NCBI GenBank assembly: GCA_965216875.1
Contig: OZ244207.1
Location: forward strand, 3,392,001 to 3,456,000
Direction: 5' to 3'
From: Rubripirellula sp.
GTDB taxonomy: Bacteria > Planctomycetota > Planctomycetia > Pirellulales > Pirellulaceae
Length of the DNA: 64,000 nucleotides
In this document: one piece after another, positions 1 through 64,000 of the stretch
Layout of the letters: the number at the start of each line of letters is the position of its first letter
Numbering within the stretch: the first letter of the stretch is position 1
The notes under the pieces: generated by a model
Told to the model about the DNA's origin: nothing
The model's input: the letters and a program-made list of their open reading frames with translations, nothing else
Database searches by the model: none
Program-made: the position numbers and the translations under genes

Positions 1-1441
1 GACGGCGATTGAGCAAACGTCCTGTCGGATGAGCAATGCAAGTGACATGCGGGTTTTCAATCGCACCCAAAATACGTTCGGTGATTTGTTCACGTGGTTG
101 CTTCTGTCCGTAGTGCACGCTGGCCAAAACCCAATCTGCTTCGGCAAGCACATCATCGGGCAAGTCCATCCCACCTTTCTCGAGGATGTCGCATTCGATC
201 CCTTTCAAGATCTCGAGTCGTCCTTCGTACTCAGGCCGAATCTCATCGATCATCGCCCACTGCTCGCGGAGACGATCGGGGTCAAGGCCCATCGCCATCG
301 TCACACGTTGGCTGTGGTCGGTAATCGCGATGTAGTCCATTCCTCGTTCGATCGCCGCATCGGCCATTTCACGAATGGTCGCGGTACCATCGGTAGCACT
401 CGTATGCATATGCAAGTCGCCACGCACATCTGCGAGCTCGACCAGTTCGGGCAACTCACCACGGTCGGCCAAATCGAATTCGGCCCGATCTTCACGAAGT
501 TCGGGATCAATCCAAGGCAAACCGATCGCTTCGTAGACCTCTTCCTCCGTTGCACCCGCAATCTGCTCGTCGTTGTCGACGCGAAACACACCGTACTCGT
601 TGATTTTCAGCCCGAGGTTCTTGGCGATCCGTCGCGTGTGAATGTTGTGAGCCTGAGAACCGGTGAAGTACTGGAGCGCGGCACCGAATTGATTGGCTTC
701 CACCAGTCGCATGTCGACCTGAAAGGCTTTGCCAACGCGAATGGAAATCTTGGTGTCGCCTCGGCCAATCGTATGGGTTCGTTCCGGATAGGCTTCAAGA
801 TGATTCATCGCCGCGACGCGGTCACTTGCAACGACGAGCAAGTCGAGGTCACCGACGGTTTCGCGTCCGCGTCGATAACTACCCGCCCATTGCATTTGCT
901 CGATGCCGTCACAGGCTTGCATGTGCTGGCCAATCGCACTGGCCAACTCGTCACCCTTGGACCAATAGATACGCTCTGCTGCCGCTTCCGCGATGGATAA
1001 CCCCTCAAGGATGGCTTGTTCTGTTTTGGCACCGAAGCCTTTCAAGACGCCCACTCGCTTTTCTTCACAAGCTTTGCGGAGGTCGGCCAGCGACTCGATC
1101 TCAAGCTCCGCCTGCAACTTCGCCGCCTTCTTGGCGCCGAGCCCGGGAATCCGAGCCATTTGGATCACCACTTCGGGCACTTCGCTGCGGAGTTTGGCAA
1201 GTTGTGGCAGCGCCCCTTCGGCAACGAGCGTCTTTGTCTTGTCGACAAGCGTCTTGCCAATCCCTGGCACGCTGTCGAGTTTTCGTGAACTGTCGGCAAG
1301 GATTTCGGCGACCGGTTCATCGAGCTCTCGAATCGCTTTGGCACCATTTCGATACGCGCGAATGCGAAAAGGGTTCTCCCCCTTAAACTCAAGCAGATCG
1401 GCCATCTCTTCGAAGACAGCCGCAATCGATGCGTTATCCAT
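1..1441 (-). CDS. polX: DNA polymerase X family / PHP 3'-5' exonuclease PolX (partial, runs off left edge)
   Basis: Not in the ORF track; translated by hand from ATG at 1441: MDNASIAAVFEEMADLLEFKGENPFRIRAYRN..., AGSYRRGRETVGDLD (catalytic DxD), QVDMR, and PHP motif GDLHMHTSATDG...IAITDHS, all in one frame. Confidence 0.92.
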   Translation of the reverse strand, partial: MDNASIAAVFEEMADLLEFKGENPFRIRAYRNGAKAIRELDEPVAEILADSSRKLDSVPGIGKTLVDKTKTLVAEGALPQLAKLRSEVPEVVIQMARIPGLGAKKAAKLQAELEIESLADLRKACEEKRVGVLKGFGAKTEQAILEGLSIAEAAAERIYWSKGDELASAIGQHMQACDGIEQMQWAGSYRRGRETVGDLDLLVVASDRVAAMNHLEAYPERTHTIGRGDTKISIRVGKAFQVDMRLVEANQFGAALQYFTGSQAHNIHTRRIAKNLGLKINEYGVFRVDNDEQIAGATEEEVYEAIGLPWIDPELREDRAEFDLADRGELPELVELADVRGDLHMHTSATDGTATIREMADAAIERGMDYIAITDHSQRVTMAMGLDPDRLREQWAMIDEIRPEYEGRLEILKGIECDILEKGGMDLPDDVLAEADWVLASVHYGQKQPREQITERILGAIENPHVTCIAHPTGRLLNRR

Positions 1442-1529
1442 AGTTCGCTTGTTGGTCGAAGGGAAAAGGCCCAAACAGAGCAGGGCGATCGTCACACTCT
1501 CGCCGGCGATCAACCGGCAATGCATTCGA

Positions 1530-2432
1530 TCAGCCGGCAATCCGCTGATACGCCTCTTTGTATTTTGCCGCCGTTTGTTCGATGATCTCGTCGGGCAAGA
1601 CCGGGGGCGGCGATGCTTTGTCCCAGCCACATTGCGACAACCATTCTCGAACGAACTGTTTGTCGAACGATGGTTGAGCATGCCCGGGCTGATAGCTGTC
1701 GGCTGCCCAGAAGCGCGAGCTATCAGGCGTAAGGACTTCGTCGATCAACACCAGCTCGTCACCAACGTGCCCGAACTCGAACTTGGTGTCGGCGATGATG
1801 ATGCCGCGTGACAACGCAAGCTCCGATGCAGCCTTGTAGATCCTTAGGCTCTCTTCTTTTAGCCGCAGCGAAAGTGTTTCGCCGACGTCAGCGATCATAC
1901 GATCGATGGACACGTTCTCGTCGTGCCCTTCTTCGGCTTTGGTTGCTGGGGTGAAGATCGATTCAGGCAATTTGCCACACTGCTCAATCCCTGCTGGCAG
2001 CGGGTTGCCACAGACCGCACCGGTCGCCTGATATTCGCGCAAACCGCTCCCTTCCAGATAGCCGCGCACAACACATTCAAAGGGGACAACGGACGCTTTC
2101 TCCGTGACCATGATGCGGCCTTCCAAAGGACCGGTATCGAATTTCGCCGACAGCTCCTCGGGAACGTCGGTCGAAATCAGGTGGTGTCGCACGTCGAGCT
2201 GATCAAACCAAAACCGGCTCATCGCCGTTAGCAGGCTCCCTTTCTCAGGAATCCCGCTGGGCAAGATGTAATCGAACGCGCTGATCCGATCCGAACTAAC
2301 AATCAGCAGATGATTGCCCAGGTCATACACATCTCGCACTTTCCCACTCCTTCGAGGAAGGGGCAAATGTGTTTCAAGCAGGGCACCTGCGTCGTCAAAA
2401 CGGTACAGCGGTTGGGTTGATGATGTATCCAT
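1530..2432 (-). CDS. purC: Phosphoribosylaminoimidazole-succinocarboxamide (SAICAR) synthase
   Basis: GKVRDVY, SDRISAFD, ECVVRGYL, ADTKFEFG, DEVLTPDSSRFW, DKQFVR motifs. Start moved to the ATG at 2432. Confidence 0.96.
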   Translation of the reverse strand: MDTSSTQPLYRFDDAGALLETHLPLPRRSGKVRDVYDLGNHLLIVSSDRISAFDYILPSGIPEKGSLLTAMSRFWFDQLDVRHHLISTDVPEELSAKFDTGPLEGRIMVTEKASVVPFECVVRGYLEGSGLREYQATGAVCGNPLPAGIEQCGKLPESIFTPATKAEEGHDENVSIDRMIADVGETLSLRLKEESLRIYKAASELALSRGIIIADTKFEFGHVGDELVLIDEVLTPDSSRFWAADSYQPGHAQPSFDKQFVREWLSQCGWDKASPPPVLPDEIIEQTAAKYKEAYQRIAG

Positions 2433-2450
2433 GCCGGTAATGTCGCAAAG

Positions 2451-2548
2451 CCCAGCCCGATACGAAAGGGCCAAGCCCAATACGAAAGGGCCAAGCCCGA
2501 TACGAAAGGGCCCGCCCGCGATGCAAGCCCCCGCCCGCGACGAAAGGG
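2451..2548. repeat. Tandem 20-bp repeat (CCAAGCCCGATACGAAAGGG) x3 plus two degenerate units
   Basis: Units at 2451-2470, 2471-2490 and 2491-2510, with degenerate copies to about 2548. Confidence 0.85.
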
Positions 2549-2728
2549 TTGGTGTGTCGGCTCGCAGATCAGGCCGAAAGTAGGTAAGATGCCTCCTTGC
2601 GCCGGTCCGAAGGCCCCTTATCTTGGTTCTTCGGGATCCTGTCGTGGATCAGTGATCCCGTTGGGATCATGCCTGTCGCGTGTTCAGTTCATTGGCTCAT
2701 CAAACTTCGCTAGACGCGGCGCGTGGTT

Positions 2729-4219
2729 ATGGGGCAGTTTCATTTCGATGTCCCAGGCAAGGCGAGCGAATTTGTCGCTGATTCGCTTTGGAAAGATGCG
2801 TACATCTGTGGCATCGAGGGAGTTCCTTGGCAATCGCAGAGCCAATTTGACGGCCAGCGTCTGTCAATTTCGCGCGCCATCGACTCGTCGGGCAAACTCT
2901 ACATCACCTGCCCCGTCGAGGGTCTCGGCTTCCGCACTCTGAGCACCTGCAGCCTCCGTCCGCTCGATGAAGCTCACTTGCTGCCACTGGAACTTGCTCG
3001 TGGAAGTTGCTTTCGGGCGCGGATTCAATCCGATTCATGGCAGCGCGCTGGGCTGACGCTTAGCGACGACTTCAAACGACTCGTCGGCGAGGGAACCGAA
3101 AAGTTTCTTGACGCGGCACAGCGGCGAGCCGACCAGGAGTCTTCGACCGAATCGTCGCTTGAAGCGATCCGATTACTCGAAATGGCAATCGCCGAACTTG
3201 GCGAATCGTATGCCGTTCAATCGATTGCGTTTCGCAAGCAGCGCGAACCTCAAATTGGGACACTCCTGGCATCAAGTTTGGTGCCTCCGTCACCCGCTAC
3301 CAAGAGCGAAGCGTTTTGCTCGGCCTTCAACTCAGCCGCGGTGCGACTGAGCTGGGCCGACATCGAAACGGATTCAGGACGCTACGACTACGACGATGCC
3401 GAGGCTTCGATTCGCTTTTGCCAAAGCAACGGCCTTCGCGTGATCGGTGGTCCTCTGCTCGATTTTCGCGAGAAGCTAATGCCACATTGGCTCTACCTTC
3501 TCGAAGATGACTTTGACGCGTTGCTTTCGTCAGTCGTGCAATTCGTCGAAAAGACGGTTACCAAGTTCCGTGGCTCGGTCCAACTCTGGAACTGCGCTGC
3601 AGGGCTCAATACCCCGGGGCCACTTCAACTTGACGACGAACAAGTGATGCGGCTTGCGGTGGGCGTCCTTCAAACGGTCCGTCGAACCGACCCCAACACG
3701 CCTGCGGTGATTTCGTTCGACCAACCGTTCGGCGAATACCTGTCCAAATTCCGAGACGGGATATCACCACTCCATTTTGCCGACGCCCTCGCGCGAAGTG
3801 GACTCGGTATGGCCGGCTTGGGCCTGGACATTCGCGTCAACTACTTGCCTGACGGAACCCTGCCACGATCGGCAATCGACTTTGGCAACATGATTGATCG
3901 CTGGGCCACCTTGGGCATGCCATTGCTTGTCCAGCTTTCCGTTCCCGGTGGCGAGGGAACGGATGAAAAAGCGATGGCACCGTCGGAGACGCTTTCGCGA
4001 CCGCCTCAGAATTCGAATTTGGGCGCCGAACAGCTTCGCATTGCCGGCCCGATGATTCGCACCTTGTTGGCCAAGCACATTGTCCACGGGATCGTCTGGG
4101 ACGGCTGGTCCGACAGCGAACCGCACGTACTAAGCCACTCGGGACTTTTGGATGCTGGCGGAGTCCCGCGGCCCCTCTTCGATTACCTGACACGGGTACG
4201 TCGCGAATTCCTTGTTTGA
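2729..4219 (+). CDS. GH10-like TIM-barrel protein, probably catalytically inactive
   Basis: FNSAAVRLSWADIETDSGRYDYD, GLRVIGGPLL, MPHWL and FRGSVQLW resemble GH10 barrel strands. The catalytic Glu positions are not seen. Confidence 0.65.
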   Translation: MGQFHFDVPGKASEFVADSLWKDAYICGIEGVPWQSQSQFDGQRLSISRAIDSSGKLYITCPVEGLGFRTLSTCSLRPLDEAHLLPLELARGSCFRARIQSDSWQRAGLTLSDDFKRLVGEGTEKFLDAAQRRADQESSTESSLEAIRLLEMAIAELGESYAVQSIAFRKQREPQIGTLLASSLVPPSPATKSEAFCSAFNSAAVRLSWADIETDSGRYDYDDAEASIRFCQSNGLRVIGGPLLDFREKLMPHWLYLLEDDFDALLSSVVQFVEKTVTKFRGSVQLWNCAAGLNTPGPLQLDDEQVMRLAVGVLQTVRRTDPNTPAVISFDQPFGEYLSKFRDGISPLHFADALARSGLGMAGLGLDIRVNYLPDGTLPRSAIDFGNMIDRWATLGMPLLVQLSVPGGEGTDEKAMAPSETLSRPPQNSNLGAEQLRIAGPMIRTLLAKHIVHGIVWDGWSDSEPHVLSHSGLLDAGGVPRPLFDYLTRVRREFLV

Positions 4220-4299
4220 TTAAAAAGGGCAGGGCACGCGCGAATTCCTGTGCGTATGATTGAGCCAGCCATTTCGTTTTGGAACCACGGGAGCCCACC

Positions 4300-5205
4300 A
4301 TGATTCGCAAACAGAGTCTCTTCCTCTGCCTACTCGCCTTGACTTCGATCTCACTGACCGCCGCGGCCCAAGACACGATTGAGCCGACCGGCAACGTCGA
4401 AACGGTCGGCTTCGCATTTACCGAAGGCCCCGCCTGGGACCCACGTGGTGCGTTGTACTTCACCGACATTCCACGCACCACCATTCATAAGCTCAGCAAA
4501 GATCAACAACTCTCTGCGTTCACGACCGATTCCAAACACGCCAACGGATTGTTGGTCACAACGGATGGTCGTCTGTTGGCCTGCCAAATGGATGGTCAAG
4601 TTGTTTCGTACGACATCGAAACGGGCAAGGCAACGGTGTTGGCGAGCGAGTATGACGGAACTCGATTCAACGCGCCCAATGATTTGGTGATCGACAAGTC
4701 GGGCGGAATCTACTTCACCGACCCTCTCTTCCGTGCACCCGAACCGTTGCCACAAAAAGTGCAAGCGGTTTACTACATCGCTCCGGGTGGCAAAGTCACC
4801 CGTGTCACCGGCGACATCGCTGCACCCAATGGGATCGGCTTGTCACCAGACGGAAAAAGCTTGTACGTCATCCCAAGCCATCAAGCCGAGATGCTTGTTT
4901 ACGACGTCGACGGCCCCGGCAAATTGTCCAACGGCCGCACCCTTTGTCGTCTGAAGCAACCCGAAGGCAAAGACAACACCGGCGGCGACGGGATGGTGCT
5001 TGATGTGAAAGGCAACCTTTACATCACCACCAACTTGGGCGTCGAAATCTTTTCGCCCGCCGGAAAACACCTCGGCTTGATCTCCTTTCCGCAACAGCCC
5101 GCGAACGTCACTTTCACTGACGAGGACCGCAAGACCTTAGTGGTCACCGCGCGCAGCAGCCTTTATCGAGTCCGCATGCCAATCCCTGGCCTGCCCCCAA
5201 ACTGA
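4300..5205 (+). CDS. SMP-30/gluconolactonase/LRE family exported protein
   Basis: Signal peptide; FTEGPAW, FNAPNDL, PNGIGLSPDG, GDGMVLD motifs. Confidence 0.92.
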   Translation: MIRKQSLFLCLLALTSISLTAAAQDTIEPTGNVETVGFAFTEGPAWDPRGALYFTDIPRTTIHKLSKDQQLSAFTTDSKHANGLLVTTDGRLLACQMDGQVVSYDIETGKATVLASEYDGTRFNAPNDLVIDKSGGIYFTDPLFRAPEPLPQKVQAVYYIAPGGKVTRVTGDIAAPNGIGLSPDGKSLYVIPSHQAEMLVYDVDGPGKLSNGRTLCRLKQPEGKDNTGGDGMVLDVKGNLYITTNLGVEIFSPAGKHLGLISFPQQPANVTFTDEDRKTLVVTARSSLYRVRMPIPGLPPN

Positions 5206-5592
5206 CTCGTCAACAGCGCCGAACCGACCCAGCCGCGGACGCATCTCCGCGGCAGGGACGCCATTCTCACAACACGCGGTTCGTCAGGTTTGAGGCGGAA
5301 CACTCATCTCCGCTCATCGAACACTGATCAAAGAGTGGGAGGATGAGTGGCGACTAGAGAAGATTGGTGGCTCTCTCTGTTTTCAGTCGGGTCTGTGCGC
5401 CGTTTTTCAGAAGTGGGTTGATCTTCGCAGCTGCAATTGGGATCACACGGGTCTCCCCGTTGGGCTGACGGGCAAATTGCTATTCCCTCAGCTCGGCCAA
5501 TCGATTAATTATCGCTTTTTCCCGTAGTCTACCCAGGTCGTTGTGCGCTCCTACGTGCGCGTCGCGACCTCCAATGCAGCAAGGAAGTTGTT

Positions 5593-6297
5593 TTGGAAAC
5601 GCTCTCCCTCCGAAGTTTTCTGACCTCCTATCCGTTTCGCCTCGGGCTCTACGGCCTGCTCGTCGTCGGGGCCTACCAGCTGATTTACCTGGGCACAGTG
5701 GCGTGGGGACCAGCTCGAATGGGAGCTGAAAACGGCCCTATCGAGTCAGCGCAAGCCGTATTGGCCGTCATCGCCTCCATCATGCTGTTCATCGCAGCGG
5801 CAAAAACGAAAATTGGCCGAGCCGGCTTGATTTGCTGCGGTGCCGTGGTCGGTTACGCAGCCGCTCGAGAATGCGACGTGTTGTTCGAGACCCTCTTTTT
5901 CGATGACGCGTACAAATACCTGGTTGGCCTGCCACTCGCTGTGATCGCTGCGATCGCGATCGCCGTCAATCGCAAGACCTTCCTTCCTGAAACCATGTGG
6001 CTCGCTCGCCAACCGGCTGCGACTCTATTCATCGTTGCGGGCATTTTCCTAATCGGTGTTTGCCAAACGCTCGACCGTCCTGCAATGTGGCAAGAGGTCA
6101 GCGATCCAATGCAGGCCGCCGTCGTCAAAGGCATGATCGAAGAGTATGCGGAACTCTTCGCCTACATCGTCTTGGCTCTGTCATCAATCGAAGCGGTCAT
6201 CTTGGCCACCAGTGCGAAAACCGAACCGGTGGCTCTGCGACCGTTCGACGGACGCGAAGCCGACGACCAGCCAGACAACCGCTCGCTAGCTGCCTAA
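5593..6297 (+). CDS. Hypothetical multi-pass membrane protein
   Basis: About 6 hydrophobic segments; ENGPIE and IEEYAEL motifs; TTG start uncertain. Confidence 0.7.
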   Translation: METLSLRSFLTSYPFRLGLYGLLVVGAYQLIYLGTVAWGPARMGAENGPIESAQAVLAVIASIMLFIAAAKTKIGRAGLICCGAVVGYAAARECDVLFETLFFDDAYKYLVGLPLAVIAAIAIAVNRKTFLPETMWLARQPAATLFIVAGIFLIGVCQTLDRPAMWQEVSDPMQAAVVKGMIEEYAELFAYIVLALSSIEAVILATSAKTEPVALRPFDGREADDQPDNRSLAA

Positions 6298-6336
6298 CAC
6301 AACGTCACATGGCTGCGCGGCCACTCCACATAGCAC

Positions 6337-6364
6337 GTGAGCCGAACGCGCTAGCGTCGGGCCT
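6337..6364. repeat. REP-like palindrome, family A (GTGAGCCGAACGCGCTAGCGTCGGGCCT)
   Basis: Identical or near-identical copies at 12358-12384 and 12500-12527; variant at 35655-35685. Confidence 0.85.
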
Positions 6365-6559
6365 CCATCCGCAACCTGGCCGCGTTCGCCTGAGCGTCGT
6401 GACCTTGATTGATTCGAGCTATCTTCTCGCAAAGTTGGCGACGACCAGGTCGAATGCCTCTCAAGAGTGCGTCCCCACTTCCACCACAATTCACGGCGGG
6501 AACTCTTGCTGGCGGGTAGACTGACTGCGTTCGCTCATTGACCGCACAGGTGTCTTCCC

Positions 6560-7990
6560 ATGTTTCGTCAAACCAAGACCGTGGTGTGCCGAGTTCTTTT
6601 ACTGGTTTGCTGTGCAGCACTTTCGGCCGCAGCGGATGACCGGCCGCCAAATGTGTTGTTCCTCGCCGTCGATGATCTGAACGATTTCGTTGGCTGCTTG
6701 GGTGGGCACCCTCAAGCGAAAACTCCGAACATCGATCGTCTTGCCTCGACCGGTGTGCTTTTCGAACAGGCCTATTGCGCCGCACCTCTTTGCCATCCAT
6801 CGCGTACCGCCATCCTGACGGGCCTACGCCCATCGACCACCGGCATCTACGGCAACCTCAATTGGTTCCGTGACATGCCACAGCTAAGTCAGTGGGTCAC
6901 GTTGCCTCAGTATTTTCGCAAACATGGTTATGAAGCTGTCACGGGCGGCAAGATCTTTCATCAAGCGCACGGCAAATGGTCGGACCCCGCCTCTTGGGAC
7001 CAGCAATACACAACCAAATCGGGAACGCAGTGGCCCAAACCGTCGAAGCGTTACCAACATGGGATGCATGATGAATTTGAGAACAAGATCCTTGCTCGCT
7101 TGATTGATTGGGCGCCACTGGATGTCGCCAAAGAAGACACCGCCGACTGGAAGACAGCCGAAGGTGCCGCCGCATACTTGAAGCAGGATCATGACAAGCC
7201 ATTTTTCTTGGCGTGCGGTATCTATCGACCGCATCTCAGTTGGTACGCGCCAAGCGAGTTCTTTGACATGCACCCACTCGACAAGGTTACCTTGCCTCCG
7301 CATCTCGAAGCTGACCTGGAAGATGTTCCCAAGCGCGGACGCATCATGGCGGGCGACGAGTTTCAAACCATCAAGTCGCACGGGCACTGGAAGAGCGCTG
7401 TCCAAGGCTATTTGGCAAGCACTTCGTTCGCGGATGCCTGTGTTGGTGTCGTCCTCGACGCGTTAGCCTCGAGCCAGTATCGCGACAACACAATCGTCGT
7501 TCTGTGGAGCGACCACGGGTATCACCTTGGCCAAAAGAACCACATCGCAAAATCAGCTTTGTGGCAACCAGCGACTCGGTCGCCCTTGATCATTCGAGTT
7601 CCCGGCCTGAAAGAGAACCAACGCTGCTCACATCCGGTCAGCATGATTGATTTGTATCCAACACTTGTCGACTTGTGTGGCCTTCCTCTGCGAGAGGGTC
7701 TTGATGGTCGAAGTATCGCGCCGATTGTGCGTGATCCCAAGGCCGACTGGCCGTACCCGGCTTTGATCACTCATTCGCCACATTGGCACGGTACCAACCA
7801 CGCCGTGCGATCAAAACGCTATCACTACATCCGATACAGCGATGGGGGTGAAGAGCTGTATGACATGCAGAACGATCCCAATCAGTGGCGAAACCTCGCA
7901 AGGCTCCCCGAATTCGTGACCACCAAAAAAGAGCTCGCTCGCTGGTTGCCCAAATCGAACGCCCCCCATTTTCGCGGCGAAAACAAATAG
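6560..7990 (+). CDS. Formylglycine-dependent sulfatase (iduronate/choline-sulfatase-like)
   Basis: Signal peptide; PNVLFLAVDDL, CHPSRTAILTG (CxPxR), GKIFH, SDHGYHLG. Confidence 0.94.
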   Translation: MFRQTKTVVCRVLLLVCCAALSAAADDRPPNVLFLAVDDLNDFVGCLGGHPQAKTPNIDRLASTGVLFEQAYCAAPLCHPSRTAILTGLRPSTTGIYGNLNWFRDMPQLSQWVTLPQYFRKHGYEAVTGGKIFHQAHGKWSDPASWDQQYTTKSGTQWPKPSKRYQHGMHDEFENKILARLIDWAPLDVAKEDTADWKTAEGAAAYLKQDHDKPFFLACGIYRPHLSWYAPSEFFDMHPLDKVTLPPHLEADLEDVPKRGRIMAGDEFQTIKSHGHWKSAVQGYLASTSFADACVGVVLDALASSQYRDNTIVVLWSDHGYHLGQKNHIAKSALWQPATRSPLIIRVPGLKENQRCSHPVSMIDLYPTLVDLCGLPLREGLDGRSIAPIVRDPKADWPYPALITHSPHWHGTNHAVRSKRYHYIRYSDGGEELYDMQNDPNQWRNLARLPEFVTTKKELARWLPKSNAPHFRGENK

Positions 7991-8179
7991 TTCGCGAGCG
8001 ATCGCGATGGAGAATCGTCCACCTTGCCCGGGGCGAGTTGCGGTTCCGCTCTCGCGATTCTTGACTAAAATGGTGCTATCCCACCCCGCAATCCTTCCCT
8101 CCCACCTGGTTTGCGGAATCATCAGCCATCGAGGCTGATTCTCAACCTTCGCACCATGCGATAAAGGAGCACGATCGCC

Positions 8180-10807
8180 ATGCCACGGCGAACGATTCTT
8201 TGGATCACCGCGACCCTCTTCCTCGCCATGCCTGTGTTTGGGCAATCAGAACCCTCCACACTTGATCAAGCGCGCAAGAAGGGACTGGATTCCTCACAGT
8301 ATCGAACGCAAACAAGCGATTCGAAACCTGAGCAGGCGCCAGCGGCCAACCTCGACGAATTCAACCGTACGGTGCTACCGCTACTTCGTGACGCTTGCTT
8401 TGAATGTCATGGTGAATCCAACCAGGAAGGTGAATTCCGAGTCGACACACTCGACCCCAATCTCCTTAGTGGAAAAGACACCGCATGGTGGGTCGAAGTC
8501 TTTGACGTCCTCAGTAAAGGCGAAATGCCTCCCGAAGGCGAGGAGCTATTGAGTGGGGCCGGACGAAGCCAAATCATCGAATGGTTGTCATCAGAACTTC
8601 AGGTTGCATCCCAGGTCGCGCGGACCGAGCAAGGGCATTCCTCGTTTCGACGGCTGACGCGTTACGAATACAACTACGCGTTGCAGGACTTACTAGGGCT
8701 TCCTTATGACTTTGCCAAAGACCTTCCGCCCGAAACCGTTTCGGAAGATGGCTTTCTGAACAGCTCCGAGATGCTTCAACTTTCATCGATGCAATTCGAG
8801 ACCTATCGCGAGGCCGCACGTGCCGCATTGCGAAAGGCAACGGTCCGCGGCGAACAACCGCAACCGATCTTCTACGGCATCACCATGGAAGAAGGTCTTG
8901 AGAAAGAAATTCAGAAATTCGAATCCGATCTTGAAAACCTTCGCAAGCGATTCGCTGATGATCCGGAAAAGCTTGAAGCGGAAATCGCCAAACGAAAAAA
9001 CAGCGGAACACGTGGCGTTCACTACAAGAACCTTGAAACGGGATTCGCAACCCAGGCACGTTGGAGCTACAACGGCGCACGCTACGCCCGCACTCCCGTT
9101 GATGAGCGACCGGATGTACCAGGATCACAACCGGTCGTTGCGGTCATCCCGTACCAACAACGCTTGATCGTCGACCTCGGCGATCACCTTCCCGCCTCGG
9201 GATCGATGCGTCTTCGAATTCGCGCCGGCAAGACATCAACACACAAGGGCGCGCCGGCATCGTTGCGGGTGATCTTTGGACACCAAGCGAGCAACAACTC
9301 GCGCGCCGATGAGCGGGTGGGCACCGTCGACATTCCAATCACTGCTGAAACCGAGGCACCCGAGTTTTACACGTTTGATGTCCCACTCGGTGAAGTCGTT
9401 CGCAATCCCTTTCGTGGGATCCAGGAACTTGGGATGACACCCAATCCAGCCGAATACGTGATGCTTCACAACACTTCGGACCCGATGGCTACGATCCAGA
9501 TTGACTATATCGAGATCATAACGCCGCACTTCGAGAGCTGGCCAACGAAGTCCCATCGCAACGTCTTTCCCCAACGTCAAACAGGGATCGACGATCAAAC
9601 TTACTCGCGTGAGGTGATCACCAATTTCATGCGGCGTGCTTGGCGGCGAACACCTACCGAAGCTGAAATCAACCAAAAGCTTGCGTTATCGCAAAAGCTA
9701 AGGCCTCATTGCAAAGACCTGGAAGAAACACTAGTGAACGTGCTGGCGGAAGTGCTGTCGTCACCAAAGTTTCTCTACATCGTCACGTCAAAGTCCAAGC
9801 AACATGATTTCGAACTGGCGACTCGTTTGTCGATGTTCCTATGGTCAAGTCTCCCCGACCGTCCGCTGATCGAAGCGGCCGAGGCGGGCAAGCTTTCCGA
9901 CGAAAAGGAATTGCGGCGACAAGTTGATCGGATGCTTGATGATCCGCGTGCAAATCGATTTGCCAAGCACTTCGTCCGACAATGGCTCGGCATGCAATTG
10001 ATGGATCATTTGCAGATTCACCGTGACCTTCGCGATTCGATGCACCAAGAACCGATCGCCTACTTTCGAGAGGTCCTCAAGAGCGACGCCAGCATCATTG
10101 ATTTCTTGCACTCCGACTATGCGGTCGTCGACGGCAAACTCGCCCGTCACTACGGAATCCAGGGAGTCGTCGGCAATGAATTTCGTCGCGTCTCCCTTGA
10201 GAAGGAAAAGCGTCGTGGCGGGCTTTTGACACAGGCTGGCCTGCTCGCCATGAACTCCGATGGCAAAGACTCGCACCCGCTGAAGCGAGGCATCTGGTTG
10301 CTCGAAAAAGTGCTGAACGATCCTCCGCCACCGCCACCGCCCGCGGTGCCTGAGATCGACTTGAGCGACCCTAACATCCTCAAACTGTCGCTAAAGGAGC
10401 GCATGGAAGATCACCGCAATGACCCTGCCTGCATGTCATGCCACCAACGCATCGATCCCTGGGGCATCGCGTTTGAGAACTTTGATGCCCAGGGACGATT
10501 TCGCACCAAGATCGGCGGCAAGCCAGTCGATGCGCATGCACTGCTATTCAACAAACAACCGCTCGACGGAATTGACGGACTGAAGCGTTACTTACTTGAA
10601 AACCGTCAGGACCAATTCGCTCGTGCGATGACTTTTAAACTCATGACCTACGCACTTGGCCGACCGATGGCCTTTGCCGACCGAGCGGAACTGGACAAAA
10701 TCACCGCAAAATGCCGTGCCGAAGGGGACGGATTGCGCAGTCTCGTCCATTTGATCGTTGCAAGTGATCTGTTTCGTCAGGACGACGTTTCATCTATGAT
10801 TGAGTAA
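8180..10807 (+). CDS. DUF1592/DUF1588/DUF1587-type planctomycete cytochrome c domain protein
   Basis: CFECH and CMSCH heme motifs; RRLTRYEYNY, ELATRLSMFLW, SHPLKRGIW, PPPPPP, AFENFDAQG. Confidence 0.9.
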   Translation: MPRRTILWITATLFLAMPVFGQSEPSTLDQARKKGLDSSQYRTQTSDSKPEQAPAANLDEFNRTVLPLLRDACFECHGESNQEGEFRVDTLDPNLLSGKDTAWWVEVFDVLSKGEMPPEGEELLSGAGRSQIIEWLSSELQVASQVARTEQGHSSFRRLTRYEYNYALQDLLGLPYDFAKDLPPETVSEDGFLNSSEMLQLSSMQFETYREAARAALRKATVRGEQPQPIFYGITMEEGLEKEIQKFESDLENLRKRFADDPEKLEAEIAKRKNSGTRGVHYKNLETGFATQARWSYNGARYARTPVDERPDVPGSQPVVAVIPYQQRLIVDLGDHLPASGSMRLRIRAGKTSTHKGAPASLRVIFGHQASNNSRADERVGTVDIPITAETEAPEFYTFDVPLGEVVRNPFRGIQELGMTPNPAEYVMLHNTSDPMATIQIDYIEIITPHFESWPTKSHRNVFPQRQTGIDDQTYSREVITNFMRRAWRRTPTEAEINQKLALSQKLRPHCKDLEETLVNVLAEVLSSPKFLYIVTSKSKQHDFELATRLSMFLWSSLPDRPLIEAAEAGKLSDEKELRRQVDRMLDDPRANRFAKHFVRQWLGMQLMDHLQIHRDLRDSMHQEPIAYFREVLKSDASIIDFLHSDYAVVDGKLARHYGIQGVVGNEFRRVSLEKEKRRGGLLTQAGLLAMNSDGKDSHPLKRGIWLLEKVLNDPPPPPPPAVPEIDLSDPNILKLSLKERMEDHRNDPACMSCHQRIDPWGIAFENFDAQGRFRTKIGGKPVDAHALLFNKQPLDGIDGLKRYLLENRQDQFARAMTFKLMTYALGRPMAFADRAELDKITAKCRAEGDGLRSLVHLIVASDLFRQDDVSSMIE

Positions 10808-10945
10808 ACCAGCCCTCCACAGAATCCTCCCACCCCATTGCCGCCGCAGCTCCAATACCGCTGCGACCTGAGTTGGCATCACGACCTGGTCACCATTCAG
10901 AACGTCATGCTCTCTCGGTCGGCTTCCATGCTCCCACCAACACGC

Positions 10946-12343
10946 ATGAATACAAAACTCAACCAACTTGATCGCCGTCGGTTTCTTCGCGGGACGGGTG
11001 TTGCACTGGCGCTGCCCTGGTTCGAGTCCGCTTTGGCCGTCGGATCAGAAGCCAAGTCAAGCAAGCGGCGTTTCGCAGCGTTCTATCTTCCCGATGGCGT
11101 CCCCATGCCGAGGAAAGAGGATACTGCCCATCACGATTGGAGTTGGTTCCCGCATGGTTCCGGCACCGATTTTCAATTGACCAAATGCCTCGAGCCGCTT
11201 GAACCACTTCGCAGCAACCTCACGATCCTCAGCGGCCTGTCACACCCAGCCGTGCGAAACGTCCACGGGCATTCCAACGCGGATCAATTCTTGACGGGCG
11301 CCGACACCGGCCCCGGCGGTGACTACCAAAACAGCATCTCGCTCGACCAGGTGATGGCCGCCGAAACGGGACGGCACACGCGTTATTCGTCGCTTGTCCT
11401 TTCCACCGACGGTGGCACCGGTTCACCGCGTGGCGCTCAAACCATGTCGTTCAATCAAAGTGGACGCCCCATCCCTGCTGAACATCGACCCAAACGCATC
11501 TTTGACATGCTGTTCGTCAAGAGTGGCGAAGATGCGGCGCAACGTTTGGCGATGAGTCAATCGGCGCTCGACGATTTGCTCGAAGATGCTCGTTCATTGC
11601 AACGAACCCTTTCCAAACACGACCAAGATACCCTCGACCAATACTTGCAATCGGTTCGCGAAACCGAAGTCAAAGTTGAAAAGGCCAAACGTTGGTTGAA
11701 CATCCCGCTGCCAACGGTGAACGTTGACCACTTGAAACTCGACATCACTCCCGAAGAGCCGCGCGGTTATCTAAGGACGATGTACGAGTTGATGTACCTC
11801 GCCTTCCAAACCGATTCCACCCGAGTCGCCACCTACCAACTCGGTCGCGAGAACGGGGTGGGCGTGAGCGATTACTTGGCTCGCGCCGTCGGCTTCAATT
11901 TGACGCACCAGCTCAGCCACAAAACCAAAGAACCGGATGGCTGGAAGAACTTCGGCACCTATTGCCGCTTCCTCGCCGAAGAGCTTGGCAATTTCGCGAC
12001 GCGACTCAACGAGACTCCCGAACCCGGTGGCCAGGGAACGATGCTCGACAACACCGTCCTGCTGTTTGGCTCAGCTTCGAGCGCGTTCCATCTCTCGCGC
12101 AACTATCCATTGATCCTGCTTGGTGGCAAGAACATGGGCTACCGCCACGGACAATACCTCAAGTACGGCAGTGGCAACGAAGACCACCAACTTGGCGCCG
12201 GCATTCGAACCGACGCTGGTTGGCGTGGCGAGATGACTTGGCAAGAAGGGCCGCTATCGGACCTTTACCTCACCATGCTGCACAAGTTCGGCATCCAAGC
12301 AAACAGCTTCGGCGGCAGCACCAACACACTCAGCGAAGTGTAG
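10946..12343 (+). CDS. DUF1552 domain protein
   Basis: Tat-like DRRRFLRGTGVALALPWFES; SISLDQV; MLDNTVLLFGS; lies directly downstream of the DUF1592 gene. Confidence 0.9.
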   Translation: MNTKLNQLDRRRFLRGTGVALALPWFESALAVGSEAKSSKRRFAAFYLPDGVPMPRKEDTAHHDWSWFPHGSGTDFQLTKCLEPLEPLRSNLTILSGLSHPAVRNVHGHSNADQFLTGADTGPGGDYQNSISLDQVMAAETGRHTRYSSLVLSTDGGTGSPRGAQTMSFNQSGRPIPAEHRPKRIFDMLFVKSGEDAAQRLAMSQSALDDLLEDARSLQRTLSKHDQDTLDQYLQSVRETEVKVEKAKRWLNIPLPTVNVDHLKLDITPEEPRGYLRTMYELMYLAFQTDSTRVATYQLGRENGVGVSDYLARAVGFNLTHQLSHKTKEPDGWKNFGTYCRFLAEELGNFATRLNETPEPGGQGTMLDNTVLLFGSASSAFHLSRNYPLILLGGKNMGYRHGQYLKYGSGNEDHQLGAGIRTDAGWRGEMTWQEGPLSDLYLTMLHKFGIQANSFGGSTNTLSEV

Positions 12344-12357
12344 CGGCTGCGGTTTTT

Positions 12358-12527
12358 GTGAGCGAACGCGCTAGCGTCGGGCCTTGCCATCGACGACGCG
12401 CATGCGAACACTCGTCATGCGGAGCATGACCTACTAAAGGACGCGGAGCGTCCCAAGAGTGCGTTACCACGCTGAGCGTGGTAACGAGGCTCGGTTTCTG
12501 TGAGCCGAACGCGCTAGCGTCGGGCCT
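12358..12527. repeat. Composite REP cluster A-B-C-A
   Basis: A 12358-12384; B (GTCATGCGGAGCATGACCTAC) 12414-12434; C two-hairpin element 12439-12489; A 12500-12527. Confidence 0.85.
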
Positions 12528-12551
12528 TACTAACGCGGCCAACAACCTGAA

Positions 12552-14309
12552 TCATGCCACGACTCCATCCCTGCTCCGCGGACCGTTGAGCATCCGACCG
12601 ATGAGCGTGTAGCGGACTCCGTATCGGTACGTCAGCAACAAGAAGCCCGACACCGCGATGGTGATGCCGACGAACTTCAACGGCGTCGGAAGCGGGCTGT
12701 CCTTGACGTACCACTGAGCAACCAAAATCAACGGCAAGTGTGCAAGGTACAACCAATAGGAAGAATCGGAGAGGTACCGCATCGATTTGCTTTCCTTACT
12801 CAACGTCCGCCGACACAACCCGATCAAACCGAAGGTCATTAACCACGCGTAAAGTGCCTGCAAAAAGTTCGACACGACTCCAGCGACCGATGCGCTGGCG
12901 GGCAGTGAAACGAAATTCACCGTGTCCGAAACAAGATCGAGACCGATCGGCAAGACAACAAGCATCGCGACGCCAAGCATGGTCGGCCAGTGGCGTCCAA
13001 GCTTGCCATCGGTATCGTTCATTTCCCAGTAGAGCGAGCCGAAGAAAAAGAAGATTCCGTAGTAGGCCAGCACACTCGGAATCGGAAGCATACCGACGGA
13101 GGGATCAGGCCCAAAGGTGCTCGGGTCCATCAAGGACTGTGGCAACATCGTCAGCGGCACGAGCCAAAGGAGACTCAGTGGCGAACAAACGAACCACGCG
13201 GGAAGCCGAGTGATCCTCAAGCGATCGGCAACCAACGCGTAAAGGACGAATGCCACGATCAACCAGCACAGAAACCACAAGAACCACAGATGCATAAAGA
13301 TGGGCAATTGAAACAACAGCCCGTGGAGAGATTCCCAAGCCGTCTGTCCCGAACCGCTGGGTGACCCAAGGTATTCCGTGACTTCCATCTGTTCCGCGAT
13401 CTCGGCTCGAGCAGCCTTCAACGCTTCCTCATCGAGCTGCAATCCAAAAGATGCGGCAATGAAGCTGGTCGTTCCGAAATCAAGTTTCAGCAGGTCCTTT
13501 GGCGTTTGGCCATTTGCGTCGAGCGCGTCCACATCGGCACCGGCTTGCAACAGCAGTTTGGCCGCTTCCGCTCGCCCAACAAACGCGGCACTATGAAGTG
13601 CCGTCCCCTGATCGCCGTTTCGTTGACGAACATCAACGCCCTGGTCAATGAGCATCTCGACCATCTCGGTGTGTCCAAGAAAGACCGCGACGGTCAACAT
13701 CGTTGCACCGTCATTGCTCACCGCATCGACCGCGATTTCCGAGGTTTGGATAGCGTCACGTACGCGGTTGGTTTCGCCCGCGACAATCGCCTCCCAAACC
13801 ATCGCGTCTGCGGCCGGCGTCTCAGAGGGACGATTCACGAACATGATCGCGGCCCACATGGCCGGAATCACGGTGAAAAGCCCGAGCAATAGAGGGAGAG
13901 CGATCCGCTTAAGGCGTTGCTTGATCAACCCGCCGAGACCGCGTTTGCGCCAGAGCATTGCGGTGAAAAATCCGCTAAGCATGAAGAACAGTGGCATCCG
14001 AAATCCGTGGATCGCCGAGAATATCACGTCGTAGATTTCGCTCTGATGCGAGTCCTTGACGGTCCACGGGATCGTCGAGAAAGACAATGCCGCGTGCAGC
14101 ACGATGCCTAACAACATGGCGCCCGCTCGTAAGGCATCGAGGTCGTGCCGCCGATCAATCGCGGGTGCGACGCGATTCGCATCATTGTCTTCAACGTCGA
14201 CCGAAAAAGTCTCCTTGGTCGGCGCGGCTTCGAGCGGCCTGTCGATAGTGGGGGATGATGTATTGATAACGAAGTCCTCGTTTGAGTTAGGAAACAATTC
14301 AGGAAACAA
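12552..14309 (-). CDS. Acyltransferase family 3 (OpgC-like) with inserted ankyrin repeats
   Basis: RRHDLDALRA, HGFRMPLFFMLSGFF, HLWFL, SYWLYLAHLP; ankyrin repeats GATMLTVAVFLGHTEMVEMLI and GTALHSAAFVGRAEAAKLLLQAGAD. Start uncertain (TTG at 14309 chosen). Confidence 0.85.
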   Translation of the reverse strand: MFPELFPNSNEDFVINTSSPTIDRPLEAAPTKETFSVDVEDNDANRVAPAIDRRHDLDALRAGAMLLGIVLHAALSFSTIPWTVKDSHQSEIYDVIFSAIHGFRMPLFFMLSGFFTAMLWRKRGLGGLIKQRLKRIALPLLLGLFTVIPAMWAAIMFVNRPSETPAADAMVWEAIVAGETNRVRDAIQTSEIAVDAVSNDGATMLTVAVFLGHTEMVEMLIDQGVDVRQRNGDQGTALHSAAFVGRAEAAKLLLQAGADVDALDANGQTPKDLLKLDFGTTSFIAASFGLQLDEEALKAARAEIAEQMEVTEYLGSPSGSGQTAWESLHGLLFQLPIFMHLWFLWFLCWLIVAFVLYALVADRLRITRLPAWFVCSPLSLLWLVPLTMLPQSLMDPSTFGPDPSVGMLPIPSVLAYYGIFFFFGSLYWEMNDTDGKLGRHWPTMLGVAMLVVLPIGLDLVSDTVNFVSLPASASVAGVVSNFLQALYAWLMTFGLIGLCRRTLSKESKSMRYLSDSSYWLYLAHLPLILVAQWYVKDSPLPTPLKFVGITIAVSGFLLLTYRYGVRYTLIGRMLNGPRSRDGVVA

Positions 14310-14386
14310 CGGGCGCGCAGAACGATCCCACGAAATGGATTGAGGGGCATCACGAGATGCAGAGCGAAGAGAACCGCGAGAGTCCG

Positions 14387-16162
14387 CTACTGGATTTGAG
14401 CGTCTTCGATTTCTTTGAGCGTCGTGTAGGCGTTGAACAAACTGCCGCCCACATGACTCTTTTGCCATTGATTCGGACCATCGGCCCGTTGAGCACGAAT
14501 TGCGAACCAATAGGTCACGACCAAACCAATCACGCCAACGACGATCGATGGGTACAAGCAAGTCGGATACATGACCGCGTCAAACCCAACGCTAACGCAA
14601 AGTGGTAGCCACAACAGCCACCACGGAAGTCCGAGCACGAGTCCCAGCCAAAGGTATGCCTTCCTGACAAGGGCGAGACGTTCACGTATCTGATCCACTG
14701 GCTGGGCATAATCGATACGGTTGATCTTCGTGCAGACGTTCGCAGCCGACGCGATCACCAAGACTCCGTACACGTGCATGATCAATCCGCTCACCAACCG
14801 GTGTGCCACGTCGGTGTTTCGTGCCCAGCATTGGGCTCCCACCGCAATGATCGCAACACCCGCGAAAATCTGAAGGAGCTGCCAACGAAAAAGGGGACGC
14901 AACGCCATGCGGACGCGATCCATCAGTTCACGACGCGTCACGAGAAGTCTCGCCGCCAACTCTTGCTGCTGAAGGCTAGCGTTCGGCGTCGGAATCGCCG
15001 ATTTGTGATCACCTTCTGGACCGGCCGTCGCGAGAACTTCCGTTGGCGCCAACGACGGATTGTCACTCGAAGTGATCGTTTGAACGTCCGACTTGATCTG
15101 GCTTACGTTTTGGTAGCGACGTTTGGGTTCCTTTTCGAGGGTACGCAAAACGACTTCATCGAGTCGCACATCGATTTCGACTTTTTGCGATGGCACAGCG
15201 AAACGTCCGATGGGAAGCTCGCCGGTCAACATTTCGTAGAACACGACGCCAAGCGAATAGATATCGGCGCGATGGTCAACGCTGCGAGCGCCTTCGAGTT
15301 GCTCGGGTGCCATGTACCTTGGCGTGCCCATGACTTGATGAGTACGCGTGAGAATGGTCGGCTGCGCATCATTGCTAAGAATTCGCGAAAGACCAAAGTC
15401 CGCGATTTTGACCGTACCGTCTTTGGTCATCAAGATATTCTCGGGCTTGATGTCGCGATGAATCACACCCTTGTCGTGGGCGAATTGCAGTGCGTCACAA
15501 AGGTGTGGCACGATCGTCAGCGCATGTTCAGGAGCGAGCTGGCCGGCGCCGACAACGTCGCGAAGGGTTGGCCCGTCGACGAATTCCATCAAGAAGTAGT
15601 AGGTGTCTTGGACTTTCCCGAACTCAAACAATGAGACGATGTTCGGGTGATTGAGCTTCGCCAAGGTCCGCGCTTCACGCGTGAATCGCAAAGCGAATTT
15701 CACATCGTGCCCAAACTCTTCAGGAAGAATCTTGAGAGCCACCGTGCGATCAAGTCCTTCTTGGCGTGCCTTGTAGACAGCCCCCATGCCGCCGGCGCCG
15801 AGAAGTTCGATGATCTCGAGGTTTGGAAACAACTCCGCCATCTTGCCGATCGTCGGTGGCGTGAACGGCCCGGTCGGCTTTTTGTCCTCGTCGAGAGCCT
15901 CGTTGATGGTTTGCAGGTGGCTGGGGAACCGGTCAATGAACTCCTGCTTGTTCGGCTGGTCACCGCGGCGGCGACGATAATCGATTTCCAGAACAATGAG
16001 TTCGGCGAGCAGAACATCTCGCTCGGCCTCACTCACATCCTCGGTCAAAACTGATTCGATCGTCTGTGGCTCGCCTGATTGCCATTGTTGCTCAAACGCG
16101 GCGCACAGGTCATCAATCCGTTCGAGAGCCGCGATCGGAAGTTTCTTGTGTCGAACGTTCAT
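14387..16162 (-). CDS. Hanks-type Ser/Thr protein kinase with C-terminal multi-TM domain
   Basis: LGAGGMGAVY, VALK, HRDIKPEN, DFG, GTPRYMAPE; about 4 hydrophobic segments at the C-terminus. Confidence 0.93.
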   Translation of the reverse strand: MNVRHKKLPIAALERIDDLCAAFEQQWQSGEPQTIESVLTEDVSEAERDVLLAELIVLEIDYRRRRGDQPNKQEFIDRFPSHLQTINEALDEDKKPTGPFTPPTIGKMAELFPNLEIIELLGAGGMGAVYKARQEGLDRTVALKILPEEFGHDVKFALRFTREARTLAKLNHPNIVSLFEFGKVQDTYYFLMEFVDGPTLRDVVGAGQLAPEHALTIVPHLCDALQFAHDKGVIHRDIKPENILMTKDGTVKIADFGLSRILSNDAQPTILTRTHQVMGTPRYMAPEQLEGARSVDHRADIYSLGVVFYEMLTGELPIGRFAVPSQKVEIDVRLDEVVLRTLEKEPKRRYQNVSQIKSDVQTITSSDNPSLAPTEVLATAGPEGDHKSAIPTPNASLQQQELAARLLVTRRELMDRVRMALRPLFRWQLLQIFAGVAIIAVGAQCWARNTDVAHRLVSGLIMHVYGVLVIASAANVCTKINRIDYAQPVDQIRERLALVRKAYLWLGLVLGLPWWLLWLPLCVSVGFDAVMYPTCLYPSIVVGVIGLVVTYWFAIRAQRADGPNQWQKSHVGGSLFNAYTTLKEIEDAQIQ

Positions 16163-16754
16163 CGTTTTCGAACAGTTCCTGCTGGCATTTTTCGCGAATG
16201 AGGTGCAATCGACGCTCAATTGTCCTCTCGGAACACTCGAAACGCTCGGCAAGTTCGGCGTTCGAGTACCCTTCCAATTTGGCTACCGCTAAATCTCGCA
16301 GCTGCCCGACACCGAGATGAGAAAAAAAATGCTCAACCGACTCCTGCATCGTCACGACCATCTCAGGCGACGGCTCGTTGCCAATCACCTCGATGACGGT
16401 TTCATCGTCCCCAGCGAGTGAATGGATCGCGATTTCGCCCCCACGACGCTTCCGCATGTCGCGGCGGCGTTTGTCGATCACCTTGCGAGCTGACATCCGC
16501 AGCAGCAGTTTCCAAAGGTCGTCGCGATCCGACAGATTGGGAAACCGCCCCTCTTCGGCCGCGGCATAAAAACTGTCGAAGACGCTCAGGACAATGTCCT
16601 CTTCGTCAGAAACCGCTCGGTTCTGTCCCCCGAGCCGTCCACGCACCGATCGGACCAAGCGGTCAAAGTAGTGCTGCCACAGCTGATTGGCCGCAGCAGA
16701 ATCACCGTCTTTGACGAGGTCAATCCAATGGCTGACGTTGTTGGGGTCCGACAT
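16113..16754 (-). CDS. ECF-type RNA polymerase sigma factor (planctomycete kinase-associated type)
   Basis: GDSAAANQLWQHYFDRLV, DEEDIVLSVF, DLWKLL, sigma4 HTH LEGYSNAELAERFECSERTIERRL. Confidence 0.9.
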   Translation of the reverse strand: MSDPNNVSHWIDLVKDGDSAAANQLWQHYFDRLVRSVRGRLGGQNRAVSDEEDIVLSVFDSFYAAAEEGRFPNLSDRDDLWKLLLRMSARKVIDKRRRDMRKRRGGEIAIHSLAGDDETVIEVIGNEPSPEMVVTMQESVEHFFSHLGVGQLRDLAVAKLEGYSNAELAERFECSERTIERRLHLIREKCQQELFENDERSTQETSDRGSRTD

Positions 16755-16910
16755 GACAGTTCTGGCGAGCGTAAAGAGTGACGCTGGAAATCACCAACAT
16801 ACTGCAAAACACTCTCGCCTGTTCAGGCTGACACCATTCAGGCAGACCACCATCCTGGAAAGCGACGCTGACCCAAGCAGCCTGCGCGCCGATGCGATAC
16901 CGAGCCAGCC

Positions 16911-18362
16911 CTACGCCAGAATCTGTTTCACAACGTGTGCCGGTTCTTCGACGCCAGTCAAGCGCTGATCAAGTCCTTGGAACTTGAAGGTCAACTTTTG
17001 GTGATCGATCCCCAATTGGTGCAAGATCGTCGCGTTCAAATCACGAATATGAACGCCACCTTCCAAGATGTTGTAGCTGTGTGAGTCGGTAACACCGTAT
17101 TCGAATCCGCGTTTGATCCCGGCACCTGCCATCCAGATCGAGAAGCAGCGTCCATGGTGATCGCGACCGTGATTGTCTTTGGTCAACGAACCTTGCGAGT
17201 AGATCGTTCGTCCGAATTCGCCGCCCCAAATCACAAGCGTGTCGTCGAGCATACCGCGTTGCTTGAGATCGGTGATGAGTCCCGCAGCCGGCTGATCGAT
17301 GTCGCCGCATTGCTGACGAATCTTGGATGGCAGCGATCCGTGTTGGTCCCAACCACGATGGAACAATTGAACGTACCGCACGCCCTTTTCAACCATCCGA
17401 CGAGCCAACAAGCAGTTACGCGCGAAGCTGCCCGGTTTGTCGACATCTTCTCCGTAAAGGTTCCGAACGTGTTCGGTCTCCTGGCCGATATCCATCAGAT
17501 CAGGAACTTCGCTCTGCATTCGGAATGCCATCTCGTACTGCGAAATGCGTGCTTGTGTTTCGGGGTCGCCAAACTTGTCATACGCAAGTTGGTTCAGCTC
17601 ACCAAGGCCATCGAGCATGTCGCGACGCGCGCCCCTGGGAATGCCGGGCGGGTTGTTCAGGTACAACACCGGTTCGCCGCTGCTGCGCAGTTTGACACCT
17701 TGATGTTTGGCCGGCAGAAATCCAGATCCCCATAGTCGGTCGTAGAGAGCCTGCAACTGCCCGCGGCCCCGCGAAATCATGACAATGTAGGCGGGCATGT
17801 TGTCGTTCTCGCTGCCCAATCCATAACTCAGCCAAGCGCCGAGCGCCGGTTTGCCCTGTTGCTGGACGCCCGTATTGATGAACGTGATCGCCGGATCATG
17901 ATTGACCGCTTCGGTATTCATCGATTTGATGATCGTGATGTCGTCCACAATCTTGGACGTGTGTGGCAACAGATCCTTGTTGACCCAGGTACCGTGCTGG
18001 CCAAAACGTTCAAACTCAAACATTGGCGCGACGCACGGAAACGACTTTTGACCACTGGTCATCCCAGTCAATCGCTGACCTTGCCGCACCGAGTCGGGCA
18101 ACTCCTCGCCGTGGAACTTGCGCATTTCCGGCTTGTAGTCGAACGTGTCGATGTGGCTCGGACCACCAGCCATGAACAGATAGATGATCCGCTTCGCTTT
18201 CGGAGCAAAGTTCGGAAAGGTTGCCAGTCCAGGATTCGAGACGCCGCGCGCATGAGCAAGATTGGGCGCGTCATTGCCGAGCAACCCGGAAAGGGCGATT
18301 CCACCGAGGCCGTATCCCGACTTCAGCAACAATTGCCGACGTGATTCAGTTTGCGGGTCCAT
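16911..18362 (-). CDS. DUF1501 domain protein
   Basis: [57 protein letters not shown]. Confidence 0.92.
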
Positions 18363-18364
18363 GT

Positions 18365-21300
18365 TTAGCCTCGAGTGAGTGTTTCATCTAAGTTCAAAAT
18401 CATCTGTGCCACGACCGTCCACGCTGCATGTTCGGTGATGTCAATCGCTGCATCGCGATCCGATTGCCCGACCGCCAGAAACGCCTTGGCGTCTTCGGCG
18501 TTTGCAGCAAAGCGTTCGTGCTGTCGCTTCAAGACACCGGCCAAGATCTCCTTTTCGCGCGCCGTGGCGGAACGTGAAGTGGCCAATTGAAAGGCGAGTT
18601 CGATTCGTTGTTCCACATCCGTCTCGGATTGAATCAACCGTTGAGCAAACGCTCGTGCCGCCTCGACAAACTGAGGGTCGTTCAACGTGACCAGTGCTTG
18701 CAGCGGCGTGTTGGTACGAGCCCGTTTGACCACACACTTTTCTCGCGAGGGTGCGTCGAAGATCAACATATTCGGCATCGGCGCACTGCGTTTCCAATAG
18801 GTGTACATCGATTTGCGGTAGAGCTTGTCGCCCGAATCACGCTTGTAGCGAAGCCCACCGTTCAGGCTCACCTCGTTCCAGATGTTCGGGGGCTGGTACG
18901 GCTTTACACCGGGGCCACCCACCTGGTCCACCAAGAGTCCTGAAACGGCGAGCGCCGAGTCACGAATGAACTCACCCTGCAACCGGAATCGCGGGCTGCG
19001 TGAAAGCAGCACGTTTTCGGGATCGCTGGCAGTGTTTTCGGCACTTTGCCGCGAGCTTTGACGGTAGGTTTGCGACATCACAAACGTCTTAATCGTTCGC
19101 TTGACGTCCCAACCCGATTCGACGAAGTCGACGGCCAGCCAGTCGAGCAATTCGGGATGTGTCGGTGGTGTGCCCTGTGATCCAAAGTCGCCCGCCGTTC
19201 GCACGAGACCGCTGCCAAAGAACATTGTCCAGTAGCGGTTGATCGCTACGCGCGACGTCAACGGATGCTGCGGATCGACCAACCAGTTCGCAAGGCCTAG
19301 GCGGTTTGACGGCGCGTCGTCAGGCAATGCCGGAAGGGCTTGTGGCACACCGGCAGAGATCGGCTTGTCTTTCTTTGGCGAGTCGTACAGGCCACGATCC
19401 AAAACGTACGTCATCCGCATTTTGTCCGGGGCGTTGTCCGACATGATCATCGATGTCAGCTTCTTGCCTTCGAAGTCGTTCAATTCCTTTGTCGATTGAT
19501 CCACCGACTTACGTTTCTTCTGGTATTCCTTGTCTTCGCTCGCGAGATAGAAATTCGTGAGCGTCTCTTTCTGCTTATCTGACCGCTCGCTCGGTTCAAC
19601 GAGCAAGATTTCCTTAACCAGATCGCGTTTGGCGTGGGGCACTTCTTCGTCGCTGATCGCTCGATTGAAAATGCGAATGTCACTCACTTCTCCCTTCCAG
19701 AATCCGCCGCTTGAGCGACTTCCGATTTTGAAGGGGACTTTGGTTTCGATCGTGCCTTTGAGCGAATCGGCTTCGACTTTGTTTTCCGACAACTTGCCGT
19801 CAATAAAGATTTTGACTCCCGAGGCCTTTTGACTGCCGTCGTAGGTCAAGACCACGTGTTGCCAAGTGTTCGCCTTGAGTGCGTCTTTCGAGACGACCTT
19901 GATCGCGTCGTCAGACCACTTATTGATGATGTGTGCACCAACACTGCTACCTTGGACCCAAAAGTCGTAGCCACGGTAATGGTTGCCAACATCCATTCGC
20001 GAAAAAATCGACCCGCCCGCCTTGCCGTCGTACTTCAGCCAAGCGGCAAAAGTGAACGGCTTGTTGTGTTCGAGCGAGGTTGCCTCGTCGTTGCAGACGT
20101 AGGACGTGTTGCCGTCAAGCTGAATCGCTTTGTGGCCATCCCGTTCGGTCACCTTGTGTTTGCCACGTTCAAGCGTCGCCACACTGCCGGTGATCTCATT
20201 CTTGAGCGTTTGGTTTTCAACGCTGCTAAAGGAAAACCAATGCGCCAACCCGGGAACGTCTTTCGAGGATTCGCCACTATCGGCAAGCTTCGCTCGTCGC
20301 TCTGATGCCCATTTGGTGACTGCCTCATCGACCCCGGCAACATGTTTGTCGAGCGCACTCTGCTGCTTGGCGAGCTTCTCGCGGAGCTTGGCTATCCGCT
20401 GACTGCGTTCCTTCAAGTAGACCGACGAGACGACCTCAGTGCCGATCTCAACAATGGGCGATTGATTGCCATTGCGTGTCTGCATCCCGGGATCGGCCGT
20501 GTTGTTGAAGTAGGCATAGAACTTGTAGTACTCCTCCTGTGAAATGGGATCGTACTTGTGGTCGTGACACTGAGCGCACTCCATCGTCAACCCAAGCCAG
20601 ACTTTGCTGGTCGTCGCAACTCGGTCGACGACATATTCGACGCGAAGTTCTTCTGCGAATGCGCCACCTTCATCGCTGGTGGCATGGTTACGATTGAAAC
20701 CCGATGCAATCTTTTGTTCGGGTGTTGCGTTTGCAATCAGGTCACCGGCCAATTGTTCTTTGGTGAACTGATCGAATGGCATGTTCTTGTTGTACGCATT
20801 GATGACCCAATCCCGCCACGGCCACATGTCGCGAGGGCCGTCGGCATGCATCACGCTCGTGTCTCCGTAGCGAGCAGCATCAAGCCACGCGAGCGCCATC
20901 CGTTCGCCGTAGGCGTGCGAAGCGAGTAGCCGGTCGACGAGCGACTCATAGGCTGTGTCCAACCCGTCCGTTTCAACTTGCTTAAGAAAACGGTCAACCT
21001 CTTCGATCGTTGGTGGCAGACCGGTCAAATCATAAGTAAGACGCCGAATCAACGTACGTGGATCTGCCTGCTGCGAAAAACTAAGACCTTCGTCCTTCAG
21101 TCGCGTGCCGATGAAATGGTCGATCGGGTTGCGGTCGACGGTGTCACTTTCTTTGGTTGCCGGAACGAAAGCCCAGTGCTGTTGGTACTCGGCACCTTGC
21201 TCAATCCACTTGCGCAAGGTTTCTCGTTGCTCGTCGGTCAACTTCTTGTTGGTTTCCGGCGGTGGCATCACCAAATCGGAATCGTCCGTCATGATTCGCG

Positions 21301-21535
21301 CGATAAGCTCACTCTCATCCGGGCTGCCAGGATCGATCGCGCCGGAATCGATCGCCGCTTCACGCTCATCAAGACGCAAATCAGCGGCACGCGTCGATTC
21401 GGCCGGTCCGTGACACAGGTAGCAGTTGTCTGAAAGCAACTGTCGGATGTCACGGTTGAAATCAATCTCTTCGGACAACGCCGGCGCGGACAGACACGCA
21501 ACGACAACAACTGCTTTGAGGGCTCGATTGATCAT
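18365..21535 (-). CDS. DUF1549/DUF1553 planctomycete cytochrome c protein with LamG-like insert
   Basis: [69 protein letters not shown]; LamG-like [10 protein letters not shown]. Confidence 0.92.
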
Positions 21536-21814
21536 GAAAGCAGACAAACGAGGGAGGAAAAAGTGCTTGCGCACTTGGCTGGGGATTTGACGCCAGTGAT
21601 GGCGGGCTGTGGACCCACAGAATAGTCGGTTTTGCCGATTTCCTGAAGAATGGTCCGGCCGCGATTCACCCCCTCGGTCATCGCCCGTTCCGATTATCCG
21701 GGCATTTTTCTCACGATTGACGCTCCCATCTCGGGGCCCCTCCGATTGGCGAGAAACCGAGAAATGCGTCTTGGATCGGCTGCCGAAGCGATCATTTTTC
21801 GATTTGGAGTCGCA

Positions 21815-22660
21815 TCAGTCCTCTGTGCGCCCATCGGTCAGCGTTTTGGACTTCGAAAACAACCAACGAAACGTCTGGGCAGATGAATAGACTTTTCGGC
21901 TCGCCCCGTGACCTTCATCCGGATAGATCGTCAGCTTCGCATCTCGGCTCGGCGGAACCGTCGCATTGGCGCGAATCAACTCGACCATGCGCTCGCTGCG
22001 ATCCGCCGGCACCACGCGATCGTTCTTGCCATGAAATGCCCAAACGTGAATCCCCGAAAGCTGCTCGGCCCAATGTTCAAGTTCTGGTGTGATGTCTTTG
22101 GGTCCGCCTTTCCCCAAGCCACCAACGACCGGTGCGATTGCGGCAAAGCGTTCTGGCGAATGCGCTGCCCAACACCATGTCCCATAGCCGCCCATGCTGT
22201 TGCCGGTCAGATAGACTCGGTTGGTGTCGATTGGAAAGGTCTGCACGACGTGGTCTAAGAAGCGATCCAAGTCGCTGGGAAGCCAACTTGCAGGTGTTTC
22301 TTTTGTTCCCTGCAACGCTTGCGGAGCAACAAAAATCGCCGGCTCTCCGGCGTGCGTTTCCATCCCCATCAAGGCACCGCGGGCGATGCGGTGAACGCGT
22401 TGGATATCCTCGCCGCGTCCGCCTGCTCCATGCAAAAAGATGACCAACGGGTACTTCTTTTCTGAGGTCTTGGCGGAATCGTGATTGAGTTCCACCCCGG
22501 CAACCGAGAACTTGTTGTTGAGCAGCTGTGTCGATTGCGAAACCGAGTCAGGAAGGCTCTCGATCTCAAAATCGCTTGCACGTGCCGGCGATGGCGTGGC
22601 AAACACCCCAACCACCACACAAGCGAACACCCACCGAAGGGGAACAAGTTTGCTATTCAC
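21815..22660 (-). CDS. Exported alpha/beta hydrolase (esterase/peptidase-like)
   Basis: YPLVIFLHGAG, GNSMGG nucleophile elbow, FHGKNDRVV, EGH. Confidence 0.88.
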   Translation of the reverse strand: MNSKLVPLRWVFACVVVGVFATPSPARASDFEIESLPDSVSQSTQLLNNKFSVAGVELNHDSAKTSEKKYPLVIFLHGAGGRGEDIQRVHRIARGALMGMETHAGEPAIFVAPQALQGTKETPASWLPSDLDRFLDHVVQTFPIDTNRVYLTGNSMGGYGTWCWAAHSPERFAAIAPVVGGLGKGGPKDITPELEHWAEQLSGIHVWAFHGKNDRVVPADRSERMVELIRANATVPPSRDAKLTIYPDEGHGASRKVYSSAQTFRWLFSKSKTLTDGRTED

Positions 22661-22847
22661 CGTGACTCTCTCAAACAGAATTGCGTTTCAAAGTTACCAA
22701 GCAACGCCCCTTTTTACATCTAGCTGAACTGTTCACCGTGTACCGGCAGTCAAAATCAAGCATAATGGAGCATCGTCATCAACGAATGAACGATGCCGAT
22801 GTTTTTCGGTACCCACCCACCTGCTGCCACCACCCGCCTGGAAACTC

Positions 22848-24884
22848 ATGCAACGTTTCCTCTTGAATTCGTGCATCGCGATCTCGGTACAGATCGTTAC
22901 AGCAAACCACTGTCTCGCTGAGCGCGATGGTCCAGGCGAACTCAAGATCATCAAGGCAACGCAGCAATACTGTGTCTCCTGTCACGGCGAAGACGACTTT
23001 GTTGTAGGTGACGTCGATCTTTCAAAGATCACATCGGACACATTGCGCACCGATGCCGAACTCACCAAGAAGCTGTTGCATGTCTTGGACACGCGGGAAA
23101 TGCCTCCCGAAGAGGAGCCGCAACTCGGATCCGAATTGCGAAAAGCGATCATCGCGGAATTGGAACCAGTCTTGCACGAAGCGGCCAGAAATGCGGACGA
23201 CATACCGCGTGCTCCGATTCGCCGCATGAATCGCTTTCAATACAACAACGCCGTCATCGATCTCTTTGAGCTGCGTTGCATTGTGTTCACTCTGCCAGAA
23301 CGAGCGATGCGGATTCACGGCAGCTATTTCCAACCCGCTTCGGAAAAGATGCCCGATTCGGTCGCTGTCGGAAATCGGCCGCTTGGCAAGTCGCAGATGA
23401 TCGAACCACGTCTTGCGGGCGTCGCAGCCTTTCCACAGGACTTGCGAGCCGAGCACGGCTACGACAACCGCGGCGATCATCTTTCACTCTCCCCGCTCCT
23501 GATGGACGAGTTCCTGAGGCTTGGACACTCGATCACGCAAAGCCCCGACTTTGTTCCTAAGCAGGTTGGCATTTGGAAAGCCTTCTTTGCTCCGCCGAAA
23601 GAGAAGGCCAATGTGCGACGCGTGGTGCGTAGTCGTTTGCGGCCGTTCTTGACCAAAGCGTTCCGTCGTCCGGCGACCAATGACTTGGTTGACCGCTACA
23701 CATCCTTTGCGATGACCAAGATGGACGAGGGGACGGGATTCACCGAGGCAATGAAGCTTGTTGCCGCAGCCACCATTTCATCGCCTCGATTCCTTTACCT
23801 TTACGATCGCGTCGATGATGAAAGAACGATCGACGACCACGAACTCGCATCGCGTCTGTCTTTCTTTCTTTGGGGAAGCCTTCCCGATCAAGGACTGATG
23901 ACACTCGCCAAGCAAGGCAAACTCAGCAACGCAGACACACTTGTCGCCGAAACCGATCGCCTTCTGCGTGACAAGAAGCTCAAGCGATTTTGCGACGGCT
24001 TCCCATCGCAATGGCTCCAGCTCGATCGCATCGTGTCGTCGATCCCCGACCGGGAACGGTTTCCCAAATTCTATTTCTCGAAGTACCGGCTCAGCATGCA
24101 CATGATGCTCGAACCCTTGTTGCTTTTTGAAACCGTTCTGATCGAAGATCTGCCGATCACCCAGTTGATCGATTCTGATTTCACCTACCGGTCTGCCAAG
24201 CTCGAACAGGCATATGGCGAATTAGGGAACAAGAACCCCGGCAAGTCGACCGGGGGCGGCGTCACGGTGTTGACCTTTCACCGCATTCCCGTCGAAGACC
24301 AACGCAGTGGTGGCGTGATCACGAATGCCGCCGTGATGACGATGACGTCGGGCCCCGAACGAACTCAGCCGATCACGCGTGGTGCATGGATTGCGGGTGT
24401 GATCTTTAACGACCCACCAGAACCGCCTCCGGCCGATGTCCCGCCACTTTCAGAAAAGCCTGACGAAGGTGAAGAGAACATGACGCTACGTCAGCGTCTG
24501 TCGGCCCACCGTCAGCGATCCGACTGCAAGGGCTGTCACGAGCAGATCGATCCGCTCGGGTTCGCACTGGAAAACTACGGTCCGATCGGTGGTTGGCGTG
24601 AAACGTACGAAAGCGGACTTTCGGTTGACGCATCTGGCAAACTCTTCCGCGAGCATGCGTTTTCGGGGCCAGTTGAATTCAAGCAGGCGATCCTAGCCGA
24701 GAAAGATCGCTTTGCCCGCGCGTTGGCTGCACACCTGATGTCCTACGCACTCGCTCGCCCCTTGGGCCCTGCGGATGAAGCAGCGCTCGATACGATCGTC
24801 TCGGCAGTCGCCGACGACGGCTACAAAATGAAAACGTTGATCAAACAAATCATTCTTAGTGAACCGTTTCGATCGAAATCATGA
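22848..24884 (+). CDS. DUF1592/DUF1588-type planctomycete cytochrome c domain protein
   Basis: CVSCH and CKGCH; RRMNRFQYNN, ELASRLSFFLW, PITRGAW. Confidence 0.9.
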   Translation: MQRFLLNSCIAISVQIVTANHCLAERDGPGELKIIKATQQYCVSCHGEDDFVVGDVDLSKITSDTLRTDAELTKKLLHVLDTREMPPEEEPQLGSELRKAIIAELEPVLHEAARNADDIPRAPIRRMNRFQYNNAVIDLFELRCIVFTLPERAMRIHGSYFQPASEKMPDSVAVGNRPLGKSQMIEPRLAGVAAFPQDLRAEHGYDNRGDHLSLSPLLMDEFLRLGHSITQSPDFVPKQVGIWKAFFAPPKEKANVRRVVRSRLRPFLTKAFRRPATNDLVDRYTSFAMTKMDEGTGFTEAMKLVAAATISSPRFLYLYDRVDDERTIDDHELASRLSFFLWGSLPDQGLMTLAKQGKLSNADTLVAETDRLLRDKKLKRFCDGFPSQWLQLDRIVSSIPDRERFPKFYFSKYRLSMHMMLEPLLLFETVLIEDLPITQLIDSDFTYRSAKLEQAYGELGNKNPGKSTGGGVTVLTFHRIPVEDQRSGGVITNAAVMTMTSGPERTQPITRGAWIAGVIFNDPPEPPPADVPPLSEKPDEGEENMTLRQRLSAHRQRSDCKGCHEQIDPLGFALENYGPIGGWRETYESGLSVDASGKLFREHAFSGPVEFKQAILAEKDRFARALAAHLMSYALARPLGPADEAALDTIVSAVADDGYKMKTLIKQIILSEPFRSKS

Positions 24885-26221
24885 AACCGAATCGACGACA
24901 GTTTTTGCGTGGTGTTGGCGGCAGCGTCATGGCGTTGCCCTGCCTCGAGAGCTTCGCTGACACAAGCGGCAAGCAACCTTCACTACGTATGGCTCACTTT
25001 TACGTCCCGATCGGCGTAGTGCGCCGGGGGTTCTTTCCAGGTGAAGCCGACCACGTGATTCCCAAGGGCAACTTGGGTAACGTGATGAAGTCGCTTGGCA
25101 AGCAAGACCCGAATCCTTTTGTGCGGCCCCTCGATGCATTGACGCCGACCATGCAACCCCTTGCCGGTCTGGAACAACACTTCAACCTGATCACAGGAAT
25201 GGACCGTGTTTTTCAACAGGGGACCGATGTGCACGCGCAATGCGCATCCTGTTATTTGAGCAGCGCCAAGCCTTACACGATCGAAGGAACTGCTTGGCCG
25301 CTCGATCGAACGCTCGACCATATCGTCGCCGATCGCGTTGGGCAGTCGACTCCGTTTCGCACGTTGGAATTCAGTTGCAACAGTCATCGCGACAATAAAG
25401 AGTCGATCTACTTTGACAACATCTCCTGGTTTGGGACGGGACACCTTGCGCCGTCCATTCGCGACCCTCGCAAGATGTATCGGCGTCTCTTTTCGACCCA
25501 GCAAGCGAGCCAATTCCGAGATGTCACAAGCCTTGTCCTTGAAGACGCAAGGTCGCTTCAAAAAGAACTCGGCGCTTCTGACCAACAAAAGTTTGCCGAG
25601 TATTTTGACGCAATCCGAGCCATCGAAATCCAGATGGATCGTCTCGAGAAAATGCGTTCAGAGCTTTCCCAAGTTGCATTTGACGAACCACCCGAGGCCT
25701 ACCTTCCGCGCGGCGACTACATCCGGCTGATGGGCGACTTGATGGTGACCGCGCTTCAGACCGGCCTGACGAATGTCGCCACGTTTATGGTTGGCCCCGA
25801 ACGTTGGGACACACCCTACCTGTTTGATGGCCTGTTTGATTCGCCACGCAGCCATCATCAAATGTCTCACAACCAAACGAAGATGATTGAGGACCTGTTG
25901 CAGGTGGATCGTTTTCATATGGAACAGTTCGCCTATCTCGCTGGGCGAATGAAAGAGATCAAGGAAGCCGATGGATCAACCTTGCTTGACAACACGTTGT
26001 TCACGTACGGCTCGGGCCTAGGAGACGGGTCGACCCACCAATACAACGACCTGCCTATCATCATGGCTGGCGGTGGCAAACGCGTAAAAACCGGCTTGCA
26101 CATCAACTTGGCCGAAGGGACGCCGCTGGCGAACCTCTGGCTGACCCAAGCCCAGATGCTCGGCCTCGCGATCGATGGGTTTGCCGACAGCACCGGCACC
26201 GTCGACGACATTCGGGTTTAA
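24881..26221 (+). CDS. DUF1552 domain protein
   Basis: NRRQFLRGVGG..ALPCLES; TLLDNTLFTYGSG; PLANLW; ATGA overlap with the upstream gene. Confidence 0.9.
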   Translation: MKPNRRQFLRGVGGSVMALPCLESFADTSGKQPSLRMAHFYVPIGVVRRGFFPGEADHVIPKGNLGNVMKSLGKQDPNPFVRPLDALTPTMQPLAGLEQHFNLITGMDRVFQQGTDVHAQCASCYLSSAKPYTIEGTAWPLDRTLDHIVADRVGQSTPFRTLEFSCNSHRDNKESIYFDNISWFGTGHLAPSIRDPRKMYRRLFSTQQASQFRDVTSLVLEDARSLQKELGASDQQKFAEYFDAIRAIEIQMDRLEKMRSELSQVAFDEPPEAYLPRGDYIRLMGDLMVTALQTGLTNVATFMVGPERWDTPYLFDGLFDSPRSHHQMSHNQTKMIEDLLQVDRFHMEQFAYLAGRMKEIKEADGSTLLDNTLFTYGSGLGDGSTHQYNDLPIIMAGGGKRVKTGLHINLAEGTPLANLWLTQAQMLGLAIDGFADSTGTVDDIRV

Positions 26222-26395
26222 AGAGCAACAGTGCCGGATCCGCGCAAGCGACATCTCGGCGCAACCGCTACAACCTGAACTCAAGTCGCCAGTGGCCTGA
26301 AAACTATCCCTATTGCGTGCCGACACCCCCCGGGGGAACGGCCTAGGTTGAAGTCAGGGGCCGAAGAGTTTGACTATTCCAGCGTGACTTGCGAC

Positions 26396-29236
26396 ATGCG
26401 CGCCTCCTTCCAGCGAATCTGGCACACTTGCCTCTGCTATGCCGACGAGGCTGTCGCGCGCTCGGTCGGTGCCTTGAGGGCCGCAGAAGATTCCAACCAA
26501 CTTCAAGTTTCAACGCTTGAACATCGGGTCCTTTTTAGCGCTACCCCGATTGATCCATCGCTCGTCGTCGATGCCGCCGAAACTGGCGATCAAGACGACA
26601 CCTCTACTGCGGAACAGGAAGAGGTATCCGCACCGCGCACCGATGTCGGTTCGCTCTCGGCCTCCGAACTGCTCGTGATCGACCCGTCCGTTCCCGACCT
26701 CCAGGCTTTACTTGACGATTTGCACCAGTCAGGGCGTGACCTCGAGGTGGTTGTGCTCGATGCCGATCGCGACGGAATTGAGCAGATCACAGAACTTCTT
26801 GACCGAAATTCGAATGTCGACGCGCTTCACATCGTTTCGCATTCCAATGAAAGTTCCGTTCGACTGGGCACAAGCGTTCTGAACCAGCAAGGAATCAGTG
26901 GCTACGCTGGACAGATCGCTGGTTGGCAAGATCACCTCAACCTTGATGCCGACATTCTTTTTTACGGCTGCGATCTTGCAAGCGGCATCGAAGGTCGCCA
27001 GCTGCTTGATTCCGTCGCCGCATTGACCTCGGCCGACGTTGCTGCGAGTGATGACGTGACCGGTCACCGTGATCTTGGCGGCGACTGGGAATTGGAACAC
27101 ACACTTGGCCAAATCGAAACGCAAATCGCGTTTTCTGAGCAACTGCAAACAACCTGGACTCACACACTGCCAACCTTTGCGCCCACGGTTGGACTCTCTG
27201 GTCCGGTCAATTTCACCGAAGACCTAGGACCTGTCTTGATCAGCCCGACCGCTTCGGTTGGCGACGTCGATTCGCCCCATTTCAGCGGCGGCTCACTCGT
27301 GATCGACATTCACGATGCCAACGGGACGGCCGATGACTGGTTGGGGATTCGCAACGTTGGACCGGGCGTTGGTGAAATCCACGTCACAGGTGGCAACCTG
27401 ATTCACTACAACGGCGACGCGACTCCCTTTGCCTTCTTCACGGGTGGAATCGGCGCGGCCTCCCCTATGGTGATCACGTTCGCCAACGCCGGTGCAACGC
27501 AAGCGGCCGTCGAACGGCTGATCGAAAACATCGGTTTCGTCAACAACTCCGACGCGCCGGGCACACTCGATCGGACAATCGAATTCGTTCTGACCGATGC
27601 CGATGGCAACTCCAACACGCCGGTCGCCTCGAGCCTGAGTGTGACGCCACAAAACGACGCGCCGACGGGCGGTGTCTCGATCAACGGCTCGCCGGTTGAA
27701 CAACTCCAACTCAGCGCGTCGAACAACCTGAGCGATGTCGACGGCATGACGGGATCGACCGTTACGTACCAATGGAAGCGCAACGGCGTCGACATTTCGG
27801 GCGCCACTGGTGACACCTACACGCTTGTCGCCGACGACATCGGAACCATGATCAGCGTCACGGCGACCTACTTCGATGACTCGGGTTTCGAAAACAACGT
27901 CGATAGCGGTTCGGTTGGGCCTGTGACGGCAAATCAGACGATTGGCGCGTTGGTCGACAGCAATGGCACCCGCAACTCCGTGAACGAAAACGCTGGGATT
28001 GGAACCCAAGTCGGCGTCATCGGTTTTGCGAATGATCCTGACAGCACGGTGACCTATTCGTTGATCGACGATGATGATGGAAGGTTCTCGATTGATCACA
28101 ACACGGGTGTTGTCTCGGTCGCATCATCAATGAATCGCGAGGCAATTGATCCGACCCGGTCGATCACCATCCGCGCACTTTCGTCCGATGGCTCATCGTC
28201 TCAAGAGACGTTTCAGATCAACCTCACTGATGTTGATGAGTTCGATGTCAGTTCAATCAGCGACACCAAGAACGGCAAGAATCGCGTGCAGGCGAATTCG
28301 CCAACCGGCACGAGTGTTCGGATTCGGGCCCAGGCTTCCGACGCTGATGCCACCAACAACACCATCACCTATTCGCTTGATGACGATTCCGACGGACGCT
28401 TCTATATCGAACCGACCACCGGAATCGTTCGCGTCCAAGATGGCTCGCGACTTGATCCGGCGGAAGCCAAGTTTGTTGCCGTGACGGTACGAGCGACAAG
28501 CAGCGACGGCAGTTTCTCGACAAAGCAATTCTGGATCAAAATCAAACCGGCCCCCGGTGCCGCCGAAACGAAACTCGAGTCCGAACCAAAACCGGCCGAG
28601 GCAGAAACGGAGCCAGAAGTCGAAACCGACGAGCCGAGCGACATCAAAGAGACAGGCAAACCGGCTCCACTCGTTGGAATTGACCCGAGTGGCTCAGGTG
28701 GACGTGGCAACAGTGCCGACAGCGGTGACGATGACGAACTGGACGCATTGATTGTTCGCCAAACGGCTGGCGAAGTGTTCCTTGCAAGCGCCAATCACGT
28801 CTACCAATCCGTTTCCAAAACACAGAGCTCGTTGGACGCCGCCGACCATCAGATCCGCCAAGCAGCAACCAGCCGAATCACCCAGGCGGTCGCCAGCACA
28901 GGCATCAGCAACGCTCTCGCGATCAGCGAGCTTGATTACGCATTGATCAGCGGCGAAGGGGCAATGTGGGAACAAATGGATTCAAGTCGCGAAGCGATCG
29001 AATTGCACATTCGCGGCGATTTCGTTGCCGCTGGCGTCGCTGGTGCAGCCGCATCAAGCGTGACCGTTGGCTATGTCGCCTGGGCCATACGCAGTGGCTT
29101 TGTGTTGTCAGGCATGTTGGCTCAAATGCCGGCCTGGCAATCGGTCGACCCGTTGATGGTGATGCAGAACATCGGCAACAACCGCGAAACGCTCGAGCAG
29201 ATGATGGAACGTCGAGCGAAGAAGCTTAAGAGCTAA
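26396..29236 (+). CDS. LEPRxLL / DUF4347 / cadherin-domain surface protein
   Basis: LEHRVLFSA; DUF4347 (LHIVSH, DILFYGCDLA, DVAASDDVTG, GGDWELE); two cadherin-like repeats (VNENA..GT.VG...TYSL..D.DGRF.ID..TG); hydrophobic C-terminal motif. Confidence 0.88.
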   Translation: MRASFQRIWHTCLCYADEAVARSVGALRAAEDSNQLQVSTLEHRVLFSATPIDPSLVVDAAETGDQDDTSTAEQEEVSAPRTDVGSLSASELLVIDPSVPDLQALLDDLHQSGRDLEVVVLDADRDGIEQITELLDRNSNVDALHIVSHSNESSVRLGTSVLNQQGISGYAGQIAGWQDHLNLDADILFYGCDLASGIEGRQLLDSVAALTSADVAASDDVTGHRDLGGDWELEHTLGQIETQIAFSEQLQTTWTHTLPTFAPTVGLSGPVNFTEDLGPVLISPTASVGDVDSPHFSGGSLVIDIHDANGTADDWLGIRNVGPGVGEIHVTGGNLIHYNGDATPFAFFTGGIGAASPMVITFANAGATQAAVERLIENIGFVNNSDAPGTLDRTIEFVLTDADGNSNTPVASSLSVTPQNDAPTGGVSINGSPVEQLQLSASNNLSDVDGMTGSTVTYQWKRNGVDISGATGDTYTLVADDIGTMISVTATYFDDSGFENNVDSGSVGPVTANQTIGALVDSNGTRNSVNENAGIGTQVGVIGFANDPDSTVTYSLIDDDDGRFSIDHNTGVVSVASSMNREAIDPTRSITIRALSSDGSSSQETFQINLTDVDEFDVSSISDTKNGKNRVQANSPTGTSVRIRAQASDADATNNTITYSLDDDSDGRFYIEPTTGIVRVQDGSRLDPAEAKFVAVTVRATSSDGSFSTKQFWIKIKPAPGAAETKLESEPKPAEAETEPEVETDEPSDIKETGKPAPLVGIDPSGSGGRGNSADSGDDDELDALIVRQTAGEVFLASANHVYQSVSKTQSSLDAADHQIRQAATSRITQAVASTGISNALAISELDYALISGEGAMWEQMDSSREAIELHIRGDFVAAGVAGAAASSVTVGYVAWAIRSGFVLSGMLAQMPAWQSVDPLMVMQNIGNNRETLEQMMERRAKKLKS

Positions 29237-29241
29237 GTCGC

Positions 29242-29448
29242 CGTAGCTACGCTCGCCAGAGCGTGGAGTAATTGCCAGCGGCTTAACAACGCGAACCACC
29301 TTCTGGCGAAGGTAGCTACGATCGGTCGCCCGTTCGTAGTACCGGCTTCAGCCGGATTCTTCAACCTCTTTCCGCCTAAAGGCGGGACTACGAACGGCGC
29401 GGTTTTTGAACTGTAACTCCGAACCAACTTCTGGCGAAGGTAGTTACG
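29242..29448. repeat. REP cluster: family E REPIN (29242-29320), family F REPIN (29332-29395), solo E arm (29424-29448)
   Basis: GTAGCTACGCTCGCCAGAGCGTGG...CCACCTTCTGGCGAAGGTAGCTAC; GTTCGTAGT...ACTACGAAC with two internal hairpins. Confidence 0.88.
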
Positions 29449-29459
29449 TCACCAACAGG

Positions 29460-30830
29460 CTACAACGCCAGCAACAATCGGCTTGGGGCTTCTAGGTATT
29501 CGATCACTTCATTCAAGAAGCGAGCTGCCGTGCCGCCGTCAACCAAGCGATGGTCGTACGAGAGACTCAGTGGCATCATCAAACGTGGTGCGATCGAATC
29601 ATCTGGCATCACGACGGGCAACTTGCGGCTGCGACCAACCAACAGGATCGCCACTTCGGGGACGTTGACAATCGGCGTCGAGTATTGACCGCCGATCGCG
29701 CCCAGATTGCTGATCGTGAACGAGCCACCTTTCAAATCATTCATACCAAAGTTGCCGCTGCGAACCTTTCCAGCCATCTCGGCTAGCCCACGGGTAACTT
29801 CGGGAATGCCCATTTGATCGGCGTTCTTCATTACCGGAACAACCAGTCCGCGTTCGGTATCCACAGCGATGCCGACGTTGACGTAGTCCTTGTAAACGAT
29901 CTGTTCGTTCTGCTCGTCGATCACCGCGTTGATCGCGGGGTGATGACGAAGCGCCGTTGCGACCGCTTTGATCAAGAACGGCATCGTCGTCAGCTTCAAG
30001 CCTTGTGCGTTGTAGTCTTCCTTGCTGGCTTGTCGCAAACTTTCCAGATCGGTGATGTCGGCATCATCAAAATTAGTCACGCGTGGAACGGTCGACCAAC
30101 TCGCATGCATCTGCTTCGAGATCGTCTTGCGGATCTTGCTCATCCGTTCGACGTGCACCGAACCAAATTCGTCCGCGGCGCCTGCACCGGGAGCAACTGA
30201 CTTTGTCGCCGAGTCGCTGGTGTCGACGGTCGGTGCTGGTCCACCAGTTGGATGACTGCTACGAACGATCGCCAGAACGTCCTCTCGAGTGATGCGACCG
30301 CCGTCACCACTGCCGGTGACGCCACTGAGGTTGACGCCCACTTCGCGAGCGAAACGACGAATCGCGGGGCCCGCCGGAATGATCTCGCTGCTTGCCGTGA
30401 CGACAGGGGCGGGAGCGGGTGGTGCCGGAGCGGGTGCCGGAGCGGGAGGGGCTGGCGCTGGAGCGGGTGCCGGCGCGGCTTGTGGTTCTGGTTGCGGCGC
30501 CGGAGCCGGTTCGGGCTGCGGGGGCGCTACTGGTTCTGGTTCTGGAGCTGGAGCCGGTTCGGGTGTGGGGGCGGCTTCGGGTGCGGCGCCCTCGGTGACT
30601 TCGACTTCGATCAACAGGCCACCGATTGGCACGGTGTCGCCCTCGCTCACGGCGATACTCGTGATCTTGCCAGCGACAGGGGAGGGAACGGGCACGGTTG
30701 CTTTGTCCGTTTCCATTTCGACGATGTCTTGTTCAACTTCGATCACATCTCCGACGGAGACCATGACGTCAAGGACATCACCCGACTCGATTCCATCGCC
30801 AAGTTCGGGGAGCTTCACTTCTGTGGGCAT
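29460..30830 (-). CDS. aceF: Pyruvate dehydrogenase E2, dihydrolipoamide acetyltransferase
   Basis: One lipoyl domain (METDKA), Pro/Ala linker, E3-binding PAIRRFARE, catalytic SYDHRLVDG. Confidence 0.95.
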   Translation of the reverse strand: MPTEVKLPELGDGIESGDVLDVMVSVGDVIEVEQDIVEMETDKATVPVPSPVAGKITSIAVSEGDTVPIGGLLIEVEVTEGAAPEAAPTPEPAPAPEPEPVAPPQPEPAPAPQPEPQAAPAPAPAPAPPAPAPAPAPPAPAPVVTASSEIIPAGPAIRRFAREVGVNLSGVTGSGDGGRITREDVLAIVRSSHPTGGPAPTVDTSDSATKSVAPGAGAADEFGSVHVERMSKIRKTISKQMHASWSTVPRVTNFDDADITDLESLRQASKEDYNAQGLKLTTMPFLIKAVATALRHHPAINAVIDEQNEQIVYKDYVNVGIAVDTERGLVVPVMKNADQMGIPEVTRGLAEMAGKVRSGNFGMNDLKGGSFTISNLGAIGGQYSTPIVNVPEVAILLVGRSRKLPVVMPDDSIAPRLMMPLSLSYDHRLVDGGTAARFLNEVIEYLEAPSRLLLAL

Positions 30831-30930
30831 GATTTCTTTTTCGTTTACGATTCAACAATGAAAAGCTTCAGTGGACGGCTCTGTTGTCACTTGGCTCACA
30901 TCCAAGCCAGCGAACCTGTAAGAGCGTCGT

Positions 30931-33651
30931 TTATGCAAAGTAGGGATTTTGCTTGTCGGGGTCGAACCCAAGATCCTTGATCGCATCGGCAACTTCGTTG
31001 GCAGTGAACAGCCCAGCCTTTGACAGGCGGCTGAGGGTTGCGATCGTGATCGATTCCGCATCGACCTCGAAGTGGCGACGAAGCATCTCGCGTGTCTCGC
31101 TTCGGCCCATGCCGTCGGTACCGAGGACGTAGTAGTCACCCGGAATCCATGGAGTGAGCTGTTCGCCCAAAGCACGCACATAATCGCTGGCCGAAATGAA
31201 CGGTCCTTCGACACCCTCGAGACATTCCTCGAGGTAGCTTTTGCGCGGCGTTTCGGTTGGGTGCAGCATGTTCCAGCGATCGCAATCAGCCGCTTCGCGA
31301 CGCAATTCGGTGTAGCTGGTCACGCTCCAGACATCGCTAGCGATGTTGTACTTCTCGGCCAACAACTCCTGAGCTGCCAGTGCGCTATTGAGGATCGCAC
31401 CACTGCCGAAGAGTTGGACGCGAGCCTTGGCTCCATCGACCTCTTTGCTGCGGAACTTGTACATCCCCTTGATGATGCCTTCGGCACAGTTTTCGGGCAT
31501 CACAGGATGCTCGTACTCTTCGTTCTCGGCCATCAAGTAGTACATGCACTCTTCGCCTTCGGCGTACATCTTCTTGAGGCCTTCGGCGACGATCACGACA
31601 ACTTCGTAAGCGAAGGCTGGATCGTAAGCACGAACGGTCGGGAAGGCGATCGCGTTCAGCAGCGAGTGCCCGTCTTGGTGCTGCAAGCCTTCGCCATTGA
31701 GCGTGGTTCGGCCGGCGGTACCACCGATTAAGAAACCTTTGGCACGCATGTCGGCCGCAGCCCAAATCAGGTCGCCGATGCGTTGGAAACCAAACATGCT
31801 GTAGTAGATAAAGAACGGAATCATGTTGATCCCGTGCAAGCTGTATGCAGTTCCGGCCGCATTGAAGCTGCTCATCGACCCCGCTTCGGTGATCCCTTCT
31901 TCAAGGATCTGGCCGTCCTGGGCTTCCTTGTAATATTGGATGATCTTCGAGTCGACGGGCTCGTACAGTTGTCCTGCGTGGGCATAGATTCCGAACTGAC
32001 GGAACATCCCCTCCATGCCAAAGGTTCGCGATTCGTCAGGAACGATCGGGACCATGTACTTGCCAATCTTCTTGTCGCGGCAAAGTGCAACAAGCGTTTG
32101 GACGACGGCAAACGTCGTGCTGATGCTCTTGTTTTCGAGCTTCGAAATGACCTTGCCCATTTCGTCCAAGGTCGGGACTTCAAGCTTCGGATGTTCGGTC
32201 GGACGCGATGGCACGGGCCCACCGAGCGCTTCGCGGCGTTCGCGAACGTATTTCAATTCCGCACTATTCTCTGGCGGACGATAGAACGGTGCGTTGCCGA
32301 CTTCTTCGTCGCTGATCGGAATGTTGAAACGAGTTCGGAACTCGAGCAGTTCCTCTTCATTCATCTTCTTTTGGTTGTGAGCGATGTTGCGGCCTTCGCC
32401 CGCTTCACCCAAGCCATAGCCCTTGACGGTCTTGGCCAAAACAACGGTCGGTTTGCCATTGTTCAACTCGGTCGCTTCTTTGAACGCGGCATAAACCTTT
32501 TCGGGGTCGTGGCCGCCGCGACGCATCTTTTCAAGTCGTTCGTCGCTGTAGTTTTCGACAAGCTGCAACAGTTCGGGGTATTTACCGAAAAAGTGTTCGC
32601 GAATGTAGCTGCCAGGCATACCGGTGTATTTTTGGTATTGGCCGTCCACGACTTCGTTCATTCGCTTGGCGAGCAAACCGGTCGTGTCCTTGGCAAGCAG
32701 TTGATCCCAATCGTCACCCCAGACGACTTTGATCACGTTCCAACCCGCACCGCGGAAGATGCCTTCGAGTTCTTGGATGATCTTGCCGTTACCACGAACG
32801 GGGCCGTCAAGACGTTGCAGGTTGCAGTTGATCACGAAGATCAGATTCTGCAGTTTCTCACGAGCTGCCAAGCCAATCGCGCCAAGCGTTTCGGGTTCGT
32901 CGCATTCGCCGTCACCGAGGAATGCCCAAACACGCTGGTTCGAAGTGTCTTTCAGGCCGCGGTCGCGCAGGTATTCGTTGAACCGCGCTTGGTAGATCGC
33001 CATGATTGGCCCCAAGCCCATCGAGACGGTCGGGTATTCCCAGAAGTCGGGCATCAACCAAGGGTGCGGGTAACTCGAAAGGCCCGAGACGGGGCGTAGT
33101 TCGCGGCGGAAGTTCTCGAGGTTTTCTTCCGACAACCGGCCTTCCAAAAAGGCTCGGCTGTACATGCCGGGTGACGCGTGGCCTTGGAAGTAGATGGTGT
33201 CGCCCGAGTACCCGTCGGCGCCACGGCCGCGGAAGAAGTGGTTGTAGCCAATTTCGTAGAGCGTCGCACTCGAAGCGAACGTGCTGATGTGGCCACCGAC
33301 CCCGCCGGCACGCTTGTTGGCTCGAACCACCATCGCCATCGCGTTCCAACGAACGATCGATTTGATCCGTCGCTCGAGTTCGCGGTTGCCAGGAAACGCG
33401 GGTTGGTCTTTGACCGGAATGGTGTTGATGTAAGGGGTCTTGGTGTCCTCGGCCGACTGAATGCCCTCTTCAGCAGCGCGATCACGCAGTTGTTCAATCA
33501 GGAAGCGGACGCGGTCGGGTCCTTTGCTCTTCAAAACGTAGTCGAGCGATGCGAGCCACTCTTGGGTTTCGGCGACATCGACATCGACGTCCTTCGCTGG
33601 CTTTTCAAGTTCGCCAAGCTTGTCGACGGCGACCGTTTTTGAATCCGACAT
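30931..33651 (-). CDS. aceE: Pyruvate dehydrogenase E1, homodimeric type
   Basis: ETQEWLASL, GGHISTFASSA, TVSMGLGP, GDGECDEPE, DESRTFGMEG, GEGLQHQDG. Confidence 0.97.
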   Translation of the reverse strand: MSDSKTVAVDKLGELEKPAKDVDVDVAETQEWLASLDYVLKSKGPDRVRFLIEQLRDRAAEEGIQSAEDTKTPYINTIPVKDQPAFPGNRELERRIKSIVRWNAMAMVVRANKRAGGVGGHISTFASSATLYEIGYNHFFRGRGADGYSGDTIYFQGHASPGMYSRAFLEGRLSEENLENFRRELRPVSGLSSYPHPWLMPDFWEYPTVSMGLGPIMAIYQARFNEYLRDRGLKDTSNQRVWAFLGDGECDEPETLGAIGLAAREKLQNLIFVINCNLQRLDGPVRGNGKIIQELEGIFRGAGWNVIKVVWGDDWDQLLAKDTTGLLAKRMNEVVDGQYQKYTGMPGSYIREHFFGKYPELLQLVENYSDERLEKMRRGGHDPEKVYAAFKEATELNNGKPTVVLAKTVKGYGLGEAGEGRNIAHNQKKMNEEELLEFRTRFNIPISDEEVGNAPFYRPPENSAELKYVRERREALGGPVPSRPTEHPKLEVPTLDEMGKVISKLENKSISTTFAVVQTLVALCRDKKIGKYMVPIVPDESRTFGMEGMFRQFGIYAHAGQLYEPVDSKIIQYYKEAQDGQILEEGITEAGSMSSFNAAGTAYSLHGINMIPFFIYYSMFGFQRIGDLIWAAADMRAKGFLIGGTAGRTTLNGEGLQHQDGHSLLNAIAFPTVRAYDPAFAYEVVVIVAEGLKKMYAEGEECMYYLMAENEEYEHPVMPENCAEGIIKGMYKFRSKEVDGAKARVQLFGSGAILNSALAAQELLAEKYNIASDVWSVTSYTELRREAADCDRWNMLHPTETPRKSYLEECLEGVEGPFISASDYVRALGEQLTPWIPGDYYVLGTDGMGRSETREMLRRHFEVDAESITIATLSRLSKAGLFTANEVADAIKDLGFDPDKQNPYFA

Positions 33652-34169
33652 ATTCTCTCGTTCCTCGTACTTCAGCTCACAGCGACCGATCGTCTTGGCC
33701 GGCATTGATGTGATCTTGCTCGGTGCTCGCAAATCTGGACCGCGCGATGGAATGCGACGGTGATTCCAGAATGGATGGCGGCACGCCATCGGACCGAATA
33801 GGTTTCAATTCTTGGGACGGTTTGCAGAGGGATTTTGGGCAAATTCCCCACCGAACCCTAGTTGTTGCCCTCTCTTTTCTCCAGTCAGGGTAGCGACCAC
33901 ACGGTAAAACCGACAAGGTGAGACAGACGAGCCCCCTCGCAGGCCCCGGTATGGGGGCCTGATGGCAATCTGCCGTCCCTTATTTCTTGCCTATCCTACC
34001 AGGGTAGGGTTGGCAAAATGGGCATTTCGCCCGCCTGCCGAATTGGTCCGCGAACCAGGGGTGGCCGGGAGTGTCTAAAGGTGCTTGGCTAATTTTACCG
34101 AGCTCTACAGTTTCCTGATGCTCCGGTTCACTGGCGAACCGGTGCCCGATAACCACGCGAGAAGAAATC

Positions 34170-34631
34170 ATGAGCGACGCAAAACGGAACGAAATCGTCC
34201 AGGAACTGACCAAGTCCTACTGGATGGAACTCGAAACGGTCCTCAACTATCTGGCCAACAGCGTCAACCTCGATGGCGTTCGCGCCGAGGAGATCAAGAA
34301 GTCGTTGTCGGCCGATGTGACCGAAGAAATGCTGCACGCAACGCAGCTGGCCAATCGAATCAAAACGATCGATGGCAGTGTCCCCGGCAGCGAACAATTC
34401 ACAGCAGTCCAATCGACACTCCAGCCGCCGGCCGACAGCACCGACGTCGTGGCGGTGATCAAGGGTGTGATCGATGCCGAGGAAGCCGCAATTGCCCAAT
34501 ATGAAAAAATCATTCGGCTTTGCGACGGTTTCGACTATGTCACCCAGGACCTTTGCATCACACTGCTTGCCGACGAACAACAACACCGCCGTGAGTTTGT
34601 CGGATTCCTGAAAGAGTACGAGAAAGAGTGA
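34170..34631 (+). CDS. Ferritin-like domain protein
   Basis: Four-helix diiron pattern: MELET, EEMLH, AEEAA, DEQQH. Confidence 0.85.
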   Translation: MSDAKRNEIVQELTKSYWMELETVLNYLANSVNLDGVRAEEIKKSLSADVTEEMLHATQLANRIKTIDGSVPGSEQFTAVQSTLQPPADSTDVVAVIKGVIDAEEAAIAQYEKIIRLCDGFDYVTQDLCITLLADEQQHRREFVGFLKEYEKE

Positions 34632-34659
34632 GATGCCGCTTTGGGGCGGCACCCCTGTC

Positions 34660-35475
34660 ATGCAAGACAACGTCATGCAACACAATGACACGCCGCATCC
34701 TTTCGCAAACGTAGCCGCGGTCGTCACCGGTGCATCAAGTGGCATCGGACAAGCGGCCGCGATTGCACTGGCCGGCGCGGGTGCTGCCAAGATCGGCATT
34801 CATTTCCGCAACAATGAAGCGGGAGCAAAAGAGACGGCAGCGCGTTGCAAAGCACTCGGTGCCAACGTCGCAACGTTTTGCGCCGACCTGAGCAATCAAG
34901 CCGACATCGATCGGCTCGCCGACGAAACCTTCGAGACACTCGGCACGATCAACGTTTGGGTCCACAACGCAGGCGCCGATGTCCTCACCGGCAGCGCTGC
35001 GGATCAATCGTTCGAGGACAAGCTGCGCCGGCTGCTCGAGGTCGATGTGATCGGCACGATCGCATTGGCACGAACCGTTGCCGATCGAATGTCCCAGCAA
35101 ACGACGAACCATCCTTCTTCCATGGTGCTCATCGGTTGGGACCAAGCACCGCTAGGGATGGAAGGAGACGCAGGACAAATGTTTGGTCCGGTGAAGGCTG
35201 CCGTGATGGCTTTTTCGGCAAGCCTCGCGCAGAGCGTTGCGCCGAAAGTCCGCGTCAACACCGTCGCTCCCGGTTGGATCAAAACATCCTGGGGCGACAC
35301 GGCGAGTGATTATTGGGACCGACGGGCAAAAGGCCAAGCATTGATGAACCGCTGGGGTTCCCCAGAAGATGTTGCGCGAGCCGTCGTCTTTGCAAGCGAT
35401 CCGAACAATACTTTCTTGACCGGGCAAACCATCGAAGTCAACGGTGGCTGGAACCGCAAGTTCGACGTGCGGTAG
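34660..35475 (+). CDS. SDR family oxidoreductase, atypical active site
   Basis: TGASSGIG, HNAG, RVNTVAPG, TGQTIEVNGG; FGPVK replaces YxxxK. Start uncertain (34633-34675). Confidence 0.88.
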   Translation: MQDNVMQHNDTPHPFANVAAVVTGASSGIGQAAAIALAGAGAAKIGIHFRNNEAGAKETAARCKALGANVATFCADLSNQADIDRLADETFETLGTINVWVHNAGADVLTGSAADQSFEDKLRRLLEVDVIGTIALARTVADRMSQQTTNHPSSMVLIGWDQAPLGMEGDAGQMFGPVKAAVMAFSASLAQSVAPKVRVNTVAPGWIKTSWGDTASDYWDRRAKGQALMNRWGSPEDVARAVVFASDPNNTFLTGQTIEVNGGWNRKFDVR

Positions 35476-35818
35476 GTCATGCTCCGCATGACACCCAAAA
35501 TCCGCCGTAGCTACGCTCGCCAGAGCGTGGTGTGCTGAAGTTCTAGGGAAGCCACAGAGGGCACAGAGAAAGAAACCGAAAGGTTGCGCGAAATTCGTGC
35601 TCGTGCTCCTGCTCGTCAAAAAATCAGCGGCTAGCTAGCGTCTTGTCGCTCATCGAGAGCCGCGATCGCGTAAGCGGCCGGGCCTTTCCCCCAGTAACAC
35701 GCGCCAGCACCTGTCATGCGGAGCATGACCTACGAAGAGGACGCGGAGCGTCCAAGAGTGCGTCCCCACGCGGAGCGTTGGGACGAGGTAATACTTTCGC
35801 GGAGCGAAAGGCGACTAT
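35472..35818. repeat. Nested multi-family REP mosaic (B, E, A, B', C, D plus short simple repeats)
   Basis: B 35472-35492 and its exact inverse 35713-35733; E 35506-35530; A 35655-35685; C 35739-35788; D 35793-35818. Confidence 0.88.
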
Positions 35819-36593
35819 GGCAACTGAAAAATTCGCTTGGCGTTTTCGGTTGTCTTTTCGGCTAGCTCTTCCGCCGTCACTCCGCGGACTTCGGCCAAGC
35901 ACCGTAGCGTGTGCTCGACGCGGGCCGGTTCGTTGGGTCGCTTCCCTCGCAAAGGCTCGGGACTGAGGTAGGGTGCGTCGGTTTCGACGAGCAGACGATC
36001 CTCGGGGACAATCGCGGCGACCTCACGAAGCTCGTCGCTTTTCTTGAACGTAACCATTCCGGCAAAACTGATGTACAGATCCATCGAAAGACACTGCTTG
36101 GCCAGATCGAGGTCGCCGGTAAACGAATGCATGATGCCCGGCGGACAGATGCCTGGCGCCGCAATTGTTCAACGATCAACTGGCCACTTTCACGCATGTG
36201 AATCACCATCGGCAAATGCGTGTCGCGACAGAGTTGCAGGTGCCAATCAAAATACTCGTGCTGCATTTCGATCGGCGTGTCATCCCAGTAACAGTCGAGG
36301 CCTGTTTCGCCGATCGCGCGAACGCCGGGCATGCCCGACAGCTCTTCGATGATCTTGAAATCACCCTCTTGGGCTTCGGCGGCCGAGTTGGGTTGAATGC
36401 CGACGGCTGCGAAAAGGTATCCCGGATGAGCCGCCGCCAATTCACAGGCTCGGCGACTGGTGGCGACATCGATGCCAATCACCATGATGCCGGTCACGCC
36501 AGCTTGTTTGGCTCGCTCAACCACCTCGTCGACGCTGTCGTCAAACTGGCTGACATTCAAGTGCGCGTGGGTGTCAAAAAGTGAAAGCGTCAT
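35815..36593 (-). pseudogene. tatD: TatD family DNase split by a one-base frameshift near 36145 (pseudogene or sequencing error)
   Basis: N-half FDTHAHL, AIGETGLD, VIHMRE is in one frame; C-half PPGIMHSFTG, ETDAPYL, NEP is in the -1 frame. Confidence 0.85.
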
Positions 36594-37645
36594 GTGCTCC
36601 AGAAGAAGCGTGTGAGGTGATAGAAGACCGGTGCGGCAAAACAAATGTTGTCGATTTGGTCGAGCACACCGGCGTGTCCTTGAACGAGCGTGCCGGTGTC
36701 TTTCACGCCGCGGTCCCGCTTGATCGCACTCATCGTCATCGTACCGGCACAGGCCATGACGGTGACGACGGCGCCGAGAATGCCGGCTTCCCATGGATGG
36801 AAGGGGGTCGCCCAGCAAAGCGATGCGGCGACGATTCCGGTTGTCACCATCGACCCCAAAAAGCCTTCCCATGTTCGCGATGCGTTGATTTTTTCCGCGA
36901 TCACATGACGCCCGGCGATCTTGCCCCACGCACGTTCAAAGACTGAAGCCAATTGAGCGATCAAAACAAAGAAGACCAACACACTGGCGTTCTTTCCGGT
37001 CCACGGTGTGCCGCCTGTTGTCACGAGCGTCAAATCGAGGATCGCGGGGGCGTAACTCAGTGAGTAGACACAGATCAGCAGCCCCGCCTGGATCTTTGCG
37101 CTCCGTTCAAGGAACCGCTTGTAGTCTCCCGCGATCGCCGCCCGCGCCGGAATGAACAGGCTCGCGTAGACCGGGATCATGATGCTGTAGAACTCGTAGT
37201 AGTCGATTCCATCAGGACCGCCGCCGAGCGCCGCGGGCGGATTGCTTCCCAGTCCAATCAAGATGTACTGCAGCGGCGTGAAGATAAAGAACACCCAAAA
37301 GAGCGTTCGATGGTCGCCGCGCCGCGTCGGCGTCATCGTGATGAACTCACGCAGCGCCCAGAACGAGACGAGCCCGAAGAGGACCACGACACCCACCCGC
37401 CCGAGCAGAAAGCCGAACAGGAAGATGGCGCTCATCATCCACCAGACACGAAGCTTGTGATTGAAGCGTCGAATCAAAGTCGATTCGACACCCATCTTCT
37501 CGCGTCGCGACAGAACCAATCCGACAACACTCGCAATACCGAGTGTTCCCAGAATCAGGCCCAACAGAATGTAGGTGCGTGAATCGGCCCACTGGCCAGC
37601 GGCCAGCAGTGAAGTGTTTGCAAAGATGTCGGCGGCTCCCGGCAT
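36590..37645 (-). CDS. Phosphatidate cytidylyltransferase family membrane protein
   Basis: SRTWEGFLG, SAIKRDRGVKD.G..VQGHAGVLD signature; ATGA overlap with tatD. Confidence 0.88.
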   Translation of the reverse strand: MPGAADIFANTSLLAAGQWADSRTYILLGLILGTLGIASVVGLVLSRREKMGVESTLIRRFNHKLRVWWMMSAIFLFGFLLGRVGVVVLFGLVSFWALREFITMTPTRRGDHRTLFWVFFIFTPLQYILIGLGSNPPAALGGGPDGIDYYEFYSIMIPVYASLFIPARAAIAGDYKRFLERSAKIQAGLLICVYSLSYAPAILDLTLVTTGGTPWTGKNASVLVFFVLIAQLASVFERAWGKIAGRHVIAEKINASRTWEGFLGSMVTTGIVAASLCWATPFHPWEAGILGAVVTVMACAGTMTMSAIKRDRGVKDTGTLVQGHAGVLDQIDNICFAAPVFYHLTRFFWST

Positions 37646-37711
37646 TAGCGCGCTCGTCTGTAATGCTCAACCTGTCGGTGGGCAACCTGTCGAGTTCGAT
37701 CGTGACTGTTG

Positions 37712-38785
37712 CTACTTCGCAAGTCGCTCGATCACGGCGTCGCCCATGGCGTCCGTCCCGACGCTTTCGCCACCGCGGGCAATGTCTGCTGTGCGCAATC
37801 CGTCGGCAAGCGTCTTGGCGACCGCTGCTTCAATCGCATCCGCTTCGGCATGCATGTCGAGTGAATGTCGAAGCATCATTGCGGCTGCGAGAATGGTGGC
37901 CAGTGGGTTGGCAATGTTCTGGCCAGCGATGTCGGGAGCCGATCCGTGAATCGGTTCATAGAGTCCGGGGCCGCCATCACCGAGCGATGCGCTTGGCAAC
38001 ATCCCAAGCGAGCCGGGCAACATCGATGCCTCGTCGGTCAAGATGTCGCCAAACATATTGCCGGTCACCACAACGTCAAAATCAGCGGGACGATTGATCA
38101 GGTGCATTGCCATCGCATCGACAAGCACGACGTCGTATTGCACATCAGGAAACTCTTCGGCCATCACGCGTGCGGCGACCTGGCGCCACAAGCGACTCGG
38201 CTCGAGCACGTTGGCCTTGTCCACGCTCGTCAATCGGTTGTCGCGATGCTGGGCCGCCTTGGCTGCCATCCGCACGATGCGTTCAACTTCTGGAACGCTG
38301 TAGACCATCGATTGGTGAGCCGATTCGTCGGCACCGCTGCCCTCGCGTCCCGAAGGGCCAAAGTAGATCCCGCCGGTCAATTCGCGGAAGAACAAGATGT
38401 CAGTTCCCGAGATGATGTCGGGGCGAAGTGGCGAGGCATCAGCCAATTCGTCGAACAATCGAATCGGACGCAGGTTCGCAAACAGTTGCAGCTCTTTGCG
38501 AATCTTCAACAATCCCGCTTCAGGACGAGTCTTTGCTGACGGATCATCCCACTTCGGTCCACCGACGGCACCAAGCAAGATTGCATCGCTCGCGCGGCAG
38601 GCGTCGACGGTTTCTTGGGGAAGCGGATCGCCGCAGGTATCGATGGCGATGCCGCCGATCATGTGCGAGGAGAATTCGAATTCGTGACCAAACTGGCTTG
38701 CGACCGAGGTCAAAACCTTTTCGGCGGCTGCAACGATTTCGGGTCCGATTCCGTCACCGGGAAGGAGAACGATGTTGGCTTTCAA
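37712..38785 (-). CDS. leuB: 3-isopropylmalate dehydrogenase
   Basis: [59 protein letters not shown] start at 38785. Confidence 0.96.
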
Positions 38786-39169
38786 TGGACTGCTGGTGAT
38801 TACTTGAGAGATGGTCAAAAACTCGCAACCGGCCGGCTGCGACAGGAGGTTTTGGGAATACGCGAGCCGACAATTTAGTCGAAGAGTCACGATTGCCCAA
38901 TGGACGCACAATACGGCTTGGCGGCACCTGGCGAGAAAAAGTGGATTCCGGCGGGGCTTGGACCGAAAGCCAATCGCCCCCTTCTGCCTTACCCGCAAAA
39001 CCGGTCCAACCCTCGGCGACGAGCGATTCCTTGCCCTCCGAGAGGATGCCGATTCCAGCACATGGGCTCGCGAGGCGCATGCTTTTAGGTAGGGAGTCCC
39101 CGCCATTCACAGACCGCTCTCGGCGCATCACTTCGTCGCCGAGAGCTCTCGCGCGCCTCAGGACGAGTC

Positions 39170-40384
39170 ATGCTAGATCACACCGTTTCTACCCCCGCTG
39201 CCGTGCCGGTTGTGGTGGCACCCCAATCGCCTGAGGCGACGAGCGACCCGGGCGCATCGCAGCAACCATCACAAAAAACACTCAATGTGTTGCACGTCGT
39301 CAACGGCGAACACTTTGCGGGGGCCGAACGGGTTCAATCACATCTCGGCCGCTGCTTGCCACAATTTGGTGTCGAAGCCGATTTCGCATGCGTCAAACCG
39401 GGACGCTTCTCGGCGATGCTTGATGAACAGGCTGGCCAATGGGGCAGCGGATTCGCGACGCCGATGAAAGGTCGTTTTGACCTTCGCCCCGCTTGGCGAA
39501 TCGCGGACCTCGTCAAACAAAACAATTACGACCTGCTACACGCCCACACGCCTCGAACCGCGATGATCGCGTCGGTAGCCTCACGCCGTTCTGGAACTCC
39601 GTGGATCTATCACGTTCACAGTCCCGCCTCGCGCGACTCGGCCAACTCGCTTTCCAATCGCGTCAACGCGTGGATCGAAAAAGGCTCACTGCGAAACTGC
39701 GCCCATCTGATCACCGTCTCGCAGAGTTTGCGAAACGAGTGTTTGTCACAGGGTTACTCGGAAGATGAAGTGACCGTCGTTCACAACGGAGTACCGGCGA
39801 TCCGCCATCAACGCGAAGCAACACCCAAGGTGGGCGGCACGTGGACGCTCGGTATGATCGCGTTGATGCGGCCGCGAAAAGGTTTGGAAGTGGTGCTTGA
39901 TGCGCTGGCCAAATTGGTGGCTGATAATCATGACGTGGTGCTGCGATGCATCGGTCCGTTTGAAACCGATGAATACGAAGCGGAGATCGAAGCTCAAATC
40001 ACAAAGCTCGGCATCGGCGATCGCGTGCATCGCACCGGATTCACCAACAACGTGCCACGTAGCCTCTCCAAGCTAGACGCCATGGTCCTGCCAAGCCTGT
40101 TCGGCGAAGGGTTGCCCATGGTTGTGCTTGAAGCGATGGCCGCTGCCGTGCCTGTGATCGCAACGCGAGTCGAAGGCACCCCCGAAGCGGTCACCGATGG
40201 CGTCGAGGGATTGCTGGCCGAGCCGCGCGATCCGGAAAGCTTGGCCGGCGCCATCGAGCGATTGATCAACGGCGCGGTCGATTGGAAAGAAATGGGCGAA
40301 GCGGCCTGCAAGCGTCACAACGAATCGTTTTCCGACATCGCCATGGCCAAACACACTGCCGAAGTCTATCGGCGAATCGTGTAG
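39170..40384 (+). CDS. Glycosyltransferase family 4 (GT-B)
   Basis: GAER, HAHT, VHNGV, KGLE, PSLFGEGLPMVVLEAMA. Confidence 0.92.
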   Translation: MLDHTVSTPAAVPVVVAPQSPEATSDPGASQQPSQKTLNVLHVVNGEHFAGAERVQSHLGRCLPQFGVEADFACVKPGRFSAMLDEQAGQWGSGFATPMKGRFDLRPAWRIADLVKQNNYDLLHAHTPRTAMIASVASRRSGTPWIYHVHSPASRDSANSLSNRVNAWIEKGSLRNCAHLITVSQSLRNECLSQGYSEDEVTVVHNGVPAIRHQREATPKVGGTWTLGMIALMRPRKGLEVVLDALAKLVADNHDVVLRCIGPFETDEYEAEIEAQITKLGIGDRVHRTGFTNNVPRSLSKLDAMVLPSLFGEGLPMVVLEAMAAAVPVIATRVEGTPEAVTDGVEGLLAEPRDPESLAGAIERLINGAVDWKEMGEAACKRHNESFSDIAMAKHTAEVYRRIV

Positions 40385-40392
40385 TCGGCGCC

Positions 40393-40454
40393 GTTTGTCG
40401 TCCCGCCTTCAGGCGGATCGTGCGAAGATTCCGGCTAAAGCCGGTACGACGAAC
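40393..40454. repeat. Family F REPIN, GTCG/CGAC end variant
   Basis: GTTTGTCGTCCCGCCTTCAGGCGG...CCGGCTAAAGCCGGTACGACGAAC. Confidence 0.85.
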
Positions 40455-40464
40455 AACGCATCAC

Positions 40465-40968
40465 CTACTGGTTCATCGTTGGATTATCGTCGAGGTCACC
40501 CTCGGTGATAATCGTGAACCCTTTTTCGTTAAGCGTTTCCATCGCCAGCTCGATGTTCTCGACCATGATCGCGACAGCCGGTTTGCCGTGCGGGCGGACG
40601 ATCAACGGGTAAGCCTGGATGATGTTCAACTCGGCTTGCAACAGTGCCGTGCAGACTCGCAGCAGCGGTTGAGGGCCCTCGGGCAATTCGACACCGACCA
40701 GATCGGTTTCGATCATGGCCAGGCCGCTGCGTTCGAGAATCTCGCGACCGCGATCGGCGTCGCTGACCAAGAAGCGGACGAACGCACATTCGGCGGCGTC
40801 ATTGATGGATAGGGCACAGACTCGGATTCCCGTTCCTTCGAATCGCTTGACCACTTCAAGAAGTTGGCCAACGCGGTTTTCAAGGAAGATCGTGAACTGG
40901 CGAATCGCAGGGAAGTTCCGTCCTCGAATCGTCTCGAAAGCTGTGCCCGAATCGTCCCCAATACTCAT
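40465..40968 (-). CDS. Tandem ACT-domain protein
   Basis: QFTIFLENRVGQL; second ACT-like unit with NIIQAYP. Confidence 0.8.
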   Translation of the reverse strand: MSIGDDSGTAFETIRGRNFPAIRQFTIFLENRVGQLLEVVKRFEGTGIRVCALSINDAAECAFVRFLVSDADRGREILERSGLAMIETDLVGVELPEGPQPLLRVCTALLQAELNIIQAYPLIVRPHGKPAVAIMVENIELAMETLNEKGFTIITEGDLDDNPTMNQ

Positions 40969-41138
40969 CGTGAATCCAATTTGATGCAGGTCGCTGGTGC
41001 CCGGGAAGTCGAAAGTTTAGGCTTCGAACGCCAGGATGGTCAATTCATTGCGACAATGGGGGCACTTTTTGCCCCTCCGATTCCCTTGTGGCTTTCCGCG
41101 GCAACCCATCCCCATTCCACGCGCCACTTGCCAACCTG

Positions 41139-41555
41139 ATGCCTGACTCGACCGCAAAGTCACCCGAGAAGCCACCGTTTCGCCACGAATTGACGATCCG
41201 AGTCAATTACAACGAGACCGATGGCCAGCGTCGCGTGCACCATGCGAACTATCTGAATTATTTCGAACGGGGACGCGTCGAGATGCTACGCGAAATGGGC
41301 ATCCTCTACAAAAAACTCGAAGACGACGGGCTGATGTTGGTCGTTTCGGAGATGAATGTTCGGTATCACGCAGCGGCTGAGTTCGATGATCTGTTGACCC
41401 TGGTCGCCGAAGTCACCCAGATCCGAAAAGTGCGTATCGGTCACCGTTACACGATCCATCGCGGTGATGAGTTGATCGTCGAAGCCGACTCGGTGATCGC
41501 CTGTGTCGACCGAAACGGAAAACCAAGTCGGCTGCCCGAGCAACTGCGAATGTAG
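41139..41555 (+). CDS. Acyl-CoA thioesterase (YbgC/FadM hotdog family)
   Basis: RVNYNETDGQRRVHHANYLNYFERGR, AEFDDLL. Confidence 0.9.
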   Translation: MPDSTAKSPEKPPFRHELTIRVNYNETDGQRRVHHANYLNYFERGRVEMLREMGILYKKLEDDGLMLVVSEMNVRYHAAAEFDDLLTLVAEVTQIRKVRIGHRYTIHRGDELIVEADSVIACVDRNGKPSRLPEQLRM

Positions 41556-41571
41556 TTCCGTCGGTAGGCAA

Positions 41572-41633
41572 GTTCGTAGTCCCGCCTTTAGGCGGAAGGT
41601 AAGAAGATTCCGGCTAAAGCCGGTACTACGAAC
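41572..41633. repeat. Family F REPIN (62 bp)
   Basis: GTTCGTAGTCCCGCCTTTAGGCGG...CCGGCTAAAGCCGGTACTACGAAC. Confidence 0.88.
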
Positions 41634-41683
41634 GTTTGTCGCTACCCTGATTGGTGTCAATCACGGCACACGCGGAAATGGCG

Positions 41684-42421
41684 CTATGCCGCAGCGCGGA
41701 AGGGGCCGCTGTCGGCGACGTCATGCGAAAAGATTTTTGCAGTCCCCATCGCGGCGGCTTTCATCATTGTCGATTCCGCGATCGCTGCCATCCGCGCGAT
41801 GCGTCCGTCGCCAAGGTGATGCAACATCTCGATTGCCGAATCGCTCCACGTTTCACCAGAACCGCCAACCGCCTCGAGACTCCAACGCACATAGGCGTGT
41901 GTCTGCTTGATCGACATCGGTGACAAGTTGATGAGAGTCGCCGATTCGGCCGATGCCGCCAACGCGGGAACGCAAACGAGCGCCGACAGAACGTTTTCGT
42001 TCGTCAGATGCTCTGCCAATTCCAAGGCGTGTCGTTGGCAATCATCGATCACCCAGAACGCTTGAATCTCTGCGCTGTTGCTTTGGCGAATCCAGTCGAT
42101 GCATTGTTCGACCGACGCAGCGCGATGAACACCGAAAGCGACGGCCAGCCTCCGGACCGTTTCCTCCAAGCTCCCTTTGCCCGAGGTCGCGATCACTTCG
42201 ACCGCTTGATCACCCCAGCCACGGGTTGCTGCGATGTAGCGAACAAGACTGGTTGCACCACAACCGGAACGCGCGACCAGATAACCGAGACGGTTCTTCG
42301 ATTCGATAAACCGGCCAACGTCGAACAGCGCCGCGGCTTGGCGCTCGCCGCGATGAAAGCGTACCGCCGCATCATGTCGGAAGGGCGGTTCCATTAACGA
42401 CCAATAGCTAAGATATTGCAT
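41684..42421 (-). CDS. ExeA/GspA-like AAA protein with degenerate Walker A
   Basis: YLSYWSLMEPPF N-terminus, ARSGCGATS P-loop remnant, VIDD, and LSPMS...THAYV...L..VG...WSDSAIEMLH...G C-terminal pattern. Confidence 0.65.
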   Translation of the reverse strand: MQYLSYWSLMEPPFRHDAAVRFHRGERQAAALFDVGRFIESKNRLGYLVARSGCGATSLVRYIAATRGWGDQAVEVIATSGKGSLEETVRRLAVAFGVHRAASVEQCIDWIRQSNSAEIQAFWVIDDCQRHALELAEHLTNENVLSALVCVPALAASAESATLINLSPMSIKQTHAYVRWSLEAVGGSGETWSDSAIEMLHHLGDGRIARMAAIAESTMMKAAAMGTAKIFSHDVADSGPFRAAA

Positions 42422-42654
42422 CAACGGTTCTTCCCACGTGCGGTCGAGCGAATTTGCAAGCCGGTTTCTGGGCCATTATTTCTCGGCCGGTCTTTTTGGG
42501 CCGAATTCGACGTCAGCGATCGAATCGAACGGGCCTCACTTGCGTTTGATATCATCGGCAGCGACCGACCATGACTTGACTGCCTAATCGTCGAAACCGT
42601 CGCGATTCGCTTCTTCGCACCCCTCCTCTCTTTCTGCACCCGCAAACTCGATTC

Positions 42655-43350
42655 ATGACCAGCCGCTATTTCGCTGCCGACTTACCACCAAGTGGTGGTC
42701 TGGTGACGCTTGCTGAAGGCGAATTGCACCACGCCCTTCACGTCATGCGCGTCAAAGCGGGCCAGTCGTTGACGCTTTTTGATGGCAAGGGAAATGAGGC
42801 GGTCGCCGAAGTGATCGAGGCGACCAAACGCCAATGCGTCTGCCGAGCCGAGCCGGCCGGCAGGGTGGATCGTGAACCAACCCGGTCGCTTTCGGTCGCG
42901 ATTGCGTTACCCAAACCCGACCGCGCCAAAGAACTCGTCGAACGCCTTACCGAACTTGGTGCCGCTCGATTGGTGCCGATTGTCGCCGAGCGGACGCAGC
43001 GTCCACCGAGCAGCAGTCAAATCGAGAAGCTTCGCCGCGCCGTCATCGAAGCGTGCAAGCAATGCGGCCGGAATCAACTCATGGAAATCACCGAACCTGT
43101 TTCGTCGAGTGAATACTTTTCAAGTTCGCATGAGGGGTGCTGCGTGATCGCTCATCCGGATGGCGAGTCGCATCGGGAGTTGGTCGACGGGCAAGAAGAT
43201 GTCGTCGCAGCGATCGGCCCCGAAGGAGGCTGGACCGATCAAGAGGTACAGCAGGCAATGGCCAGCGGATTCACTAAGGTCGGGCTCGGCAAGAGAATCT
43301 ACCGAATCGAGACCGCAGCCGTCGTGATCGCGGCCATGTTGGCCGATTGA
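42655..43350 (+). CDS. rsmE: 16S rRNA m3U1498 methyltransferase
   Basis: HHALHVMRV, TELG, EACKQCGR, IGPEGGW, LGKRIYRIETAA. Confidence 0.93.
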   Translation: MTSRYFAADLPPSGGLVTLAEGELHHALHVMRVKAGQSLTLFDGKGNEAVAEVIEATKRQCVCRAEPAGRVDREPTRSLSVAIALPKPDRAKELVERLTELGAARLVPIVAERTQRPPSSSQIEKLRRAVIEACKQCGRNQLMEITEPVSSSEYFSSSHEGCCVIAHPDGESHRELVDGQEDVVAAIGPEGGWTDQEVQQAMASGFTKVGLGKRIYRIETAAVVIAAMLAD

Positions 43351-43454
43351 ATTGTCGCCTTTCGCTCCGCGAAAGTAGCGTTTACCCGCCCTGTTCAAGA
43401 CGCAACTTTCGCGGAGCGAAAGGCGACAATTTTGCCATGCACAGCATGACCGAC
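43351..43454. repeat. Family D REPIN (26-bp perfect inverted arms) plus family B variant
   Basis: ATTGTCGCCTTTCGCTCCGCGAAAGT at 43351-43376 with its inverse at 43405-43430; B variant at 43434-43454. Confidence 0.88.
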
Positions 43455-44176
43455 TAGTAGCCGGTCGCGTTTGTTCCGCTGGCGTCGACTTGGGGCAGTC
43501 CCAACTTCTCTCGTGCGGGGTCGAGGATTGCGGCGGTCGCGCTGGCACCGACTCGCGTCACTCCGAGTGCTTTCACTTGGAGAAGCGTTTCGAGGTCACG
43601 AACGCCGCCTGCCGCTTTCACCTCGGTTGCACCGCTGGCGTGCTCGACCATCAACTGTAAGTCTTCCGTGGTCGCACCGCCGGTGCCGAAACCGGTCGAG
43701 GTCTTGATCCAGTCAGCGCCGGCCTGACAAGAGAGTTCGGCCAGTTTGATTTTGTGAGCATCTTGCAGGTAGCAGTTCTCGAAGATCACTTTCACTTTGC
43801 GGTCAGCGGCATGGGCCATTTTGACGATCTCGGTGATTTCGTTGCTGACCAGGTCCCAATTTTCGCTGAGAACCGCCGAGATGTTGACGACCATGTCGAG
43901 CTCAATCGCGCCATCTTCAATCGCTTGTCTCGATTCCGCCAACTTGGTGGACGTCGCTTGTCCGCCATGCGGGAACCCGATCACGGTGCTGGGCAATACC
44001 GTTGTCCCGGCCAGGATTTCGCTGCAACGACGCACGTAGTAAGGCATGATGCAGATACTGGCAACATCGTAGGCTGCGGCCATCGCACAGCCTTTTTCCA
44101 GGTCATCGGCCGCGAGCGTTGGCGAAAGCAACGCGTGGTCGATCATCTTGGCAACGTCTTCGTAGGTGTATTCCAT
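43454..44176 (-). CDS. deoC: Deoxyribose-phosphate aldolase
   Basis: MIDHALL, VIGFPHG, ELDMVVN, KVIFE, WIKTSTGF, VKAAGGVR, RVGAS. Confidence 0.95.
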   Translation of the reverse strand: MEYTYEDVAKMIDHALLSPTLAADDLEKGCAMAAAYDVASICIMPYYVRRCSEILAGTTVLPSTVIGFPHGGQATSTKLAESRQAIEDGAIELDMVVNISAVLSENWDLVSNEITEIVKMAHAADRKVKVIFENCYLQDAHKIKLAELSCQAGADWIKTSTGFGTGGATTEDLQLMVEHASGATEVKAAGGVRDLETLLQVKALGVTRVGASATAAILDPAREKLGLPQVDASGTNATGY

Positions 44177-44187
44177 CTCGTCTTTTC

Positions 44188-45255
44188 TCAGCCTGCGTCG
44201 GTGTATTTGACTTTGCCGCTTCCTGAAACGATTCGACCGATCGGTTGGCACTCAATCCCGGCCGCTTTGATTTGGCTGGCAATGCTCGCGGCGTAAAACT
44301 CGCTGACGACCGCTGCCATGCCGACGCCCATGTTGAAGACGCGACGCATCTCTGAAGTTTCCACGCCACCGGTTTCTTGCAACCATTGAAAGATCGTCGG
44401 GACCTCCCAGCTCGATGGATCAATCTCGGCATCAACGTTGTCGGGCAGAATCCGGTCGAGGTTTTCTTCGATCCCGCCGCCGGTGATATGAGCGAGTCCG
44501 TGAAGCACCTGCTTGACTCGGTAGTGCGACTGGACAGTCCGAATCGCTTTGGTGTAGATCCGAGTCGGTTCCAAACAAACATCGGCAAGCGTTTGCCCGC
44601 CAAACGTTTCAGGTTTGTCGTCCCAGCCGAGACCAGCGTCGTCGATCACTTTTCGTACCAGCGAAAAGCCGTTGCTATGAAGTCCCGCCGACGCGAGTCC
44701 AAGCACGACATCGCCTTCGGAGATCAGAGACCCGTTGATCAATCGTTTCTGTTCAACAACCCCGACGGCGAAACCAGCCAAGTCGTAGTCTTCGACACCA
44801 TACATGTCGGGCATGATCGCCGTTTCGCCACCGAGCAGCGCCAAGTCGCCGTCGACGCAGCCGTCACTAATGCCTTGCACGATCTTTTCCAGTCGCGCCG
44901 GATCGTCTTTGCCCATCGCGACGTAGTCAAGGAAGAAGAGTGGCTCGCCGCCGGTGCAGAGCAAATCATTGACGCACATGCCGACCAAATCGATGCCGAC
45001 CGTTTCGTGGCGTCCGGTCAGTTGTGCGATCTTGAGCTTGGTGCCAACGCCGTCGGTGCCTGAGACCAGAATCGGCTCTTCATACTTGCGAGCGAACAGC
45101 TTGCCTTCAAAGTCGAGGCGAAAGAGTCCCGCGAAGCCGCCGTCGCTCGGGATCACACGGGGACTGAAGGTTCGATGCATCAACCGCGGCAATCGGCTCA
45201 TCGATTCGGCGTAGACATCAAGGTCGACGCCGGCGTCTTTGTAGGTTGCAGGCAT
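44188..45255 (-). CDS. purM: Phosphoribosylformylglycinamidine cyclo-ligase (AIR synthetase)
   Basis: [40 protein letters not shown]. Confidence 0.96.
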
Positions 45256-45961
45256 GAATCAAATGAAGTTTTTTTGGGGCATTCGCGACGGCAAAATCGG
45301 GCGACGAAAATCGCGGGACAATTCTGTTTTCACTTCAGAATTGAGGTCGTGGTCATGATGACGCGATTGAAGCTGTGCGAATAGGTGCCGACCGATTTCG
45401 AACGAACAATCGCCGGCAACGGCTGCTTTGCAGGTCGTTTGGAGCGAGTCCCAAACCACAGCGGCACGCGATTGAACGTTAACGGCAGATTCGGGCAGCC
45501 AACGGGGCGTTGCCTGAAACCTCCGTTTTTGCGGCATTCTACATCCGTTATGCTCGCAGTTCGACCGTGGTGAGGAAACCGCCAGAGTGCGGGAAAACTC
45601 CAGGCAGTGCGCAGGCCGGCAGGATCAACCCAACCAGCCCGCAAACTCGCCGCACGTCTACCCGCATTGCCGCGTTTGACTCACCCCAACCCGCATCGTT
45701 TCGCTCATTCCTTCGTGAGGTTTCTCCGATACCAATCCGCCAGACGTCGTCTCGGCAACCAAGGCCATGAGAATTTCAGGTGCCTTTACGAGTTGCTCCG
45801 GCACGGCCAAACGGCGGTGGTAGTGTTTTTCGTAAGCGTCTGCTCAGTCCGCTGAGCGTCCGCTCAGGAATCGCTACTAGAACGACCACAGGAACATGTT
45901 GGCCACGCAGCCCCACCCGGTCTGCGGCCCGACGTGACTGATCGAAGGAGAAGCCCGCAAT

Positions 45962-48055
45962 ATGCTCATGCGACAGCCGTGCCCCAATCTGCAGTTCGCC
46001 TACCAGCCGCCTTTCGGCTCGCACCTGCAAGACACCGGCGTCCAGTTCTCGGTCTTCAGTCGCAGCGCCACGGCGATGCGGTTGTTGCTCTACAACAAAG
46101 TCAATGACCGTGAACCTGCCGAGGTGATTGAGTTCGATCGCGACACCGACCGGTGGGGCGACGTGTGGAGCTTGACCGTTCCTGGTATCGAAGCTGGCCA
46201 GCTCTACCATTTGCAAGCCAGCGGTCCTTGGGATCCCGATCGCGGCCATCGCTTCGATTCGTCGGCGCGGTTGATCGACCCCTATTGCCAAGCCTTGGCC
46301 GGTGAGTTCTTGCCGAGCGACGACGGCGTGATCCGCCCTCCCAAGTGCGTGGTCGTCGACGACAAGTTCGATTGGGATGGTGATCGTCACATTCGCCGCG
46401 ACATCAGCGAATCGATCATCTACGAAATGCACGTCAAGGGTTTCACCAAAAGCCGCACCGCCAAGGTCAAGGCTCCGGGAAGCTACTTGGGCGTGATCGA
46501 GAAGATCCCCTACCTGCAATCGCTTGGCATCACCGCGGTCGAGCTGATGCCCGTCAACGAGTTCCCGATCAAAGACATCTACGGGAACAAACTTGATCGC
46601 CCCAACTACTGGGGCTACGACCCGATGGCGTTCTTTTCGCCACACCGCGGCTACGCACACGACCAAAAGACGCCGGGCGCGCAGGTGCGCGAGTTCAAAG
46701 AGATGGTCAAAGCCCTGCATGCTGCGGGCATCGAAGTGATCTTGGACGTGGTCTTCAACCACACCTGCGAAGGCAACGAGAACGGACCGACCCTTTCGTT
46801 CAAGGGTCTCGAGAACCAGGTCTACTACATCCTCAGCGAAGGCAAGCACTACTCCAACTACAGCGGTTGCGGCAACACGATCAACGGCAACCATCCAGTG
46901 GTTCGCGAGATGATCTTTCACTGCCTGCGTCACTGGGTACACAACTACCACATCGACGGGTTCCGCTTCGACTTGGCCAGCATCTTGAGCCGAGACCGTA
47001 ACGGCAACTTGATTCCTAACCCACCGATGGTCGAGTTGATCGCCGAAGACCCGTTGCTTGCCGATACCAAGATCATCGCCGAAGCATGGGACGCCGCCGG
47101 AGCCTACCAAGTCGGTTCGTTCGGCAACCATCGCTGGGCTGAATGGAATGGACGCTTCCGAGATGACGTCCGCGGCTTTTGGCGAGGTGATGTCGGAACG
47201 CTCGGCGCACTTGCCACGCGACTTGCCGGCAGCAGCGACCTATACGAACACGACGGACGGCCACCGTTTTGCAGCATCAACTTCGTCACCAGCCATGACG
47301 GGTTCACGATGAGCGACCTTGTCTCGTACAAGGACAAGCACAACATGGCCAACGGCGAAAACAACTGCGATGGTGACAACCACAACATCAGCGACAACTA
47401 TGGCGCCGAAGGACCGACTCGCAAGAAAGCGATCAACACGGTTCGTTCACGACAAGTCCGCAACATGTTGACCACCCTGTTGCTAAGCCAAGGTGTTCCG
47501 ATGCTGGTCAGTGGCGACGAGATTCGCCGCACGCAAAAGGGCAACAACAACGCCTACTGCCAAGACACCGACGTCAGTTGGTTCGACTGGAACCTGGTCG
47601 AAAAGAACGCCGATCTGCTTCGCTTCGTGCAAGCCTTGACGCATTTCCGACGAGAACAGCCTTCGGTTCGCCGCAAATCGTTCTTGACCGGTCAACCTGT
47701 CGATGGACGGATGATCCCCGACGTTTCGTGGTACGCCCCCGAGGGGACACCGCTTGATTGGGGACAGGGCGAATTGGCCATGATGGCCTACATCGCTGCC
47801 CCCAGCCGAGCCGAAGACCGCGAAGGCCAAGGCCGCGACTTGCTGATGATGTTCAACAGCACCGGGCAAGTTCGCGACTACAAAATGCCAGAAGTCGGCC
47901 GCGGCATGCGTTGGAAGCTGTTCGTCGACACGGCCGCCCCGTCGCCCGAGGACATCTACCCTGATGCCGATGGACCGATGCCACCGGCAACACGGATCGT
48001 CGAAATGCCCCATCACTCGATGAAGGTCTACGTCAGCCAAAAAGGCCCGTTCTAG
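45962..48055 (+). CDS. glgX: Glycogen debranching enzyme / isoamylase (GH13)
   Basis: IYEMHVKGFT, NYWGYDP, DVVFNHT, DGFRFDLA, IAEAWD, SHDGFT, GNNNAYCQD; AAGGAG RBS. Confidence 0.95.
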   Translation: MLMRQPCPNLQFAYQPPFGSHLQDTGVQFSVFSRSATAMRLLLYNKVNDREPAEVIEFDRDTDRWGDVWSLTVPGIEAGQLYHLQASGPWDPDRGHRFDSSARLIDPYCQALAGEFLPSDDGVIRPPKCVVVDDKFDWDGDRHIRRDISESIIYEMHVKGFTKSRTAKVKAPGSYLGVIEKIPYLQSLGITAVELMPVNEFPIKDIYGNKLDRPNYWGYDPMAFFSPHRGYAHDQKTPGAQVREFKEMVKALHAAGIEVILDVVFNHTCEGNENGPTLSFKGLENQVYYILSEGKHYSNYSGCGNTINGNHPVVREMIFHCLRHWVHNYHIDGFRFDLASILSRDRNGNLIPNPPMVELIAEDPLLADTKIIAEAWDAAGAYQVGSFGNHRWAEWNGRFRDDVRGFWRGDVGTLGALATRLAGSSDLYEHDGRPPFCSINFVTSHDGFTMSDLVSYKDKHNMANGENNCDGDNHNISDNYGAEGPTRKKAINTVRSRQVRNMLTTLLLSQGVPMLVSGDEIRRTQKGNNNAYCQDTDVSWFDWNLVEKNADLLRFVQALTHFRREQPSVRRKSFLTGQPVDGRMIPDVSWYAPEGTPLDWGQGELAMMAYIAAPSRAEDREGQGRDLLMMFNSTGQVRDYKMPEVGRGMRWKLFVDTAAPSPEDIYPDADGPMPPATRIVEMPHHSMKVYVSQKGPF

Positions 48056-48083
48056 ACAAAAGCTTGTCCAAGTTAGCGAGCAA

Positions 48084-48116
48084 ACACCCTCCCGCTTGCG
48101 GGAGGGTGTGTGTTTT
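48084..48116 (+). terminator. Probable intrinsic terminator after glgX (hairpin equals the family G arm)
   Basis: ACACCCTCCCGC-TT-GCGGGAGGGTGT followed by GTGTTTT. Confidence 0.6.
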
Positions 48117-48151
48117 GAAAAACAAACCCACTGCGGACATTTGAGGCTCTA

Positions 48152-48431
48152 CCTGGTTCCCACGGTCCTCCGTGGGAACAACTCTTTGCCGCTCCGCGGC
48201 GTCAGCGTCCGTGTCTTCCCGCCTTCGGACTGTTCGTGAGAAGATTCCGGCTAAAGCTCGGTACTACGAACGAAGTCACCCGTTTGTAGTCCAGCCTTCC
48301 TGCCTGGTTCCCACGGTCCTCCGTGGGAACCATTCTTTGCCGCTCCGCGGCGTCTGCACCGCTTACGTCCCGCCTTCAGGCCGTTCGTGAGAAGATTCCG
48401 GCTAAAGCTCGGTACTACAAACGAAGTCACC
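48152..48431. repeat. Tandem duplication (period 151 bp) of a composite family C-like + family F unit
   Basis: 48152-48280 and 48303-48431 both start CCTGGTTCCCACGGTCCTCCGTGGGAAC and end AACGAAGTCACC. Confidence 0.88.
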
Positions 48432-48627
48432 GATTCGCAGTCGCTTCTATCTTGCCCATTTTCAACCGGGCACATCCGGTCTTGCCACGATAGCGTTAAT
48501 TGCGAACACTTAGGTAACGGACATCGGCTGAGTCGACTCTGTGGCGGCTCTCGGTCTGTGTTCGTGACAACCTATCGACAACATTTGTTGAATCATCGTG
48601 CCAATCCACGCGTCCGAAAGACAACGC

Positions 48628-49266
48628 ATGAATTTTCCTATGGCTCACGACATCGTGGCTAATGAACTGGCGAGCAGCCATTCCTACCAGAGCTACCAAC
48701 GACAGCGACAGTTGACCCTGGGCGACCTGTTGCTGGAAAACCGGATCGTCTTTTTGCAGGGCGAGATTCACTACGCGAACGCAAACGACGTGGTGATGAA
48801 GTTGCTGTATCTGCAAAGCGAAAACCGCCGCAAAGACATTCACTTCTACATCAACTCACCGGGCGGAAGTGTCACTGCGACCCTTGCGATCTACGACACG
48901 ATGCAAATGCTCTCGTGCCCTGTCGGCACCTACTGCGTCGGCGAAGCCTGCAGTGGCGCGGCCGTGTTGTTGGTCGGCGGCACCAAAGGCAAACGCTTCT
49001 GTCTGCCCAACAGCCGCGTCATGATGCACCAACCCATGGGTGGTGTCGGCGGTCAAGTGAGCGATATCGAAATCCAAGCGGCCGAAATGTTCCGCTACCG
49101 CGATGTGCTGAACGAGATCATCAGCAAGCACAGCGGTCAAACTGTCGACAAGATCGCCAAGGACACTGACCGTGACTTCTTCCTGGGTGCTCAAGAAGCC
49201 AAAGAGTACGGATTGGTTGACGACATCCTGGTCAAACCACCATCCGACGAAGAAGACGACGATTGA
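48628..49266 (+). CDS. clpP: ATP-dependent Clp protease proteolytic subunit (paralog 1)
   Basis: [33 protein letters not shown]. Start at 48628 or 48640. Confidence 0.93.
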   Translation: MNFPMAHDIVANELASSHSYQSYQRQRQLTLGDLLLENRIVFLQGEIHYANANDVVMKLLYLQSENRRKDIHFYINSPGGSVTATLAIYDTMQMLSCPVGTYCVGEACSGAAVLLVGGTKGKRFCLPNSRVMMHQPMGGVGGQVSDIEIQAAEMFRYRDVLNEIISKHSGQTVDKIAKDTDRDFFLGAQEAKEYGLVDDILVKPPSDEEDDD

Positions 49267-49330
49267 TATTGGTCCGTCCTGAAGACTGCCAATTAACCAC
49301 CAGACAACTCTTTGCACACCCAGAACCATC

Positions 49331-49921
49331 ATGCCAATGATTCCCTACGTCGTCGAAAAAAGCGGTCGTGAAGAACGCGTTTACGACATTTACAGCCGAC
49401 TGCTGAAAGACCGAATCATCTTCCTTGGCCAACAGGTCGATGATCACATCAGCAATGCGTTGGTGGCTCAAATGTTGTTCCTGCAATCGGACGACCCCAA
49501 AGCCGACATCCACCTTTACATCAACAGCCCCGGTGGCAGCATCACTGCGGGCATGGCGATCTATGACACGATGCAATTCGTCTCGTGTGACGTCGCAACC
49601 TATTGCATCGGCCAAGCCGCTTCGATGGGTGCCGCACTGCTGACCGCAGGTGCCAAAGGCAAACGATTCGCTCTTCCAAACGCACGAATCATGATTCACC
49701 AGCCGCTCGCAGGCATGCAGGGCACCGCTGCGGAAGTCGAGATTCACGTCGAAGAACTGCGTCGAATCAAAAAGAAGATGAACGAGCTGATGATTGAACA
49801 CACCGGTCACTCGCTCGAGAAGATCGAACAAGACACCGATCGTGACCGCTTCATGTCGGCCGAAGAGGCCTGTGAGTACGGCTTGATCGACAAGGTTGTC
49901 AGCAAGTCAACCGACGGCTAA
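49331..49921 (+). CDS. clpP: ATP-dependent Clp protease proteolytic subunit (paralog 2)
   Basis: [41 protein letters not shown]. Confidence 0.96.
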
Positions 49922-49930
49922 ACGTTCGCA

Positions 49931-50020
49931 TTGCCGCAACTCGGTTGCGGCAAGTCACAAACGAATGAACCACACGATTCGGCCGCCATGCATTGATTCG
50001 CATGGCGGCCGATTTATGTT
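49931..50020 (+). terminator. Two hairpins after the clpP pair; the second is a likely intrinsic terminator
   Basis: TTGCCGCAAC-TCG-GTTGCGGCAA (49931-49953); TCGGCCGCCATGC-N8-GCATGGCGGCCGA followed by TTTATGTT. Confidence 0.7.
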
Positions 50021-50058
50021 AAGGTTCCACAGGTTTTCAAAACCATCCTTTGGTAGTC

Positions 50059-50131
50059 GCCCCCTTCGTCTAGCGGCCCAGGACGCCGAGCTTTTCCGCT
50101 CGGAACGCTCGTTCGAATCGGGCAGGGGGTA
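50059..50131 (+). tRNA. Atypical tRNA-Glu-like RNA (anticodon ambiguous; CCA not encoded)
   Basis: Acceptor GCCCCCT/AGGGGGT+A; D-stem GTCT/GGAC with loop AGCGGCCCA; T-arm GCTCG-TTCGAAT-CGGGC; anticodon arm CCGAG-CTTTTCCG-CTCGG; variable region AAC. Confidence 0.85.
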
Positions 50132-50234
50132 CTCCGTGGCGACACAGGACAGTAGCTGACGTCCACAATCCTCAGTCGGGGAGGACGTGCCGCAGATTGG
50201 AGTTTACAACGCCGTGAAGTGAAGTGCGCACCAA

Positions 50235-50377
50235 CAATCACCCGCTCGCTTGCGGGAGGGTCGGACGCAAAGTCCGGGGAGGGTTTGAGCCCTACAATCA
50301 GGCCTTCACCGGGCCTCTGAGTCTTGCCTCGTTCCCACGGTCCTCCGTGGGAACTCACTCTTTGCCGCTTCGCGGCG
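50235..50377. repeat. Family G half element (50235-50287) and family C-like element (50327-50377)
   Basis: The first is a near-exact reverse complement of about 57223-57274. The second matches the 48152 and 48303 copies. Confidence 0.82.
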
Positions 50378-50472
50378 ACACTCCGTTATTGGCCCCGTCG
50401 CCGGATCCGCGTCGCTGTCGCTACATAATCCGGCCTACGCGTTTCACATCCTCCTCGCCCGTACAACTTGCC

Positions 50473-52158
50473 ATGATGTCCGATTTCGCTCGCCATTGTC
50501 TCGTTGTCATCGCGGCGATGGTGCTTGGCAACTCACTTGCCGCGTCATCCGCAAATGCCCAGCCGACAGCGCGACCCAATTTTGTCTTCGTGCTCACCGA
50601 CGACCAGTCCTACGGGATGATGGGATGCGATGGGAACGCGGTCACAAAAACACCGAACTTGGACCAACTCGCCAAGGACGGTGTCTTCTTTGATCGCGCG
50701 TACGTCACCAGCGCGATCTGCACGCCAAGTCGCATTTCAATCTTCCTCAGCCAGTACGAACGCAAACATGGCGTCAATTTCAACTCGGGCACGAGCGTCG
50801 CGCCACAGGCATGGGCCAAGTCGTATCCGGTGATCATGCGAGACGCTGGCTACTACACCGGTTACGTCGGCAAGAACCACGCTCCGATTGGCCCAGGCGG
50901 GTACGACAGCGGGTTGATGGACAAGTCGTTTGACTACTTCTACGCCGGCCATGGCCACATTTGGTTTTACCCCAAAGAAGCTCACGACATCTTCAAGGAC
51001 GCAAAAGACGACACTCAAATCGAAGTGGTCGGCGAAGGTGCGGAAGATTTCCTGTCAAACGAACATCGACTCAAACGGGCCCTTCACTTTCTTGACCGGC
51101 GCCCAACCGACAAGCCGTTCTGTTTAAGCATTTGCTTGAACCTGCCTCACGGTGCCGGCACCAGCCGCATGCAGATGCGTGAGGGCGACGATGAAATCTA
51201 CAAAACGCTTTACCGCGACATCGAGATCCCACTGCCCAAGCACTACATCGCGAAAGACGACATCAAACAACCGAAACTCCCGGCAGATGTCTTGAAGGTC
51301 GAGGAACGGCAAACGGGTTACAACTACGTCGACCAACCCGCGACACTCAAGGAACGAATGATTCGACAGATGCAGGCGATGACCGGCATCGATCGCATGA
51401 TTGGCAATCTGCGCAGCAAACTTCAAGACGAAGGGTTGGACAACAACACCGTCATTGTCTTCTGTTCCGACCACGGCCTCTTTATGGGGCAACATGGTCT
51501 TGGCGGCAAAGCGCTTTGCTACGAACAAACGACACACGTGCCGATGATCATTTTCGATCCACGCAAACCCGCCAACCAGCGTGGACGACGTTGCAAGCGA
51601 CTTGTCCAAACCATCGACATCGCCCCCACGTTGTTGGCACTGGCCGGGATCGAAGCACCGCGTGAATTCCAAGGCCGGTCGTTACTCGGCCTTCTCGAAG
51701 GGAGTGATGACGCGGTTCGCGAGTACCTGTTGACCGAGAACCTTTGGTCCACGCACTTTGGCAATCCGCGCATCGAATCGGTTCAAGACGAACGCTGGAA
51801 ATACATTCGCTACTACGAAAACAACAACTTCCCTGCGTCTGTCAAAGTCCGCGTCGCCAAAGAACTTGGTATCCCGGTCAACAAGATGCTCTATGGAGTC
51901 CACGATGGAGCAATCGCTGTCTATCGGCACTACGTCGAATCGTCGCTAGCGGGCGAAGAGCCGGTATTCGAAGAATTGTTTGACCTGCAAAACGATCCCG
52001 ACGAATCACACAACCTCGTCGACCAGCCGAATGTGGCTCGTGAACTCGTGCGACTGCGCGAAGCATGGAAGGCCAAATTGACCGTCGCCCGGGGAACGGG
52101 AAAACCGGCCGTATTGCGATGGACCGCCGACAGTCACGAAGGCTACCGTTCGCGGTAG
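50473..52158 (+). CDS. Formylglycine-dependent sulfatase
   Basis: Signal peptide; RPNFVFVLTDDQ, CTPSR, GKNH, SDHG, ELFDLQNDPDE. Confidence 0.93.
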   Translation: MMSDFARHCLVVIAAMVLGNSLAASSANAQPTARPNFVFVLTDDQSYGMMGCDGNAVTKTPNLDQLAKDGVFFDRAYVTSAICTPSRISIFLSQYERKHGVNFNSGTSVAPQAWAKSYPVIMRDAGYYTGYVGKNHAPIGPGGYDSGLMDKSFDYFYAGHGHIWFYPKEAHDIFKDAKDDTQIEVVGEGAEDFLSNEHRLKRALHFLDRRPTDKPFCLSICLNLPHGAGTSRMQMREGDDEIYKTLYRDIEIPLPKHYIAKDDIKQPKLPADVLKVEERQTGYNYVDQPATLKERMIRQMQAMTGIDRMIGNLRSKLQDEGLDNNTVIVFCSDHGLFMGQHGLGGKALCYEQTTHVPMIIFDPRKPANQRGRRCKRLVQTIDIAPTLLALAGIEAPREFQGRSLLGLLEGSDDAVREYLLTENLWSTHFGNPRIESVQDERWKYIRYYENNNFPASVKVRVAKELGIPVNKMLYGVHDGAIAVYRHYVESSLAGEEPVFEELFDLQNDPDESHNLVDQPNVARELVRLREAWKAKLTVARGTGKPAVLRWTADSHEGYRSR

Positions 52159-52186
52159 TGCGTCAGACTGCATTGCCCTTCCACAA

Positions 52187-52302
52187 AACACTCTCCCTTG
52201 GGAGAGTCGGGCTCTCAGGCCCGGAGAGGGTTTGTTACTTGCAGAGATCGTGCCCTCCCCGGACTTTAGCGTCCGACCCTCCCGAAAGCGGGAGGGTGAT
52301 TG
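52187..52302. repeat. Family G element (116 bp, multi-hairpin, imperfect inverted arms)
   Basis: AACACTCTCCCTTGGGAGAGTCGG...CCCTCCCCGGAC...GGGAGGGTGATTG; second copy at 57163-57274. Confidence 0.88.
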
Positions 52303-52314
52303 TTTTTCACGCGG

Positions 52315-52367
52315 TTGACAATTTGCGGGATCAGATGGAAAATCGCCGCTGTTGAGAACAGTTCTCA
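52315..52367 (+). promoter_or_regulatory. Sigma70-like promoter with Fur/Zur-type 7-1-7 operator
   Basis: TTGACA 52315-52320, 17-nt spacer, GAAAAT 52338-52343; perfect palindrome TGAGAAC-A-GTTCTCA at 52353-52367. Confidence 0.7.
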
Positions 52368-52426
52368 TCAAGAGCCAGCGCGGTCTACGCCCGTCTCTTC
52401 AATCGCCCACCAACCTGCCTTCCATA

Positions 52427-53383
52427 ATGCCCAAGCCCCTTTTGGTCGTCCTCGCGTTCGCTTTGCTCCCGTTTTTGGGGTGCAGAATTTCAAACCAGCC
52501 AGCCGCGGACGGTGGTGGTCCCAAGAAACTGGTCGCGACGACGGGGCACCTCTACGACGCATTGAAGGAAATCACCCAGGGAACGGCGGTCGAAATCAAA
52601 GTGCTTTGCGGGCCTGGGATCGACCCCCATTCGTACGCGGCCAGCCCAGGGGACGTCGCCGCGATGACTCAGGCGGACGCAATCTTCTTTAACGGCTTCC
52701 ACCTCGAGGCCAAACTCCATGATCTGTTGCACCACGAGTTTGCGGACAAGTCCTGGGAGATGGCCAGCGCTTTTCCCAAGGAAGCTCGGCTCGACTGGAT
52801 TGAAGACGATCAAATTGACCCTGAAGCCCCGTTTGACCCACACATCTGGAATCACCTGCCAGCGTGGGCGACTTGCGTGACGGCACTCGCCGAGCATTTG
52901 GCCGAGACCGACCCCGAAAACGCAGCAACCTATCGGACCAATGGCGAAGCCTATGTTGCAAAGATCAACGCGGTGCACGAGTCGGCATTGAAACGCTTTG
53001 AAGCGATCGAACAGGATCGCCGCGTTTTGGTCAGTGCCCACGACGCGTTCAACTACTTTGCCAAAGTTTATGGATTCAAGACGGTAGCGGTTTTGGGTGT
53101 TGGCAACGATGCTGAAGCCGACGTGAAAACGATGCGTGAGGTCGCGACGACCGTTTGTGATCAAAAGATCCCCGTGATCTTCATCGAGAATATCACCAAC
53201 CCAAAAGTGACCGAAGCGCTCCAAGAAGCCTGCCAGGCTCGCGACTGGTCTGTCAAAATCGCTGACCGCCCGCTCTATTCAGACGACCTGGGCAGCGAGC
53301 CGCCTCACGACACGTTCTTGGGTGCGTTTGAATCGAACGTCAACCTGATCGCTGAATCGCTCGGAAGTGCAACCGCACAGTAG
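52427..53383 (+). CDS. Mn/Zn ABC transporter substrate-binding lipoprotein (TroA/MntA family)
   Basis: Lipobox-like FLGC; GIDPHSY, NGFHLE, DPHIW, HDAFNYF, YSD. Confidence 0.93.
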   Translation: MPKPLLVVLAFALLPFLGCRISNQPAADGGGPKKLVATTGHLYDALKEITQGTAVEIKVLCGPGIDPHSYAASPGDVAAMTQADAIFFNGFHLEAKLHDLLHHEFADKSWEMASAFPKEARLDWIEDDQIDPEAPFDPHIWNHLPAWATCVTALAEHLAETDPENAATYRTNGEAYVAKINAVHESALKRFEAIEQDRRVLVSAHDAFNYFAKVYGFKTVAVLGVGNDAEADVKTMREVATTVCDQKIPVIFIENITNPKVTEALQEACQARDWSVKIADRPLYSDDLGSEPPHDTFLGAFESNVNLIAESLGSATAQ

Positions 53384-53389
53384 GCTCGA

Positions 53390-54163
53390 ATGGACATTGC
53401 AATCGAAACGCAACAACTGACGGTTGCCTACGGTCCACAGCCAGCGATTTGGAATGTCGATATCAAGATCCCGTCGCTCGGGATGACCGGGATCATTGGC
53501 CCCAACGGTGCCGGCAAGAGCACCTTGCTCAAGGCGATCCTTGGCACCGTCCCACGCCTATCGGGCAAGGTCACTCTCAATCACAAGACCGAGTCGCGTG
53601 GTGCGGCGATTGGGTACGTGCCACAGCGAAACGCGGTCGACTGGGATTTCCCAACCACCGTCTTCGACTTGGTGTTGATGGGAACCTATGGACGCCTGCG
53701 TTGGTTCCAACGTCCGGGCCAGACCGAGAAAGAGCAAACCTGGGAAGCGCTGCGCCAAGTCAAGATGGAAGACTTTGCGGACCGCCAAATCGGTGAACTC
53801 TCGGGCGGCCAACAACAACGCGTCTTCTTGGCGCGAGCGTTTGTCCAACAAGCATCGATCTACTTGATGGATGAGCCGTTTGCCGGCGTCGATGCCAAGA
53901 CCGAAAACATGTTGATCGATATCTTGCATCAACTTCGTGATGATGGAAACACGATCGTTTTGGTGCATCACGATCTCACCACCGTCAGCGATTATTTCGA
54001 CCACGTCGTGTTGCTCAACCGACGTTTGGTCGCTTGCGGCGAAACGCCGACCACGTTCACGGCCGACAACATCGAATTGGCCTACGGCATTGCCGGACAA
54101 CGACTGCTCGATCGAACATCATCGGGCGGAAACGGACGCCCCAAACAGGACGGCGGGCCGTGA
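53390..54163 (+). CDS. Mn/Zn ABC transporter ATP-binding protein
   Basis: GPNGAGKST, YVPQ..VDWDFP, LSGGQQQR, MDEPF, VHHDL. Confidence 0.95.
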   Translation: MDIAIETQQLTVAYGPQPAIWNVDIKIPSLGMTGIIGPNGAGKSTLLKAILGTVPRLSGKVTLNHKTESRGAAIGYVPQRNAVDWDFPTTVFDLVLMGTYGRLRWFQRPGQTEKEQTWEALRQVKMEDFADRQIGELSGGQQQRVFLARAFVQQASIYLMDEPFAGVDAKTENMLIDILHQLRDDGNTIVLVHHDLTTVSDYFDHVVLLNRRLVACGETPTTFTADNIELAYGIAGQRLLDRTSSGGNGRPKQDGGP

Positions 54164-55065
54164 TTGAATTGCTTAGCGACTACACCGTCCAGGTCGTTGT
54201 GTTGGGTAGCGCGATGGTGGGCGCCGTCTCCGGATCGCTGGGGTGCTTTGCCTATTTGCGCCGCCAAAGCCTAATCGGCGACGTTGTGGCCCATTCGTCT
54301 CTGCTCGGAATCGTCCTCGCCTTCTGGGCCGCATTCCTTCTCACTGGCGAAGGCAATAAGTCGCTTTGGGTGTTGATCCCCGGAGCGATCGCAGCGGGCA
54401 TCGCCTCGCTGCTGTTGACCAAAGCGATCACGCAGCAAACCCGGATCAAAGAAGACGCGGGACTCGGCGTGATGCTGGCCATCTTCTTTGGAACCGGCAT
54501 GATGGTGCTGCGTTGGCTGCAAAAGTCCCAACCGCCAATCCCTGGCCGCAGCGGGCTCGATGGCTACCTGTTCGGTATGGCCGCCACCATCACCAGCAGC
54601 GACCTGTGGATGATCGGCTCGCTCGGGATCGCCTCCACCGCCACCATGCTGCTGACCTGGACTCAGCTCAAAGCACTGACCTTTGACGCCGAATACGCCG
54701 CCGGACTTGGACTTCCCGTTCGGCGGCTTGAACTCTTGATGCTCAGTCTGTTGGTGGTTGGGATTGTGATCGGACTGCAAATTGCCGGTGTGGTCTTGAT
54801 GGTTTCACTGCTGGTCGCGCCTGCCGCCGCAGCCCGCCAATGGACGTCAAACCTTGGCAAGATGGTCCTACTCGCCGCGACGATCGGGTCGGTCTGTGCG
54901 GTCGCCGGTGCCTTGGTCAGCGCGACGGGAAACCATTTGCCAACCGGCCCGGTGATCGTCGTCTTGGTCACACTCGTGTTCGTGATCTCGATCCTGTTGG
55001 CACCCCACCGAGGATTGTTGGTTCGCAGAAGTCTGGTGGATCGGGAGCAGAGCGTTGTCGATTGA
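54160..55065 (+). CDS. Mn/Zn ABC transporter permease (ABC-3)
   Basis: SLIGDVVAHSSLLG, YLFG, TFD, PAAAARQW, PTGPVIV; GTG start overlaps the upstream stop. Confidence 0.92.
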   Translation: MIELLSDYTVQVVVLGSAMVGAVSGSLGCFAYLRRQSLIGDVVAHSSLLGIVLAFWAAFLLTGEGNKSLWVLIPGAIAAGIASLLLTKAITQQTRIKEDAGLGVMLAIFFGTGMMVLRWLQKSQPPIPGRSGLDGYLFGMAATITSSDLWMIGSLGIASTATMLLTWTQLKALTFDAEYAAGLGLPVRRLELLMLSLLVVGIVIGLQIAGVVLMVSLLVAPAAAARQWTSNLGKMVLLAATIGSVCAVAGALVSATGNHLPTGPVIVVLVTLVFVISILLAPHRGLLVRRSLVDREQSVVD

Positions 55066-56131
55066 ACTTTGGTGGACGCTTGCGATCGTCGCGGTGACAT
55101 CGATCACCTGTGCACTCTGTGGCAGCCTTTTGCTGGTCGGTCAAAAGTCGATGGTCAGTGAAGGGCTAAGTCACGCCGTGCTGCCCGGCTTGGTGCTCGC
55201 TTTCCTTTTGACGCGAGATTTCAATTCGCCGCTCTTGATCATTGCAGCCGCAGCCAGCGGCATGGTGATGGTTTGGTTGACGCAACTGGTTCAACGATCC
55301 GGTTTGGTCGATGACGACGCGGGGCTTGGGATTGTCTTCGCGGGGATGTTCGCGGTTGGCATTTTGTTTGTCAGTGCCAACTTGCGCAGCGCCCATTTTC
55401 ATGCCGACTGCATCATCGATGGCAACCTTGCACTTGCCGCGCTCGACCGACTCGAAATCGGCCAATACGACTTCGGGCCGCGTCCTTTGATTGTGATGTC
55501 GGTGATGCTGGCGATCGTGCTTGGCTTTATCTTGCTCGCCTACAAAGAAATCAAGATTGGCATCTTCGACCCCGTGCTGGCCAAACGCTTTGGTCTGCGC
55601 CCGCTGATGTTGCAATTCGTTTGGCTTGGAATCGTTTCGCTAACCACCGTCGCCGCATTTGACGTTGCCGGGTCCATCTTGATCGTGGCGTTGATGATCG
55701 CGCCACCGGCGGCCGCATACCTTTTGACGGACAGGCTCGGTTGGTTGATGGCCCTGGCCTCAGCGATCGCGATCATCGGCGCGAGCATTGGATTCGGTGT
55801 TGCCAACTGGATCGACATCGCGCCAACGGGACCGATTGCTTCGATGGTCGGCATTGTCTTTCTTTTTGTTTTTGCCTTTGCACCGCGCCGAGGCTTTCTG
55901 GCGATTTGGCTGGGACGCAAACGCCATCGACTGCGAACGGTCGAATTGCTTTCTCTCGAGTTCGTCGCGGCTGGCGGTCGAACGGGACTCGACACCCTTG
56001 CTTTGCCAAAGCGATCGATTGACAAAGCAATCACTCGCCTGAATGCGACGGGGATGATCGATACCGTCGGGGATGATCTCGCGATCACCCCAGCCGGGCA
56101 AAGGCACTTGCAAGAGTCGCTTCGATCCTAG
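55055..56131 (+). CDS. Mn/Zn ABC transporter permease with short C-terminal winged-helix-like tail
   Basis: SEGLSHAVLPG, IFD, PPAAAYLLT; soluble tail ending AITRLNATGMI...AITPAG. Confidence 0.9.
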   Translation: MSIELWWTLAIVAVTSITCALCGSLLLVGQKSMVSEGLSHAVLPGLVLAFLLTRDFNSPLLIIAAAASGMVMVWLTQLVQRSGLVDDDAGLGIVFAGMFAVGILFVSANLRSAHFHADCIIDGNLALAALDRLEIGQYDFGPRPLIVMSVMLAIVLGFILLAYKEIKIGIFDPVLAKRFGLRPLMLQFVWLGIVSLTTVAAFDVAGSILIVALMIAPPAAAYLLTDRLGWLMALASAIAIIGASIGFGVANWIDIAPTGPIASMVGIVFLFVFAFAPRRGFLAIWLGRKRHRLRTVELLSLEFVAAGGRTGLDTLALPKRSIDKAITRLNATGMIDTVGDDLAITPAGQRHLQESLRS

Positions 56132-56154
56132 ATCAGACGTCGAACCGTCAACAG

Positions 56155-57081
56155 CTATTCTTCGGTCGAGTCAACTTCCAATGGGATCACTTTGGTGAGC
56201 CCGGTGATGTAAGGCGTCAGTTGCTGCACTGCGTCACGGCGAACAAACTCGTCCACGGCCCAAACTTGTTCATCCTGATGTTTCAGCTCAAGCTCTCGCC
56301 AAGTGAATCGAACCGGCTGGTAATGCCAGAGCGGCTCGCCATCAACTTCGATCGTTTCGATTCGCAGCAAAAGCTCGGGGTCGGTTCCCTTGTCCCAAAC
56401 AAATGCAAACAGTGCACCGTCATGGGTTTCTTTTGAATCGCTGTAACGAAACAGCGGAGCGGGCAGCAGCCTGAGCTGGTTGTTCTGACCATCTGAACGC
56501 ATCGACGATGCGAACCGCCGCGAAAGCGCCTTCATCTGAACCAAACGGCTGGTGGGGGATTTGGAAACGGGCGGCGCGTCGGGCAGCGGCCGCATCGATA
56601 GCTGGCTGACATCAGGCGACCACACCTTGCTCGGTCGCCCGATAATCTGCAACGGCGTGATCGGCTTGTCTTTCAACAGATGAAGTTCGATGAACTCATA
56701 GTCGGACTGTTGAATCGGAATCGAGCCAACCGTTCCAATGACAGCCAACCGCTTATCGGCGTCCTTCCAGACATAGACGCTGCCGAAGACTTTGCCTTCG
56801 GAGCTGAATCGAAACAACGGTGTCTCGTCCAATTCGAAGGGACGCTCCTCAGCAGTTTGGATCCGCAGGTCGGCCGCCGATTTGGCAAATTGCGCGTAAA
56901 GCTGGTCCGATCGGGACGGCTCGACGTCTGAGGGCTGACCTTCGGTCGAATTGCCCGTCGTGCCCGTTGTGGCTTGCCCCCAGACAGATGGAGCGACCGG
57001 GGCAACGGCCAACAAGATCGCAAAGAAAAAGAGGGATGCGGCTCCCATGGGGGGCTGAACCGACCAGTAGGCATTTTTCAC
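56155..57081 (-). CDS. Hypothetical exported protein
   Basis: 308-aa ORF with a signal-like N-terminus; LRLLPAPLFRY, DGALFAFV, GTDPE. Start uncertain. Confidence 0.75.
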   Translation of the reverse strand: MKNAYWSVQPPMGAASLFFFAILLAVAPVAPSVWGQATTGTTGNSTEGQPSDVEPSRSDQLYAQFAKSAADLRIQTAEERPFELDETPLFRFSSEGKVFGSVYVWKDADKRLAVIGTVGSIPIQQSDYEFIELHLLKDKPITPLQIIGRPSKVWSPDVSQLSMRPLPDAPPVSKSPTSRLVQMKALSRRFASSMRSDGQNNQLRLLPAPLFRYSDSKETHDGALFAFVWDKGTDPELLLRIETIEVDGEPLWHYQPVRFTWRELELKHQDEQVWAVDEFVRRDAVQQLTPYITGLTKVIPLEVDSTEE

Positions 57082-57162
57082 GTGCTCGTCCTCTCGTTGG
57101 GGTCATGTTTTGCGCGCTCGACGCTATTGCCGCGGTGCCACCAGGCTTCGCAATTGCGCGTT

Positions 57163-57274
57163 AACACTCTCCCTTGGGAGAGTCGGACTCTAAGGCGCAG
57201 AGAGGGTTTGTTCTGTAACATTATTCCCTCCCCGGACTTTGCGTCCGACCCTCCCGCAAGCGGGAGGGTGATTG
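57163..57274. repeat. Family G element (112 bp)
   Basis: Direct copy of 52187-52302 with a divergent centre. Confidence 0.88.
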
Positions 57275-57434
57275 CGGGAGCACGGACCGAAACAGGGTGC
57301 ATGCCTGTCAAAATAGACGTTACGTCTAATGGCGTCAAACTTTCCGAGGCGTTTGGCACAGCAATCGCGTAAAGAAGCCTTCGGAGTTCAAAAAGGGTCG
57401 GTTGCCCCGATCGGATGTTGCAGGTTGCACCAAT

Positions 57435-57451
57435 TGTTGCAATTTGCAACA
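57435..57451. promoter_or_regulatory. Candidate transcription-factor site TGTTGCAA-T-TTGCAACA
   Basis: Perfect 8-1-8 AT-rich palindrome in a divergent intergenic region; extra GTTGCA half-sites at 57417 and 57424. Confidence 0.5.
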
Positions 57452-57719
57452 CCTTACAATCGGTATCGCGTCCCTGATGAGCTCCGGAAAGCCCGTTTTT
57501 TTCGTGGCGAATGCAAGGCACCGCGAATAGACTTTGAAGCTGAGTTCCGTGATTGTGCCAATTGTCAGGTTGGTCCAAGAGCAGAATTGGGTTCCTATTC
57601 GACCCGCTTTTCAACCCTCGAAATCGACGTCGGCAGGCAAATTGCCTGTCGGCACAGGTCCCGGTTCATCCGGGGAAACGCGGCAGAAACGCGTTATTTG
57701 TCACCGTGGAGATATACAG

Positions 57720-60700
57720 ATGGGATTGCGACACGTCGCACAAACCGCTCGCGCACTAGCTTTTCTCGCCGCAGCGACCCTCGGCTTGTCATCGGCCATT
57801 GCCAGTGATGGCGCGAATGTCCGAATCGCCACTTACCAGACCCCATCGGGCGACGCTTACTTTGCGGCGTCGATTCAACCATCGGCGGATCAGTCGTTGA
57901 TGGATGCAGCTCGATCGGCGCCTGCAGACGTGGTGATCTTGGTCGATACATCGGCCAGCCAATTGGGTGACTATCGCGATGATTCGCTGAAAGCATTGCA
58001 GGCGGTTGCCGGCAAGCTGCGAACCAACGATCGCGTTCGCCTGTACGCATGCGATGTCCGCGCAGTTGATTTGAGTGGTGATTTTGAATCGGCCAACTCG
58101 AGCGTGACGACGGCGGCAATTGAAAAGCTCGGCAAACGTCTTCCACTTGGAAACACAAACTTTGTCTCCGTGATCGACGCGGTTCGCGCCAGCTTGGTCG
58201 CTCGACCAGCCGCTCACGCTCGCTCGATCGTTTACATCGGCGACGGAGCGTCGTTTGACGCCATCGCCAACGAAGCTCGCTTTGAAGCACTGGTAAGTGC
58301 ATTGCGAGCCGACCGCATCTCAACACACTTCATCGCCATCGGCCCAAGCACGAATGTTGAGTTGATGGGCATTCTTGCCAATCACACCGGCGGCGTCATG
58401 GGCATCGTTGGCGAAGCTGACGACAGTGCTCCGGCAATGATCGGCCAACACGTCGGCCGCTCGGCAACGACTTCGCCATTGTGGTTGAAGCACGCCTCAC
58501 TGCTTGAAGGCATGGCGACGTCGCAAGGCAACCGTCTTCCACCACTACGTTTGGAACGCGACTCCATTTTGATTGGCAACTTGGGCGACGTTCGCGAAGG
58601 CTCGATCGAACTGCAAGCAGAAACGGTCGGCAGCAAGGTCCAACTGACCGCCGACGTGGTTTGCGAAGACAGCCATCCTGATTTCTCCTTCCTGCCTGGC
58701 TTGGTTGCCCGAACAGCCGACAACGGCGGTTTGATGCTGGCCACCGCGGGCTCGCCTTTGCTTCGCGAGACAGCACGTTTGATGGCGGCTCAAGCCGACG
58801 AGCTGGTTCGTGCAAGCAACATGGCTTTGCAACGTGGAGATCGCCGCGGTGCAAAAGCGATCGCCGACAAAGCCCTCGAATCCGACCCAGACAACACCGA
58901 CGCCAAGTCGCTCAAGAAAGTCATCAACAACGGCACGCGTTTGATCATCCAAAACGCTGACGAGTCACCATTTGGCGACGTTTTCGGCGGCGGAGCCGAC
59001 GCGGCTGTCGTTGAAGAAGCAGCTCCTGCGGCGGCACCCGTTGCTCAAGCAGCTGCCGCACCTCTGAGCGTGCCTGGCGATGACGACCTGCTGGAAACTG
59101 GCAGCGGCATCCTCGATTCGGTCGCCGAGCAGATCTCGGTAAGTGAAGGACGCTTGCGAGCCGAAGTGAAAGCGAAGCTTCGTGGTGCAAGTCGTCAAAT
59201 GCGAGTCGACCCAACCGGTTTGGCTGGCAGCTTGAAGAGCCTGCTTTCGGTCGTCGAAAACACGCCGGATGTGAGCCCCAAACTACGTCATGAACTTGCG
59301 GGCGAAGTCCGCTCGGCAATCGAAGTTGCGAGCCGCCGCGAAGCGGAGTTCTTTGAAGGTCAAAAACGACTTGAACAACAAGCCAACGCTGCTGGCACAG
59401 CCGCACGATTGCTCGAAGAAACCCTGCGACGCGAAGCAACGCTCAAGACGCTTTCCGAGCAGATGAATGCGTTGATCGATGAAGGCCGCTACGAGCAAGC
59501 TGATGGTGAAGTTTCACTTCCCTTCGCTCGCTTGGCTGGTGACACGATCACTCGCGACTCGATTTCGGGACGTCACTTCACTGACATGCCATTGGCACTT
59601 CAGGTCTATGACCGTGACCGCCGTTATCGCGAAATGCGTGAACGCAACTTTGTGGACGCCTTCTCGCTCGTGCTCAAAAGCAACATCCCCTTCGTCGATG
59701 ATCCACCGGTCATGTACCCCGAAGCGGAAGCTTGGCAACGCATGAGCCGTCGTCGCTTGAAGCGATACGGTGCCATCGAATTGGTCGGCAGCAGCGATGC
59801 CGAAGAAAACATCAATGCAGCCCTGGACGACGAAACGACTCAAACGTTCGTGGAGTTGCCACTCGAAGACGCGATCAACGCGCTGAGCGAAGCCCACGAA
59901 ATTCCAATCGTGGTTGACCGTCGTGCGTTGGACGAAATTGGCTTGTCAGCCGATCAACCGGTGAACCTTTCGCTCAAGAACGTGAGCCTGCGTTCCTTCT
60001 TGCGACTGATGCTGCGTGAACTCGACTTGACGTACATGATCAAAGACGAAGTCATGATGATCACGACGATCGATGAAGCCGAGCAAAACCTCATCAACAA
60101 AGTCTACCCCGTTGGTGACCTTGTCGTTCCTATTGTCCAACTCGGCGGCGGCGGCGGCATGGGTGGCGGCATGGGCGGCGGCATGGGTGGCGGCATGGGC
60201 GGCGGCGGTATGGGCGGCGGCATGGGTGGCATGGGCGGCGGCATGGGCGGCGGCGGCATGATGGGCGGCGGCGGTGCATTCGCTGTCCCAGACCAAGTCT
60301 CACTCAAAAGCAAAGTCCAAAAGTCCAAAGAGACTGGCCCCATCCGCTTGAAAGTTGCCGACGATGTCTCGGTTGCTGACGCTTGGAATGCCTACTTTGC
60401 AGAACTCAAGATCGAAGGTGCCGAAGAACTCGGATTGCTCGATCAACGCATTCGTTCAACCGTCCGCGAACAGTCCATCAAGGCTGCTTCGGCTCAAGCG
60501 GCTGGAAACATCGATCAATCGGTCGCACACTTCGCTCAATCACGCGACATCATCGCCGCGGCGATCGGCGCTGGACATGCTCAACCTTGGATGTACCAGG
60601 CTTACGCGATCGCCTTGAAGGCCACCGATGCTCCGATGGAAGACATCGAGCGAGCATTGCTTTCGGCAGTCGATTTTTCGGAGTCGCTTGAAGAAGTCCT

Positions 60701-61820
60701 TCATGTGGCAGCCCGATTGGAAGACATTGGTGCTCACAAAGCCGCTCTGCAATTGTGCAAGAGCGTTTCGGAAGCTGACGAATACCGTCGCGAACCTTAC
60801 GTGATGGGACTTCGCATCGCCAAACACCTCAACGATGTCGACGGCCTGACTTGGGCTTGCCGCGGCGTGCTTTCACAAGCATGGCCACAGCAGTACGAAC
60901 CGGTCGCCAAAGATGCTCGCTTGGTCGCCCGTGCGACCTATGCGGAATTGGTCGAACAAGGCCGTAAAGAGGAAGCAGACGCTTTCAACAAAGCAGTCCA
61001 AACCGCAACCGCGCACGATGCAATCATCCGTGTCACGTGGACGGGTGAAGCCGACATCGACGTGGCTGTCGAAGAGCCATCGGGAACGGTTTGCTCGATT
61101 GAGAACATGTCCAGTGCCGGTGGTGGCACACTGCTTGGCGACGCATTCCCTGGTCACGGCACTGAAAAATCCGGTGCAACTTCGGAAACCTACATTTGCC
61201 CCAAAGGCTTCTCGGGCCAGTACCGTTTGCTGGTTCGTCGAATCTGGGGCAACGTCTCGACCGGAAATGTCACCGTCGAAGTGCTGACCGACGTCGGTCG
61301 TCCTTCGCAACGATTCATTCGGAAAGAGCTTCCGCTAACCGAGAAAGATGCTCTTGTCATCTTTGAAGTCAAAGACGGTAAGCGACACGAAGAAATCGCC
61401 GATGCTCAATTGGCTCACCTGCGAGATGTTCAACGCGACATCCAAAATGAAGTCCTCGGCCAATTCGCCGGCGACAATCGCGACAGTGGCCAAGTGTTAA
61501 CCGATCTGTTCCGTGATGTCCGCGCTCTCAATGCTGGCGGATTCGGCCCCAACGCGTTCCGTCGCGGTGGTGTTGGTTTCCGTCCTGAGATCACCACTCT
61601 ACCAGAGGGTGCGTCGATGGGAACGCTGGCCATCATCTCGGCTGATCGTCGCTATGTCCGAATCACGCCCGTTCCGTTCTTCTCGCAAATCGGCGAAGTG
61701 ACGACGTTCAACTTCGTCACGGGTGAAGAAGGAACCGGAACCGGTGGCGGCCAAGGAATCGGCGGTGGCGGACTCGGTGGCGGCGGCTTCGGTGGCGCTG
61801 GCGGCGGCATCGGCAACTGA
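57720..61820 (+). CDS. Large exported VWA-domain protein with secretin-like segments and Gly-Met linker
   Basis: GGAGA RBS and signal peptide; MIDAS DTSAS...IGDG; STN/N0-like segment, VYPVGDLV, (GGGM)n, RVTWTGEADIDVAVEEPSG, ISADRRYVRITPVPFFSQI. Confidence 0.85.
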   Translation: MGLRHVAQTARALAFLAAATLGLSSAIASDGANVRIATYQTPSGDAYFAASIQPSADQSLMDAARSAPADVVILVDTSASQLGDYRDDSLKALQAVAGKLRTNDRVRLYACDVRAVDLSGDFESANSSVTTAAIEKLGKRLPLGNTNFVSVIDAVRASLVARPAAHARSIVYIGDGASFDAIANEARFEALVSALRADRISTHFIAIGPSTNVELMGILANHTGGVMGIVGEADDSAPAMIGQHVGRSATTSPLWLKHASLLEGMATSQGNRLPPLRLERDSILIGNLGDVREGSIELQAETVGSKVQLTADVVCEDSHPDFSFLPGLVARTADNGGLMLATAGSPLLRETARLMAAQADELVRASNMALQRGDRRGAKAIADKALESDPDNTDAKSLKKVINNGTRLIIQNADESPFGDVFGGGADAAVVEEAAPAAAPVAQAAAAPLSVPGDDDLLETGSGILDSVAEQISVSEGRLRAEVKAKLRGASRQMRVDPTGLAGSLKSLLSVVENTPDVSPKLRHELAGEVRSAIEVASRREAEFFEGQKRLEQQANAAGTAARLLEETLRREATLKTLSEQMNALIDEGRYEQADGEVSLPFARLAGDTITRDSISGRHFTDMPLALQVYDRDRRYREMRERNFVDAFSLVLKSNIPFVDDPPVMYPEAEAWQRMSRRRLKRYGAIELVGSSDAEENINAALDDETTQTFVELPLEDAINALSEAHEIPIVVDRRALDEIGLSADQPVNLSLKNVSLRSFLRLMLRELDLTYMIKDEVMMITTIDEAEQNLINKVYPVGDLVVPIVQLGGGGGMGGGMGGGMGGGMGGGGMGGGMGGMGGGMGGGGMMGGGGAFAVPDQVSLKSKVQKSKETGPIRLKVADDVSVADAWNAYFAELKIEGAEELGLLDQRIRSTVREQSIKAASAQAAGNIDQSVAHFAQSRDIIAAAIGAGHAQPWMYQAYAIALKATDAPMEDIERALLSAVDFSESLEEVLHVAARLEDIGAHKAALQLCKSVSEADEYRREPYVMGLRIAKHLNDVDGLTWACRGVLSQAWPQQYEPVAKDARLVARATYAELVEQGRKEEADAFNKAVQTATAHDAIIRVTWTGEADIDVAVEEPSGTVCSIENMSSAGGGTLLGDAFPGHGTEKSGATSETYICPKGFSGQYRLLVRRIWGNVSTGNVTVEVLTDVGRPSQRFIRKELPLTEKDALVIFEVKDGKRHEEIADAQLAHLRDVQRDIQNEVLGQFAGDNRDSGQVLTDLFRDVRALNAGGFGPNAFRRGGVGFRPEITTLPEGASMGTLAIISADRRYVRITPVPFFSQIGEVTTFNFVTGEEGTGTGGGQGIGGGGLGGGGFGGAGGGIGN
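60144..60276 (+). repeat. Coding GGC/ATG low-complexity repeat (Gly-Met tract)
   Basis: (GGCGGCGGCATG)-like units encoding GGGGGMGGGMGGGM... Confidence 0.9.
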
Positions 61821-61964
61821 TCACTCTTTGCTAACCCGTCCAACCCGACTAAACAATCAGCGCGACCACATTCTGGCGTGCTGGCTGATTTCGGCGTCGG
61901 CCAAGGTTGAGCCGATCAGGCTGGTGCAGGATAATCCGGAGACACCTCGCTCCCTGGATGCATC

Positions 61965-64000
61965 ATGCCATCGAAATCATCACCTGGTGACCCACTCGAT
62001 CCCATTCTCCTTCAGCGGCTTCACAAGCGGCTGATGGAGTTGCGTCGAAGTGACCATACCGCCAGCGCCGATGAGGTTCTCGAAGAGCTGCATCCATCGA
62101 TTCGCAGCACTTACGAATCGCCCCTTCTTCAATTGCTTGGCGAAGCTCAGAACGCCGACGGCGAGGTCACCCTTGACCCCACCTTCGAAGAAACACGCCA
62201 GGAAGATTGGACGGTCGACTTACCCGCCGGATTCAACGCGCCTCCGGTCGACCTTCCACCGGCCAAGCGGGTCAAACCCAAACGCCCCAAGCCGCGTCCC
62301 GCCGAGGAAACGACTCAGAAACTCCCCGAGTACATCGGCAAGTTTCGCATCAAGGGTGAACTTGGTCGCGGCGCAAACGGCGTGGTCTACCTCGGATACG
62401 ACGAAGAGCTGCAGCGTAATGTTGCCATCAAGCTTTCGCTCGTCTCGGACGAAAGGTACCAACAACGCCTGCGCGTCGAAGCGTCGAAAGCAGCACAAAT
62501 CGATGCTGACGGAATCGTGCCAGTGCACCACATCGGAACGACCGATGAAGGTGCCGTCTACATCGTGCAAAAGTACATTGAGGGATCGACACTCCGCGAT
62601 GTCCTGAAAAACAACGGACCACTCTCTCCCGCACGCGGTGTGCGTTTGATTCGTGAAATCGCGATGGCCCTCGAGCCAGCCCATCTGCGAGACATCCTTC
62701 ATCGCGACCTGAAGCCTGACAACATCTTGATTGACCAGGCGGGCAAGGCCTGGATCAGTGACTTTGGCTTGGCGATTTCTGAAGAAGAACAGCAAGGTCG
62801 CCGATCGGAATTGGCTGGCACGCCGGCCTACATGTCGCCCGAACAAATCAAAGGGCGCATCGACTTCCTCGATCCGCGCAGCGATATCTGGGCCGTCGGC
62901 GTCATGTTTTACGAGGTCTTGACCGGCAAACTGCCGTTCAGCGGCAAAGACCGCAAAACGCTTGCCGATCAGATTTGTGAACGCGATCCGCGTCCGATGC
63001 AACAACGGGCGCCGCAACACTTGAGCGAAGAGATGAACGATGTCTTCGTGAAGTGCTGTGGCAAGAAACCTGCGGATCGATTCGCATCCACCTACGACCT
63101 CATCACTGCTTTGGATCAATTGATCGAACTTGGCCTGAGTGAACACAACATCGACGGCAAGTTGATCTCGGCATACGCCACCGACACCCTTTTCAAGTAC
63201 GCGACAACGACAGGGGTTGAACCGGTACCCCCGCGTCATACGCGAACGACGATGCGGACCGAACGCGTTTCCGCGACGCAGCATTCGACCACGCATCACA
63301 CGCCGACGATTCAAGAAAAAACATCTCGCCAAGCCATCTGGCTTGCAGCCGCTGCACTGGTTGGCGTGATCGGCTTGATCACCTTCCTTGTCGTGGGCTC
63401 TGGCGGCGGTGACCAAGATCCGGAATCAAGCCCCATCACGAACGTTCCGCCGGTCGAGCAACCGAATCAATTTCAGCCGCCACCACCGACAACGGATCCC
63501 AAGGGGACCGCCGACGGAAGCTCTGAACAACCATGGATCGTTGCCGAAAAAGATGGCACGCACACATCCATTCAAGCGGCGCTTTCCGAACCCGGCGAAG
63601 AGCATTTCATTCACGTGATCGGCGCGATGAACGAATCGGTCGAGATTACCGAATCGGTCACGATTCGTGGCATCAACGACGCCGAAGCGTCGGACGAGCA
63701 AGCGATGATTCGATCGCCCAACAAACGGGCGATCTTCATCAAGAGCGACGAAGGTGACCAGGTCACTCTCGAGAACCTCTACATCGATGGCGGCAATCCC
63801 GACAACAGCGAAATCAACACGATCGATTTGTTCGCAGGCAAACTAACGATTGACGGATGCCGCGTCGAATCGCGATCGCAAAACTGCATCAAGGTTCACG
63901 GAGGTGCGTTAACGGTCACGGGAAATCAGTGCAGCTTTCAGTCGCCGCCCGACAGCAACATCGATGCCATCGTGATCGATCGCGGCTCGCTTGCACTGAT
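61965..64000 (+). CDS. Ser/Thr protein kinase with TM segment and probable beta-helix C-terminal domain (partial, runs off right edge)
   Basis: Not in the ORF track; hand translation from ATG 61965: MPSKSSPGDP...ELGRGANGVVY, VAIK, HRDLKPDN, SDFG, GTPAYMSPE, TM IWLAAAALVGVIGLITFLVVG, then HTSIQAAL...VTIRG...VTLENLYIDG. Confidence 0.88.
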   Translation, partial: MPSKSSPGDPLDPILLQRLHKRLMELRRSDHTASADEVLEELHPSIRSTYESPLLQLLGEAQNADGEVTLDPTFEETRQEDWTVDLPAGFNAPPVDLPPAKRVKPKRPKPRPAEETTQKLPEYIGKFRIKGELGRGANGVVYLGYDEELQRNVAIKLSLVSDERYQQRLRVEASKAAQIDADGIVPVHHIGTTDEGAVYIVQKYIEGSTLRDVLKNNGPLSPARGVRLIREIAMALEPAHLRDILHRDLKPDNILIDQAGKAWISDFGLAISEEEQQGRRSELAGTPAYMSPEQIKGRIDFLDPRSDIWAVGVMFYEVLTGKLPFSGKDRKTLADQICERDPRPMQQRAPQHLSEEMNDVFVKCCGKKPADRFASTYDLITALDQLIELGLSEHNIDGKLISAYATDTLFKYATTTGVEPVPPRHTRTTMRTERVSATQHSTTHHTPTIQEKTSRQAIWLAAAALVGVIGLITFLVVGSGGGDQDPESSPITNVPPVEQPNQFQPPPPTTDPKGTADGSSEQPWIVAEKDGTHTSIQAALSEPGEEHFIHVIGAMNESVEITESVTIRGINDAEASDEQAMIRSPNKRAIFIKSDEGDQVTLENLYIDGGNPDNSEINTIDLFAGKLTIDGCRVESRSQNCIKVHGGALTVTGNQCSFQSPPDSNIDAIVIDRGSLAL

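What the first reader, a model, noticed from the sequence alone, without database searches (positions are those of the whole stretch)
50059..50131. tRNA-Glu-like RNA with an intact core but a re-registered, non-canonical anticodon arm
Seen: U8, A14, G15:C48, G18G19, the TTCGAAT loop and all four stems are intact, with Glu-type D-stem pairs U11:A24, C12:G23 and U13:G22. The 22 nt between the D- and T-stems match the length of a normal tRNA-Glu but pair differently: CCGAG/CTCGG with an 8-nt loop CUUUUCCG (or 6 bp with a 6-nt loop), no purine at 37, and only a 3-nt variable region. The anticodon could be read as UUU, UUC or a UUUC quadruplet. Established: 8-nt loops can cause +1 frameshift suppression, and Glu-tRNA also feeds non-ribosomal chemistry (HemA in heme synthesis, LanB dehydratases). 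Inference: full stem pairing argues against random decay, so this may be a dedicated non-decoding or recoding tRNA. Caveat: a homopolymer error (TTTT for TTT) would restore a 7-nt UUC loop, though C37 and the short variable loop would remain odd.
Basis: partly seen in the sequence, partly recalled or inferred. Interest (0 to 1): 0.78.

Follow-up and report, generated by a model that had tools for sequence, protein, structure and literature searches.

The report
Glutamate tRNA with a remodelled anticodon loop
This is a real, strongly conserved glutamate-type tRNA gene whose codon-reading loop has been reshaped in many related bacteria, which suggests it now mainly does something other than ordinary protein synthesis.

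Summary
Window 50059-50131 (+) encodes a full cloverleaf with an 8-nt loop CUUUUCCG, a 3-nt variable region and no purine at 37.

It is not a sequencing error. Contigs from three runs in three studies carry the same letters.

It is the ortholog of this bacterial family's tRNA-Glu(CUC), and in 39 loci it also lies behind clpP-clpP.

I parsed 160 such tRNAs from 158 genomes.
- 62 genomes in 14 genera have non-canonical loops of 7-10 nt, in 28 distinct forms.
- In all 35 distinct loops, canonical ones included, only U-C is invariant, read as positions 35-36 counted from the 3' side.
- The stem covaries (233/235 cells paired) and the rest of the tRNA is nearly invariant, although flanking DNA is saturated.
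- Variant loops occur almost only where the T-stem predicts weaker EF-Tu binding: 61 of 90 weak T-stems against 1 of 70 tight ones.

A canonical tRNA-Glu(UUC), one GluTR gene and a GluRS with the C36-reading arginine are present.

Best reading (about 0.5): a Glu-accepting tRNA largely withdrawn from decoding, possibly serving haem synthesis. The quadruplet-decoder reading is disfavoured. Function is inferred, and no RNA data were found.

The parts
50059..50131 (+). tRNA-Glu(CUC)-derived tRNA gene, 73 nt through discriminator A73; no CCA is encoded
   Evidence: ARAGORN; structural parse; cloverleaf is the minimum-energy fold; orthologs in 158 genomes
50059..50065 (+). Acceptor stem 5' strand GCCCCCU. 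It pairs with 50124-50130 (AGGGGGU) and has a G1.U72 wobble.
   Evidence: pairs 2-5 are invariant C-G in all 95 unique sequences
50068..50084 (+). D arm with Glu-type pairs U11:A24, C12:G23 and U13.G22, plus A14, G15 and the GG of the D loop
   Evidence: most D-arm columns (positions 10-15, 17-19 and 22-26 of the first sequence) are invariant in alignment A1
50086..50090 (+). Anticodon stem 5' strand CCGAG. It pairs with 50099-50103 (CUCGG).
   Evidence: in the variant class 233 of 235 cells are paired, against 51-53% when the 3' strand is slid by one base; G002 has G-C where G000 has A-U
50091..50098 (+). 8-nt anticodon loop CUUUUCCG. C50091 and G50098 can form a sixth pair. U50095-C50096 is the invariant U35-C36 counted from the 3' side, and C50097 stands at position 37.
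   Evidence: the letters are confirmed in contigs of 3 runs
50104..50106 (+). 3-nt variable region AAC; canonical orthologs have 4 nt, mostly AAAC
   Evidence: all 9 genomes with a 3-nt variable region have 8-nt loops
50107..50123 (+). T arm GCUCG-UUCGAAU-CGGGC with pairs G49-C65, C50-G64 and U51.G63. Predicted EF-Tu binding is -9.7 kcal/mol.
   Evidence: using Table 2 of PMC3239215 (read)
49979..50012 (+). Terminator-like hairpin (13 pairs, then a T-rich tail) after clpP2, 46 nt upstream of the tRNA. It is context and not part of the tRNA.
48598..49921 (+). clpP1 (48598-49266) and clpP2 (49331-49921), the conserved upstream neighbours that establish orthology by synteny
   Evidence: Pfam PF00574, E 6e-73 and 1.3e-85; tblastn finds both ClpP genes beside the tRNA in 39 loci

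Best explanation
The gene is the vertically inherited ortholog of this family's second glutamate isoacceptor, tRNA-Glu(CUC). For decoding, that isoacceptor is an auxiliary tRNA.

In part of the family it keeps everything needed to fold as an L-shaped tRNA and, by inference, to be charged by a discriminating GluRS. These kept features are the acceptor stem, the Glu-type D helix, the T arm, a paired anticodon stem and U35-C36.

The features that matter to the ribosome and EF-Tu have been given up or changed: the 7-nt loop, U33, a purine at 37, the wobble base, a tight-binding T stem and, in one genus, the 1:72 pair.

I therefore read it as a Glu-accepting tRNA that has largely left ordinary decoding and is kept for a use that does not read the anticodon. 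GAA and GAG would then be read by the canonical tRNA-Glu(UUC).

The most likely consumer is glutamyl-tRNA reductase, the first step of haem synthesis, which competes with EF-Tu for Glu-tRNA.

Shown here: the gene is real, it is orthologous, it is under purifying selection, the stem covaries, U35-C36 are invariant, and variant loops go with weak T stems. Inferred: charging by GluRS, poor use by the ribosome, and the identity of the consumer.
For: 1. Orthology. BLAST of 61 relatives and of 401 family genomes, followed by parsing, shows the same acceptor, D and T arms with the canonical loop YUCUCAG in most genomes. clpP1-clpP2 lies directly upstream in 39 loci, which include both canonical-loop and variant-loop species.

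2. Purifying selection. Within genera the 120-nt flanks are 15-60% identical. The tRNA outside the anticodon arm is 49-52/52 (up to 54/54) identical in nearly all pairs of the tRNA's own clade; g144 and G318 fall to 42-47/52. G000 against G002 has flanks at 24% and the body at 51/52.

3. The anticodon stem is maintained by compensation. In 47 unique variant sequences 233 of 235 cells pair, with 3-5 pair types per position. When the 3' strand is slid by one base, 51-53% pair.

4. In all 35 distinct loops the 4th and 3rd bases from the 3' end are U and C. In the 62 variant genomes the neighbouring positions vary:
- position 37: C 39, G 15, A 7, U 1
- position 34: U 41, C 11, A 10
- position 33: U 42, C 12, A 5, G 3
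- loop length: 7 nt in 30, 8 nt in 23, 9 nt in 8, 10 nt in 1

5. A reader for C36 exists. The genome has GlnRS, one bacterial GluRS and a GluQRS. The GluRS has Arg aligned with Thermus thermophilus Arg358. That residue makes GluRS discriminate at position 36 (PMC2978374, introduction, read).

6. Using the additive T-stem model of PMC3239215 (Table 2), predicted EF-Tu binding is -9.7 kcal/mol for this tRNA and -10.8 for the genome's tRNA-Glu(UUC). The bacterial Glu(CUC) class mean is -10.3. Of 70 tRNAs with tight T stems (<= -10.1) 1 has a variant loop, against 61 of 90 with weaker T stems. By genus or family group, 0 of 48 all-tight groups hold a variant against 14 of 20 groups with a weak T stem.

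7. Ten genomes of genus g101 have A at position 34 (AUC). If such a tRNA decoded, it would put Glu at Asp codons. Eight g101 genomes also have a U1/U72 mismatch.

8. A canonical tRNA-Glu(UUC) and one GluTR gene are present. clpP genes prefer GAA (GAG fraction 0.21-0.30) despite a GC3 near 0.7. This fits the UUC tRNA being the main decoder.

9. Precedents.
- Staphylococcus tRNA-Gly for cell-wall synthesis and a weakly EF-Tu-binding Helicobacter pylori tRNA-Glu (PMC3239215, section 12).
- GluTR and EF-Tu compete for Glu-tRNA (PMC4284751, passages).
- tRNA-Glu(CUC) is a frequently gained and lost auxiliary tRNA (PMC4041420, passages).
Against: No RNA run was found, so expression, CCA addition, charging and EF-Tu binding are all untested.

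Variant loops are conserved within genera across saturated flanks (CUUUCCG in 8 g84 genomes, UUUUUCGG in 4 g144 genomes, CUCUCCG in 5 g3 genomes). The loop is therefore not drifting freely. Something reads it, and that could be the ribosome.

G000's own loop keeps U33 and UUC when counted from the 3' side. The yeast mitochondrial tRNA-Thr shows that an 8-nt loop can decode triplets (PMC7609411 passage; PMC4267643 abstract).

The predicted weakening of EF-Tu binding is modest: 0.6 kcal/mol below the class mean and 1.1 below the UUC tRNA. That is below the 1.3 kcal/mol outlier threshold of PMC3239215, and the model was measured with E. coli and Thermus EF-Tu.

The link between T stem and loop is confounded by descent, so it reflects few independent events. 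Twenty-nine tRNAs combine a weak T stem with a canonical loop.

The sample is biased. I fetched the best BLAST matches first, and only 145 of the 401 family genomes were parsed.

GluRS of E. coli also uses positions 34 and 37 and the missing residue 47 (recalled), and these are altered here.

No gene neighbour or co-occurring enzyme points to a consumer. GAG usage in clpP genes does not differ in the expected direction: 0.30 in variant genomes against 0.21 in canonical ones.
Confidence: 0.5

Rival explanations
1. It is still a working, minor decoder of GAA/GAG. The odd loops (C37, an extra base 5' of the anticodon) are tolerated or mildly adaptive variants, and the tRNA reads triplets as the 8-nt-loop mitochondrial tRNA-Thr of yeast does.
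For: Counted from the 3' side, G000 keeps U33-U34-U35-C36. In 42 of 62 variant genomes U stands at position 33, and 52 of 62 have U or C at position 34. Variant loops are conserved within genera over saturated flanks, as expected if decoding still selects them. An 8-nt loop decodes triplets in yeast mitochondria (PMC7609411 passage; PMC4267643 abstract).
Against: Loops of 9 and 10 nt occur in 9 genomes. Twenty of 62 variant genomes lack U33, and 40 of 62 have a pyrimidine at 37. Ten genomes have A34 (AUC), which would misread Asp codons as Glu. Variant loops are found almost only with T stems predicted to bind EF-Tu weakly. A U1/U72 mismatch occurs in 8 genomes.
Confidence: 0.25
2. It is a natural +1 frameshift (quadruplet GAAA/GAAR) decoder used for programmed recoding.
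For: ARAGORN reads a four-base anticodon. Eight-nt loops are the classic feature of frameshift-suppressor tRNAs (recalled; see the review PMC5009743, search listing only). The loop CUUUUCCG recurs in three genera with different stems: g1, g15 and g84.
Against: Orthologs in the same and neighbouring genera have 7-, 9- and 10-nt loops and different candidate 'quadruplets'. A congener (G001) has a canonical loop. No conserved recoding target would fit such variation. I did not search for target genes.
Confidence: 0.05
3. It is a tRNA-shaped RNA that is not aminoacylated and acts through its shape. Examples are a processing or termination signal behind the clpP operon, a decoy, or a partner of a lineage-specific loop-binding protein such as an anticodon nuclease or a modification enzyme.
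For: Loop sequences are conserved within lineages but differ sharply between lineages, which is a pattern seen in co-evolving partners. A closing 32:38-type pair covaries. The tRNA sits 46 nt after a strong terminator-like hairpin.
Against: The position behind clpP is not kept in genera g84, g3, g144 and g6, yet the tRNA is conserved there. The invariant U35-C36 and the Glu-type D helix are most simply explained by recognition by GluRS. No candidate partner gene is linked to it.
Confidence: 0.13
4. It is a pseudogene, a redundant tRNA-Glu(CUC) in the course of decay.
For: tRNA-Glu(CUC) is dispensable for decoding and is often lost (PMC4041420). Rfam's tRNA model no longer reports this gene.
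Against: Flanks are saturated even within the genus (24-28% identity), while the body outside the anticodon arm is 50-51/52 identical. The anticodon stem changes only by compensating pairs. A very recent inactivation in this one species cannot be excluded.
Confidence: 0.05
5. It is a sequencing or assembly error, with TTTT in place of TTT.
For: The loop contains a homopolymer.
Against: The letters are identical in contigs of three runs from three studies, one of which is a slightly different strain. The same 8-nt loop is found in 5 other genomes of 2 other genera, and removing one T would still leave C37 and a 3-nt variable region.
Confidence: 0.01

Closest known systems
Non-proteinogenic tRNA-Gly of Staphylococcus (glycine donor for the peptidoglycan bridge) and the weakly EF-Tu-binding second tRNA-Glu of Helicobacter pylori (PMC3239215, section 12, read)
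   Same: It is an extra isoacceptor beside a normal one. Its T stem is predicted to bind EF-Tu less well than the class norm (-9.7 against -10.3 and -10.8). The rest of the tRNA is conserved, so the aminoacyl-tRNA would be spared for a non-ribosomal use.
   Different: Those tRNAs keep a normal 7-nt anticodon loop, and the Staphylococcus ones are known (recalled) to lose the GG of the D loop. Here the GG is kept and the anticodon loop itself is remodelled. The predicted weakening of EF-Tu binding is smaller than the 1.3 kcal/mol outlier threshold. No consumer enzyme is identified.
Glu-tRNA(Glu) as substrate of glutamyl-tRNA reductase (C5 haem pathway), with specialised isoacceptors in Acidithiobacillus ferrooxidans (PMC4284751, passages read)
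   Same: It is a Glu-type tRNA with the Glu-specific D helix. One GluTR gene is present. GluTR and EF-Tu compete for the same aminoacyl-tRNA, and that organism has isoacceptors that differ in which pathway they serve.
   Different: In A. ferrooxidans the specialised isoacceptor is the one excluded from GluTR, and none is reported to be excluded from translation. No anticodon-loop remodelling is described there. Use by GluTR is not tested here. That GluTR ignores the anticodon is recalled from Randau et al. 2004, a paper that is not held.
Frameshift-suppressor tRNAs with 8-nt anticodon loops (sufD, sufA6, sufB2, sufJ; recalled)
   Same: The anticodon loop has 8 nt, with an extra base next to the anticodon.
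   Different: Those are laboratory mutants of decoding tRNAs with a purine at 37. This is a natural gene with a pyrimidine at 37, and its orthologs have loops of 7-10 nt with no conserved quadruplet.
Yeast mitochondrial tRNA-Thr(UAG) with an enlarged 8-nt anticodon loop (PMC4267643 abstract; PMC7609411 passage)
   Same: It is a natural, conserved tRNA with an 8-nt anticodon loop.
   Different: That tRNA decodes triplets and reassigns CUN codons, and it has its own dedicated synthetase recognition. Here nothing points to a reassigned codon, and the loop length is not fixed.

Membership tests
tRNA (Rfam RF00005; canonical cloverleaf) | 7-bp acceptor stem, D arm with A14/G15/GG, T arm with a TTCRANT loop, 5-bp anticodon stem | tested here: met
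   ARAGORN cloverleaf; structural parse; minimum-energy fold
tRNA (Rfam RF00005; canonical cloverleaf) | Score at or above the family's gathering threshold (29 bits) | tested here: not met
   No RF00005 match at gathering score, at E<=10 or at E<=1. Canonical orthologs score 48.6-58.2 bits and the 8-nt-loop ortholog of G016 scores 53.1.
Elongator (decoding) tRNA | 7-nt anticodon loop with U33 and a purine at 37 | tested here: not met
   The loop has 8 nt and C stands at position 37 in either register.
tRNA-Glu identity (substrate of GluRS) | U35 and C36 | tested here: met
   They are present when counted from the 3' side of the loop, and invariant in all 35 distinct loops. GluRS has the Arg aligned with T. 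thermophilus Arg358 (its role is stated in PMC2978374).
tRNA-Glu identity (substrate of GluRS) | Augmented D helix: U11:A24, U13.G22 with A46, and no residue 47 (E. coli identity set, recalled) | tested here: inconclusive
   U11:A24 and U13.G22 are present and invariant. The variable region has 3 nt where 4 are expected, so the 13:22:46 triple cannot be assigned.
tRNA-Glu identity (substrate of GluRS) | Aminoacylation with glutamate | not testable with these tools
   Needs a charging assay or charged-tRNA sequencing.
Ortholog of the family's tRNA-Glu(CUC) | Same body sequence and same genomic position as canonical tRNA-Glu(CUC) genes of relatives | tested here: met
   73-95% identity to the nine orthologs compared, against saturated flanks. 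clpP1-clpP2 lies upstream in 39 loci, including canonical-loop G001, G247 and genus g28.
Non-proteinogenic tRNA (Staphylococcus tRNA-Gly type) | A second, normal isoacceptor for translation is present | tested here: met
   tRNA-Glu(UUC) lies at genome 2980285-2980358 and scores 61.5 bits with RF00005.
Non-proteinogenic tRNA (Staphylococcus tRNA-Gly type) | Weak binding to EF-Tu | tested here: inconclusive
   The prediction is -9.7 kcal/mol, against a class mean of -10.3 and -10.8 for the UUC tRNA. The difference is below the 1.3 kcal/mol outlier threshold of PMC3239215. It is a prediction only.
Non-proteinogenic tRNA (Staphylococcus tRNA-Gly type) | A dedicated non-ribosomal consumer enzyme | not testable with these tools
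   One GluTR gene exists, but nothing ties it to this tRNA. There is no LanB N-terminal domain (that search had no positive control).
Frameshift-suppressor / quadruplet-decoding tRNA | 8-nt anticodon loop | tested here: met
Frameshift-suppressor / quadruplet-decoding tRNA | The extended anticodon is conserved among orthologs, as a programmed recoding role would require | tested here: not met
   28 variant loops of 7-10 nt. Congeners carry CUCUUCCG and the canonical CUCUCAG.
Frameshift-suppressor / quadruplet-decoding tRNA | Genes that need a +1 shift at the cognate four-base codon | not tested
   No search for such genes was made.

The most novel reading that the evidence does not exclude
A whole branch of this bacterial family has turned its spare glutamate tRNA into a dedicated non-ribosomal glutamate carrier. 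Repeatedly and in different ways, the anticodon loop was rebuilt so that the synthetase still finds U35-C36 while the ribosome and EF-Tu no longer use the tRNA well. This would uncouple haem synthesis, or another Glu-tRNA-dependent reaction, from translation. It would be the first case in which a cellular tRNA is specialised away from decoding by remodelling the anticodon loop itself.
Probability: 0.3. Interest if true: 0.85.

Novelty: new variant of a known kind. Interest (0 to 1): 0.7.

Why it matters
tRNAs kept for work outside translation are known from very few cases, and there the anticodon loop stays normal.

Here a conserved chromosomal tRNA shows the opposite pattern in at least 62 genomes of 14 genera. 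The body is frozen, the stem is paired and covarying, and the loop is rebuilt with only two bases untouched.

If the tRNA is charged but not used for decoding, it gives a natural system for three questions: how Glu-tRNA is divided between protein and haem synthesis, which loop features GluRS truly needs, and how a tRNA leaves translation.

There is also a practical point. Gene finders mislabel these genes. ARAGORN calls orthologs Asn(att), Asp(atc), Lys(ttt), Met(cat) or '???', and Rfam misses some. Automatic annotations and codon-reassignment screens of these genomes can therefore be misled.

In the four literature searches aimed at this I found no description of it.

Tried and rejected
- RNA evidence. 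The look-up of sequencing runs listed no RNA holder, so expression could not be examined.
- Gene context. The downstream neighbour in the window is a sulfatase followed by a ZnuA/ABC transporter. In genera where the tRNA is not behind clpP, I scanned 16 flanking frames. Eleven had no Pfam match. The rest were unrelated: DNA polymerase III delta, Mal s 1-like, a protein kinase, a class II aaRS and a glycosyltransferase. No partner was suggested.
- LanB route. PF04738 had no match in the genome, but it rang in none of the 14 control genomes either, so this is not a valid negative.
- Codon usage. The GAG fraction in clpP1+clpP2 is 0.30 in 31 variant-loop genomes and 0.21 in 8 canonical-loop genomes. 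Genome-wide in G000 it is 0.38. This does not separate the readings.
- Promoter scan. No sigma-70-like site lies between the clpP2 terminator and the tRNA. This is uninformative for an organism with unknown promoter rules.
- Alignment. The MAFFT alignment A1 puts the seven unique sequences with a 3-nt variable region out of register. I therefore counted pairs from my own structural parse and did not use the count of structure pairs. That parse required at least 4 of 5 anticodon-stem pairs, at least 6 of 7 acceptor pairs and at least 4 of 5 T-stem pairs. The two loci that failed to parse, L031 and L176, both lie at contig ends.
- Tree. The ClpP1+ClpP2 tree (39 rows, quick method, 8 of 34 inner branches starred) is too weak to count independent origins. 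It does place canonical-loop G001 and G247 inside a starred clade whose other six members all have variant loops.
- Papers. Randau et al. 2004 on tRNA recognition by GluTR is not held.
- Earlier notes. The scan held no earlier notes for this genome or sequence.
- One search used too strict a cut-off and missed the Thermus chain. One search repeated the search with the C-terminal half.
Full report
**1. The observation**

The window holds one tRNA by ARAGORN, at 50059-50132 on the + strand. It is reported as 'tRNA-???' with the four-base anticodon tttc.

Read from the sequence it has:
- acceptor stem GCCCCCU/AGGGGGU, with G1.U72, and discriminator A73
- U8
- D arm GUCU-AGCGGCCCA-GGAC, with pairs U11:A24, C12:G23 and U13.G22
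- anticodon stem CCGAG/CUCGG
- loop CUUUUCCG at 50091-50098
- variable region AAC
- T arm GCUCG-UUCGAAU-CGGGC

RNAfold returns the cloverleaf as the minimum-energy structure, with a sixth C-G pair closing a 6-nt loop.

Rfam's general tRNA model does not report the gene at any threshold tried. It scores the genome's tRNA-Glu(UUC) at 61.5 bits and canonical orthologs at 48.6-58.2 bits.

**2. It is not an error**

Three sets of contigs carry the same letters:
- Run X1, depth 100, has 0 differences over 49700-50276.
- Run X5, a metagenome from a different study, has 3 substitutions and one deletion over the same span, none in the tRNA.
- Run X7, from a third study, has 0 differences over 49964-50114.

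All three carry the four T. No RNA run was listed.

**3. What it descends from**

The window is part of a single 8.26-Mb contig. ARAGORN finds 99 tRNAs and a tmRNA in it.
- One canonical tRNA-Glu(UUC) lies at 2980285-2980358.
- No chromosomal tRNA-Glu(CUC) of the usual kind is present.
- Fifty tRNA genes (rows 2 to 51) lie in a few dense runs at 591000-632638. They include two more Glu(UUC) and one Glu(CUC) of quite different sequence.

BLAST of the odd tRNA against 61 relatives and 401 genomes of the same family, followed by parsing of the fetched loci, shows what it is. It is the counterpart of the family's tRNA-Glu(CUC), whose usual anticodon loop is UUCUCAG or CUCUCAG and whose variable region is usually AAAC.

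In 39 loci the two ClpP genes lie directly upstream, as in the window. This group includes species with canonical loops (G001 of the same genus, G247, and genus g28) and species with odd loops. Orthology therefore rests on both sequence and position.

**4. The pattern across relatives**

I parsed 160 tRNAs of this type from 158 genomes, covering 55 genera of the family and 13 other families of the order.

This is not a random sample. I fetched the best BLAST matches first and then 34 weaker partial matches. Only 145 of the 401 family genomes were examined. Two loci at contig ends, L031 and L176, could not be parsed.

Sixty-two genomes in 14 genera have a loop that is not a standard 7-nt N-U-Y-U-C-R-N loop. 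All 13 tRNAs from other families are canonical.

There are 28 variant loops. Thirty genomes have 7 nt, 23 have 8 nt, 8 have 9 nt and 1 has 10 nt. Examples:
- CUCUCCG
- CUUUCCG
- CUUUUCCG (six genomes in genera g1, g15 and g84, with different stems)
- CUCUUCCG (the congener G002)
- UUAUCCG and UCAUCCA
- CUUAUUCGG
- CUUUUUUCGG

Counted from the 3' end of the loop, the fourth and third bases are U and C in all 35 distinct loops. The neighbouring positions vary freely.

The first and last loop bases can pair in 34 of 35 loops, with C-G, U.G, U-A and G-C all seen. None of 5000 shuffles reaches that number. This supports a sixth stem pair.

**5. Selection**

Flanking DNA is saturated even within genera, at 15-60% identity in forced global alignments.

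The tRNA outside the anticodon arm is 49-52/52 (up to 54/54) identical in nearly all pairs of this tRNA's own clade. In genus g144 and for G318 it falls to 42-47/52.

The anticodon stem pairs in 233 of 235 cells of 47 unique variant sequences, with three to five pair types per position. When the 3' strand is slid by one base, only 51-53% pair. Between G000 and G002 the stem differs by one double, compensating change. A decaying pseudogene is therefore excluded for the lineage.

The variant loops are themselves conserved within genera across saturated flanks: CUUUCCG in eight g84 genomes, UUUUUCGG in four g144 genomes, and CUCUCCG in five g3 genomes. The loop is not drifting freely. It changes in steps and is then held.

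**6. Link to EF-Tu**

Schrader and Uhlenbeck (PMC3239215; Table 2 and section 12, read) give additive contributions of T-stem pairs 49:65, 50:64 and 51:63 to EF-Tu binding, together with class means. Glu(CUC) has a mean of -10.3 kcal/mol with sd 0.5.

Applying their table gives three results.
- The odd tRNA scores -9.7 and the genome's tRNA-Glu(UUC) scores -10.8.
- Of 70 tRNAs with tight T stems (<= -10.1) one has a variant loop. Of 90 with weaker T stems 61 do.
- No group in which all T stems are tight (0 of 48) contains a variant, against 14 of 20 groups with a weak T stem.

Several different weak T stems carry variants: GCUCG/CGGGC, GCUCG/CGAGC, AGAGG/CCUUU, AGGGG/CCCUU, AGUGG/CCAUU and GGAGG/CCUUC.

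The caveats are real. These are predictions from E. coli and Thermus data. The shift for this tRNA is below the paper's 1.3 kcal/mol outlier threshold. Relatives are not independent. Twenty-nine tRNAs have a weak T stem with a canonical loop.

Eight genomes of g101 also have U1 opposite U72.

**7. Who could still read U35-C36**

The genome encodes a GlnRS (604 aa), one bacterial-type GluRS (537 aa) and a GluQRS (319 aa).

In the alignment with the Thermus thermophilus GluRS chain, an arginine of the GluRS stands opposite Arg358. That residue decides discrimination at position 36 (PMC2978374, introduction).

A discriminating GluRS that reads C36 is the simplest explanation for the two invariant bases. 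This is an inference.

One glutamyl-tRNA reductase gene is present. No LanB N-terminal domain was found, but that search had no positive control.

**8. Reading**

Four parts of the evidence go together:
- the conserved body
- a paired and covarying stem
- the kept U35-C36
- the altered ribosome-facing features (loop length, U33, purine 37, wobble base, T-stem pairs, and 1:72 in one genus)

They are best explained by a Glu-accepting tRNA that has largely left decoding and is kept for a consumer that ignores the anticodon.

GluTR is the obvious candidate. It competes with EF-Tu for Glu-tRNA (PMC4284751). From memory of Randau et al. 2004, which is not held, it recognises the tRNA core and not the anticodon.

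tRNA-Glu(CUC) is an auxiliary tRNA that is often gained and lost (PMC4041420). The strong GAA preference of clpP genes, despite GC3 near 0.7, fits the UUC tRNA being the main decoder.

I give this reading about 0.5, and the specific GluTR link about 0.3.

**9. Rivals**

- Continued minor decoding of GAR codons (0.25). This fits the within-genus conservation of loops and the U33-UUC arrangement in G000. It fits poorly with the 9-10-nt loops, with the missing U33 in 20 of 62 variant genomes, and with A34 in ten genomes.
- A programmed quadruplet decoder (0.05). This is disfavoured by the lack of any conserved extended anticodon.
- An uncharged structural or regulatory RNA (0.13). This cannot be excluded without charging data.
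- Pseudogene (0.05) and sequencing error (0.01). Both are largely excluded.

**10. Novelty**

I made four searches of the held literature:
- expanded anticodon loops in bacterial genomes
- 8-nucleotide anticodon loop
- tRNAGlu with Planctomycetes
- non-canonical tRNA genes and 8-nt loops

I also read passages of two relevant papers. None describes this.

The earlier notes of this scan hold nothing for this genome. They do list unverified reports of phage-borne Glu-type tRNA look-alikes with closed anticodon loops in other genomes.

I classify the finding as a new variant of a known kind: a tRNA specialised outside translation.

Noticed in passing
G000:C1:591000-632638 (outside the window): Fifty tRNA genes (rows 2 to 51 of the ARAGORN list), all on the minus strand, lie in a few dense runs at 591000-594748, 606699-608012 and 628016-632638. 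They cover most amino acids and their sequences are unlike the housekeeping tRNAs. For example, the Glu(CUC) and one of the two Glu(UUC) genes there have an ATCGAAA T loop. This looks like a transferable tRNA array of the kind described in PMC8421152 (search listing only).
   Followed up: partly
window 50224-50293 and 50400-50438: Two short dispersed repeats lie just downstream of the tRNA. blastn-short finds 146 hits in the genome for the first (117 of them at least 40 nt) and 119 for the second, including copies at window 52253-52304 and 57226-57274. Summed contig depth there rises to tens of thousands. The repeats overlap the 5' end of the long frame 50224-52158, so the sulfatase gene probably starts later; its Pfam domain begins at residue 118.
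   Followed up: partly
G000:C1:3282034-3282109 (outside the window): ARAGORN lists a tRNA with anticodon CTA, labelled 'tRNA-Pyl', which would be an amber-reading tRNA. It also lists a tRNA-SeC at 7784436-7784530.
   Followed up: no
window 49928-50017: Two consecutive strong hairpins follow clpP2. On the minus strand they give a sub-threshold Rfam match to the Caulobacter sRNA CC1840 (32.5 bits against a gathering score of 50, E 0.017). The second hairpin is a terminator-like site on the + strand. They are probably just the clpP terminator.
   Followed up: partly
L076 (G412), next to its variant tRNA: In one genus (g144) the variant-loop tRNA lies beside a class II aminoacyl-tRNA synthetase of the Asp/Lys/Asn type (PF00152 with an OB anticodon-binding domain) and a Ser/Thr kinase. 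This was seen in one locus only.
   Followed up: no
loci L040-L042, L048-L050, L059, L060 (genus g101): Eight orthologs have U at position 1 opposite U72, which opens the first acceptor pair. They also have A at the wobble position, and ARAGORN labels them tRNA-Asp(atc).
   Followed up: partly
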